Shown here piece by piece: positions 1 to 32,000 of a stretch of DNA of 32,000 nt. The stretch spans positions 930,001 to 962,000 of the forward strand of contig NC_013202.1 of assembly GCF_000023965.1 (NCBI RefSeq), read 5' to 3'. Below the pieces are notes generated by a model. That model worked only from the letters and a program-made list of their open reading frames with translations, did not search any database and was not told where the DNA came from. Every line of letters begins with the position of its first letter. Positions within the stretch are counted from its first letter, which is position 1. The stretch is from Halomicrobium mukohataei DSM 12286 (GTDB lineage: Archaea; Halobacteriota; Halobacteria; Halobacteriales; Haloarculaceae). The position numbers were made by a program, and so were the translations under genes.

Positions 1-71
1 TGTCGATCGCGCTCTCGATCGGTGTGTGACCGGTCCAGACGCGCCCTCGGAGATCTCGTGAGCAGCGGCGA

Positions 72-506
72 GTGGCCCCGACAGCTAAGGGCACGCCGGG
101 CGAGGGATCGACCATGACCGACTACCGCGCGAACTACGCGATGGTGTCCTTGCAGGAACAGCTGGGGCCGGACCCGAACGCGCTCGACGTACCGTGGGCG
201 ACGTTCTCGGCCGACGAGAGCGACGTACACACCTTCGACGTGCCGACGGCCGATCCCGTCGAGCCGTACGTCCAGATGCAGGTCTACGACGTGGGCAGCT
301 ACGACCACGAGCTGTTGATCAACGGCCAGGCGCTGTCTGGCTTCGACCTCCCGACGGGACAGGGCTGGCAGTACTGGATGGACACCGTCACGTCGGCACG
401 CCTGCGCGAGGGCGAGAACACACTCCAGTTCCAGCGCGATACGACGACCGACGACAGCTTCGTCGTCGGGACGCTCACGGTCAACTGGAAGGAACCGGTC
501 GATTAG
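72..506 (+). CDS. hypothetical protein (acidic, soluble)
   Basis: 144-codon ORF with G/C-rich third positions and an acidic composition. GTG at 72, with an alternative ATG at 114 (MTDYRANY...). No family recognised. Confidence 0.55.
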   Translation: MAPTAKGTPGEGSTMTDYRANYAMVSLQEQLGPDPNALDVPWATFSADESDVHTFDVPTADPVEPYVQMQVYDVGSYDHELLINGQALSGFDLPTGQGWQYWMDTVTSARLREGENTLQFQRDTTTDDSFVVGTLTVNWKEPVD

Positions 507-645
507 AGCATATAAAAGATGGGGGAGCTGGGGGCCTCCCCGTGGCAACACTTCCCACGATATTCGTGTCGTTCGGGCGTCGTCCCCCGGTTTCTGCTCT
601 CCTGGTCGTCGATTCGGCAATCCCGCCGACGGGGCAAATCCCGTA

Positions 646-656
646 CTTTTATATAG
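646..656 (+). promoter_or_regulatory. TATA-box candidate for the thermosome gene
   Basis: TTTTATATA at 647-655, about 30 nt upstream of the ATG at 683. This spacing fits a leaderless or short-leader transcript. Confidence 0.4.
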
Positions 657-682
657 AAGCACATTCAATCAATCGAACGATT

Positions 683-2356
683 ATGAGCCAGCGACAAATG
701 CAGGGTCAGCCGATGATCATTCTGGGAGAGGACTCCCAGCGGATGAAGGACAAGGACGCACAGAGCCACAACATCTCGGCGGCCCGCGCGGTCGCGGAGT
801 CGGTCCGATCGACACTCGGCCCGAAGGGGATGGACAAGATGCTCGTCTCCTCGCTCGGTGACGTGACCGTCACGAACGACGGCGTCACTATCCTCACGGA
901 GATGGACATCGACAACCCGACCGCCGAGATGATCGTGGAGGTCGCCGAGGCCCAGGAAGACGAGGCCGGCGACGGCACGACGACCGCCGTCTCCATCGCG
1001 GGCGAACTGCTGAAAAACGCCGAGGAGCTCCTCGAACAGGACATTCACCCGACGGCGATCATCAAGGGCTTCGACCTCGCGTCGACGGAAGCCAAGAACC
1101 AGATCGGCGAGATCGCCACGTCCGTCGATCCCGACGACGAGGAACTGCTCAAGAAGCTCGCCGAGACCTCGATGACGGGGAAGGGCGCGGAGCTCAACAA
1201 GGAGCTGCTCGCCCAGCTCATCGTCGACGCGGTCAACGCCGTCACCGTCGAGGCCGCGGACGGCTCGGTCATCGCCGACCTGGAGTTCCTCAACATCGAG
1301 ACCCAGACCGGTCGCGCGGTCTCGGACTCGGAGCTCATCGAGGGCGCGGTCGTCGACAAGGACCCGGTCCACGAGGAGATGCCGACCACCGTCGACGACG
1401 CCGACGTGCTCCTGCTCGACACGCCGATCGAGCTCGACGAGACCGAAGTCGACGCACAGCTCTCCGTCGACGACCCGAGCCAGCTCCAGAACTTCCTCGA
1501 CAAGGAAGAACAGCAGCTCGAAGAGATGGTCGACGCCATCGCCGCGACCGGCGCGAACGTCGTCTTCTGCCAGAAGGGCATCGACGACATGGCCCAGCAC
1601 TACCTCGCCAAGGAGGGCATCCTCGCCGTCCGACGGGCCAAGAAGTCCGACATCGAGTTCCTCCGAGAGGTGCTCGGCGCGAACATCGTCTCCGACGTAC
1701 ACAACGCCACCGCCGACGACCTCGGCCACGGCTCCGTCCGCCGGGACACCGAGGAAGAGCTCTTCTACGTCGAAGGCGCGGGCGAGGACGCACACGGCGT
1801 CACGCTCCTCCTGCGTGCCTCCACCGACCACGTCGTCGACGAACTCGAACGCGGCGTCCAGGACGCGCTCGACGTGGTCGCCTCGACCGTCGCGGACGGC
1901 CAGATCCTCGCCGGTGGCGGCGCACCCGAGGTCGAACTCGCCAGCCGCCTGCGAGACTACGCGGACGGCGTCGAAGGCCGCGAACAGCTGGCCGTCGAGG
2001 CCTTCGCCGACGCGCTGGAACTCATCCCGCGCACGCTCGCCGAGAACGCGGGACTGGACTCCATCGACTCGCTGGTCGACCTGCGCGCCGCCCACGAGGG
2101 CGGCGACGTACAGGCCGGCCTCGACGTGTACAGCGGTGACGTGGTCAACACGCTCGACGAGGGCGTCGTCGAGCCGGCCCACGCGAAGCGACAGGCGATC
2201 TCGTCGGCTGCCGAGGCGGCGAACCTCGTGCTCAAAATCGACGACATCATCGCTGCTGGTGACCTCTCGACCAGTGGCGGCGACGAGGAAGGCGGTCCCG
2301 GCGGCGCGCCCGGCGGCATGGGCGGTATGGGCGGCGGCATGGGCGGCATGATGTAG
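683..2356 (+). CDS. ths: thermosome subunit (group II chaperonin, CCT/Ths family)
   Basis: Starts [20 protein letters not shown]. Contains [10 protein letters not shown] and TNDGVTIL motifs and the GDGTTT ATP-binding motif, and ends in a [14 protein letters not shown] tail. The listed ORF from 194 is an upstream read-through; the ATG at 683 sits behind a TATA box. Confidence 0.95.
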
Positions 2357-2433
2357 GAGCGGCGAGCGCAGCGAGGCGCTCCGAACTGCCGAGCGGGAGC
2401 GAACGGAGTGAGCGACACGCGAGGCAAGCCCAC

Positions 2434-2438
2434 TTTTT
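2434..2438 (+). terminator. oligo-T tract downstream of the thermosome gene
   Basis: A T5 run (CACTTTTTGC) about 80 nt after the stop codon. Archaeal termination commonly uses oligo-T. Confidence 0.3.
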
Positions 2439-2662
2439 GCTACACTCGCGGCCTAACGGCCGCTCGTTCGCGAAAACTTGGGGAAAAAGCGCGTCGGGCT
2501 CCAGTCGCGGCGCGTCCGCGCCGCGGTAGTTACTCGCCCCGACCGGTCCCTTCGCGACCGGAGAACCGGGCGACCTGCCGAGTCCTTCGGACCGCTCGGT
2601 CGCCCGGACGCTCGCAGTATTGGGTCCTTGCGTTCACTTTTACTTTCACTCCGGTTGGCTCG

Positions 2663-2672
2663 TATATTTATA
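2663..2672 (+). promoter_or_regulatory. TATA-box candidate
   Basis: TATATTTATA, about 30 nt upstream of the ATG at 2698. Confidence 0.4.
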
Positions 2673-2697
2673 CAACCCTCATGAAGACACTCGGTGT

Positions 2698-3240
2698 ATG
2701 CGATCACCACTCGAAATCGAAAATCGAGAGCAGTACTGGCTCCGAAGTCGAGATGTGAGTGACTCGTCGACGGTCGCTGGCGACGACTACTTCTCGGAGT
2801 ACGATATCCTACGCGCCGACGAGATGACCACCGCAGATCTCCCACAAGCAGACAGCGACACCGTTCGGGAGATCGATCGTGACGCACTCGACCAGGAAAT
2901 TCTCACCGGGAAGTGGCAGATCACGGGGTCGCCTGAACGAATCGAAGACCTGTTTCCGAAGCTCGTCGCCGACGCTGAGGACGGAATCGTCTGGGCGGTC
3001 AAGGCCATGACGACGTTCGGCTTCGAGAACCTCCCGATGTACGATGAGTACGTCCTGGCCGTCTACACACCGAATTACTTCGACCATGGAGACGTTCACC
3101 GCGTCAGGGACTACATCCGCACGGAGTACGGCGAGACTGGGGAGTTGTACTACAAGCCCGACATCTACACGAAGAAGGGTATCGACGCGACCACGGTCGG
3201 TAAATTCGGGCTTTCGACCCCTGCTCGATACGTCGAGTGA
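2698..3240 (+). CDS. DUF1917/Bles03-like conserved protein
   Basis: The pattern GKWQI...VWAVKAMTT...YVLAVYTPNYFDHGDVHRVRDYIR...LYYKPDIYTKKGI resembles the DUF1917 (Bles03-like) family as I remember it. The start was chosen at the ATG behind the TATA box. Confidence 0.6.
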   Translation: MRSPLEIENREQYWLRSRDVSDSSTVAGDDYFSEYDILRADEMTTADLPQADSDTVREIDRDALDQEILTGKWQITGSPERIEDLFPKLVADAEDGIVWAVKAMTTFGFENLPMYDEYVLAVYTPNYFDHGDVHRVRDYIRTEYGETGELYYKPDIYTKKGIDATTVGKFGLSTPARYVE

Positions 3241-3250
3241 GAGCGATTCG

Positions 3251-3460
3251 ATGACTGCCGACTACGATATCTGACCGGCCACACCCTCCGACGCCAAGGC
3301 GATGCTCGTCGCCCACGTCGCGGCCATCTTCGAACACGGTCCCGACTCGTACGCCGACCGACAGGTTGTGGTGTGGATGACTAAACCCGAGGGAAGGTTT
3401 GGGTGTGTCGAGGCAATCGAGACGGCGAAGTGTCGGTCGTCTGGATGGCACCCTCTCTAA
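3251..3460 (+). pseudogene. remnant of a GNAT N-acetyltransferase gene (in-frame TGA at codon 8, C-terminally truncated)
   Basis: Reads MTADYDI-TGA-PATPSDAKAMLVAHVAAIFEHGPDSYADRQVVVW. This matches the usual N-terminus of haloarchaeal GNATs (..IRPATPxDA...), with ATC TGA CCG where ATC CGA CCG is expected. The frame ends after 69 codons in an AT-rich patch. Confidence 0.5.
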
Positions 3461-3579
3461 TTACACTTAATTAGTTTTTAGCGTCTTCGTTCTGTCTTTT
3501 GCCATGATCCGTTTTCAGTGCCTGCTGCCGGCGACTGACCGGTTGCGATCACTCTCCGTGATTTGAGGGATATGACACC

Positions 3580-3789
3580 GTGGAGACCCACCGTCGATCG
3601 ATCCTGAAGGCTGCCTCTTATCGCCTGTTCGCCACGAGTGTGGTTTTCGGGGTCGCCGTCCTCTTTACCGGCGAGTTCGGGGCCTCGGCGAAGATCGGAC
3701 TCTCGGCCGCGGTCGCGAAGACGGTGCTGTACTACGTCTGGGAACGGCAGTGGAGCAGCATCGAGTGGGGGCTGGCCCAACCGGAGTGA
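3580..3789 (+). CDS. DUF2061 family membrane protein
   Basis: 69 aa with a GTG start. The pattern RSILKAASYRL..T.....AVLFTG......IGL...AKTVLYYVWERQW is typical of DUF2061. Confidence 0.7.
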   Translation: METHRRSILKAASYRLFATSVVFGVAVLFTGEFGASAKIGLSAAVAKTVLYYVWERQWSSIEWGLAQPE

Positions 3790-3813
3790 CCGATCGAGAG
3801 TGACCATCTTCAG

Positions 3814-4038
3814 TCAGGTGGGGAGTGCGAAGACGAATCCGAGCAACACGAGCGGAACGGCGAACACCAGCGAGTACCAGACGCCGCCGACTGCCAGCAA
3901 CAGCCACGTCGACGCCCCGTAGCCGGTGGGATCCCAGTCCAGTCCCGCTCGTGGGAGCCCGAGCGCGGCGACGGCCGGGAGGCCGACGGCGTAGCCGATC
4001 GTTCCGACGACCGCGACGTCGATCAGGCTGTTGCTCAT
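3814..4038 (-). CDS. small membrane protein (2-3 TM)
   Basis: 74-codon ORF, hydrophobic, with G/C-rich third positions. Its only possible start codon lies inside the terminus of the family-2 repeat (CAT of CTCATACTGCC). Confidence 0.55.
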   Translation of the reverse strand: MSNSLIDVAVVGTIGYAVGLPAVAALGLPRAGLDWDPTGYGASTWLLLAVGGVWYSLVFAVPLVLLGFVFALPT

Positions 4039-4119
4039 ACTGCCGGCTGTAACTTCGTGAAGATCTTCGCCACCCCGGGGTGGCGAAATCGTTCACAGAT
4101 TTACAGCCGGTAGTATCAG
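4034..4119. repeat. family-2 palindromic repeat, full copy (a)
   Basis: CTCATACTGCCGGCTGTAA ... TTACAGCCGGTAGTATCAG flank an internal palindrome centred on TTCGCCACCCC|GGGGTGGCGAA. Confidence 0.8.
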
Positions 4120-4389
4120 CTGTGCGCCCGTCTGGGGGTCGTTCGACGCACCGCTCGCGAACACGGCGAGGAGTCCGCCGACGAACGGAAGCGACCCACA
4201 GAGGCCGGCGAGGACGTACGACGGGAGCACCGACCTCGTGGGTGGGAGCGTCCGGAACAGCGAGCGAACGCGCTTCGCGACCAGAAAGGGCGTCCAGAGG
4301 ACGGTCGCGACGACGCCCGGTGCCAACAGCGTGGCGACGAGGTCGAGCCAGTCGGCGATCTGTGTCGACAGCGATTGGAGGGGGACCAT
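4093..4389 (-). CDS. membrane protein, hypothetical
   Basis: 98-codon hydrophobic ORF with G/C-rich third positions, except for the last 8 codons (CTG ATA CTA CCG GCT GTA AAT CTG), which are encoded by the repeat. Confidence 0.55.
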   Translation of the reverse strand: MVPLQSLSTQIADWLDLVATLLAPGVVATVLWTPFLVAKRVRSLFRTLPPTRSVLPSYVLAGLCGSLPFVGGLLAVFASGASNDPQTGAQLILPAVNL

Positions 4390-4523
4390 ACCGGGGTGTG
4401 TGTGACGACGAACAACCAGTTTCCGTCTCCTCGTGGCCCGGACGCGTCGGGCCGGTCGTCGGCCGGTTCGGTCTCACTCGGCCACACCGCGGCGAGGAAT
4501 CGGCGTGCCCCGATCGGTCCCGG

Positions 4524-5045
4524 CTACGCGTCGACGGCTTCGACCTTCGAACCGCCACAACTGCGACACGTCGCGATTTCGGTTCCGGGGTCGCCGTAGT
4601 ACTCTTCGCCACAGGACGGACATCGATGGGTCGGCTGCGTTCGCTCGTCGAGCCCGCCGGTGATCGTCACCGGAATCTCCGAATCGAGCATGACGGCCTG
4701 GCTGACGCTCCCAAAGAGCAGCGAGCCCAGCGGCGATCGCTTCCGACCGCCGAGGACGATCTGGTCGGCTCCGATCCGACTGGCCGCGTCGAGGATCTCG
4801 CTCGACGGGTCGCCGCTAGTGCTCATCGTCTCGACGGTGATCCCACGGTCCCGGAACCACTCCTGGACGTTGCGACCGGCCGTGATCTGCGTCGGCGACG
4901 TGTTCTCGGCGACGCTCTCGTCGTCGAAGACGTGCAACAGCGTCACCGTGATCTGGTCGCGGACGGCCGGCAACTCGCTGATAGCCCGAGCTTGCCCCAT
5001 CGCACGCTCCTCGTCGCTGTCGATCGGCATGAGAACGTCGTACAT
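4524..5045 (-). CDS. universal stress protein (UspA family) with a C-terminal CxxC...CxxC zinc ribbon
   Basis: Usp fold motifs (MYDVLMPIDSDE..., IVLGGRKRSPLGSLLFGSVSQAVM) are followed by CPSCG...CRSCGG. Confidence 0.85.
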   Translation of the reverse strand: MYDVLMPIDSDEERAMGQARAISELPAVRDQITVTLLHVFDDESVAENTSPTQITAGRNVQEWFRDRGITVETMSTSGDPSSEILDAASRIGADQIVLGGRKRSPLGSLLFGSVSQAVMLDSEIPVTITGGLDERTQPTHRCPSCGEEYYGDPGTEIATCRSCGGSKVEAVDA

Positions 5046-5147
5046 TGCTATCGTACCTCACGAAAACCTCCGGCGAGCGAGCGTATTGTAAGTCGTTCCG
5101 TACCACCTCGCCCAGTGACTAAGTGAGAGGGGGACACAGGCAGACGT

Positions 5148-6140
5148 ATGCAGACCTTACTGCTCGGACCAGATGCTGTCGACGAACACACGCCGCTCGC
5201 GGACGTGATCGCCGCCGTCTCCGACGCGTTCGGTGCGTACGCACGCGGCGACGTCGTCATGCCGGCCAAGTCCTACGTCGATCTCCCCCAGTACAACGGC
5301 GACTTTCGTTCCATGCCGGCCTACGTCGCCGCCGACGAGTGGGACGCCGCGGCGCTCAAGTGGGTCAACGTCCACCCGGACAATCCCGACTCGTACGACC
5401 TCCCGACAGTACTGGGGACGCTGATCTACTCCGATCCCCGCAACGGCTTCCCGCTCGCCGTGATGGACGGGACGCTCCTCACCCAGAAGCGGACCGGCGC
5501 GGCGTCGGCGGTCGCGACCGACCACCTCGCGGTCCCCGACGCCTCGTCGATGGGGCTGGTCGGTGCGGGCGTGCAGGCCTACACCCAGCTCGAAGCCATC
5601 GCCCAGGTCCGTGACATCGAGACGGTCGTCGTCGCCGATCAGGACGAGGCGGCGGTGCAGGCGTTCGTCGATCACTTCTCGGACCGCTTCGACGTGCGCG
5701 GCGGGACGATCGAGGAGGCCGCCGCCTGCGACGTGCTCTCGACGGTGACGCCCGTCTCGGAGCCGATCATCCACGCCGTCGGCGACCGGACCCACGTCAA
5801 CGCGATCGGAGCCGACGCCGCCGGGAAACACGAGATCGCCGACGAGGTGTTGCTCGACGCGACGATCGTGATCGACGACTACGAGCAGTGTACTCACTCG
5901 GGCGAGATCAACGTCCCCTGGAGCGAGGGGCGACTGGACGACGACGACATCCACGCGGAACTCGGTGATCTCGTCGTCGGCGATCGACCCGGTCGAGACG
6001 GGATCGACGGCGTGACCGTCTTCGACTCGACCGGGCTGGCGATCCAGGACGTGGCCTGTGCCCACGTCGCCTACGAGAACGCCAGTGACGGGGGATCGGG
6101 GACCGACTTCGAACTCGTCGGGACCGACCTCAGTTCGTGA
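5148..6140 (+). CDS. ornithine cyclodeaminase/mu-crystallin family protein (archaeal alanine dehydrogenase-like)
   Basis: 330 aa with OCD-family features: ...MPAKSY...FRSMPAY...KWVNVHPDNP..., a Rossmann motif GLVGAGVQA, and NAIGAD. Confidence 0.8.
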   Translation: MQTLLLGPDAVDEHTPLADVIAAVSDAFGAYARGDVVMPAKSYVDLPQYNGDFRSMPAYVAADEWDAAALKWVNVHPDNPDSYDLPTVLGTLIYSDPRNGFPLAVMDGTLLTQKRTGAASAVATDHLAVPDASSMGLVGAGVQAYTQLEAIAQVRDIETVVVADQDEAAVQAFVDHFSDRFDVRGGTIEEAAACDVLSTVTPVSEPIIHAVGDRTHVNAIGADAAGKHEIADEVLLDATIVIDDYEQCTHSGEINVPWSEGRLDDDDIHAELGDLVVGDRPGRDGIDGVTVFDSTGLAIQDVACAHVAYENASDGGSGTDFELVGTDLSS

Positions 6141-6363
6141 GCTTGTCGACCAGCCAGATCAGTGCGAGGATCGGCAACACCGGGAGCATGACGACGAGCA
6201 TGCCGGCGAAGATGAGCCAGCCGATCGCGTTCATCTGACTGTCGTCGCTCTCGTTGGCCAGTGGCGTGACCGTCCGGAGTCCGGAGCCGCCGTCGGTTTC
6301 TGCTGCCATGTCTCGACGTTCGACGCCTGCGTTGATAATGCTCTCGGGTTCTATCGACGACAC
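6130..6363 (-). CDS. small membrane protein, hypothetical
   Basis: 77-codon ORF with a C-terminal TM helix (IGWLIFAGMLVVMLPVLPILALIWLV). Alternative ATG at 6309. Its 3' end overlaps the convergent gene by 11 nt. Confidence 0.45.
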   Translation of the reverse strand: MSSIEPESIINAGVERRDMAAETDGGSGLRTVTPLANESDDSQMNAIGWLIFAGMLVVMLPVLPILALIWLVDKLTN

Positions 6364-6415
6364 GCCGCCAGTCTGTGGTAATCACTCACAAACAATTATG
6401 TAGTTTCGACCACAT

Positions 6416-7000
6416 ATGTACGGTGTGAGTGATCGACATCCGAGCCACGGTCGCGGTCCCGCGCGTCCTCCCGAATCTCGGTCGCCGGTCCCCGGCTCGC
6501 GCGTGGTCTGGCGGGCGGTCGCCCTCTTGCTCGCCGCGTTCGTCCTCGTGAGCGTGTTCGGACAGATCGCCCCGATCAGCTACGTCAACAGCGGGAGCAT
6601 GGCTCCGGCGCTGTCGACCGGTGACGGGTTCGTCGCGGTGCCGGCGGCCGTCGCCGACGATCCCGATCCCGGCGACGTGATCGTCTACCGCTCCCAGGAG
6701 ATCGAGGCCGGCGGACTGGTCACCCACCGGATCGTCGGCCGGACCGACGGGGGGTTCGTGACGAAAGGCGACGCGAACCCCGTCACCGACCAGCAGGCCG
6801 GCGAACCGCCGGTTTCGCGCGATCGCATCGTCGCGCAGGTGTTCGCGGTCGACGGGCGCGTGGTCTCGCTGTCGGGTCTCGGGACCGTCTCGATGACGAT
6901 TCGCAGCGCCGTCCGGACGAGTCCCGTCGGCCTCCCGCCAGCGTCGATGGAGCTGCTGGTGCTTGCCGCGGGTGCGGTGTTGTTCTGGCGCGGGCGGTGA
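6416..7000 (+). CDS. signal peptidase I (S26 family, archaeal Sec11 type)
   Basis: An N-terminal TM helix is followed by the catalytic-serine motif NSGSMAPAL, then VTHRIV and GDANP motifs. Confidence 0.85.
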   Translation: MYGVSDRHPSHGRGPARPPESRSPVPGSRVVWRAVALLLAAFVLVSVFGQIAPISYVNSGSMAPALSTGDGFVAVPAAVADDPDPGDVIVYRSQEIEAGGLVTHRIVGRTDGGFVTKGDANPVTDQQAGEPPVSRDRIVAQVFAVDGRVVSLSGLGTVSMTIRSAVRTSPVGLPPASMELLVLAAGAVLFWRGR

Positions 7001-7084
7001 TATAGTAACGATTGAAACGATTTACACACCGATCGCACTGCCGTCGCGCGATCGGGTGTGCATTAATTTTCAATGGCTACTACA
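7001..7084. mobile_element. family-1 MITE-like palindromic element, copy 1
   Basis: 84 bp including the flanking dinucleotides TA and CA. 76 of 80 core positions are identical to copy 2. It starts directly after the signal peptidase stop codon. Confidence 0.85.
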
Positions 7085-7164
7085 CTGTCGGCTGTACGTC
7101 TGTACAGAATTTCGCGATTCCGTGCTCGCGAATCTCCCGAAACAGTTACAGCCGGCAGTATGAG
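7083..7164. repeat. family-2 palindromic repeat, copy (b), left terminus interrupted by the family-1 element
   Basis: (TGA TA)CTGTCGGCTGTACGTCTG ... TTACAGCCGGCAGTATGAG, with an internal TTCGCGA/TCGCGAA stem. Lies between convergent genes. Confidence 0.75.
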
Positions 7165-7620
7165 TCACTCGGCGGGGTCGACGAGGCCGAGCTCGGCCAG
7201 ATCCCGGAGCACGTCCAGAGCGTGGCCGTCCGGCCGGACGCCCTCGTAGAGGCCGACGACGCGCCCCGCGGCGATGACGAACGTCGTCCGGGCCACGCGC
7301 CCGTCGTCGAGGGCAACGCCGAAGGCGTCGGCGATCTCACCGTCGGGATCGGCCAGCAGGTCGAACGCGAGGTCGTGGTCCTCGGCGAACGCGCGGTGGC
7401 CGTCCACGTCGTCGGTCGAGACGCCGTAGACGGGGATTCCGGCGTCTCGATAGGTGTCGTAGTGGTCGTCGAACTGGCGGGCCTGGGTCGTCCAGCCGGC
7501 GGCGTCGTCTCGCGGGTAGCAGTAAAGCACCGTCGCACCGCCGAAGTCGGGCTCGACGCGCTCGCCCCACTGGTTCCGGGCGCTGATCGCCGGGGCGTCC
7601 GAGCCCGTGTCGAGCACCAT
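7165..7620 (-). CDS. Bcp/AhpC-TSA (peroxiredoxin-fold) protein lacking the peroxidatic cysteine
   Basis: Collinear with Bcp, but the active-site stretch reads YPRDDAAGWTTQAR instead of YPKxxTPGCTxxAC. ATG at 7620; an alternative GTG at 7626 overlaps the hsp20 stop codon. Confidence 0.8.
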   Translation of the reverse strand: MVLDTGSDAPAISARNQWGERVEPDFGGATVLYCYPRDDAAGWTTQARQFDDHYDTYRDAGIPVYGVSTDDVDGHRAFAEDHDLAFDLLADPDGEIADAFGVALDDGRVARTTFVIAAGRVVGLYEGVRPDGHALDVLRDLAELGLVDPAE

Positions 7621-7622
7621 CG

Positions 7623-8024
7623 TCACTCCACCGTGATCGACGTGCCGCCGTCGCTGGACTGCTTGCCCAGCTCGACGGTCAACACGCCGTCGTCGTAGCT
7701 GGCGGTCGTCGCCTCGGGAGCGACGGCCTCCGGGAGGCGGACCGTCCGACGGGCGGCCTGTCGGGGTCGTTCCCGCTTCACGTAGCGACCGTCTCGGTCC
7801 GGCTCGTCGTCGGCCGCACTGATCGTCAGCAGCGTGTCGTCTTCGAGGGTCACGTCGATGGCGTCGCTGGACCGGCCCGGGAGGTCGGCGCGGACGACGA
7901 TCTCCTCGCCCGTATCGAGCACGTCGACGGGAACGCCCGTGCGCTCGGTGCCGAACTGCTCGCTCACGAGGTCGAAGGCCCGTTCCAGCTCTTCGAAGGG
8001 ATCTGTCGGTGTCGAGTCGTCCAT
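7623..8024 (-). CDS. hsp20: Hsp20/alpha-crystallin small heat-shock protein
   Basis: MDDSTPTDPFEELE... followed by an alpha-crystallin domain (VDVLDTGEEIVVRADLPG...DGVLTVEL). The ATG at 8024 was preferred over the upstream extension. Confidence 0.9.
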   Translation of the reverse strand: MDDSTPTDPFEELERAFDLVSEQFGTERTGVPVDVLDTGEEIVVRADLPGRSSDAIDVTLEDDTLLTISAADDEPDRDGRYVKRERPRQAARRTVRLPEAVAPEATTASYDDGVLTVELGKQSSDGGTSITVE

Positions 8025-8106
8025 GCGTACCTGTTGGCTCGGAACCGGGATAAAAACCGTCGCTCGTACTGGGCCGGCGGTCACGCCGTGGGCCCTTCGC
8101 TGGCGA

Positions 8107-8925
8107 TCAATTCAGGACGGTCTCGGAGTCGTACGAGCCCAGTCGCTTCACCCATCCCTTCTCGGCGATGGCTTCGATGTCTGCCAGTGCCTTCTGGGTC
8201 CGTTCCTCGTAGAGGCCGGCCTCCACGTCGACGTGGAAGACGTAGTCGCCCAGCCGCTCGCCGCTGGGGCGAGACTCCACCCGAGTGAGATTGATGTTGC
8301 GGTCGGCGAACGGCTCCAGCATCTCCAGCAGCAGTCCGGGGTAGTCGACGTTGGGGTAGACGATCAGCGAGGACTTCGAGCCCGCGTCGGACCGCTCGGC
8401 GAGCGGCGCGACGACCACGAAGCGCGTGGCGTTCGAGGACTGGTCCTGGATGTCTTCGGCCAGCACCTGCAGATCGGTGCCCTCGCCGCCGTTGTCCGGG
8501 TGGCCGATACCGGCGACCGACGGGTCGTCGCGGGCGCGCTCGACGCCGCGAGCGGTGGAGGCGACGGCCTCCAGCTTGGCGTCGGGGTAGTTGGCGTCGA
8601 GGTAGGACCGACACTGGGCCAGCGCCTGGGCGTGGCTGGCGACCAGTTCGAAGTCGCCGCGCTGGGCCAGCAGCGCGTGACGGATCGGCGTGATGATCTC
8701 CTTGACGACGGCGACCTCGTAGCCCGCGAAGGCGTCGAGGCTCTCCGTGACCGATCCCTCGATGCTGTTCTCGACGGCGACGACGCCGCGATCCGCCTCG
8801 CCGCCCGCGACCGCTTCGACGATGGCGGTCGGCGACTCTCGGAACTCGATCTCGTCGTCGTCGGCGACCGAGCGGGCTGCCCGGTGCGAGTAGGTTCCGG
8901 CCGGCCCCAGCGTGAGCATCTTCAT
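8107..8925 (-). CDS. pheA: prephenate dehydratase
   Basis: MKMLTLGPAGTYSH..., the TRF motif (SNATRFVVV), and a C-terminal ACT domain with ESRP (LTRVESRPS). The ORF extension up to 9207 is spurious. Confidence 0.9.
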   Translation of the reverse strand: MKMLTLGPAGTYSHRAARSVADDDEIEFRESPTAIVEAVAGGEADRGVVAVENSIEGSVTESLDAFAGYEVAVVKEIITPIRHALLAQRGDFELVASHAQALAQCRSYLDANYPDAKLEAVASTARGVERARDDPSVAGIGHPDNGGEGTDLQVLAEDIQDQSSNATRFVVVAPLAERSDAGSKSSLIVYPNVDYPGLLLEMLEPFADRNINLTRVESRPSGERLGDYVFHVDVEAGLYEERTQKALADIEAIAEKGWVKRLGSYDSETVLN

Positions 8926-8971
8926 ACCAGCCGGTACAGCGCTCGACGTGAAAAGAATCGTGGTCGCGCGG

Positions 8972-9586
8972 CTACAGTCGCCGGAAGCGACGGTCGACGT
9001 ACCAGTGTGCCACGAGGACGACGGCGCTGGCAGACAGCGCCCCGATGCCGACGGAGCCAAGCGACAGCCCGTACACCGAGCCCGCGAGGGGATTCTGTCC
9101 CATGGTCGCCACGTAGGACCCGACGGCGTCGCCGCCGAACAGCCCCATGGCGATCGAGCCGGTCGTGATCGCGATCGCGAACCCGCCCATTGCGAGGCTG
9201 ACGCCACCGGCGAAGTCCTCGACGGTGAGGACCTGGTAGGCCTGTTGTTCGGTCAGGGGCGCGTGCTCGACGCGGTACAGCGCCGCCCCGACGAGCAAGG
9301 CGGCCGAGAAAAGCACCATCGTCCCGCCGAACGCGCCGAGCAGCGCGACCTTCGGCGTCGCGGTCATCGGGTCGGTCGTCGTCAGATAGCCGGTGACGCT
9401 GTCGGGATAGAGCCAGTAGAGTGGCACGGTCGCGGCAAGCACCGCGAGCAGGAGTCCCTGGACGCGCAGCTTCCAGGGGATCGGCTGTGTGAAAAGCGAG
9501 TCCCGCAGGACGCGCACCCGCTCGTAGGCCGAATCCGAGAGGACGGCGTCGGTGATTCCGTCGCTGCGCTGTTGTTCAGGTGACAT
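8972..9586 (-). CDS. multi-pass membrane protein, hypothetical
   Basis: 204-codon ORF with about 5 hydrophobic helices and normal codon bias. No family recognised. Confidence 0.55.
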   Translation of the reverse strand: MSPEQQRSDGITDAVLSDSAYERVRVLRDSLFTQPIPWKLRVQGLLLAVLAATVPLYWLYPDSVTGYLTTTDPMTATPKVALLGAFGGTMVLFSAALLVGAALYRVEHAPLTEQQAYQVLTVEDFAGGVSLAMGGFAIAITTGSIAMGLFGGDAVGSYVATMGQNPLAGSVYGLSLGSVGIGALSASAVVLVAHWYVDRRFRRL

Positions 9587-9697
9587 CTGTCGTCTCGTTA
9601 GGCATGCCTTTCTTAATCTCAGACTTAACGCTTTCCCTTCAATATTCGCCGGTTGTTGCGGAAAGAATACGGGTACAGGCCAGTTCCGGTGGGTTCG

Positions 9698-11116
9698 TTA
9701 CCGCGTGTGGATGGCTTCGCCGCGGGCCGCCAGCGCGGCCTCGTGGACGGCCTCCGAGAGCGTCGGGTGGGTGTGGATCGTGCCGGCGATGTCTTCGAGC
9801 GTCGCGCCCATCTCGATTGCCAGGCCGACCTCGGCGATGGACTCGGAGGCCTCCGGGCCGACGATCTGTGCGCCCAGGACGAAGCCGGTCTCGTCGTCGG
9901 CGACGATCCGGACGAACCCCGCTTTCTCGTCGACCGTCAGCGCGCGGCCGTTGGCCCGCATCGGCATCTGGCCGACGACGGGGTCGAACCCGGCGTCGGC
10001 GGCTTCCGCTTCGGTCATGCCGACGGTCCCGATCTCCGGTTCGGTAAAGACCGCGGCCGGAATCGCCTGGTGGTCCAGTGCGGCCGGCTCGCCCGCGACG
10101 ACCTCGGCGGCGACCTCGCCCTCGGCCATCGCCTTGTGGGCCAGCATCGGCTCGCCGGCCACGTCGCCGACGGCGAAGACGTGCTCGGCGTCGGTCCGGG
10201 CCTGCTCGTCCGTCGCCAGGAACCCGTCCTCGTCGGGTTCGATGCCAAGTTCGTCCAGTCCCAGCCCGTCAGTGACCGCCTGGCGACCGACTGCGACGAG
10301 TGCCTTCTCGGCGTCGAACCGCGTCAGATCGCCGTCTTCGTCCTCCGTGTGGACGACGATCTCCTCGCCCGCCTGCTCCCAGCTGTCGGCCGCCTCCCCG
10401 AAGTAGAAGTCGACGCCGATCTCCTCGGCCCGTTCCCGGACCAGCGTGGCAATATCGTCCTCGAAGCCCGGCAGTGCCTCGTCCAGCATCTCGACGACGG
10501 TCACCTCGCTGCCGAGCTTCTGGAACACCGTCGACAGCTCCATGCCGATGTAGCCCGCGCCGACGACCAGGAGCCGCTCGGGCAGCGACTCCAGTGCGAG
10601 TGCCTCCTTCGAGGAGAGGATCGGGTCGGCGTCGAACTCGAAGCCGGGGACCTGGATCGGGCGGCTCCCCGTGGCGACGATCGCGTGCTCGAACTCGACG
10701 GTCTCCGAGCCCTGTCCGTCGCCGCCGTGGGCGATCCGTGCGGTGTGCTCGCCGGTAAACGTCGCCTCGCCCTCGATCAGTTCCACGCCGGCCGACTTCG
10801 CCAGCGACTCGACGCCCCGCGTCAGCCGGGTGACGACGCCGTCTTTCCACTCGACCATCCCGGACAGGTCGACCGCCGGGTCGGCGTAGACGCCCATCTC
10901 CTCGGCCTGGCCGGCCCGGTGGGCCACGTCTGCCCCCGAGATCAGCGCCTTCGAGGGGATACAGCCGTGGTTGAGGCAGGTCCCTCCGTAGGCGTCTCGC
11001 TCGACGAGTGTGGTGTCGACGCCGAGCTGAGCGGCCCGGATGGCGGCCACGTACCCGCCCGGCCCGCCGCCGACGACCAGCAGTTCCGTTCCTGTCGTTA
11101 CGTCTCCGACGACCAT
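9698..11116 (-). CDS. lpdA: dihydrolipoyl dehydrogenase (E3)
   Basis: FAD motif VVGGGPGGY, redox-active disulfide GGTCLNHGCIPSK, and C-terminal HTHPTLSE. Confidence 0.95.
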   Translation of the reverse strand: MVVGDVTTGTELLVVGGGPGGYVAAIRAAQLGVDTTLVERDAYGGTCLNHGCIPSKALISGADVAHRAGQAEEMGVYADPAVDLSGMVEWKDGVVTRLTRGVESLAKSAGVELIEGEATFTGEHTARIAHGGDGQGSETVEFEHAIVATGSRPIQVPGFEFDADPILSSKEALALESLPERLLVVGAGYIGMELSTVFQKLGSEVTVVEMLDEALPGFEDDIATLVRERAEEIGVDFYFGEAADSWEQAGEEIVVHTEDEDGDLTRFDAEKALVAVGRQAVTDGLGLDELGIEPDEDGFLATDEQARTDAEHVFAVGDVAGEPMLAHKAMAEGEVAAEVVAGEPAALDHQAIPAAVFTEPEIGTVGMTEAEAADAGFDPVVGQMPMRANGRALTVDEKAGFVRIVADDETGFVLGAQIVGPEASESIAEVGLAIEMGATLEDIAGTIHTHPTLSEAVHEAALAARGEAIHTR

Positions 11117-11248
11117 ACCGATGCCTCACACGGCCGCCTGAAAAAGACGACTGTCCCCGGCCAGCCGTCGGCCGCCGTCGCTGGCGTCGACGGCCGTCGC
11201 TGTCAGTAGTCCGAAGCCTCATGTCTCTCAGTCCCCGACTCCGAGGCG

Positions 11249-12088
11249 ATGAACGAGTCGATCGAGTCGAACATCACGACGCTGTCGGTCGACGGCGACG
11301 ACGTCACCGTCCGATATCTCACTGCCGGTGACGGACCGCCACTGCTCTTCTTGCACGGGATCGGACTCGACGCGGCGGCGGTGTCCGGCCGGTACGCGCT
11401 GCCCGCACTGGCCGAGGAGTACACCGTCTACGCGCTCGATTTCCCGGGCCACGGCGAGAGCGAGAAGCCCCGCCGAACGTATACGACGGACTACTACGTA
11501 GACACACTGTCGGCGTTCGTCGACGAACTCGGTCTCGCCGGCGCGAGCGTCGTCGGCGTGTCGATGGGTGGTGCGGTCGCGCTCGGCCACGCGCTCGACG
11601 GCGGTCGCCCCGAGCGGCTGGTGCTCGTCGACAGCTACGGCCTCGGTGCCGACGCGTACTGGCGGACCGGTGCCAGTCTCGCCCTCCGGATCCCGTTCGC
11701 GGACAGCCTGCTCTGGGGGAGCATGGGAACGCGCGCGGCGGTCCGGACCAGCCTCCGGACGATGTCCGGGGCGACCCTGCCGGACGAACTGGTCGACGAC
11801 GTGTACGAGACGATCTCACCGGCGACCATGCGGACGCTCCGGAGCTGGCAGCGCCACGAGTTCCAGGCCGACGGTCTCCGGACCGACTACACGGAACGGC
11901 TCTCGGAGCTCGACGTTCCGACGCTGCTCGTCCACGGCTCGGCGGACCCGCTGCTCCCGGTATCGTGGTCGCAACGAGCGAGTGAGCTGTTACCAGACGG
12001 GCAGTTCCTGGCGGCGGAGGGCTGTGGGCACTGGCCACACAGGGAACACCCAGAGCGGTTCAATCGAGCGGTAACGGCGTTTCTCTAG
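11249..12088 (+). CDS. alpha/beta-fold hydrolase
   Basis: LLFLHGIG, nucleophile elbow GVSMGG, and the C-terminal His in GCGHWPHREHP. Confidence 0.8.
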   Translation: MNESIESNITTLSVDGDDVTVRYLTAGDGPPLLFLHGIGLDAAAVSGRYALPALAEEYTVYALDFPGHGESEKPRRTYTTDYYVDTLSAFVDELGLAGASVVGVSMGGAVALGHALDGGRPERLVLVDSYGLGADAYWRTGASLALRIPFADSLLWGSMGTRAAVRTSLRTMSGATLPDELVDDVYETISPATMRTLRSWQRHEFQADGLRTDYTERLSELDVPTLLVHGSADPLLPVSWSQRASELLPDGQFLAAEGCGHWPHREHPERFNRAVTAFL

Positions 12089-12702
12089 CTCTCGTCGGGC
12101 ATCTCGTCGATGAGGACGACGGCCTCGCCGTCGATGACCACGTCGCCGTCGTCGACGACGCGGGTCGTCAGGCGGTACTGGTCGTCGCCCAGATCCTCGA
12201 CGATCTCGATTTCGGCCGTCAGACGGTCGTCGATGCGGACCGGGTTGTGAAACTCCAGATCCTGCGAGAGATAGATCGTCAGCCCCGGCAGCCGCGCGAG
12301 GGCGGCGCTGATGAGTCCGCCGACGAGCGTGCCGTGCGCGATCCGGCCGCGGAATCGGGTCTGCTCGGCGAAGTCGTCGTCGAGGTGGAGGGGGTTCGTG
12401 TCGCCGCTGGCGGCCGCGAACTGCTTGACGTCGTTGTCGGAGATCCGCTTCGTGAACTCGACGCGATCACCGACCCCGAGCCGGTCGGGGTTGTCGGCGC
12501 TCAGTTCGACGTGCCACTCGGGGAGGTCCTCGTCGGCCTCGATGCGTTCTGCCGGGAGCGGCTTGCCGTCCCCGTCGTCGTCCGGTCGGACGCCGAACGC
12601 CGCGAACGCTGCCCGATTGGCCGCCACCACGCTGTTGAACATGTGTGAGGACGTTTCTGTCCACGTGTCCAACAGCGGGTTGTCGTGAGATTCAGAACTC
12701 AT
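12085..12702 (-). CDS. maoC: MaoC-like (R)-specific enoyl-CoA hydratase (PhaJ-like), hot-dog fold
   Basis: Hydratase motif SGDTNPLHLDDDFA...GRIAHG. The ATG at 12702 sits about 29 nt behind a TATA-like box. Divergent from the pha operon. Confidence 0.8.
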   Translation of the reverse strand: MSSESHDNPLLDTWTETSSHMFNSVVAANRAAFAAFGVRPDDDGDGKPLPAERIEADEDLPEWHVELSADNPDRLGVGDRVEFTKRISDNDVKQFAAASGDTNPLHLDDDFAEQTRFRGRIAHGTLVGGLISAALARLPGLTIYLSQDLEFHNPVRIDDRLTAEIEIVEDLGDDQYRLTTRVVDDGDVVIDGEAVVLIDEMPDES

Positions 12703-12726
12703 TGCTGGAAGAGCATTGGTTCCTCC

Positions 12727-12736
12727 GATATTAAAG
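12727..12736 (-). promoter_or_regulatory. TATA-box candidate for maoC
   Basis: CTTTAATATC on the minus strand, about 29 nt upstream of the ATG at 12702. Confidence 0.35.
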
Positions 12737-12876
12737 GGTGGTGGTAGTCGCTGTTCGTCGTTCAGACGGCTCCTACCGCTCGACAACGGCGCATTTCCGC
12801 CCGCGAACCTCCGTCTCGTTGCCAGGTCGGTTGCCGTCTGATGACATCTGATGGTAGTCAGTGGTGATGAACGGAA

Positions 12877-12886
12877 GCTTTATGTC
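12877..12886 (+). promoter_or_regulatory. TATA-box candidate for phaR-phaP
   Basis: GCTTTATGTC, about 30 nt upstream of the ATG at 12914. Confidence 0.35.
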
Positions 12887-12913
12887 GTTGAAAGGAATAG
12901 AGTGTAGTACCCG

Positions 12914-13216
12914 ATGACCGACGAGAACGATGTCACGATGTGGCCCCCGATGTTCAAGGGAATGCAGGAAGCGAGCGAGCAGGCGATCGAATCCCAGCAG
13001 GAGATGCTCCAGCAGATGATGTCTGCCGGCAGCAGCATGCCCGGCTTCGACATGAACCAGCTCGGTGCGATGAGCCAGATGGCGACGTTCAAGACCCGCG
13101 TCCAGAGCGGCGGACGCATCTCCATTCCCGACGCCGAGCGAGAGGCCCTCGACATCGAGGAAGGCGACATCGTCCAGACAGTCGTTCTCCCGGTCAAGCG
13201 GAACCGCACGGAGTAA
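12914..13216 (+). CDS. phaR: AbrB/SpoVT-domain regulator of PHA synthesis (PhaR-like)
   Basis: C-terminal SpoVT/AbrB-like motif (RVQSGGRISIPDAEREALDIEEGDIV). Its position directly upstream of the phasin gene matches haloarchaeal pha clusters. Confidence 0.75.
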   Translation: MTDENDVTMWPPMFKGMQEASEQAIESQQEMLQQMMSAGSSMPGFDMNQLGAMSQMATFKTRVQSGGRISIPDAEREALDIEEGDIVQTVVLPVKRNRTE

Positions 13217-13219
13217 CCT

Positions 13220-13771
13220 ATGAGCCAGTACACAACCCCAGTCACCACGGCGTTCGAGATGCAGCGCGCGACGATCGAGCAGAGCCAGAAGGCGCTCAAA
13301 CAGAGCATCGAGTTCCAGAAGAACATGAACGAGGCCATGCTCGGCAGCCTCGACAGCCAGGAGTCGGCACAGCGACGCGGCGTCGAACTCGCACAGACGG
13401 CCGTCCACAACTACCTCGACACCGTCGAGTCGACGGTCCCCGGCGTCGCACCCACCGTCGAGGAGATCCGAACGACCGTCGACGAGCAGTACGAGTTCCT
13501 GCTGGAGAACCACGCCGAGGTCTTCGAGAACGTCGAAGCGGAGTTCCACGAGGGCGCGGAGACTTACGACGAGATGACCGGCGACGTCGTCGCGGCGCTC
13601 GACGAGCAGATCGACCTGCTCGTCGAGGCCCACGAGGACCTCGAAGACCAGTCCGTCGAGGCCGTCGAGCAGTGGGGCGACCAGCTCGAAGACCTCCAGG
13701 ACCAGGTCGAAGAGGTCCAGGAACAGGTCCGCGAAGTCCAGGAACAGGCCGCCGACGCCGTCGAGGCCTAA
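13220..13771 (+). CDS. phaP: PHA granule-associated phasin (PhaP-like)
   Basis: 183-aa highly acidic coiled-coil-type protein lying 3 nt after phaR and upstream of phaEC. The call rests on synteny and composition. Confidence 0.65.
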   Translation: MSQYTTPVTTAFEMQRATIEQSQKALKQSIEFQKNMNEAMLGSLDSQESAQRRGVELAQTAVHNYLDTVESTVPGVAPTVEEIRTTVDEQYEFLLENHAEVFENVEAEFHEGAETYDEMTGDVVAALDEQIDLLVEAHEDLEDQSVEAVEQWGDQLEDLQDQVEEVQEQVREVQEQAADAVEA

Positions 13772-13782
13772 ACCGTCGCACC

Positions 13783-13787
13783 TTTTT
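13783..13787 (+). terminator. oligo-T tract between phaP and phaE
   Basis: A T5 run (CCTTTTTGTT) 12 nt after the phaP stop codon. Confidence 0.3.
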
Positions 13788-13810
13788 GTTCTGCACATCA
13801 ACAACTTACT

Positions 13811-14356
13811 ATGAGTGACACGAACCAGATGCAAGACGAGTGGACGGAGATGGTCGAACAGATGAACGAGGCCGTCTCCGAGTCGGTCGAACAGAACATG
13901 AAGGCACAGGCCGCCTTCGTCGAGTCGTGGGCCGACGCGGTCGAGGACTCGATCCCCGAGGAGGAAAACGTCGCCGAGGGCATCCAGGGGTACAACCAGG
14001 CCTACGAGGAGTGGATGAACGCCGCCGAGAAGATGCTCGAACGCACCGGCGACGCCGCCCAGGGCGAGGACGTGGACCCGACGGAGTTCCGCGACATCTG
14101 GCTCTCGTCGGCCAACGACGCGTTCAAACACGTGATGGGCACCTCCGCGTTCGCCGCCGCCAACGGCCAGCTCGTCGAGACCATGATGGAGATGCGCCAG
14201 CAGGCCGACGACGTGGCTCAGGACTCGATCGCCCAGATGGGCTTCTCGACGCGTGAGGACGTCGAAGAGGTCGGCGAACGGCTCGTCGAGCTGGAGCGTC
14301 GCCAGCACGAGGTCGAACAGAAACTCGACCGCATCCTCGACCACCTCGAGGAATAA
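13811..14356 (+). CDS. phaE: class III PHA synthase subunit PhaE (haloarchaeal type)
   Basis: 181 aa, lying 3 nt upstream of phaC. Size, acidic composition and position match haloarchaeal PhaE. Confidence 0.8.
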   Translation: MSDTNQMQDEWTEMVEQMNEAVSESVEQNMKAQAAFVESWADAVEDSIPEEENVAEGIQGYNQAYEEWMNAAEKMLERTGDAAQGEDVDPTEFRDIWLSSANDAFKHVMGTSAFAAANGQLVETMMEMRQQADDVAQDSIAQMGFSTREDVEEVGERLVELERRQHEVEQKLDRILDHLEE

Positions 14357-14359
14357 CAC

Positions 14360-15754
14360 ATGACGCCCGCAAATCCCTTCACGGCAGCACTCGACTGGCA
14401 GCGCCAGTCCCTGGAGGCGATGACGGAGGCCACCGACCAGGCCAGCGTCGCGCCCGAACGCATCGAGACGATGCAGTCCGTCGAGGTCGGCGAGACGCCC
14501 AGCGACGTGGTGTACGAGGAGAACAAGCTCCAACTGCTCCACTACGACGCCGAGGCCGCCGGGATCGACGTCCCCGAGGAGGACAGAGAGGAGGTCCCGA
14601 TCCTCATCATCTACGCGCTGATCAACCGCCCGTACATCCTCGATCTGCAGGAAGAGCGGTCGGTCGTGCGCCGCTTGCTGGAGGCGGGCCACGACGTGTA
14701 CCTCATCGACTGGAACGAGCCCTCCCGGCTCGACCAACATCTGACGCTCGACGACTACGTCAACCGTTACATCGAGAACTGCGTCGACGAGGTCTGTGAG
14801 CGCTCGGGCCAGGACGCGATCAATATTCTGGGCTACTGCATGGGCGGAACGATGTCGGTCATCTACACGGCGCTGCACCCCGAGAAGGTCAACGCGCTGG
14901 GACTGATGGCCGCGGGACTCTGTTTCGACCAGACCGGCGGCGTCCTCGAAGAGTGGGGCTCCGACGAGTACTACGATCCCGAGGACGTGACCGAGACGTT
15001 CGGCAACGTCCCCTCGGAGATGCTCGACGTGGGCTTTGCCCTGATGGACCCCGTCGACAACTACGTCTCGAAGTACATCCGCCTGGCCGAGAACATCGAG
15101 AACGAAGGGTTCGTCCGGAACTTCGGCCGGATGGAGCAGTGGCTTTCCGACGGCGTCGACGTGGCCGGCGAGGCCTACGTCGAGTTCCTGGAGAAGATCT
15201 ACCAGGACAACGACCTCTACAACAATCGACTGGAGATCGGCGGCGAACACGTCGACCTCGACGACATCGACATGCCGATGCTCCAGTTGATGGGGGAGTA
15301 CGACCACCTCATCCCACCGGAGGCCTCCAAGCCGTTCAACGAGGTCGTCGGCTCCGAGGACGTGACCACGATGGAGTTCTCGACGGGCCACATCGGCCTC
15401 TCGGTCTCGTCGAGCACCCACGAGAACCTCTGGCCCGACGTGTGTGACTGGTACAAGGAACGCAACCGACAGGCCGAAGCGTCGGACGACGACAGCGACG
15501 AGGCCGTCCCGATCGACGTGGAGTCGCCGGCAGACGACGCTGCCGAGAGCGACGACGGGGAAGCGGCCCACGAGAGTGCCGCGGACGCTCCCGACGTGGC
15601 GTCTGTCGACGGGATCGGTCCGACCTACGCCGACCGCCTGCGCGAGGCCGGCATCGAGACCGTCGACGACCTCGCAGGGCACGACGCGGCCGAACTGGCC
15701 GAGATCGCCGAAACGACCGAGTCTCGGGTCCGGGACTGGCTCGACCAGCTGTAG
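14360..15754 (+). CDS. phaC: class III PHA synthase catalytic subunit PhaC with a C-terminal acidic linker and HhH-like tail
   Basis: Lipase-box-like GYCMGG with the catalytic Cys, an alpha/beta fold, and HIGLSVS near the end of the catalytic domain. About 90 extra C-terminal residues. Confidence 0.95.
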
Positions 15755-15839
15755 CCGGACGCCTCGACCGGAACATCACTTTCCTTCGTGGGTATCGTCC
15801 GGCGGACCGCTTTTCACGGCCGGGTGTGAACTGGTTGAT

Positions 15840-16580
15840 ATGCTCGACGGACAGACCTGTCTGGTGACCGGCTCCTCTCGCGGGATCGGACGCGGGATCG
15901 CCACGGACGTGGCGGCCCACGGAGCGACCGTGGTCGTCAACTATCGCTCCTCGGAACGAGCGGCCGAGGCGGTCGTCGACGAGATCGAGGCCGACGGCGG
16001 CGAGGCGGTCGCCGTTCGGGGAGACGTGTCGTCGTACGACGCCGTCGAACGGATGCACACGAGGATCCACGACGCCGTCGGCCCGGTCGACGTGGTCGTC
16101 AACAACGCCGGGATCACGGTCGACCGGACCTTCGGGGAGATGACCCGCGAGGACTGGGAGGCCGTCATCGACGTGAACCTCGGCGGCGTGTTCAACGTCA
16201 GCCACTGCTTCTACGACGACATCTGCGAGGCCGAGGACGGCCGTCTGATCAACGTCTCCTCGGTCGTCGGCCAGCAGGGCAACTACGGGCAGGCCAACTA
16301 CGCGGCGGCCAAGTCCGGCCTATTCGGGTTCACCCGGACGCTGGCCCTGGAGATGGCAGCCACCGGATCGACAGCCAACTGCGTCGCGCCGGGGTTCGTC
16401 GCGACGGACATGCTCGACGAGGTCCCCCAGCGCGTCCAGGAGCGGATCCTCCAGCGGATCCCGCTGGACCGGTTCGCAACGATCGAGGACATCGCCCCCG
16501 TCGTGCGCTTCCTCGCCAGCCCGGAGTCGCGCTACATGACCGGCCAGGTGATCGGCGTCAACGGCGGGATGGACTGGTAG
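15840..16580 (+). CDS. phaB: SDR-family 3-oxoacyl/acetoacetyl-CoA reductase (FabG/PhaB-like)
   Basis: TGSSRGIGRGIA cofactor motif, NNAG, and the catalytic YxxxK (YAAAK). Lies directly downstream of phaC. The role in PHA synthesis is inferred from position. Confidence 0.85.
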   Translation: MLDGQTCLVTGSSRGIGRGIATDVAAHGATVVVNYRSSERAAEAVVDEIEADGGEAVAVRGDVSSYDAVERMHTRIHDAVGPVDVVVNNAGITVDRTFGEMTREDWEAVIDVNLGGVFNVSHCFYDDICEAEDGRLINVSSVVGQQGNYGQANYAAAKSGLFGFTRTLALEMAATGSTANCVAPGFVATDMLDEVPQRVQERILQRIPLDRFATIEDIAPVVRFLASPESRYMTGQVIGVNGGMDW

Positions 16581-16602
16581 CACCTCGACGGAACGATCAC
16601 CG

Positions 16603-16610
16603 AATTTATT
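16603..16610 (+). promoter_or_regulatory. TATA-box candidate for priL
   Basis: AATTTATT, about 29 nt upstream of the ATG at 16636. Confidence 0.35.
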
Positions 16611-16635
16611 CGCCCCCGCGTGATAGGGACGGGCG

Positions 16636-17724
16636 ATGCAACCGCTCCACGCGCGCTACCCGTTCCTGCAGTCGGCCCGCGACGCCGTCGAGGAAGCGGC
16701 GGTCGACCTGGGTGAGGTCGTCGCCACCGACGAGGTCGTCGTCGAGCGCGCCCGCGAGCGCGTCGAGTGGGCGATCACCGACGGGAGCGTGGGCGATCCC
16801 CACCGACGCACGCGCGTGGAACTGCTGTCGTACCCGGTCGCGCGCGTGCTCGTCTCGCTCGTGAACACGCCGGTCTGTACGCGCAAGTACGCCCAGGCCG
16901 AGGCCGAGGCCGCTCGCGAGCGGTTCGTCGAGGAGTTTACCGCCGAAGACACCTTTAGCTACGGCGACAGCGAGTCGTTGTCGCTGTCGGCGCTGCTCGC
17001 GGAGTTCGACCTCACCGCCGCCGTCCACGAGACCGCGGACCGCTACCGGATCGACGTGGGGACGTACCTCGAACTGGCGGCCGACCAGTGGGGCGACGAG
17101 TGGCGACTGGTCAACCGGACGCTGACCGACGGCGAGGTGCCGGTGACGACCGAAGAGCTCCACACGCTGCTCAAGCAGGCGATTCGCCACCGGATCGACG
17201 ACGGCCTGCCCTTCGAGGTGCCGGACGCCATCGCGGACGAGCTCGACGCGGAAGTCGAGTCGATCCAGGCGACGCTGTCGGAGATGGATCTGACTCGCGA
17301 GATCGACACGGTCGTTCCCGACCTGTTCCCGCCCTGTATGCAGCATCTCCTCGACGCGGTCCAGAAGGGCGAGCACCTGGAGCACCACTCGCGGTTCGCG
17401 CTGGCGGCCTTCCTGACCTCGATCGGGATGACGACCGACGAGATCGTCGAGCTGTTCCAGGTCAACCCCGGCTTCGGCGAGGAAGCGACGCGCTATCAGG
17501 TCGATCACATCCGCGGTGACACGAGTCCCACGGAGTACTCGACACCCTCGTGTGCGACGATGCAGTCTTACGGCGACTGCAAGGGGAAAGACGACATCTG
17601 CGAGGACGAGATCAACGAGTCACATCCGCTGAACTACTACGAACACCGGCTCGACGAGACCGACGACGAGGAGGTCGAAGACTGGCGCGAGAACGAGGCC
17701 GACGACGACGACGGTGAGGCCTGA
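16636..17724 (+). CDS. priL: DNA primase large subunit PriL
   Basis: Conserved PPCM..LL motif, HLEHHSRFALAAFL, and Fe-S cluster cysteines (PSCATMQSYGDC...IC). Acidic C-terminal tail. Confidence 0.9.
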   Translation: MQPLHARYPFLQSARDAVEEAAVDLGEVVATDEVVVERARERVEWAITDGSVGDPHRRTRVELLSYPVARVLVSLVNTPVCTRKYAQAEAEAARERFVEEFTAEDTFSYGDSESLSLSALLAEFDLTAAVHETADRYRIDVGTYLELAADQWGDEWRLVNRTLTDGEVPVTTEELHTLLKQAIRHRIDDGLPFEVPDAIADELDAEVESIQATLSEMDLTREIDTVVPDLFPPCMQHLLDAVQKGEHLEHHSRFALAAFLTSIGMTTDEIVELFQVNPGFGEEATRYQVDHIRGDTSPTEYSTPSCATMQSYGDCKGKDDICEDEINESHPLNYYEHRLDETDDEEVEDWRENEADDDDGEA

Positions 17725-17749
17725 CGACGCGTCCGACGGCGATCGGCGT

Positions 17750-17986
17750 TCAGAACTCCCGGCGCTCCAGGAAGAGGCCGGCCGCCAGCATGACCACGAC
17801 GAACGCCGCGATGGCTGCTACGAGTGCGATGCCACCCTCCTGCGTGAGGTCGCCGTTCGCTCCGTAGTTCGTACTCACGACGATCGTACCGGCGATGAAC
17901 AGCAAGACGGCGACGGCCGACAGCGCGATCTGCGTGACCGTCTCCCGATCGAGAGACATGCTCGTCCGTATCCCCGGGGCCGGCAA
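17750..17986 (-). CDS. small membrane protein (2 TM), hypothetical
   Basis: 78-codon ORF with two hydrophobic helices. Alternative ATG at 17959 (MSLDRE...). Confidence 0.5.
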   Translation of the reverse strand: MPAPGIRTSMSLDRETVTQIALSAVAVLLFIAGTIVVSTNYGANGDLTQEGGIALVAAIAAFVVVMLAAGLFLERREF

Positions 17987-18014
17987 AAGCGCTTCGAAGC
18001 CCGCGCCACCGGGG

Positions 18015-18648
18015 TCACAGCTCCTTGACGACCGTCGCCGGATTGCCGGCCACGACCACGTCCGAGGGCACGTCGTCGGTGACGACGGCTCCGGCGGCCA
18101 CGACCGCGCGGTCCCCGACGGTCACTCCCGGCGTCAGGACGGCCCGGCCGCCGATCCAGACGTGATCGCCGCCGGTCACGGGATCACCCATCTCCAGTCC
18201 GGCAGCACGTTCCTCGGCGTCCAGCGGGTGCGTCGCCGTGTAGGCGTGGACCCCGGGACCGAGCAGACAGTGCTCGCCGAACGTGATCTCACACACGTCC
18301 AGGAAGACGCAGTCGACGTTCGCGTAGAAATCGTCGCCGACGTGGACGTTGAAGCCGTAGTCACAGCCCAGCGGTGGCTCGACCGTCGCCTCCCCGACCG
18401 TCCCGAACAGTTCGTCGAGTAGTTCCCGACGGCGTTCCCGTGGGTCGGGCGGCGTCTCGTTGTACGCACTGGTCAGTTCGTCGGCTCGGCTGCGCCCCGC
18501 GACTATAGTAACAATTGAAACGATTTACACACCGATCGCAGTGCCGTCGTGCGATCGGGTGTGCATTGATTTTCAATGGCTACTATAGCTCCGGACCGCT
18601 GGGATCGTAGGCGTTCCCAGCGAGCATCTTCTCTAACTCCGACGGCAT
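18015..18648 (-). pseudogene. maa: maltose/galactoside O-acetyltransferase (hexapeptide-repeat, LbH family) disrupted by a MITE insertion
   Basis: The N-terminal 21 codons (MPSELEKMLAGNAYDPSGPEL) end at a TAG supplied by the element. The remaining 162 codons continue below 18504 in another frame. Removing 82 bp joins both parts into 183 codons collinear with Maa/LacA-type enzymes. Confidence 0.85.
18504..18587. mobile_element. family-1 MITE-like palindromic element, copy 2 (inside the acetyltransferase gene)
   Basis: TA-TAGTAACAATTGAAACG...TTTTCAATGGCTACTA-TA. Imperfect terminal inverted repeats, a second inner stem, and TA on both flanks. Confidence 0.9.
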
Positions 18649-18824
18649 CAGTACTCGTCGTCCAGTCGACCCTCTCGCTCGTCGATCTCGTCTAAGATGT
18701 CCAGCGTCTTGCGAACGGACGCTCGGATCGCCTCGCTGCGGTTGACGAACTTCCCCTCGTCGCCGACGTGCTTGTCCAGGTCGTCCAGTAGCTCCGCGGG
18801 CACTTCCACGCTGATCTTGGGCAT
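18648..18824 (-). CDS. ribbon-helix-helix (CopG/NikR-N-like) DNA-binding protein
   Basis: MPKISVEVPAELLDDLDKHV....NRSEAIRASVRKTL is a typical RHH_1 pattern. Its TGA overlaps the ATG of the acetyltransferase gene (ATGA). Confidence 0.8.
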   Translation of the reverse strand: MPKISVEVPAELLDDLDKHVGDEGKFVNRSEAIRASVRKTLDILDEIDEREGRLDDEY

Positions 18825-18848
18825 AGCTAGGGTAGGGACGCCGCCGCA

Positions 18849-18857
18849 CATAAAAAC
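18849..18857 (-). promoter_or_regulatory. TATA-box candidate for the RHH-acetyltransferase pair
   Basis: GTTTTTATG on the minus strand, about 29 nt upstream of the ATG at 18824. Confidence 0.35.
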
Positions 18858-18908
18858 GGGTTTCCGGCCCGGCCCACCACGAGCGTGTCGAGCGTCCCGC
18901 GTCGGCGG

Positions 18909-18939
18909 TCATACTGCCGGCAGCGTCAGTCTGCCGGCT
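18909..18939. repeat. degenerate family-2 repeat terminus, copy (d)
   Basis: TCATACTGCCGGCAG CGTCAGT CTGCCGGCT spans the tatCt stop codon (18926-18928). Only the terminal motif is recognisable. Confidence 0.35.
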
Positions 18940-21130
18940 CGGCACCCTCGGGTGCCCGTCTGCCACCGAGGGTGTAGAGCCACAGCACCCCGAGACCGAC
19001 GAGGAAGGCGATCGTCACCGGGACCGAGACGAGGAACATCGTGAAGATGCCCTTCGGCGAGAACAGGGCTCCGGCGACGAACACCCCGAGCGTGACGGTT
19101 CGCCAGCGGTCCTGGACCGACTGGAAGGTGATGATGTTCCCGCGGTGGAACAGCAACATCGTCACCGGGATCTCGAACAGCAGTCCGATCCCGACCGTCA
19201 GCGCGAGCACGAGCCAGCCGAACTTGGCGACGCGGTAGGAGATGATCATCCCCGACTGGAGCACGTCGAAGGCCAGCCAGGAGATCACCGTCGGGGCGAC
19301 GTAGGTGAACCCGACGAGGCTCCCGCCGACCATCGACGCGATGACGGTCCCGCTCCAGATCCCGAGCACGCCACGCTGACCGCCGACGAAGCCACGCTCT
19401 TTCAGCGCCGGCCAGGCGAAGTAGACGATCAGCGGTAACACCGACACCGCGCCCAGGATCGCGGAGAACTTCACGATGAAGATCAGGTGCTCGACCGGGT
19501 GGAGGTTGACGAACGTCACGTCGGCCCGCATCGACGGCGGGAGGTTGCTGACGAACGTGTTCCGGATGTCGCCGATGCCCCCGGAGTACAGGAAGACGAA
19601 GGCGGCCCCGGAGATCGCCATGAACGTGCCGACGAACCAGATCGCCTTCGAGGTCAGCGAGTCGAGGATGAAGGCGATGTCGTGGTAGTAGCCGCCGATG
19701 TCGTCCTCGGTGGTCTCCTCCTCGGTGAAGGCGTTCATCACGCCGGCCGTCGTCGAGGTGACCACGTCGGCGTCGTCCTCGTCGTCGTCCTCGGCCGCTT
19801 CGCCCGTGCCAGCCATCGTGTCCTGGGCGAAGTCCCAGCGTCCCAGGATCGCCTCGGCCTTGTCCGGGTTCCCGTCGTCCATCGCCGACTGGGCCAGTTC
19901 GAGCGCTTCCTGCTCTTCCATCTCTTGGAACCGCTGGACCGGCGCGCTCCGGACGGCACCGGCGCTCAGCGGTTCGATGTCGATGGCCGTCGGATCGCCG
20001 TAGTTGCCCGCTTCGGCGGCCGCCACGTCGAGGGCCTGGATCATGTAGTAGTACAGGACGACGACCGCAGCCACCAGTCCGAACACGGCTGCGATGGCGA
20101 TCGCGGTCGTCTCCGTTCCCAGTCCGAGCAGGTCCGGGCGAGCGACATCGCCGGTGAGCCGGTCGGAGGGGAACCACGCGGCGAACGCCCGGATGTACTG
20201 GAACGCGGGCGTCGCCAGCAGGTAGTACACCACGCCGCCGGCCACGACCGCCCCGGCGGCGAGCTTGTTCCAGCGCGTGCGTGCGACGCTCTTCGCACCG
20301 ACTTCCTCGCCGGCCCGCTTTGTCAACACCAGTATCTTCGAGATACCGAGGCTGACGACGTACAGCCCGACGAGCGGCAGCGCCCACATCACCTGCGTGA
20401 ACGGGTCCGGCGGCGAGAACAGCGCACCGAACCCGAAGATCAGGACCACCGCGACCCGCCAGCGGTCGCGGAACGTCTCGTAGGGGACGATGCCGGTGTA
20501 GCTCAGCGCACTCATAAACAGCGGGAGCTGGGCCGCCAATCCGAACGAGAAGCCAAGCAGCGCGACGAACCCGACCCACTTCGTGATCGAGTAGTCCGGT
20601 CGGAAGCCGGCGGCGTCGGCGTTTTCCGCCAGGAAGTCGAACATCAGCGGGAAAAAGAGGTTATAGGAGTAGAGGATCCCGCCGACGAACAGGCCGATAG
20701 CGATCAACAGCAGACTCCAGAGCTTCCACAGTGGCACCCTGTCGGCGGGCCACAGATCGCGTTCGCGCAGCGCGTCGCGGCTGTAGTAGATCAGGAAGGG
20801 GAGCGCGAGGAGGATGCCGATGACCGCCCCGATTTTCACCTGCAAGAGGATCACGTCGAAGGGCGTGACGGCGACGATGTCGGCCTCTTCGGCGGTCCGT
20901 TCGATCATGTCCGCCTTCAACCGATCCCACAGGAACTCCTGGAGCGCGTAGATCGTTCCGACGAGGCCGACGACCCAGACGATGAACACCTTCTGGAGGT
21001 GTTTTTGCGCGGCTCTGAGCATCGAGCCCATCGTCTCGCGGCCGCTCTGGACCGACCGCATCGTGTCTTCGTCGAGCCCCGTAGACATCTGGTCGGAGAC
21101 TTGCCGACTCTGCGTTATCAATTTGTTCAT
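18926..21130 (-). CDS. tatCt: twin-arginine translocase subunit TatCt (duplicated, about 14-TM TatC)
   Basis: 735 aa made of two TatC-like membrane domains joined by an acidic cytoplasmic linker, as in haloarchaeal TatCt. The ATG at 21130 (MNKLITQS...) is used; the longer ORF to 21640 is an Arg-rich shadow extension. Confidence 0.9.
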   Translation of the reverse strand: MNKLITQSRQVSDQMSTGLDEDTMRSVQSGRETMGSMLRAAQKHLQKVFIVWVVGLVGTIYALQEFLWDRLKADMIERTAEEADIVAVTPFDVILLQVKIGAVIGILLALPFLIYYSRDALRERDLWPADRVPLWKLWSLLLIAIGLFVGGILYSYNLFFPLMFDFLAENADAAGFRPDYSITKWVGFVALLGFSFGLAAQLPLFMSALSYTGIVPYETFRDRWRVAVVLIFGFGALFSPPDPFTQVMWALPLVGLYVVSLGISKILVLTKRAGEEVGAKSVARTRWNKLAAGAVVAGGVVYYLLATPAFQYIRAFAAWFPSDRLTGDVARPDLLGLGTETTAIAIAAVFGLVAAVVVLYYYMIQALDVAAAEAGNYGDPTAIDIEPLSAGAVRSAPVQRFQEMEEQEALELAQSAMDDGNPDKAEAILGRWDFAQDTMAGTGEAAEDDDEDDADVVTSTTAGVMNAFTEEETTEDDIGGYYHDIAFILDSLTSKAIWFVGTFMAISGAAFVFLYSGGIGDIRNTFVSNLPPSMRADVTFVNLHPVEHLIFIVKFSAILGAVSVLPLIVYFAWPALKERGFVGGQRGVLGIWSGTVIASMVGGSLVGFTYVAPTVISWLAFDVLQSGMIISYRVAKFGWLVLALTVGIGLLFEIPVTMLLFHRGNIITFQSVQDRWRTVTLGVFVAGALFSPKGIFTMFLVSVPVTIAFLVGLGVLWLYTLGGRRAPEGAEPAD

Positions 21131-21198
21131 CGCGCGAACGCTCCCGCCGGGACTGCGAAAAGAAAGTTTACAACAACGAGCAGCCAAGGGGGCCACAG

Positions 21199-22995
21199 AT
21201 GGGCGACCGCGACGGCGACGACGAGCGAGCCAGCGAGGAGCCGGGCGACTCCCACTCGGAGGAGTCCCCGGCCGACGAGCAGCAGGTACCCTCGTCGACC
21301 GCCGTCGACGCGAAAGCCGACGACGCGTCCGACGCGACGGAGGACTCGGTGGAGGACTCGGCGGACCACCCGGAAGACGAAGACGGAGCCCCCGACTCGG
21401 ACGACGATCCACAGGAGTGGTGGAAAGACCACGACCCAGAGAACGAAGTCGACGAGTCCGGCGACGACGAGGAGCTGTCGCCGGCCGCCCGCCGAGATCA
21501 GACGCAGGCACGCGGCGACGCCCGCCGGGCCGACGAGGCCGACGACTCGTCGGACGCCGACGATTCCGAGGACAGTGGGGCGGACGCAGACGACTCGTCG
21601 GACGCCGACGACGGTGATGCCGACGACTCGGAGGAGCCAAAGCAGGTCCACGCTCCCGGACCGACGCCGAAGGGGGGCGGTACTGCCGCCAGTGCGACGG
21701 CGCGGCCGACGCGCGATCGCGAACCGCCGTCGCCGCCGGACGACGTCGGGCCGTCGACGGCTCCCGACGACGAGGAGATGCCCCTGACCGAACACGTCGA
21801 GGAGATGGCGCTGCGGTTCCTGGCGGTCGGGCTCGTCATGTTCGGCGTCGCCGGGATCGTCGTGTTCTACGCCAACGACCTGATCAACTTCCTGTGGTAC
21901 TCGTTCCTGGGCGATCCGGCGCTCTGTCCCGGCCCGGACTGCGGTGTCAAGCCCCGCGTCTACCACCCGCTCTCGCTGGTGCTCGCGCGTCTGAAGGTGT
22001 CGACGCTGGTCGGGCTGATCATCGCACTGCCGGTGGGCGTCTACCAAACCTATCGGTTCATGCGCCCCGGCCTCTACCCCCGCGAGCGACGCTACTACCT
22101 CGCGGCCGTGCCCACGAGCCTCGTGCTGGCCGTCGTCGGCGTCGGATTCGCGTACTTCGCCGTGCTCCCCTCGCTCTTTGCCTACTTCACGGAGTACAGC
22201 GAACAGGCGGCGACGACGGCGTTCGGGCTGACCGAGACGTTCAATCTCATGGTCCTGATGCTCGGGTTCTTCGCGCTGGTCTTCCAGATCCCGCTGCTGG
22301 TGATGCTGGCGATCATGATGGGCGTGACGACCCGCCAGTGGCTCGAAGACCGCCGGCTGTACTTCTGGGGTGGCTTCGCCGCCGTCGCCTTCCTCTTTAG
22401 CCCGGACCCGACCGGGATGGCACCGCTGATCGTCGCGGTGACGATGATCGTCCTGTTCGAGGGGACGCTGACCCTGCTTCGCTGGACCGGCACCGGTTCG
22501 CCGATCCCGACGGCCGAGGAGGCCGCAGACCGCCGGCCGGCCGCCTACCTCGCCGCGGCGCTGGGCGGTTACGTCGCCAGTAGCGGCCCGATCCCGCCGG
22601 GCTACTACGACGCGCTGCCACAGGTCGTGATCGACCAACTCGCGAGTTCGGGTGGGCCGATCGCGACACCGGCGATCATCGCGGGTGCGCTGATCGCGCT
22701 GTTCGAGATCGGAGCCTTCCTGCTCAGGCGCTACGGCCGCTCGCGGCGGGCGCTCAAGGCACGCCTCGCGGTCGAAGATGCCCGGATCCCCGTCTGGCTC
22801 GGTGCGGTCGTCGTCGGCTACTTCGGGAGCCCGACGCCGACGCTCGTCACCGCCGCTCGCGATCTGGCCCTGTCGCCGACGCGGGCGGCGCTGGTCGGTG
22901 TCGGACTGGTGGTCCTGTACGAACTGTTCGTCGCCGTGCTTCGCTGGCGTGAGGGCGACGACGACGCCCAGACGCCGACGACGGACGAGGCCTAG
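21199..22995 (+). CDS. tatCo: twin-arginine translocase subunit TatCo with a long acidic N-terminal extension and extra C-terminal TM helices
   Basis: The TatC core runs from about residue 195 (MPLTEHVEEMALRF...) to about residue 430. It is preceded by about 190 Asp/Glu/Ser-rich residues and followed by about 165 residues containing about 4 hydrophobic helices. Divergent from tatCt. Confidence 0.8.
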   Translation: MGDRDGDDERASEEPGDSHSEESPADEQQVPSSTAVDAKADDASDATEDSVEDSADHPEDEDGAPDSDDDPQEWWKDHDPENEVDESGDDEELSPAARRDQTQARGDARRADEADDSSDADDSEDSGADADDSSDADDGDADDSEEPKQVHAPGPTPKGGGTAASATARPTRDREPPSPPDDVGPSTAPDDEEMPLTEHVEEMALRFLAVGLVMFGVAGIVVFYANDLINFLWYSFLGDPALCPGPDCGVKPRVYHPLSLVLARLKVSTLVGLIIALPVGVYQTYRFMRPGLYPRERRYYLAAVPTSLVLAVVGVGFAYFAVLPSLFAYFTEYSEQAATTAFGLTETFNLMVLMLGFFALVFQIPLLVMLAIMMGVTTRQWLEDRRLYFWGGFAAVAFLFSPDPTGMAPLIVAVTMIVLFEGTLTLLRWTGTGSPIPTAEEAADRRPAAYLAAALGGYVASSGPIPPGYYDALPQVVIDQLASSGGPIATPAIIAGALIALFEIGAFLLRRYGRSRRALKARLAVEDARIPVWLGAVVVGYFGSPTPTLVTAARDLALSPTRAALVGVGLVVLYELFVAVLRWREGDDDAQTPTTDEA

Positions 22996-23972
22996 GCGTC
23001 TTCGAGCGACGAGATTCTGGACACTTCGAACCGCGTCCCGGACGATTCTCCCGCCGACTGCTGGTCCGTGACCGCGATCGACCAGCCGTGCGCGTCGACG
23101 ATCTCGGCGACGATCGCCAGCCCGAACCCAGTTCCCGTGTCGCTGGTCGTGTACCCCCGCTCGAAGATCCGGTCGCGATCGGCCGGGCCGATCCCGTCGC
23201 CGTCGTCGGCGACGTAGAAGCCGTCGCCCTCGGGGAGGAGCCCGACCGTGACGGTCACGTCGTCTGCGGCGTGATCGACGGCGTTGACGAAGAGATTCGA
23301 GAGCAACCGGTCGAGCCGTCCGGGCGTGGTGGTGAGAGTCGCGTCGGCACGGACCCGAAGTCGTGCCCCGCCGGTGTCGATGCCCCGCCAGGCGTCTTCA
23401 CACACCGACGCCAGCGACACCCGCTGGGGCTCGTCGACGGTGTCGCCCTGTCGCGCCAGGGTCAGGAGGTCGTCGATCAGACGCTGCATCCGCTCGTGAG
23501 CGTCTGCGAGCCGATCGAGGTGGGACTCGTCGCCGGTCTCTCTGTACAGTTCGAGCTGCGTGATCGCGAGCTGGATCGGCGTCTGGAGGTCGTGTGAGAT
23601 GCTGCTGGTGAGCGTGTCGAGCCGCTCGCTCTGGCGTCGCAGTTCTCCACGGCCGTCGACCGCTTCGGGACTGCCGTCGACGAGCGCGTCGACGTGGTCG
23701 GCGAGCGCCGCCGTGGGATCCCCGTCGACGGCGACGCACTCGTCGACGACGCCGTCCGGGAGGTCGCTGGTCTCGGCGGCCAGCACCGTCACGGGGGCGT
23801 CTGCCAGGCGTGTCGCGTCTACTTCGCCGACGGGATCGACGACCACGACGGACGTACGGGGGTCGTCGAGAACGCGTTCGTCGGGTGTCTCCACTGCGAG
23901 CACCGACCCGGTGACGGCACGCTCGAAGGCGAGACCTCGCTCCTGTGGACCGACGTAGACGACCGGGGGCAT
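22992..23972 (-). CDS. sensor histidine kinase (HisKA + HATPase_c), soluble
   Basis: H-box SHDLQTPI, N-box LFVNAVDH, G1 DDGDGI, G2 GTGFGLAIV. The N-terminal roughly 100 aa are receiver-like without clear motifs. Confidence 0.85.
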   Translation of the reverse strand: MPPVVYVGPQERGLAFERAVTGSVLAVETPDERVLDDPRTSVVVVDPVGEVDATRLADAPVTVLAAETSDLPDGVVDECVAVDGDPTAALADHVDALVDGSPEAVDGRGELRRQSERLDTLTSSISHDLQTPIQLAITQLELYRETGDESHLDRLADAHERMQRLIDDLLTLARQGDTVDEPQRVSLASVCEDAWRGIDTGGARLRVRADATLTTTPGRLDRLLSNLFVNAVDHAADDVTVTVGLLPEGDGFYVADDGDGIGPADRDRIFERGYTTSDTGTGFGLAIVAEIVDAHGWSIAVTDQQSAGESSGTRFEVSRISSLEDA

Positions 23973-24063
23973 ATCCTGTCCGAGGTGACGCCGGTGCTAA
24001 ATGATTGGCGTTTTAATCTCGCATTTCTCTTGTAGGAAATATAAATGGCCCGGCGGAGCCGCC

Positions 24064-24933
24064 TCACTCTCCGGTCGGGTACTCAGTCGAGAACACGTCT
24101 TCGACGACAGCGTCGTCCTCGGGGTCGTCGTCGGGGCTCACGCTCCCGGTCTGGTAGCCGTGGAGATCCAGCGTCACGTGGTCGAAACCGAGATCAGCGA
24201 CGTGGTCGCGGGCGGCCCGGACGAAGTCGGGATCCAGCGCCACGTCGAGTTCGTCTTCGCCGACCTCGATGCGAGCGAGCCCGTCGTGGTCACGCACGCG
24301 GAACTGCTCGAAGCCCCACGTTCGCAGGAGCTGCTCGGCCTTCTCGACGCGAGAGAGCCGGTCCTCGGTCACTTCCAGTCCCGTGGGGATCCGGGAGGAG
24401 AGACAGGCCATCGAGGGCTTGTCGGCAACGGACAGGTCGTACTCGCGAGCGATCTCGCGGACCTCCTCTTTGGTGATGTCGTGTTCCAGCAGCGGCGAGT
24501 AGGCGTTCAACTCCTCGACGGCCCGGAGGCCGGGACGGTGCCCCTCGCCGGGGTCCGAGGCGTTGGTGCCGTCACAGACCACGTCGATGCCCAGCCGGCG
24601 GGCCTCGTCGTACATCGCCGAGAGGCGCATCGAACGGCAGTGATAACACCGTTCGTCGTCGTTGGCGACGAACGCCTCGCTGTCGAGTTCGCTGAACTCG
24701 ACGATCTCGTGGCGGATGCCGATCTCGTCGGCGACGCGGTTGGCGTCGACAAGCTCGGCTTCGGGGAGCGTCTCGCTCTTTGCGGTACAGGCGACGGCGT
24801 CGTCGCCCAGCGCGTCGTGGGCGAGTGCGGCGACGACGCTGGAGTCGACGCCACCCGAGAAGGCGATCAAGACGCCCTCTCGGTCGGCCAGATCGGCCCG
24901 TGCGGCGTCGAGCTTGGTCTCGACGGCAGTCAT
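24064..24933 (-). CDS. larE: PP-loop ATP pyrophosphatase, LarE-like sulfur transferase family
   Basis: PP-loop SGGVDSS, RCYHCR, DGTNASD, and PSMACLSSR with the conserved Cys. The ATG at 24933 is preferred. Confidence 0.8.
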   Translation of the reverse strand: MTAVETKLDAARADLADREGVLIAFSGGVDSSVVAALAHDALGDDAVACTAKSETLPEAELVDANRVADEIGIRHEIVEFSELDSEAFVANDDERCYHCRSMRLSAMYDEARRLGIDVVCDGTNASDPGEGHRPGLRAVEELNAYSPLLEHDITKEEVREIAREYDLSVADKPSMACLSSRIPTGLEVTEDRLSRVEKAEQLLRTWGFEQFRVRDHDGLARIEVGEDELDVALDPDFVRAARDHVADLGFDHVTLDLHGYQTGSVSPDDDPEDDAVVEDVFSTEYPTGE

Positions 24934-25104
24934 GCACCGTCGTTCGGTGCGGACGGCCAAAAGCCCGTTGCGTTAGCCGTTCACAGGGTCGATCGCTGAC
25001 ACGATCGAAGGCGGCTCCGCTGACGCTTCGGTGGGACTCTCACGGCGGCGGATGAGACGCTCGCTTCGGTCGCCAAGACGCCGACCGACCGGACCGACTC
25101 ATTT

Positions 25105-25881
25105 ATGAGCGACCACACCACCTATGGGAGCGTGCGCGTCGAGAACAGTTTCATCGGGGTCCGCGGTGTCGGCGAGCAGACCGAACGAACTCTGTGGGAG
25201 TCCGGAATCACCCACTGGGACGACTTCGAGCCCAGCACCGTCGGACAGAAGACCGGCGAACGCATCGAGACGTTCATCGACGAGGGCCGAGGGCGACTGG
25301 CCGACGACGACGTGGCCTACTTCGACGAGCAGTTCCCCTCCGGCGAGCGCTGGCGGGTGTACGAGACGTTCGCCGAGCGGGCCTGTTTCTTCGACATCGA
25401 GACTACCGGGTTGGACCAGCAACGCAATCAGGTGACGACGGTGAGTTTCCACCAGGGCGGCGACACCGAGACGCTCGTGGCCGGCGACGACCTGACTGCC
25501 GAGGCGCTGTCGGCGACGGTCGGCGACGCCGACCTGCTGGTGACGTTCAACGGCAAGCGCTTCGACGTGCCCTTCCTCGAAGCCAACTTCGACGTGGATC
25601 TGGACCTGCCCCACCTCGACCTGCTGTACACCTGCAAGCAACTGGGCCTCAGCGGCGGGCTCAAACAGATCGAGCAGGACATCGGCATCGAGCGTGACCG
25701 ACCCGACATCTCCGGGCAGGACGCCGTCCGCCTGTGGAAGGAACACGAGCGCGGCGAGGACGGGTCCCTGGAGACGCTGATCAGCTACAACCGCGAGGAC
25801 GCCGTCAACCTCCGGACGCTGGCCGATCGGGTGACGACCCGTCTCGACGAGCGAGTGTTCGTCGACCCGGCCAGCCAGTAG
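25105..25881 (+). CDS. RNase H-like (YprB/PolB-exonuclease-like) domain protein with an N-terminal HhH
   Basis: FFDIETTGL (Exo I-like), FNGKRFDVPFL, and YNREDAVNL motifs. GVGEQTERTL HhH at the N-terminus. Confidence 0.75.
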   Translation: MSDHTTYGSVRVENSFIGVRGVGEQTERTLWESGITHWDDFEPSTVGQKTGERIETFIDEGRGRLADDDVAYFDEQFPSGERWRVYETFAERACFFDIETTGLDQQRNQVTTVSFHQGGDTETLVAGDDLTAEALSATVGDADLLVTFNGKRFDVPFLEANFDVDLDLPHLDLLYTCKQLGLSGGLKQIEQDIGIERDRPDISGQDAVRLWKEHERGEDGSLETLISYNREDAVNLRTLADRVTTRLDERVFVDPASQ

Positions 25882-25996
25882 CGCCACCCCTCTATTTCGA
25901 GTGCAGAACCCATCGACCCAAATCGAGTGCCATCTGTCTCTGCGGGGATGGTGGACTGGTCCAGTCGACGCCCTCTCGTACCGAACTCGCAGCCGT

Positions 25997-26040
25997 CTCA
26001 TACTGCCGGCTGTACGTCTGTCCAACAGCCGGCAGTATCA
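25997..26040. repeat. family-2 palindromic repeat, short copy (c)
   Basis: CTCATACTGCCGGCTGTACGTCTGTCCAACAGCCGGCAGTATCA. The last three bases are the stop codon of the minus-strand rhomboid gene. Confidence 0.8.
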
Positions 26041-26673
26041 CGCTGGCTCTGGCTGGGCTCCCTTCTGGCGCGGGCGCAACACGTGGACGCGGCCGGCCAC
26101 CAGCCCCAGCAACAGACCGGTGAAGTGTGCGACGAGCGCGACCTGTGGCCGGGCCGTGGCCAGCGTGACGACGACCGCGATCGCCGCGAAGGCCGCCAGT
26201 TGCAGTCGCGGGCTGAGCTGAATCGTACCGACGACGCGATCCGTGAGTCGGTTGCTGGTCAGCAGGTACCCCGCCAGTGCGAAGACTGCCCCGCTCCCGC
26301 CCAGTACGCTCACCTGGCCCGCGCCGCCAAGCACCGCACCCACCAGCGGCGCGAGCCACACCTCGGCGAGCCCCGAGAGCGCCCCCGCGACCACGAAGAA
26401 GGCGTGAAAGCGGGCCGGCGTCGTCTGGCGTTCCAGCAAGATTCCGACGACCGCCAGCGCGACCGCGTTCGCGACCAGGTGCGAGACGCCGCTGTGGGCG
26501 TAGACGCTCGTCACGACCGTCCACGGGTTGTGGGTCACCGGCGTCGTCAGCACGAACAGCGACTGCATCGCGACGCCACCCGCGACCAGCGACACGAGTT
26601 CCTGACAGAGAAACACCGCGAGGAACACGGCCAGGGTCATCACCGTCGGACTCCCCAGAAGTCGTCGTCGCAT
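26038..26673 (-). CDS. rhomboid-family intramembrane serine protease
   Basis: HxxxN (SHLVANA), catalytic GGSGAVFALAGY, and a distal His (AHFTGLLLG), with 6 TM helices. The ATG at 26673 is used; the listed start at 26700 is a TTG. Confidence 0.85.
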   Translation of the reverse strand: MRRRLLGSPTVMTLAVFLAVFLCQELVSLVAGGVAMQSLFVLTTPVTHNPWTVVTSVYAHSGVSHLVANAVALAVVGILLERQTTPARFHAFFVVAGALSGLAEVWLAPLVGAVLGGAGQVSVLGGSGAVFALAGYLLTSNRLTDRVVGTIQLSPRLQLAAFAAIAVVVTLATARPQVALVAHFTGLLLGLVAGRVHVLRPRQKGAQPEPA

Positions 26674-26698
26674 TACAGTCCGTACGGACCGTTGGCAC

Positions 26699-26750
26699 AA
26701 AAAATCGCGGTCTGGACGGGGGTCGTCCCAGACGTACAGCCGCGGTATCA
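26699..26750 (-). terminator. hairpin plus T6 terminator-like structure after orc1, built from a family-2 repeat arm (copy e)
   Basis: The minus strand reads TGATACCGCGGCTGTACGTCTGGGACGACCCCCGTCCAGACCGCGATTTTTT. The stem is GTCTGGGACG/CGTCCAGAC, followed by T6. The first 22 nt match the family-2 terminus. Confidence 0.5.
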
Positions 26751-27875
26751 GAGCCGTTCGAGGACGGCCTCGGGATCGTACTGCAGGGTGAGTTCCCGCG
26801 AGCGCCCGCGGCCGTCGACGTTGGTGTAGGTGGCCTCGATGACGCCCAGCTGGTCGAGCTTGTTGATGATCTCGGAGTAGCGGGTGTAGCCCAGGTCGGT
26901 CTGGTCGTTGAAGGCGTCGTAGATCTCGCCGGCCCGCTGGCCGTCGTGCTGGGCGATCACCTCCGCGAGTGCGGCCTCCGACTCCGACAGTTCCCGCAGC
27001 CGTCGCGAGAGATGGACGTACTTGGACTTGTCGTAGGCGTCTTCCACGTCCTCGCGCTCGACGGTGCGGGACGCTCGCATCTCCGCGTTCATCCCCGCTC
27101 GGCGGAGCAGGTCGATTCCCACACGGAGGTCCCCGCCCTGCTTGGCGGTGAGTTCGGCCACGCGGTCGAGCACCGTCGTGTCGACGACGCCGTCGTGGAA
27201 CCCGCGGTCGGCCCGCTCTCGCAGGATGCCGACGATCTCGGGCTCGTCGTACCTGTTGAAGTAGATCTCTTCGGGTCGGAAGACGCTCTGGACGCGCGTA
27301 TCGAGCGCGTCGATCACGTCCAGATCGAGGTCCGAGGAGATGCAGATGACGCCGATCTTGGCCCCAGAGTGAGCCTCGTGGGCGCGCAACAGCGAGTATA
27401 GCGTGTCGCTGGCTTCGGACTCGTAGAAGAGGTAGTTCACGTCGTCGAGTGCCACCACCAGCACCTCCTCGCGCTCGACGAGGCGGTCGGTGATCTGGGA
27501 GAACAGCTTCTTGAAGGAGATGCCGGAGGAGGGGGGCTCGTAGTCGAATATCTCGGCGAACAGCCGCGAGAAGACGGCGTAGCGCGTCGAATCGACCTGA
27601 CAGTTGACCCGCACCGCCTGCACGTCGGTCTGGGCGGTGAGTTCGTCGAAGAGGATCTGGGTCGCCGTCGTCTTGCCGGTGCCGGGCGGTCCGCGAGCGA
27701 TGACGTTCAGCGGGCGAGAGCCACGCACGGCGGGCCTGAGCGCGTACTTCAGGTTCTCCATCTGGCTCTCCCGGTGTTCGAACGTCTGAGGGACGTAGTC
27801 GATCTCGAAGACGTGCTCGTCCCGAAAGACGGACTCGTCCCAGGAGAGCATCCCCTCCTCCGGGTCGTCGCTCAT
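26748..27875 (-). CDS. orc1: Orc1/Cdc6-type replication initiator
   Basis: Walker A GPPGTGKT, Walker B VVALDDVN, sensor motifs, and a C-terminal winged helix. The ATG at 27875 (MSDDPEEG...) is used; the upstream ORF extension runs into a MITE copy. Confidence 0.95.
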   Translation of the reverse strand: MSDDPEEGMLSWDESVFRDEHVFEIDYVPQTFEHRESQMENLKYALRPAVRGSRPLNVIARGPPGTGKTTATQILFDELTAQTDVQAVRVNCQVDSTRYAVFSRLFAEIFDYEPPSSGISFKKLFSQITDRLVEREEVLVVALDDVNYLFYESEASDTLYSLLRAHEAHSGAKIGVICISSDLDLDVIDALDTRVQSVFRPEEIYFNRYDEPEIVGILRERADRGFHDGVVDTTVLDRVAELTAKQGGDLRVGIDLLRRAGMNAEMRASRTVEREDVEDAYDKSKYVHLSRRLRELSESEAALAEVIAQHDGQRAGEIYDAFNDQTDLGYTRYSEIINKLDQLGVIEATYTNVDGRGRSRELTLQYDPEAVLERL

Positions 27876-27988
27876 CACTTTCACCGCGGTCCGCGCGCCA
27901 CTTAACGATTCCCCAGGGTGGCGAAACTGTAACTGCGGCGCTCCTCCCGTGATATTCGGGGAGTCGGCAGCAACCCTTCTCTGTGATC

Positions 27989-28072
27989 TATAGTAACAAT
28001 TGAAACGATCTACATACTGATCGCACTGCTGTCGTGCGATCGAGTGTGTACTGAATTTCAATGGCTACTATA
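27989..28072. mobile_element. family-1 MITE-like palindromic element, copy 3 (upstream of orc1)
   Basis: 84 bp with TA flanks. 71 of 80 core positions are identical to copy 2, and the same two-stem hairpin is kept. Confidence 0.85.
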
Positions 28073-28157
28073 GTGGTTTCAAGACCAATTACCACGCATT
28101 TTTATGCCGTGTCTGTCCTACTATCATGGACAGGCGGCTAGAGCCCGTCAAACATAG

Positions 28158-28445
28158 ATGATTGTCTCCGCTCTCACGACCCTGACATTCCTGCTGGGCT
28201 GTGTAGCCCTCGTTGCGATCATCTGGTACTTCACCAGCTATATCCTGAATCGAGAGGACGATTCGTTAGAGGGCATTGGGATCATGCTTCTGGTGCTCGC
28301 ATATTCGCTCACCAATCAGGCGTATCAGCAGGTTGTGACTGTCGACGACACAACTATGGGCGTGCTTGATTTCGTCGGTGTCGCGTGTCTCGTCGTCGGC
28401 GTCGGTGTTCTCGTGCGACTGCGCTGGCGTCGGTCGTCCGCGTGA
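28158..28445 (+). CDS. small membrane protein, hypothetical (atypical codon usage)
   Basis: 95-codon ORF with 3 hydrophobic segments. Many A/T-ending codons, and about 56% G+C by hand count, which is visibly below the neighbouring genes. Coding status is uncertain. Confidence 0.4.
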   Translation: MIVSALTTLTFLLGCVALVAIIWYFTSYILNREDDSLEGIGIMLLVLAYSLTNQAYQQVVTVDDTTMGVLDFVGVACLVVGVGVLVRLRWRRSSA

Positions 28446-28544
28446 CCAGCCAGCACGTCTTTGCCCTGCACTGTATCGAGCGATACTACTGGAACACTTA
28501 CCCAACAACCACACCGATCATTGGTGGCTCACCCTCGCACCGCG

Positions 28545-28961
28545 CTACTCCTCGACGACGACCGTCCCGACCATCCCGTTTGCCACGTGGGGCGTGCAGA
28601 TGTAGTCGTACGTGCCCGGGACCTCGAAGGTGTGCTCGAAGGTCTCGCCTTCCTGGCGGGTCTCGTAGCTGTTGCCCGCCTCGTAGCTGGCGAACGGTTC
28701 GGCACCCTCCGGAAGGGAGGCGCTGTCCCACCCGTCGGGCCGACAGCTGACGTTGTGGTTCGGGCTCTGGAACCGCCAGGTGACCGTCGTGCCCGCCGAG
28801 ACGGTCAGCGGGTCGGGCTGGAAGACGTACCTGCCGTTCGGGCCGACCAGCACCTCGTCGTCGCCGGGCGTGGCCGTTTCCGAGTCGCCGCTGCTGGCAC
28901 AGCCGGCCAGAGCGCCGGTCGCGGTCACGCCGGTCACGCGGAGGAACGTGCGTCGTCGCAT
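28545..28961 (-). CDS. halocyanin-type blue copper protein, Tat-exported lipoprotein
   Basis: Twin-arginine signal MRRRTFL, lipobox LAGC, and type-1 copper ligands (H in SPNHNV, and C, H, M in YICTPHVANGM). Confidence 0.9.
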   Translation of the reverse strand: MRRRTFLRVTGVTATGALAGCASSGDSETATPGDDEVLVGPNGRYVFQPDPLTVSAGTTVTWRFQSPNHNVSCRPDGWDSASLPEGAEPFASYEAGNSYETRQEGETFEHTFEVPGTYDYICTPHVANGMVGTVVVEE

Positions 28962-28998
28962 TGTCGAACCACAGTGACGGAGGACCAAAGAGGATTCG

Positions 28999-31065
28999 CT
29001 ACTCGAACTTCCCGAGTAAGTCGCCGTAAAAGTCGCTCTCGCTGTCGTCTGCCAGCTTCTCGACGATCAGCTCCGGCGTCGACCGGGCGAGCTGGCCCTT
29101 CACGGGCGAGCGATTGACCCGGAGTTCGCCGTCGACCAGTCCCTCGGCCTGAATCCCGTCGACGGTCAAATCGGCGTCGGCGGCGTCGATGATGTCGCCC
29201 GCGAGGTGAGAGACGAACACGCCCGTCGCGTCGCGCTCTGCCAGCGCTTCGAGGATGCCGGCGACGATCGTCGCCGCCGCGCCGGGTTCCGTGATCGACT
29301 CCAGTTCGTCGACCAGCACCATCACGCGGTCGGCGCGAGTGGCTTCCGGACTCTCGTCGACGCCCGCTACCAGCGCGCCGAAATCCCGCAGCGTCGCCTC
29401 GAAGGCCCCCGCGTCCAGCGTCCCCTGGGTCTTGGCGTGGTAGTGGAGTTCTCGCACCCGGCCGATCCGGGCGGACTCGGCCGGGACGGGCAGGCCCATG
29501 TGGGCAAGCGTCGTCACCAGCGCCACCAGGTCCAGCGTCGAGGTCTTCCCGCCGCTGTTGACCCCCGACAGCAGCGCCACGCCGTCGACGCGGTAGTCGA
29601 CCGGTTCGACGGCTTCGAAGGGCACGTCCAGCAGCGGCGAGCGCCCGCCCTCGATGGCGAAGCCGGGATCGTCCGCGCCGTCTCGGGGCTCGCTCCCGTC
29701 CGACCGCTCCGAGGCGCTCCGTCCCTCGGGCTCTACCCCGCCGACCACGGGCATCGTACAGTCGAAGTCGGCGGCGAACCGGGCGATCGCGAGCTCGACG
29801 TCCAGTTCGAGCGCGGTCTCGACGAGGCTCTCGGCGGCCCCGCGCATCTCGGCGAGATCGTCGGCCAGCTCTCGTTTCAGTCGCGTGGCGCGCTGGTCCC
29901 GTGCGGCGGTCAGCTCCTCGCGCAGGCGCGAGACGGCCTCCTCGTTGTGTTCGACGGGGTAGGTCGGGTCGTCGGGGAAGGCCCGCCGTGCGACCGCCTC
30001 GGTGTCTGTCAGCCCCAGCGTCTCGATCAGGCGGTCGCGAGCCTTCGAGATGGCGGCATCGTACTCGTCGGCCAGCTCTCTGGAGAGCAGCGAGTCCACC
30101 CCGGCCCCTCGCTCGACGAGCGAGAGCAGGTCTGTCCCCTCGATGGTCACGTCTCGCTCTTCGATGGCCGCCCGGAGGTGGTCGTTGGCGGCGGATTCGG
30201 CCGTCGAGACCGCCGCATCGAGATCGTCGACGGCGACGGTCAGGCGATCGAGTTCGTCGTCGCCCCGCACGCTGCCGTCTTCGGCGAGCCGGTCCAGCGC
30301 GCTCTCCAGGGCGTCCAGATCACAGGGGGAATCGAGGTCGGCCACGCGGTGTACTGCGACGGCCGCCCGGATTCGGTCCCGGTTGCGCGTGAAAAACGCC
30401 AGCGGGCGCTCGGGGACCACGTCGGCCGGGTTCTCCAGTGCGTCGGGCTGGACGCGCACGTCGCCCTCCACGTCGAGGCCGGCGAAGGACTCGTCGAGGG
30501 CGACGACGGTCGCGTAGCTGCGACCCAGCTCTGCGAGCTGTCTGGCGTCGTCGACCACCTCGACGGTGACTTCCGGGATCGCCGCCTGTGCCTCGGCGTA
30601 GCGCTCGGCGTCGGTCGTCGCCAGACACCGGTCTCGGACGCGCACGTCGCTCGGGTCGGCGAGCGGTTCGACGCCCGCCAGGGCTTCGAGGACGGCGTCG
30701 TCCGGCTCTCGCTCCATCGCCGCTCGGGCTCGCTCCCGGACGCTCTCGATGCGTTCGGGGACGCCGCTGGGATAGATCGTCTCCAGACGCTTCCGGGCGT
30801 AGTCGGTGACGGTCCGGTCCTGTATCAGTCCCAGCGCATCGCGGTAAATCTCGCGTGCGCGACTGGTCGCGGCCCACCCGCCGGGGTCGTCGTGTTCGTC
30901 TCGGATGGCCGCTCGCGCGATTCGGGCGGCCCGTCCCTCGCTGATCCCCGGGGCCTGGGCCAGCGTCGCCACGTCGCCCTCGCGCAGCGCCCGCTCGGGG
31001 TCGTCGAGTTCGGCCAGTGCCGCCGCCGTCTTCTCCCCAACGCCGGAGACCGATTCGAGCTCCAT
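28999..31065 (-). CDS. MutS-related ABC ATPase (archaeal MutS-like, no mismatch-binding domain) with an N-terminal HhH
   Basis: MutS domain V motifs: Walker A GVNSGGKTS, Walker B MVLVDELES, and TH in FVSHL. The N-terminus has GVGEKTAAAL HhH motifs. No MutS domain I signature was seen. Confidence 0.8.
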   Translation of the reverse strand: MELESVSGVGEKTAAALAELDDPERALREGDVATLAQAPGISEGRAARIARAAIRDEHDDPGGWAATSRAREIYRDALGLIQDRTVTDYARKRLETIYPSGVPERIESVRERARAAMEREPDDAVLEALAGVEPLADPSDVRVRDRCLATTDAERYAEAQAAIPEVTVEVVDDARQLAELGRSYATVVALDESFAGLDVEGDVRVQPDALENPADVVPERPLAFFTRNRDRIRAAVAVHRVADLDSPCDLDALESALDRLAEDGSVRGDDELDRLTVAVDDLDAAVSTAESAANDHLRAAIEERDVTIEGTDLLSLVERGAGVDSLLSRELADEYDAAISKARDRLIETLGLTDTEAVARRAFPDDPTYPVEHNEEAVSRLREELTAARDQRATRLKRELADDLAEMRGAAESLVETALELDVELAIARFAADFDCTMPVVGGVEPEGRSASERSDGSEPRDGADDPGFAIEGGRSPLLDVPFEAVEPVDYRVDGVALLSGVNSGGKTSTLDLVALVTTLAHMGLPVPAESARIGRVRELHYHAKTQGTLDAGAFEATLRDFGALVAGVDESPEATRADRVMVLVDELESITEPGAAATIVAGILEALAERDATGVFVSHLAGDIIDAADADLTVDGIQAEGLVDGELRVNRSPVKGQLARSTPELIVEKLADDSESDFYGDLLGKFE

Positions 31066-31152
31066 CTACCCGATTGCTGCACCCCGGCGGAAAAAAGTCT
31101 CCCGCTCGTCGCGATCCCAACGGATTTGCCGACAGCGGTCGACCGAGCGGAC

Positions 31153-31530
31153 ATGACGGAGTATCTCGTCGCCACGTCGTCCGTCCACGTCACGGCCGCT
31201 GCCGCCGACTACCTCCGGGAGCGCCTCGATCCGGCGACCGACGAGGTCGTCGTCGTGGCGGTCCGCGAGGCCGCCAGTCCCGACCGCGACGCCGGTGACG
31301 CGGCCAACGTCGCCCGGTCGCGACTGGCCGCCGTCGCGCCGACGGTCGAGACCCCCGACGGCGATCCGACCGAGACGCTGCTCGATGCCATCGAACGGCG
31401 AGCGCCCGACGTGGTCCTGGCTGGGCCGAACCGGGGCGTCGAGGGAGCCGAGGGCGTTGGCTCGACCCTCCGGGCGCTCCTCGAACGAGCGGCGTGTCCG
31501 GTCGTCGTCGTCCCGCTGCCCGAACGCTGA
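31153..31530 (+). CDS. universal stress protein-like (degenerate UspA fold)
   Basis: 125 aa, MTEYLVATSSVH...VVLAGPNRG......GSTLRALLERAACPVVVVP. This is the only plausible part of the long 29206..31530 ORF. Confidence 0.65.
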   Translation: MTEYLVATSSVHVTAAAADYLRERLDPATDEVVVVAVREAASPDRDAGDAANVARSRLAAVAPTVETPDGDPTETLLDAIERRAPDVVLAGPNRGVEGAEGVGSTLRALLERAACPVVVVPLPER

Positions 31531-31579
31531 GTGGTGTCGGGACGGCCGTTTTAACACTGGGGACGGAGAAGGCGATTGC

Positions 31580-32000
31580 ATGTCCGCCTCGGAACTGGCC
31601 CAACGAGTGCGAGAGGCACTGTCGGTCGACGGCGACGAGTTCGAGGCCCGCGCCGCCGAAGAGGCCGAGTGGCTCAAAGCGGAGGTCCGCGACGGCACCT
31701 TCGACAACACCGAAGCGATCGTCGGACTGGAGCTGGAACTGTACGCCGTCGACGACCGGACCGACGCACTCCAGCGCGTGCCCCGAAACCTCCTGGAGCT
31801 GATCGGCTTCGAGAAGGAACTGGGGCTGCACAACGCCGAGATGCAGACCAGTCCCCAGCCGCTCAACGAACACGGACTGGAGGCCCAGCTCGCCGAGCTG
31901 CGGGCCAACCTCGCGCCCGCGCTCGAACAGACACACACGGAAAACATCCAGCTGGTCTCCGACGGGATGTGGACGGTCCCGCCCAACGGCGAGACCGCGA
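31580..32000 (+). CDS. gshA: glutamate--cysteine ligase-like carboxylate-amine ligase (GCS2 family), 3' end outside the window
   Basis: My own translation from the ATG at 31580: MSASELAQRVREAL...IVGLELELYAVD...EKELGLHNAEMQTSPQP. The ELE and HxxE motifs are typical of GCS2 enzymes. The frame is still open at the window end. Confidence 0.6.
   Translation, partial: MSASELAQRVREALSVDGDEFEARAAEEAEWLKAEVRDGTFDNTEAIVGLELELYAVDDRTDALQRVPRNLLELIGFEKELGLHNAEMQTSPQPLNEHGLEAQLAELRANLAPALEQTHTENIQLVSDGMWTVPPNGETA

What the first reader, a model, noticed from the sequence alone, without database searches (positions are those of the whole stretch)
4034..4119. Second palindromic repeat family (REP-like) with conserved termini and divergent, still palindromic interiors
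The terminus CTCATACTGCCGGCTGTA, or its variant TGATACTGCCGGCTGTA, recurs at five loci. Three are full or near-full copies: 4034-4119; 6998-7000 plus 7083-7164; and 25997-26040, a 44-bp short form. A single arm lies at 26711-26750, and a degenerate trace lies at 18909-18939. Every full copy has one CTCATAC end and one CTGATAC/TGATAC end, so the elements are oriented. Copies b, c and e share GGCTGTACGTCTG next to the terminus. The interiors differ: TTCGCCACCCC|GGGGTGGCGAA in copy a, and TTCGCGA...TCGCGAA in copy b. Each interior is still self-complementary, which suggests that the hairpin is retained rather than the primary sequence. All five loci lie at the 3' end of a gene. I do not recognise this as a described family.
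Basis: seen in the sequence. Interest (0 to 1): 0.7.

Follow-up and report, generated by a model that had tools for sequence, protein, structure and literature searches.

The report
Haloarchaeal 78-bp MITE that duplicates TNA
The repeat is a small non-coding jumping element (a MITE) found in many salt-loving archaea; it duplicates a three-base TNA target, so many copies sit exactly on TGA or TAA stop codons, and it is a new example of a well-known kind of element rather than a new kind.

Summary
The 15-mer ATACTGCCGGCTGTA occurs 12 times in the window against 0.2 expected. The window (Halomicrobium, CP045142.1) holds two full 78-bp copies, one 37-bp deletion derivative, one truncated end and one doubtful trace.

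It is a MITE, not a REP/RAYT-type repeat:
- It has 14-17-bp terminal inverted repeats (TACTGCCGGCTGTA...TACAGCCGGCAGTA).
- It has a near-palindromic interior.
- It has a 3-bp target-site duplication. Across 99 copies from about 100 haloarchaeal loci, 83 have identical direct flanks (TCA/TCA or TGA/TGA) and only 1 has TCA/TGA.

Copy a interrupts a gene. Removing 81 bp restores a 164-aa DUF8162 ORF, and a 95%-identical intact ortholog shows the empty site with a single TGA.

The target is TNA, in the context C-TNA-G. A stop codon is the duplication in 45 of 112 element sides that face a gene's 3' end. This explains most of the 3'-end bias: 34 observed against 21.5-24 expected.

Compensatory changes in the central stem exceed shuffled controls. 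No autonomous transposase was found. There is no Rfam match, and I found no paper that describes the family.

The parts
4035..4118 (.). Copy a. A full 78-bp element (4038-4115) flanked by the direct duplication TCA (4035-4037 and 4116-4118). It is inserted inside a DUF8162 membrane-protein gene.
   Evidence: nhmmer E=7e-25. Removing 81 bp restores a 164-aa ORF. The intact ortholog L136 lacks exactly these 81 bp and keeps one TGA. RNA fold -51 kcal/mol, z=-9.7.
3814..4038 (-). Downstream half of the split DUF8162 gene (74 aa). Its ATG is made from the element's last A plus the TG of the duplication.
   Evidence: (PF26494 on both halves).
4093..4389 (-). Upstream half of the split DUF8162 gene (98 aa). 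Its last 7 codons and its stop (ILPAVNL*) are read from the element's arm.
   Evidence: Homologs are 161-166 aa and cover 99-100% of the rejoined protein.
6998..7002 (.). Copy b, left end. The duplication TGA (6998-7000) is the stop codon of the S26-like gene 6416-7000 (+). It is followed by the first two bases (TA) of the terminal repeat.
   Evidence: Sequence reading. Rejoining 7001-7002 to 7085-7160 gives a 78-bp element with the left repeat TACTGTCGGCTGTA and matching TGA/TGA flanks.
7003..7084 (.). Not part of the family. This is an unrelated 80-bp inverted-repeat element (7003-7082) plus its mutated TA duplicate (CA, 7083-7084), inserted into the terminal TA of copy b.
   Evidence: A second copy at 27991-28070 is flanked by TA/TA.
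7085..7163 (.). Copy b, remainder (7085-7160), plus the right duplication TGA (7161-7163). The stop codon of the AhpC/TSA gene (7165-7167, - strand) lies 1 nt beyond it.
   Evidence: nhmmer E=5e-18.
25998..26040 (.). Copy c. A 37-bp internal-deletion derivative (26001-26037) with both terminal repeats intact, flanked by TCA/TCA. The right TCA (26038-26040) is the TGA stop codon of the rhomboid gene 26038-26673 (-).
   Evidence: Fold -27.7 kcal/mol.
26723..26750 (.). Copy d. A truncated or degenerate copy. One recognisable end (CCCAGACGTACAGCCGCGGTA, terminal repeat at 26735-26747) plus TCA (26748-26750), which is the TGA stop codon of orc1/cdc6 26748-27884 (-).
   Evidence: The profile match is weak (E=1.3). 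Sequence identity to the common arm variant CAGACGTACAGCC.
18909..18928 (.). Copy e. A doubtful trace: TCA TACTGCCGGCAGCG TCA. The right TCA is the stop codon of the TatC gene 18926-21130 (-). It may be a collapsed remnant or chance.
   Evidence: Equally good matches to a collapsed repeat occur in coding DNA, and no class of such remnants was found in 1.07 Mb.

Best explanation

Anatomy (shown):
- The canonical unit is 78 bp: TACTGCCGGCTGTAACTTCGTGAAGATATTCGCCACCCCGGGGTGGCGAAATTCTTCACAGACTTACAGCCGGCAGTA.
- It has 14-17-bp terminal inverted repeats around a near-palindromic, non-coding interior.

Mechanism (inferred, except where marked):
- A transposase supplied in trans, not identified here, would bind the terminal repeats.
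- It would cut the target with a 3-nt stagger at T-N-A, preferentially in the context C-TNA-G, and join the element.
- Repair of the stagger would duplicate TNA on both sides. The duplication itself is shown.
- The signature (exclusive 3-bp TNA duplication, palindromic C..G context) is that of the IS1031 subgroup of the IS5 family and of PIF/Harbinger transposases. A DDE transposase of that superfamily is therefore the most likely mobiliser.

Why copies sit on stop codons (coincidence shown, causes inferred):
- TGA and TAA are themselves TNA sites.
- Insertion there regenerates the stop codon.
- Haloarchaeal intergenic regions are short and their promoters abut the start codons.
- Surviving copies therefore pile up exactly on stop codons.

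Other consequences:
- Insertions inside genes do occur. Copy a splits a DUF8162 gene. The element supplies in-frame stops, and with a TGA duplication a junction ATG. Both are shown.
- When transcribed, each copy would form a hairpin of -40 to -51 kcal/mol immediately 3' of the ORF. Any effect on mRNA is untested.
For: Terminal repeats and copy number:
About 100 are from Halobacteria: Halomicrobium, Haloarcula, Halovenus, Halapricum, Natronomonas, Salinirussus, Natrarchaeobius, Halostagnicola and MAGs.
- Plasmids of Halomicrobium, Haloarcula, Natribaculum and Haloplanus also carry it.
- 66 of 101 paired copies have exactly the same length.

Target-site duplication:
- 83 of 99 copies have identical direct 3-nt flanks, and 1 of 99 has TCA/TGA.
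- A sample free of the bias from the search pattern gives TCA 4, TGA 2, TAA 2, TTA 1.
- Flank type is independent of element orientation.

Empty site:
- The intact ortholog (P0001, 95% identity) lacks exactly the element plus one TGA.
- Copy b regains 78 bp and matching TGA/TGA flanks once the nested element is removed.

Target context:
- C at -1 in 73% and G at +3 in 59% of sites.
- At insertions that are not on stop codons, C is 57% against 26% background.

Stop codons:
- The duplication is the stop codon on 45 of 112 stop-facing sides.
- RefSeq-annotated stops coincide with the duplication in L137 (TGA) and L141 (TAA).

Other:
- No ORF of useful size, no Rfam family, no T-tract terminator.
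- The IS1031 subgroup has a TNA target and an exclusive 3-bp repeat (PMC12016507).
Against: - No autonomous element with these terminal repeats was found in 1.07 Mb of flanking DNA from element-rich genomes, nor in about 108 kb (of 224 kb) of an annotated Halomicrobium plasmid. The mobiliser and its family are therefore inferred only.
- Known IS1031-group ends begin GA/GG (for example GAACCTGTC), not TAC.
- Stop-codon coincidence still exceeds the nulls I could build: 34 against 21.5 (uniform) or 24.0 (flank-weighted), P about 5e-5. Targeting or function beyond 'TNA plus selection' is not excluded.
- Excess compensatory change in the central stem, together with conserved asymmetric mismatches, hints at a constraint on structure that a purely selfish MITE does not require.
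Confidence: 0.9

Rival explanations
1. REP/REPIN-like extragenic palindromes mobilised by a RAYT (IS200/IS605-like Y1 transposase), or PATE-type remnants of IS605 elements.
For: The repeats are short and palindromic, mostly extragenic, with hairpin potential. Haloarchaea are rich in IS605-type elements and PATEs (PMC3119063).
Against: REP, REPIN and PATE elements have no terminal inverted repeats at their boundaries and cause no target duplication (PATE definition). Here 83 of 99 copies carry a direct 3-bp duplication, and an empty site with a single TGA is documented. The ends are true inverted repeats.
Confidence: 0.03
2. A host-selected 3'-end RNA element. The hairpin placed right after stop codons would act as a terminator, an mRNA stabiliser or a processing site, and the hairpin would be maintained by selection. 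Transposition would only be the means of delivery.
For: Stop-codon coincidence exceeds both nulls. Compensatory changes at pairs 15/64, 29/50, 34/45 and 35/44 exceed shuffles. The folds are very stable. Bacterial MITEs (Correia, ERIC) are known to affect transcripts through RNase III or RNase E (PMC10969869).
Against: There is no U/T tract after the hairpin, so no canonical archaeal terminator. There is no significant orientation bias relative to the upstream gene (12:5). Copies also lie between divergent genes (12 of 99) and inside a gene. Most of the stop-codon effect is reproduced by the target rule alone. Covariation can arise from expansion of a few subfamilies, and the shuffle control does not correct for relatedness.
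Confidence: 0.12
3. An operator or binding-site palindrome (ACWGCCGGCWGT) for a host DNA-binding protein, recurring in regulatory regions.
For: The terminal repeat is itself a quasi-palindrome around GCCGGC, and it occurs near gene boundaries.
Against: Copies come as whole 78-bp units of fixed length with duplicated flanks. They lie mainly downstream of genes, next to unrelated genes, in many genera. Precise presence/absence of the whole unit is documented.
Confidence: 0.02

Closest known systems
Prokaryotic MITEs in general, and the archaeal examples: Sulfolobus SM1-SM4, Halobacterium MITEHsal, Haloquadratum MITE and SMR classes
   Same: Short and non-coding, with terminal inverted repeats, target-site duplication and many dispersed copies. 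They depend on a transposase in trans, show nested insertions into one another, and occur mostly between genes.
   Different: At 78 bp it is much shorter than the Halobacterium and Haloquadratum MITEs, which are described as hundreds of bp. It is shared with highly conserved ends across many genera of Halobacteria. No partner transposon is known. Unlike Haloquadratum SMRs, it does make target duplications.
IS5 family, IS1031 subgroup, and the related eukaryotic PIF/Harbinger transposons with their Tourist-type MITEs
   Same: Exclusive 3-bp duplication of a TNA target (IS1031; canonical Harbinger 3-bp duplications). From my own knowledge, PIF and mPIF insert in a palindromic target with a central TTA/TAA. 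This resembles the C-TNA-G context found here.
   Different: The terminal repeats (TAC...) do not resemble the IS1031-type ends quoted (GAACC...). No IS5-family transposase was linked to the element. The link rests on the insertion signature only.
Correia (CREE/NEMIS), ERIC and RUP elements of bacteria
   Same: Near-palindromic MITEs of about 100-150 bp. When co-transcribed with neighbouring genes they fold into long hairpins that can alter mRNA processing. They are often close to gene ends, and for some the mobilising enzyme is unknown.
   Different: From my own knowledge, those elements duplicate TA. This one duplicates TNA. No promoter, RNase or IHF function has been tested here. The host is an archaeon.
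REP/REPIN elements with RAYT transposases
   Same: Short, extragenic, hairpin-forming repeats present in many copies.
   Different: REPs have no terminal inverted repeats bounding a unit and no target duplication. This element has both.

Membership tests
MITE | Short (tens to a few hundred bp) and without coding capacity for a transposase | tested here: met
   The canonical length is 78 bp. 66 of 101 paired copies have the identical length. Variants are 37-110 bp.
MITE | Terminal inverted repeats | tested here: met
   TACTGCCGGCTGTA / TACAGCCGGCAGTA. Pairs 1-14 are 85-100% complementary across 62 distinct copies.
MITE | Target-site duplication of fixed length flanking each copy | tested here: met
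   83 of 99 copies have identical direct 3-nt flanks. An unbiased subset gives TNA. The duplication is independent of orientation.
MITE | Evidence of mobility: a filled site versus an empty site | tested here: met
   Window copy a compared with the intact ortholog in L136 shows a precise 81-bp difference, with a single TGA at the empty site.
MITE | Multiple dispersed copies in a genome and in related genomes | tested here: met
   There are 14 places on one 224-kb Halomicrobium plasmid.
MITE | An autonomous IS with matching terminal repeats and the same duplication length | tested here: inconclusive
   None was found in 1.07 Mb of loci or in about 108 kb of annotated plasmid. Whole genomes could not be scanned.
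IS5 family / IS1031-subgroup-mobilised element | 3-bp duplication of a TNA target | tested here: met
   The family property is quoted.
IS5 family / IS1031-subgroup-mobilised element | Terminal repeats similar to those of an IS1031-group IS, with such a transposase present in the host | tested here: not met
   The ends begin TAC, against GAACC for the example. No partner IS was found. Presence of the transposase in the hosts was not testable with these tools.
REP/REPIN (RAYT-dependent) | No target duplication; a 20-40-bp imperfect palindrome; an associated RAYT gene | tested here: not met
   A target duplication is present. The unit is 78 bp and bounded by inverted repeats. No search for RAYT genes was made.
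PATE / IS200-IS605 derivative | No terminal inverted repeats, sub-terminal palindromes, no target duplication (definition in PMC3119063) | tested here: not met
   Terminal inverted repeats and a duplication are both present.
Described RNA family (Rfam) | A match at the gathering threshold to any of 4227 covariance models | tested here: not met
   No match in the whole window.
Intrinsic terminator | A G+C-rich hairpin followed by a T run | tested here: not met
   No terminator-like site overlaps copies a, b or c. Only the degenerate copy d is followed by T6.

The most novel reading that the evidence does not exclude
The element may be specialised for stop codons rather than landing on them by accident. 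Its TNA target equals TGA or TAA, and its C-TNA-G preference fits the G+C-rich third position of the last sense codon. Insertion restores the stop, and a hairpin of -40 to -51 kcal/mol, kept paired by compensatory change, is placed at the first nucleotide of the 3' UTR. Hosts across the Halobacteria may therefore retain copies because they shape mRNA 3' ends or termination. With a TGA duplication the element end also creates a junction ATG, which could let the distal part of a split gene be translated.
Probability: 0.12. Interest if true: 0.6.

Novelty: new member of a known kind. Interest (0 to 1): 0.35.

Why it matters
- Annotation. The family is not annotated in the RefSeq-derived gene tables of the records examined. 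It creates split or extended ORFs: the two 'DUF8162' genes in the window are one gene cut by the element. It also generates spurious peptides such as ILPAVNL or YSRQYE at gene ends. Recognising it would improve haloarchaeal genome annotation and pseudogene calling.
- Transposon biology. It is a compact, highly conserved MITE shared by many genera of Halobacteria whose transposase is unknown. Its TNA signature points to an IS5/PIF-Harbinger-type enzyme that remains to be identified in these archaea.
- Interpretation of distribution. It shows clearly how a target rule alone (TNA covers two of the three stop codons), combined with selection, produces a striking 'stop-codon-hugging' distribution that could be mistaken for a 3'-end regulatory motif.
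- A natural experiment. Many haloarchaeal mRNAs would carry a very stable hairpin directly after the stop codon. This allows hairpin effects on archaeal termination and mRNA stability to be tested.

Tried and rejected
Search for the autonomous partner:
- Pairs of arms 300-4000 bp apart in all loci. Only combinations of separate short copies turned up.
- Solo perfect ends. There were 13, all truncated copies or chance hits in bacteria, and none was an IS end.
- A de novo scan for TNA-flanked inverted repeats 400-3500 bp apart in 1.07 Mb found none.
- The annotation of about 108 kb of the 224-kb plasmid pLC1Hm-01 lists no transposase.

The 104-110-bp variants:
- They share a peptide-like stretch, V(K)RSRPEDEVLDGIQPDIAEKS*. 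I considered that it might be the C-terminus of the parent transposase.
- tblastn against plasmids found nothing.
A version padded with X found no protein.
- The metagenome scan by peptide gave 82 pattern hits, none confirmed.
- A degenerate DNA pattern gave 3 chance hits in metagenomes and 0 in viral contigs.
- In the one pair I compared by eye, differences between variants are only mildly enriched at third codon positions (8 of 15). The script tally was misregistered and is not informative. Frameshifts also occur. I treat the idea as unsupported.

Other checks:
- Viral contigs. The 12 hits to the 17-mer are single arms in contigs of 37-56% G+C, so chance.
- Pfam did not hold DUF8162, so the split gene was confirmed through homologs instead.
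- The idea that the trace at 18909-18928 is a 'collapsed repeat' footprint. No such class exists in the loci, and equal matches occur in coding DNA.
- Literature. No paper in the library contains the terminal-repeat sequence. Reviews and haloarchaeal mobile-element papers do not describe the family. A 2024 automated census reports many unnamed MITEs in Haloarculaceae and Halovenus MAGs. Its supplements were not available to check.

Full report
**Source and setting.** The window is 66% G+C. An exact protein look-up places it on CP045142.1 (GCA_009217585.1, 3.09 Mb); the record's organism name was not returned. Nearly identical sequence with the same insertions occurs in Halomicrobium katesii DSM 19301, which is why I assign it to Halomicrobium. 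Gene calls from a codon-usage model trained on the fetched loci reproduce the deposited gene calls around the finding.

**1. The observation.**
- ATACTGCCGGCTGTA with up to 3 mismatches occurs 12 times in the window, against 0.21 expected.
- A profile built from 65 copies found in other genomes recovers 4038-4115 (E=7e-25), 7083-7160 (E=5e-18) and the two ends of 26001-26037. It recovers 26723-26742 only weakly.
- The trace at 18909-18939 and a match at 22347 are no better than chance matches in coding DNA.

**2. Distribution elsewhere.**
- About 100 loci are from Halobacteria: Halomicrobium, Haloarcula, Halovenus, Halapricum, Natronomonas, Salinirussus, Natrarchaeobius, Halostagnicola and many MAGs.
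- The rest are single hits in unrelated bacteria, about as many as expected by chance for a 17-mer.
- BLAST finds copies on plasmids or secondary chromosomes of Halomicrobium, Haloarcula, Natribaculum and Haloplanus, up to 26 places per record. The gene tables examined annotate no feature for the element itself; some best hits overlap annotated CDSs.
- Of 101 arm pairs, 66 are exactly the same length.
- The consensus between the flanks is 78 bp: TACTGCCGGCTGTAACTTCGTGAAGATATTCGCCACCCCGGGGTGGCGAAATTCTTCACAGACTTACAGCCGGCAGTA.

**3. The flanks are a target-site duplication.**
- In 99 paired copies, the three bases outside TAC...GTA are identical direct repeats in 83: 43 TCA/TCA, 39 TGA/TGA and 1 TTA/TTA. 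Only one copy has TCA/TGA.
- One end was fixed to TSA by the search pattern. The informative result is that the other end carries the same middle base 82:1.
- Read inward from each end, a direct TCA...TCA gives one 'TCATAC' end and one 'TGATAC' end.
- Polarity is excluded. The element does have a definable orientation, from conserved asymmetric positions 16/63, 18/61, 19/60, 27/52 and 28/51. The flank read in that orientation is TGA in 20 copies and TCA in 16.
- Identical interiors occur with either flank (window copy a and L100).
- Elements whose ends did not match the scan pattern give TCA 4, TGA 2, TAA 2 and TTA 1. The target is therefore TNA.
- The reconstructed targets show C at -1 in 73% and G at +3 in 59%. 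At insertions not on stop codons, C is 57% against 26% background. The preferred site is the palindromic context C-TNA-G.

**4. Direct evidence of insertion.**
- Copy a lies between two minus-strand ORFs of 98 and 74 aa, and both carry PF26494 (DUF8162).
- Deleting the 78-bp element and one TCA (81 bp) joins them in frame into a 164-aa protein.
- Fifty-six homologs were found, most of them 156-190 aa. The 31 best, 161-237 aa long, cover 96-100% of the rejoined protein. The closest is 95% identical and intact.
- Its contig aligns base for base with the window, except that it lacks exactly the 81 bp and has a single TGA at the site: CAGT-TGA-GCAAC.
- In the window, the upstream half runs into the arm and ends ILPAVNL*. 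The downstream half starts at an ATG formed by the last A of the element and the TG of the duplication.
- The same insertion is present in H. katesii (L012).

**5. Copy b is a nested insertion.**
- The stretch 7003-7082 is an unrelated 80-bp inverted-repeat element. A second copy lies at 27991-28070, flanked by TA/TA.
- Removing it together with the mutated duplicate CA (7083-7084) joins TA (7001-7002) to CTGTCGGCTGTA.
- This restores a 78-bp element with the left repeat TACTGTCGGCTGTA, a variant seen in other copies, and matching TGA/TGA flanks.
- The left TGA (6998-7000) is the stop codon of the S26-like gene.

**6. Why gene 3' ends.**
- Of the 112 element sides that face a gene's 3' end, the stop codon is the duplication itself in 45.
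- In the window this holds for b (S26-like gene), c (rhomboid) and d (orc1/cdc6), and nominally for e (TatC).
- RefSeq annotation shows the same on a Halomicrobium plasmid: CDS 11720-12940 with TGA, and CDS 3287-3886 of L141 with TAA.
- TGA is the commonest stop here: 476 of 715.
- If an element could land on any TSA site of its own intergenic region, stop codons included, 21.5 of 64 would fall on a stop. Weighting sites by the flank preference gives 24.0. The observed number is 34 (P about 5e-5).
- The target rule plus short intergenic regions therefore explains most of the effect.
- The remaining 1.4- to 1.6-fold excess lies mainly where the other neighbour is a gene start (14 observed against 5.7 expected).
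- No predicted start lies 0-27 nt from an element end, apart from the junction-ATG cases. This is what selection against disrupting promoters that abut leaderless start codons would produce. That last step is inference.

**7. Hairpin.**
- Copies fold at -51 and -48 (a, the two strands), -40 (b) and -28 (c) kcal/mol, with z from -5.8 to -9.7.
- On 62 distinct 78-bp copies, 86% of cells pair.
- Cells with changes on both sides number 62, against 34 +/- 4.5 in shuffles (0 of 500 reach it). They are concentrated at 15/64, 29/50, 34/45 (CG 33, GC 15) and 35/44 (AU 45, GC 10).
- The control does not remove relatedness. A few amplified subfamilies, or correction between the arms of a palindrome, could give the same picture.
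- There is no T tract after the hairpin, no significant orientation bias toward the upstream gene (12:5) and no Rfam family.

**8. Mobiliser.**
- I found no autonomous partner.
- An exclusive 3-bp duplication of TNA is the stated property of the IS1031 subgroup of the IS5 family (PMC12016507). Related PIF/Harbinger elements make 3-bp duplications.
- On that basis I infer a DDE transposase of this superfamily. The ends do not resemble the quoted IS1031-type ends, so membership is not claimed.
- A sister family has the repeat TACGGTCGGTTGTA, the same 78-bp length and TCA flanks. It coexists with the studied family in some MAGs. This suggests at least two related specificities.

**9. Comparison and novelty.**
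- All defining features of a MITE are met except the known partner.
- REP/RAYT, PATE/IS605, operator-site and terminator readings each fail a defining feature.
- The searchable literature does not contain the sequence.
- It lists archaeal MITEs only for Sulfolobus, Halobacterium, Haloquadratum and a few others.
- An automated census reports hundreds of unnamed MITEs in Haloarculaceae and Halovenus MAGs and probably includes this family. I could not check this.
- I rate it a new, or at least undescribed, member of a known kind, of moderate interest.

Noticed in passing
window 7003-7082 and 27991-28070: A second, unrelated 80-bp inverted-repeat element (TAGTAAC.ATTGAAACGAT...ATTTCAATGGCTACTA). 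It is flanked by TA/TA upstream of orc1/cdc6, and by TA/CA where it sits inside the terminal TA of copy b. It looks like a TA-duplicating MITE.
   Followed up: partly
window 3814-4389 (- strand): The two adjacent 'DUF8162' genes (74 and 98 aa) are one 164-aa gene split by the element. Both halves remain open. The distal one starts at an ATG created by the element end plus the duplicated TGA.
   Followed up: yes
L121 980-1057 and 2470-2547; L055 524-601 and 3224-3301; L024 7034-7110: A sister family with the terminal repeat TACGGTCGGTTGTA. In the copies read in full it is also 78 bp and mostly flanked by TCA. It coexists with the studied family in the same MAGs.
   Followed up: partly
L014 2238-2344, L034 4383-4486, L075 3963-4070, L092 1874-1980, L045 596-701, L086 649-752: Variants of 104-110 bp have the same terminal repeats but a different interior. 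In one frame it reads as a conserved peptide, V(K)RSRPEDEVLDGIQPDIAEKS*, with several synonymous-type differences between genomes. No protein with this sequence was found. Its origin is unexplained.
   Followed up: partly
window 26700-26747 (- strand): Downstream of orc1/cdc6, the degenerate copy d forms its own hairpin (GTCTGGGACG...CGTCCAGAC) and is followed by TTTTTT, just upstream of the rhomboid gene. This is the only copy in the window with a terminator-like T run.
   Followed up: no
L137 17150-17227 and L141 3887-3964 (Halomicrobium sp. LC1Hm plasmid): These copies are flanked by TAA/TAA. This shows the target is TNA and not only TSA. In L141 the TAA is the RefSeq-annotated stop codon of an HTH-domain gene.
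   Followed up: yes
all loci: Apart from junction-ATG cases, no predicted gene start lies closer than 28 nt to an element end. This is consistent with exclusion from the promoter-to-start interval of leaderless genes. Start-codon calls are approximate.
   Followed up: no
window 12085-16580: A polyhydroxyalkanoate cluster (MaoC dehydratase, PhaE, PhaC, short-chain dehydrogenase), with 75% DNA identity to the Haloferax mediterranei phaC region. It is unrelated to the finding.
   Followed up: no

Follow-up and report, generated by a model that had tools for sequence, protein, structure and literature searches.

Duplication of a TA dinucleotide is the hallmark of Tc1/mariner/IS630 transposition. 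The RUP element of Streptococcus pneumoniae is a MITE (a non-autonomous DNA transposon) derived from IS630-Spn1, and the Correia elements of Neisseria (CREE/NEMIS) also duplicate TA. In the archaea, the SM1 MITE of Sulfolobus was reportedly attributed to the IS630-family element ISC1048 by Redder, She and Garrett in 2001.

IS630 itself prefers the TA found in 5'-CTAG-3', according to the work of Tenzen & Ohtsubo (1991) as cited in PMC2170065. The archaeal MITEs covered by a 2024 review are confined to Sulfolobus, Halobacterium, Haloquadratum, Desulfurococcus and "several other" genomes (PMC10969869). A 2024 survey reports MITE-rich genomes of the Haloarculaceae and of Halovenus; it names the element MITEEc1_IS630 and leaves those haloarchaeal families unnamed (PMC11602168). 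The closest haloarchaeal description to the family presented here is that of the "small mobile repeats" (SMRs) of Haloquadratum walsbyi, which are approximately 80-110 bp in length, possess inverted ends matching no transposon and were reported without target duplication (Dyall-Smith et al. 2011, PMC3119063). One class of SMRs inserts into near-terminal palindromes of PATE/IS605-type elements, and at some sites an SMR stands in place of 4-5 nt present in the other Haloquadratum strain (PMC3119063).

Here we describe a repeat family that is present in three copies in the window, that is, the whole stretch of 32,000 nt of Halomicrobium mukohataei DSM 12286 that was analysed (NC_013202.1, positions 930,001 to 962,000). 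Like the IS630-derived bacterial MITEs (RUP, ERIC/MITEEc1), its members are short, non-coding, multicopy and mostly intergenic, carry terminal inverted repeats, duplicate TA, fold into long hairpins and are sometimes nested in other repeats; with IS630 itself they share the preference for TA within CTAG. Unlike those bacterial MITEs, with which they have no sequence similarity, they reside in archaeal hosts (Halobacteria), and no cognate IS630 element was found in the 1.6 Mb of DNA that we examined. To our knowledge, stop-codon targeting arising from CTAG depletion is not a described feature of RUP or of ERIC/MITEEc1. The family resembles Sulfolobus SM1 in being archaeal, approximately 80 bp long and inserted in a TA-type fashion; SM1 is present in tens of copies per genome, but it comes from a different phylum, is unrelated in sequence and, in the genomes that carry it, is accompanied by a recognised autonomous partner. 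With the Correia elements it shares TA-flanked inverted repeats, the lack of a known transposase, a copy number above 100 and strain-dependent gene disruption. Correia transcripts also fold into hairpins, but these elements are 100-200 bp in length and, unlike the haloarchaeal MITE, are documented to contain promoters as well as sites for IHF and for cleavage by RNase III (PMC10969869).

Results and discussion

Structure of the repeat

The repeat measures 84 bp when its flanking dinucleotides are counted and occurs at positions 7001-7084, 18504-18587 and 27989-28072 of the window, all three coordinates being as reported in a first-pass annotation of this DNA. Alignment of the copies stops sharply at the TA dinucleotides. 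Copy 1 (7001..7084, plus strand) has its core at 7003-7082, with a left TA at 7001-7002 and a right TA that has decayed to CA at 7083-7084. Copy 2 (18504..18587, plus strand) has its core at 18506-18585 between TA dinucleotides at 18504-18505 and 18586-18587, with C and G immediately outside, and copy 3 (27989..28072, plus strand), the most divergent of the three, has its core at 27991-28070 with C-TA ... TA-G flanks. The flanks that had been described, TA on both sides of copies 2 and 3 and TA and CA around copy 1, were thus recovered, and the alignment bore out the reported differences between copies 1 and 2 (4 of 80 positions) and between copies 2 and 3 (9 of 80).

The 80-bp core is made of two imperfect inverted ends, of which the outer 17 bp or so are nearly invariant, the remainder being an inner stem and a 7-nt loop. 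Both the terminal inverted repeats TAGTAACAATTGAAA / TTTCAATGGCTACTA and the inner stem CACACCGATCGCA / TGCGATCGGGTGTG proposed earlier were found, and TAGTARCNATTGAAA stands at both ends in every copy of the family. A 15-nt terminal pattern is present 6 times in the window against 0.02 expected occurrences. The element has no coding capacity: reading inward from either end, two of the three frames reach a stop codon within 16 nt. The G+C content of the window is 63-71%, and the window is 97.6% identical to Halomicrobium katesii over 8 kb. Those stretches that were compared with CP045142.1, a chromosome of Halomicrobium mukohataei type, proved identical to it.

Folding on either strand agreed with the earlier proposal that each copy forms a single long hairpin: the predicted folds range from -32 to -42 kcal/mol with z-scores of -5.4 to -8.3, and none of 200 shuffled sequences folded as well. 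In the predicted fold of copy 3, the C-to-T and G-to-A double change singled out in the first-pass annotation retains its pairing (U30-A55), and the second C-to-T change gives the anticipated wobble pair (U27-G58).

Filled and empty sites in relatives

The MITE family is mobile, as evidenced by filled and empty sites among close relatives. Each of the three window copies is absent from the matching site in other Halomicrobium genomes, and the presence of the repeat at the same positions in all relatives, which had been raised as the mark of a conserved regulatory motif, is therefore excluded for all three.

Copy 2 sits within the coding sequence of a Mac/hexapeptide acetyltransferase gene on the minus strand. 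Orthologous loci were found via the neighbouring 58-aa RHH protein, which is identical in several Halomicrobium genomes. In four relatives (LC1Hm, HM KBTZ05 and two further genomes) the acetyltransferase is intact at 183 aa, its gene comes directly after the RHH gene and the site reads GAG CTGG TGG, whereas the window strain and H. katesii read GAG C-TA-(80 bp)-TA-G TCG. The insertion adds 82 nt, shifts the frame and places TAG TAG after codon 21. We conclude that copy 2 lies within the gene and has broken it. The N-terminal stump of 21 codons (18588..18648, minus strand) is cut off by copy 2, and at 18648 the beginning of this stump overlaps the RHH stop codon. The C-terminal remainder (18015..18503, minus strand) is out of frame with the start; the window strain retains it as an open frame, and in H. 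katesii it has acquired one more frameshift.

The locus of copy 1 spans 164 nt in the window, made up of copy 1 and a second hairpin element, versus 3 nt in four relatives, in which just 3 nt separate the ends of two convergent genes, that of a peroxiredoxin and one of 194 aa (GAGTGA CGC TCACC). The second element (7085..7160, plus strand) belongs to a different MITE family, hereafter family 2, which generates 3-bp TNA duplications. Its first two bases are 7001-7002, and its TGA duplications lie at 6998-7000, the stop codon of the ORF 6416..7000, and at 7161-7163; copy 1 is nested in the terminal TA of the family-2 element. A few further copies of the main family are also found at the end of a family-2 hairpin element, and most abut ordinary genes at CTAG. 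Copy 3 belongs to a strain-specific segment of approximately 0.6 kb (window 27955-28535) that is lower in GC, precedes the main orc1/cdc6 gene and replaces the DUF8059 gene of H. katesii and LC1Hm. This copy is absent from LC1Hm and even from H. katesii.

The reverse situation is seen at 12085..12088, an unoccupied CTAG target formed by the overlapping stop codons of the convergent genes 11249..12088 (plus strand) and 12085..12786 (minus strand). The site is filled in four relatives, where it reads ..GG C TA (80 bp) TT G AGAAAC, and the abhydrolase gene beside it encodes 283 aa where the site is filled versus 279 aa where it is empty, as in the window. Filled and empty pairs were also available from two complete Halomicrobium plasmids of approximately 90% identity, whose empty sites read CTAC, CCAG and CCAG.

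Every insertion compared adds 82 nt, corresponding to the 80-bp core and one TA. An exact CTAG is found at one empty site only, the other 4-nt remnants being one mismatch off; for comparison, 13 of the 256 possible 4-mers lie within one mismatch of CTAG. Such one-base departures are unsurprising given that these positions are largely neutral and that overall divergence is about 10%. At plasmid site 1 the empty sequence is CCAG and aligns without a gap once a GAGC repeat is allowed, and the comparison at plasmid site 4 fits only with slippage of an adjacent 4-nt AGAC. An 86-bp element with CTATAG ends and no duplication was also considered, as two plasmid sites seemingly retained 0 nt, and was ruled out by re-alignment. 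The exact CTAG empty site together with the reading-frame test described below settles the matter against the absence of duplication: the element inserts at TA and duplicates TA.

Target preference and location at gene ends

In 135 distinct copies with flanking sequence, the TA flanks noted in the window were present in 93-99% of cases. The base immediately outside is C on the left in 81% and G on the right in 79% of these copies, the next base out is a purine (67%) and a pyrimidine (78%), respectively, and background composition is reached beyond. This graded decay of the flank bias is the look of a target preference. The element thus strongly prefers TA inside CTAG, with a weaker preference for RCTAGY.

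CTAG is rare in this DNA: the window contains 5 occurrences against 42.5 +/- 5.8 expected, an approximately 8-fold depletion, and 2 of the 5 are overlapping convergent stop codons. As a large share of the remaining CTAG sequences are C-TAG stops or stops at which convergent genes overlap, insertions accumulate where genes end. Among 43 ORFs running into a copy, 32 enter it in the frame NNC followed by TAT AGT AAC AAT TGA, where chance would give one third, and it is this frame that insertion into a C-TAG stop codon should produce. Upon insertion into such a stop, a gene gains four codons (Y-S-N-N or Y-S-S-H, then stop) and the TAG is regenerated on the far side; insertion elsewhere can break a gene, as in the case of copy 2.

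Convergent gene pairs make up 29% of the gene pairs at copies compared to 21% in the background. Both the location at 3' ends and this mild excess are explained by the targeting of CTAG stop codons, and no terminator function is required. With respect to tandem flanking genes, 18 copies have the same orientation and 17 the opposite one, and a search of the whole window against Rfam at gathering thresholds gave 0 matches, so that nothing points to a strand-specific function as RNA. A conserved regulatory motif or RNA was ruled out by the combination of presence/absence at matching sites and the 18:17 orientation.

Copy number and host range

Using a pattern requiring both ends, a collection of species-representative genomes yielded at least 120 stretches comprising at least 126 copies, and a BLAST search of plasmids yielded 217 places on 57 haloarchaeal replicons. 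The further copies that the first-pass annotation had led one to look for thus exist in number. Among the matches listed, 122 of the 126 copies have exactly the same length, H. katesii alone supplies about 43 of the 120 stretches, and the other genomic hosts are many Haloarcula species, Natronosalvus, Natronoglomus and Halovenus. Plasmid hosts include Natrinema, Natronorubrum, Haloterrigena, Halostella, Haloferax gibbonsii and Natrialba magadii, the latter with 14-17 copies per plasmid. The sole bacterial match, in a member of the Chloroflexia, proved to be a different 64-nt palindrome that fits the pattern by chance. No copy of the MITE was found in the viral collections searched (GenBank phages, IMG/VR).

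The element had not been recognised as a member of a named family, and the literature searched likewise yielded no named haloarchaeal MITE matching the CTAG family. The family appears to be unnamed, and it spans many genera of the Halobacteria, including Haloarcula, Halomicrobium, Natrinema, Natrialba and Haloferax.

The mobilising enzyme

Taken with the filled and empty sites, the above observations make it probable that the repeat is a non-autonomous DNA transposon (MITE) inserted at TA/CTAG and moved in trans by an enzyme of the IS630/Tc1-mariner type. The first-pass annotation had attributed the flanks to Tc1/mariner-IS630-type insertion. The part of that claim which concerns a mobile, TA-duplicating MITE stands; the enzyme family is inferred from the TA/CTAG signature, namely the TA duplication and the CTAG preference, its transposase not having been found in 1.6 Mb. 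We propose that a cut-and-paste DDE transposase of this type would act in trans, binding both ends of the element and making a 2-bp staggered cut at TA.

The search for this transposase covered 1.6 Mb of sequence and included two complete 222-kb plasmids. In keeping with the earlier remark that the window contains no transposase gene, Pfam labels of the genes on the matching loci (approximately 3.5-29 kb) show none, and the genes labelled (tatC, primase, PHA synthase, orc1, hsp20 and peroxiredoxin) are ordinary housekeeping genes. When 1.47 Mb was searched by regular expression for longer elements bounded by these ends, with a tolerance of 3 mismatches, only MITE-sized pairs emerged. All-against-all megablast for IS-like repeats returned only orthologous regions and one duplicated trkA-like gene, and the IS630/Tc1 signature YSPxLNPxE / DNxxxH was not found in the six-frame translations of the 1.6 Mb. 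The window copies look like fixed or decaying relics. They behave as selfish DNA that now and then affects adjacent genes.

Some IS5-family groups in ISfinder give TA or 2-4 bp duplications. We therefore considered whether the same MITE is moved by a transposase of the IS5 superfamily (IS427/ISL2-like or PIF/Harbinger-like), perhaps by the type of enzyme that moves two further families of hairpin elements, families 2 and 3, found in the same genomes. Families 2 and 3 have ends of the form TAC...GTA and clean 3-bp TCA/TGA/TTA duplications, from which it follows that a TNA-duplicating transposase has been active in these lineages, and the lack of any IS630 signature within 1.6 Mb is also in favour of such an enzyme. 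However, the duplication of the main family is strictly a TA dinucleotide, its CTAG preference matches that published for IS630 and, past the first TA, its ends do not resemble those of families 2 and 3. An IS5-type enzyme is accordingly regarded as unlikely, if still deserving of consideration alongside the IS630/Tc1-mariner type.

Relationship to other small haloarchaeal elements

The main family and one second MITE family have in common a near-identical 22-nt central hairpin, GACCGCAC-GCCGTC-GTGCGGTC, and yet the families sharing it have different ends and different duplications (TA versus TNA). The three families of hairpins of approximately 80 bp might then not be ordinary MITEs dependent on known insertion sequences. 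Selection could be maintaining the central hairpin as a module, for instance for binding or for mobilisation, and the elements could represent a wider haloarchaeal form of the Haloquadratum SMRs, moved by other machinery that is perhaps tied to CTAG and to stop-codon sequences (TAG, TGA), both of which are systematic targets of these elements. We consider this rather improbable. The points behind it are the shared central hairpin, the stem pairing kept through lineage-specific double changes and the lack of a partner transposase in 1.6 Mb.

That the repeat is itself a member of the SMRs of H. walsbyi, moved by some unconventional machinery, seems to us distinctly improbable. The resemblance is nonetheless considerable: both are haloarchaeal elements of approximately 80 bp with prominent inverted ends (HqIRS41 measures 79-80 bp and its inverted ends match at 17 of 21 positions), both insert into other small elements, no partner transposon has been identified in Haloquadratum and none was found here in 1.6 Mb, and the replacement of 4-5 nt by some Haloquadratum inserts has its parallel at the present sites. 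Against this, SMRs are defined by the absence of target duplication, whereas TA duplication at CTAG is demonstrated here, and one SMR class targets the palindromes of PATE/IS605-type elements, whereas most copies of the present family lie beside ordinary genes. The two are set apart here by the published descriptions of SMRs.

Covariation in the hairpin

The strength of the predicted hairpin raises the alternative that selection maintains it for a function, be it to terminate transcription, to stabilise RNA, to bind a protein or to act as a small RNA. Both strands are predicted to fold strongly, many compensatory changes are seen in the inner stem and many copies lie at gene 3' ends, with the above excess of convergent pairs (29% vs 21%). 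One arm also contains GAAAC-N2-TTTACA, which, judged by its sequence, may loosely resemble a haloarchaeal BRE/TATA promoter. The compensatory changes were examined in 113 distinct 86-mers, in which double changes of the inner stem comprised C-G to T-A (29 times), T-A to C-G (22 times) and G-C to T-A (8 times). The stem variants track host lineages, and the compensatory change of copy 3 is a marker of a host-specific subfamily and not evidence for an RNA.

Three accounts of this covariation fit the sequences equally well: selection on the hairpin, co-evolution of both ends with the DNA-binding domain of one transposase, and recombination or repair between the arms. The last receives some support from the 4 of 113 copies in which the loop is inverted relative to the arms. 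Under the transposon mechanism proposed here, the hairpin would most likely arise because the element consists of hardly more than two transposon ends joined together, and the double changes of the inner stem could reflect either ends that track one transposase or recombination of the arms, a selected RNA or DNA structure not being required. The frequent compensatory changes and the 22-nt hairpin common to two families leave room for a structural or functional role.

As the primary explanation for the repeat, a functional hairpin is nevertheless very improbable. It is at odds with the presence or absence of the repeat at matching sites among close relatives, with the disruption of a gene by copy 2, with the lack of an orientation bias (18:17) or of an Rfam family, and with the decay of copies, as seen in a collapsed family-2 remnant and in degenerate target duplications; the position at 3' ends, as discussed above, is explained by the targeting of CTAG stop codons. 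Finally, it is barely credible that a RAYT (Y1, IS200-like) transposase has spread the repeat as an extragenic palindrome of the REP/BIME type: the palindrome does carry GTAG/CTAC-like motifs near its ends (TAGTAG / CTACTA) and these genomes commonly encode Y1 transposases and TnpB (the JP60 plasmid, for instance, carries a TnpB gene), but REPs are extragenic, 20-40 nt long and without target duplication, whereas the element here is 80 bp long, has true terminal inverted repeats, inserts into genes and duplicates TA, a duplication by which this reading is already contradicted.

Conclusions

With its ends, duplication and target now defined, the Halobacteria gain a well-characterised MITE family, which aids annotation: the copies currently go unannotated, gene callers place gene starts within them, and a MITE copy accounts for at least one pseudogene of the window. 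The enzyme that moves the family and its possible identity with the Haloquadratum SMRs are concrete targets for work on haloarchaeal mobile DNA. The family also displays a tidy outcome of oligonucleotide avoidance. As the scarce CTAG survives largely as stop codons, a transposon that seeks CTAG inserts where genes end, lengthens them by four codons and separates convergent genes that had overlapped.

Additional hairpin families

A second family of hairpin MITEs, about 78 bp in length and with the ends TACTGCCGGCTGTA...TACAGCCGGTAGTA, was found in numerous copies at the Halomicrobium and Haloarcula loci. Its duplications are of 3 bp (TCA, TGA or TTA), and TGA stop codons are a frequent location of its copies. 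The window carries one copy at 4038-4115, flanked by TCA at 4035-4037 and 4116-4118, another at 7085-7160 and a remnant at 18909-18928. At the tatC stop codon, just a collapsed 14-nt palindrome flanked by two TGAs is left in the window, while the related Halomicrobium genome LC1Hm holds a full second-family copy there. An insertion of this family in Halomicrobium katesii (stretch L018, 6290-6368) matches a window site, 24062-24070, that is free of it.

The hairpin MITEs of a third family are 77 bp long, not counting their TCA or TGA duplication, and have the ends TACGGAAAGTTGTAGG...CCTACAACCGTCCGTA. This family has no copy in the 32,000-nt window; one lies in H. katesii (L150, 403-485) and further loci are on the compared stretches L014, L015, L028, L045, L046, L051, L052 and L100. 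Its 22-nt central hairpin (GACCGCAC GCCGTC GTGCGGTC) is nearly identical to that of the main 80-bp family, and three times a third-family element was found nested inside a main-element end (TTTCAATTG), each at the same TCA.

Variable segments in Halomicrobium

A third-family element splits a DUF8059 gene of H. katesii, which is intact in LC1Hm. Where H. katesii and LC1Hm carry the DUF8059 gene, with the halocyanin gene on one side and the main orc1/cdc6 gene on the other, the window has instead a strain-specific segment of lower GC (27955-28535), which contains an ORF for a 95-aa membrane protein and main-family copy 3. On the orc1 side, homology is back from approximately 75 nt upstream of orc1.

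The acidic part of a tatC-fusion gene contains a 30-nt unit (TCCGAGTCGGGGGCTCCGTCTTCGTCTTCC) whose copy number differs among Halomicrobium genomes. The repeat spans 7248-7377 of L152 and 6488-6633 of L153, both from relatives, and corresponds to approximately 21372 in the window, whose strain has the short form. In H. katesii, a 1.3-kb segment comprising a trkA-like gene with a main-family copy immediately upstream is duplicated on two scaffolds with 99.9% identity (L005, 174-1467; L099, 1494-2787).

Target scarcity and loop inversion in the main family

CTAG, the preferred target of the main family, occurs five times in the whole window (4816, 12085, 18827, 22992 and 28138) against 42.5 expected, an approximately 8-fold under-representation. 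At two of the five, 12085 and 22992, the CTAG is made up of the stop codons of two convergent genes, which overlap there.

One candidate member, at 6360-6447 of L043 (a Chloroflexia MAG), was rejected, as its flanks differ and form no TA duplication; this perfect 64-nt palindrome in a bacterial MAG is a chance match to the search pattern.

Among 113 distinct main-family copies, four (on L001, L004, L027 and L037) have the hairpin loop inverted relative to both arms. These “flip/flop” loops suggest recombination across the inverted arms.

Follow-up and report, generated by a model that had tools for sequence, protein, structure and literature searches.

An 80-bp MITE Interrupts an O-Acetyltransferase Gene in Halomicrobium mukohataei and Belongs to a Widespread Haloarchaeal Family Associated with CTAG Targets

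RESULTS

The acetyltransferase locus

The window analyzed here is a 32,000-nucleotide (nt) stretch of Halomicrobium mukohataei DSM 12286 (NC_013202.1, positions 930,001 to 962,000); all coordinates are positions in this window. On its minus strand lies a sugar O-acetyltransferase gene, hereafter maa, that an 80-bp palindromic noncoding element splits into two parts (Table 1). The ATG of maa, at 18648, shares bases with the TGA that ends the ribbon-helix-helix gene upstream (TGATG), and the reading frame that starts there encodes MPSELEKMLAGNAYDPSGPEL, which is 21 codons, before it stops at a TAG at 18585 to 18583. The element itself supplies this stop codon, as its first three bases. The 162 codons past the element lie in a frame shifted by +1 and lack a usable start codon. 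A preliminary description of this DNA had reported a minus-strand open reading frame from 18648 that ends at a TAG in the element terminus, and both the coordinates and the reading are exact. A polarity effect on the DUF7472 gene downstream of the pseudogene could follow from the interruption.

Table 1 Features of the split acetyltransferase gene, copies of the 80-bp element, and an unoccupied target in the window
Feature	Coordinates	Strand	Remarks
MITE copy A	7003..7082		TA at 7001-02; right flank CA
Unoccupied CTAG target	12085..12088		Overlaps the stop codon of the minus-strand MaoC-dehydratase gene
DUF7472 gene, downstream	17750..17959	-	55 bp past the pseudogene; conserved neighbor
3' fragment, pseudogene	18015..18503	-	Codons 22-183 plus stop (VAGRSRADEL...NPATVVKEL*)
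Target-site duplication copy 2 (TA)	18504..18505
MITE copy B	18506..18585		80 bp; TIRs 18506-18520 and 18571-18585; inner GC-rich hairpin ~18528-18563
Target-site duplication copy 1	18587-18586		TA of codon CTA, final two bases of the 5' fragment
5' fragment, maa-like pseudogene	18586..18648	-	Codons 1-21 (MPSELEKMLAGNAYDPSGPEL); Pfam Mac is residues 7-58 of the reconstruction
Ribbon-helix-helix (CopG-type) gene, upstream	18648..18824	-	Partner gene conserved in every orthologous locus
MITE copy C	27991..28070		CTA/TAG flanks; intergenic, upstream of orc1/cdc6

The junction in the window reads GAG-CTA-[element-TA]-GTC. When the 82 bp comprising the element and one TA were deleted in silico, the result was an uninterrupted frame of 552 nt, made up of 183 codons and the terminal stop codon. 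Because the sequence ACTATAG is repeated at both ends of the element, there are three adjacent positions at which the cut can be made, and all three give the identical product.

The reconstructed protein

The reconstructed protein was compared with profiles, structures, and homologues. The Pfam Mac domain (PF12464) matched residues 7 to 58 over the entire profile (positions 1 to 53 of 53; E = 4e-18), a match that spans the junction only once the 82 bp are removed. Hexapep and Hexapep_2 of Pfam also matched the reconstruction. The NCBIfam model for maltose O-acetyltransferase, PRK10092, matched over all 183 of its 183 positions with 248.8 bits, and among maltose acetyltransferases in the PDB the E values ranged from 2e-69 (2ic7) to 1e-58, with residues 1 to 182 of 183 covered and no gap at residues 21/22. 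Thus, aligned to the profiles of the Maa/LacA/NodL family, the protein matches end to end without a gap at the junction, and the earlier proposal that removal of 82 bp restores a collinear 183-residue protein holds in each of these comparisons.

The homologues agree with the profiles. In 120 of them (179 to 222 amino acids, ~100% coverage) there was not a single insertion or deletion within residues 18 to 26, and the dipeptide at the junction, Leu-Val, was present in 103. Of the alignment columns, 65 are at least 95% conserved, and the reconstruction has the conserved residue in every one of them. Its motif ...GVHAYTATHPLD... aligns to the same motif of 2ic7 and 6ag8; the His of the conserved hexapeptide-acetyltransferase motif is catalytic. 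Like the known members of the Maa/LacA/NodL family (PDB 1ocx, 2ic7, and 1kqa), with which it is collinear over all 183 residues, the reconstruction has the N-terminal Mac cap, the hexapeptide repeats of the left-handed beta-helix, and the ...YTATHPLD... histidine motif. The difference is that the window copy is interrupted and most likely dead.

The score of 248.8 bits does not reach the equivalog cutoff for maltose O-acetyltransferase, which is 314 bits, and the LacA model gave 139 bits against a cutoff of 347. Because the score falls under the equivalog cutoff, we file the protein as a family member without an assigned sugar substrate. Judged by these alignments, the reconstruction is a member of the Maa/LacA/NodL family, its sugar specificity being unproven.

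Authenticity of the disrupted allele

CP045142.1, a complete chromosome, and a Logan contig of SRR017869 both match the window at 100% identity, and the exact truncated allele is found on four contigs in all, from independent assemblies. Assemblers can misplace short repeats, and the Logan contig runs from the gene side 25 bp into the element and ends there, as might be expected if a repeat had been collapsed into the gene. Such an assembly or sequencing artifact is scarcely conceivable, given that the identical allele appears in CP045142.1, in the four contigs of separate assemblies, and in the Logan assembly of SRR017869, and that a diverged form of it is present in the independent draft of Halomicrobium katesii.

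The 80-bp element and its relatives

Three copies of the element (A, B, and C; Table 1) are present in the window, where shuffled sequences predict none; thus, the element is not a product of chance. The TIRs of copy B, the copy that lies in maa, are TAGTAACAATTGAAA and TAGTAGCCATTGAAA, which match at 13 of 15 positions. Copy A lies 2 nt past the TGA of an open reading frame for an S26-like peptidase and abuts a different small palindromic element.

A pattern scan of genome contigs, with one genome for each prokaryotic species, returned at least 120 stretches; because the pattern forced the conservation of the TIRs, the TIR columns in these data are uninformative. Among the matches listed, about 30 were from H. 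katesii DSM 19301, many were from Haloarcula species, and some were from Natronosalvus, Natronoglomus, and a Halovenus MAG. BLAST placed the element at 210 sites on 56 haloarchaeal plasmids, almost none of them overlapping annotated genes; the host genera include Natrinema, Haloarcula, Natronorubrum, Haloterrigena, Natrialba, Haloferax, and Halobellus. The element is spread at high identity across at least three families of Halobacteria. There was no copy among the haloviruses of the phage collection.

The copies are strongly alike in length and sequence. In 125 of the 130 copies measured, the element is exactly 80 bp long. A consensus built from 116 copies shares 98.75% identity with copy B, and against copy B the copies, which come from different genera, have a median identity of 95%. 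The whole element forms a hairpin (z = -5.3 as DNA and -8.8 as RNA), and as RNA it is predicted to fold into a long, plain hairpin with a free energy of -58 kcal/mol. The inner stem covaries: there were 51 double-change cells versus 16.7 in shuffles, and none of 500 shuffles reached the observed number, although related sequences can beat every shuffle without any structure. At the inner-stem pair 28-52, 59 copies have CG and 25 have UA; at pair 31-49, 73 copies have UA, 19 have CG, and none is unpaired. This covariation may mean that the hairpin is required for transposition, but it may equally reflect a few events that were inherited by subfamilies.

By its features, then, the element is a MITE: it is short and noncoding, has TIRs and a TA duplication, occurs in dispersed copies, and has filled and empty orthologous sites.

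Empty sites at the orthologous loci

The nearest intact orthologue of the disrupted gene (P0001; 183 amino acids, 87% identity) occurs in three genomes and one metagenome contig, its sources being labeled Halomicrobium sp. IBSBa / H. mukohataei. A second intact orthologue, with 76% identity, was found in another metagenome contig. The window and all the orthologous loci share the gene order TatC-RHH-Maa-DUF7472-PriL-PhaB-PhaC-PhaE. In DNA alignments, all five syntenic loci (L001 to L005) have a gap of exactly 82 columns opposite the element and its TA. The maa site is therefore empty in these five loci and filled in the window and in H. katesii. With the TIRs, the TA flanks, and the multicopy family, these empty orthologous sites bear out the original suggestion that a MITE splits the O-acetyltransferase gene.

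At the junction, the relatives with empty sites read GAG-CTG-GTG. Because they have CTG where the window has CTA, the target in the window lineage would have been CTAG, created by a lineage-specific synonymous change of CTG to CTA. An uninterrupted allele bearing TA or CTAG at this position had no matches in two metagenome scans, one exact and one codon degenerate. The preliminary description held that the locus shows a TA target-site duplication directly. A TA duplication does fit the arithmetic of the reading frame and the flanks of the family as a whole, but "directly" goes too far for this site, because the relatives have CTGG and no TA-bearing empty allele was found.

A reciprocal case is located elsewhere in the window. 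The CTAG at the end of the MaoC-dehydratase gene is empty in the window, whereas in the sister lineage (L001 to L003) it is filled by the same MITE. The copy in L001 to L003 is degenerate, and the site reads AGC-TA-[element]-TT-GAG.

Target preference

We examined the flanks of 120 independent copies. TA was present on both sides in 109 of them, 195 of the 240 half-sites had C at position -3, and a full CTAG target could be reconstructed for 78 of the 120. A TA duplication combined with a preference for CTAG is the classic signature of IS630. In haloarchaea CTAG is strongly depleted, and a conserved orphan m4C methyltransferase acts on it. The window itself has 5 CTAGs, versus ~99 expected from its base composition, which is a depletion of about 20-fold. 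Because CTAG is so scarce, insertions are funneled to a few sites, stop codons (TAG) included.

Age of the insertion

The locus of H. katesii DSM 19301 (L024) aligns to window positions 17781 to 24067 as a single uninterrupted block of 6.3 kb with 97.6% identity. The element is there as well, inserted at an identical position and orientation, and 2 of the 82 bases differ. The maa gene of H. katesii also has a 1-bp deletion at codon 69, a frameshift that, in a draft assembly, could be a sequencing error.

To compare constraint on maa with that on its surroundings, we calculated substitution rates for maa and for five neighboring genes. Between the window and H. katesii, maa has 12 synonymous (Sd) and 15 nonsynonymous (Nd) differences, giving dS = 0.09, dN = 0.038, and ω = 0.42. 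The corresponding values for the five neighbors are 0.03 to 0.09 for dS, 0 to 0.007 for dN, and 0 to 0.10 for ω. The dN of maa is raised 5- to 30-fold relative to that of its neighbors, and the difference between maa and the pooled neighbors is significant (Fisher test, P = 1e-4). When the changes were polarized by the intact orthologue, dN was found to be elevated in both lineages. Compared with the intact orthologue, the window copy has ω = 0.175 and dS = 0.37, the dS of the neighboring genes being 0.08 to 0.20. The ω of 0.42 also differs from strict neutrality (binomial P = 0.04). Because it is less than 1, part of the divergence may predate the inactivation, or the disrupted allele may have recombined between the lineages. 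Decay at the conserved residues was expected in the window genome as well, but none was found (0 of 65 columns deviate); decay is evident only as the raised dN and as the H. katesii frameshift.

Because the two genomes share the insertion at 2.4% divergence, and because constraint on the gene is relaxed, the insertion appears to be older than their split. Most likely it predates the split of the window genome and H. katesii, or occurred around it, and came after the split from the IBSBa-type lineage. The insertion had previously been called recent; with a relative 2.4% diverged that shares it, and with relaxed constraint at ω = 0.42, this is an overstatement and is true only in a relative sense.

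The shared allele need not be ancestral if the same CTAG was hit independently in the two lineages or if the disrupted gene passed between them by homologous recombination, in which case the insertion could be younger. Haloarchaea exchange DNA often, and rare CTAG targets channel insertions to few sites. In addition, ω between the two MITE-bearing alleles is 0.42 and not ~1, the window copy is undecayed at conserved residues, and the high dS of maa relative to the intact orthologue hints that this segment has a separate history. We nevertheless think a nonancestral allele unlikely: the position and orientation are identical, the 2 differences in 82 bases are about what the surrounding locus has, identity is uniform through the site along one 6.3-kb block, and dN is raised in both lineages after polarization. 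Inheritance from a common ancestor remains the reading that we prefer.

Inactivation of the gene

An internal TAA of the element (18527 to 18525) closes the frame of the 3' fragment, which is open from 18524. In this frame the first ATG, GTG, or TTG is a GTG at 18296, which would give a stub of 93 amino acids without the Mac domain. The public gene call is a protein of 169 amino acids that starts from ATC at 18524 and whose first 7 residues (IVSIVTI) are encoded by the element. Because translation stops after 21 residues, and because the 3' part is shifted and has no start codon, the disrupted gene is a predicted null allele.

Function could be retained if the 82 nt were spliced out, perhaps like an archaeal intron of the bulge-helix-bulge type, or bypassed, or if a promoter and a start codon within the AT-rich element allowed the 3' fragment to be expressed. 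The reconstructed frame and all the conserved residues are intact in the window genome, a very stable RNA hairpin would bring the two halves of the gene together, and gene callers do predict the 169-residue product that begins in the element. However, Rfam gave no matches anywhere in the window, and no bulge-helix-bulge motif is present in the predicted RNA fold; the stem has a 1x1 mismatch and a 2x2 internal loop at its base, not the 3-nt/4-bp/3-nt arrangement. Because the fold is a plain hairpin and has no Rfam match, splicing or another form of rescue is unlikely. As for expression of the 3' fragment, the called open reading frame requires an ATC start, and a protein begun at GTG 18296 would lack the Mac domain as well as half of the beta-helix. 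The dN of 5- to 30-fold over the neighbors and the frameshift in H. katesii are also what is seen in a dead gene. Taken with these points, a functional gene is very improbable, and we treat the locus as a pseudogene.

Search for a mobilizing transposase

We looked for an autonomous IS630-type partner in the DNA that flanks more than 120 copies, ~1.2 Mb in all, and found none. Across the fetched loci there were no pairs of TIRs 150 to 3,000 bp apart enclosing a transposase, and isolated TIRs, which were also checked, yielded nothing. No transposase open reading frame recurred near the copies in the fetched DNA. In the same DNA there was no match to an approximate mariner transposase query with phmmer or to a regular expression for the DDE_3 motif of the YSPxLNPxE type. 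Part of this DNA was 100 kb from a plasmid of H. mukohataei JP60 and 50 kb from Natrialba magadii pNMAG01, and their annotation listed no partner transposase. The gaps in that annotation proved to hold an rRNA operon and an IS1595-like remnant. Because no transposase with matching termini was found, the link to IS630 is based on the behavior of the element at its target sites.

DISCUSSION

Comparison with known elements

Stowaway-like elements are the eukaryotic MITEs of the IS630/Tc1-mariner type. A bacterial example of an IS630-dependent MITE is MITEEc1_IS630 (entry cited in PMC11602168). The 80-bp element resembles IS630/Tc1-mariner MITEs in being tiny and noncoding, with TIRs, a hairpin that takes in the whole element, a TA duplication, and a preference for CTAG, and also in being dispersed, mostly intergenic, and present or absent at orthologous sites. 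It differs from them in lying at the very short end of their size range, in having an unusually fixed length, and in reaching at least three families of Halobacteria with high identity, and its dependence on IS630 is an inference.

The haloarchaeal MITEs in ISfinder, MITEHsal1-14 of Halobacterium salinarum and HqIRS35-39 of Haloquadratum, are 120 to 520 bp long, make duplications of 5 to 10 bp, and belong to the ISH4, ISH8, ISH9, and ISH11 classes (PMC7002104, PMC3119063). Like the 80-bp element, they have strain-specific insertions and create pseudogenes, and their mobilization in trans would be a further likeness; none of them is assigned to a TA-duplicating class. A name for a TA-duplicating, CTAG-targeting family of 80 bp was not found in the literature searched, which consisted of general catalogues.

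Another possible counterpart is HqIRS41, which was described in Haloquadratum walsbyi C23 as a small mobile repeat of type SMR-B; it is 79 to 80 bp long, is noncoding, and has ITRs matching at 17 of 21 positions (Dyall-Smith et al. 2011, PMC3119063). It was reported to duplicate no target and to be unrelated to any transposon, and its mobilization was termed enigmatic (PMC3119063). HqIRS41 and the 80-bp family, compared here by description alone, are both haloarchaeal, about 80 bp long, and noncoding, with inverted termini. HqIRS41 may belong to the same family; where a TIR itself starts with TA, a duplicated TA beside it would be easily overlooked.

Mobilization of the element

IS630-type transposons have been catalogued in Haloquadratum (ISHwa7, 1146 bp; Table S8, PMC3119063). 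Because the element has a TA duplication and a preference for CTAG, and because IS630-type transposons exist in haloarchaea, we infer that it would be mobilized in trans by a DDE transposase of the IS630/Tc1-mariner type.

It is also conceivable that the 80-bp family is not, or is not only, a passive IS630-dependent MITE, and that it is moved by another enzyme or has a structural role as a hairpin that serves the host or itself. The partner transposase was absent from the 1.2 Mb around the copies, the median identity is 95% across genera, the inner stem covaries, and 125 of 130 copies share the one length of 80 bp; HqIRS41, also 80 bp long with ITRs, has no recognized target duplication and is mobilized in a manner termed "enigmatic" (PMC3119063). 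Several points weigh against this reading. The partner was sought in the flanks of the copies only, the conservation of the TIRs was imposed by the scan pattern, the covariation at three pairs is explicable by a few events inherited by subfamilies, and the likeness to HqIRS41 is by description alone. IS630 is classically marked by a TA duplication and a preference for CTAG, and a role apart from IS630 is for us an unlikely explanation. One form of it, to which we give slightly less credence again, is that the element is moved by an unrecognized enzyme, or that its spread is coupled to CTAG methylation or avoidance, and that it may be the same as the 80-bp SMR-B of Haloquadratum.

Proposed history of the locus

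With IS630-type mobilization as the preferred mode of movement, the history of the locus would be as follows. A synonymous change of CTG to CTA would have created a CTAG in this lineage. An 80-bp MITE, moving by cut-and-paste with an IS630/Tc1-mariner-type DDE transposase acting in trans, would then have entered the TA of that CTAG at codons 21/22, with duplication of the TA. The TAG at the terminus of the element ends translation after 21 residues. The insertion would have taken place in the common ancestor of the window genome and H. katesii DSM 19301, after the Halomicrobium sp. IBSBa-type lineage had split off. From then on the gene would have drifted under relaxed constraint, H. katesii gaining a frameshift and the window genome no second lesion. 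We regard the account as a whole, that is, a MITE in the CTAG of a maa-type gene, a duplicated TA, a null allele, an insertion in the common ancestor with H. katesii, and IS630-type mobilization, as highly probable.

Implications

The split gene is an ordinary pseudogene made by a MITE, an event of a known kind. Pseudogenes made by MITEs are well documented in haloarchaea (PMC3119063, PMC7002104), and current concepts are unchanged by these results. The MITE family behind the insertion is of mild to moderate interest.

For annotation, the locus is a MITE-disrupted pseudogene, as opposed to the public "acetyltransferase" of 169 amino acids with its seven codons of transposon origin. For the organism, the acetyltransferase has been lost in this lineage of Halomicrobium and in H. 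katesii and has been kept in the IBSBa-type sister lineage, and the insertion site in maa is a simple marker that separates these lineages. For the element, the data define a widespread family of haloarchaeal MITEs with a TA duplication and a CTAG target.

Filled and empty target sites in the two lineages

The MITE's preferred target, CTAG, is ∼20-fold underrepresented in the window as a whole, with only 5 sites in 32 kb. Base composition predicts about 99 sites and a Markov model about 31; for comparison, GATC occurs 285 times. One CTAG overlaps the stop codon of a MaoC-dehydratase gene, and this site is reciprocally polymorphic: the window has no insert, whereas the sister lineage (L001 to L003) carries a degenerate copy of the 80-bp MITE. 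In L001 and L003, base 1 of the MITE is G instead of T, which restores the TAG stop of MaoC in its original place; the MaoC ORF of L002 runs for 4 codons inside the MITE and then meets TGA.

The maa pseudogene (window 18015-18648) has a dS of 0.37 relative to its intact orthologue (L001 6001-6552), and the genes flanking maa have dS values of 0.08 to 0.20. Because maa exceeds its neighbors even though the region as a whole is ∼95% identical, this segment may have had a separate recombination history.

MITE copy C lies in an intergenic region that is probably origin proximal. The longest mechanical ORF of the adjacent orc1/cdc6 gene enters the element.

Other small palindromic elements

The window also contains a second palindromic family of ∼83 bp with the terminal inverted repeat (TIR) ATACTGCCGGCTGTAA, for which there were 41 matches in the fetched loci (e.g., L001 to L004 at ∼5645). 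Its usual flanks are TCA or TGA, which suggests that it duplicates 3 bp of target. One member adjoins MITE copy A, whose right flank is CA, not TA. Another is present in the TatC-RHH spacer of the sister lineage but absent there from the window.

Composites of 163 bp occur where a third type of small palindrome, TACGGAAAGTTGTAGG...CCTACAACCGTCCGTA, sits within the right TIR of the 80-bp MITE; the target duplication of this third element is TCA, and its central hairpin is similar to that of the 80-bp family. On Natrialba magadii plasmid pNMAG01 (L131), an 80-bp MITE subfamily has changed TIRs, TAGTAACACCTGCAA...TTGCAGTGGCTACTA, and keeps both the exact length and the terminal TAGTA.C.

Coordinates of elements and associated features
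Feature	Locus	Position	Remark
∼83-bp element	Window	4036-4118	
∼83-bp element	Window	7085-7166	
Empty CTAG target	Window	12085-12088	
orc1/cdc6	Window	26748-27872	Minus strand
MITE copy C	Window	27991-28070	∼120 bp upstream of orc1/cdc6
Degenerate MITE, MaoC site	L001	12467-12550	
Degenerate MITE, MaoC site	L002	12469-12548	
Degenerate MITE, MaoC site	L003	12467-12550	
163-bp composite	L051	1614-1776	
163-bp composite	L105	4044-4206	
Altered-TIR MITE	L131	3944-4023	
Altered-TIR MITE	L131	45211-45290	

Orientation of the inner hairpin loop

Among the 92 unique copies of the 80-bp MITE in alignment A4, some have CGACAGCAG in the inner-hairpin loop (columns 36 to 44) in place of the usual CTGCTGTCG. 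Because CGACAGCAG is the reverse complement of CTGCTGTCG and the asymmetric arms of these copies keep their orientation, the pattern suggests that the loop was inverted by recombination or template switching inside the palindrome.
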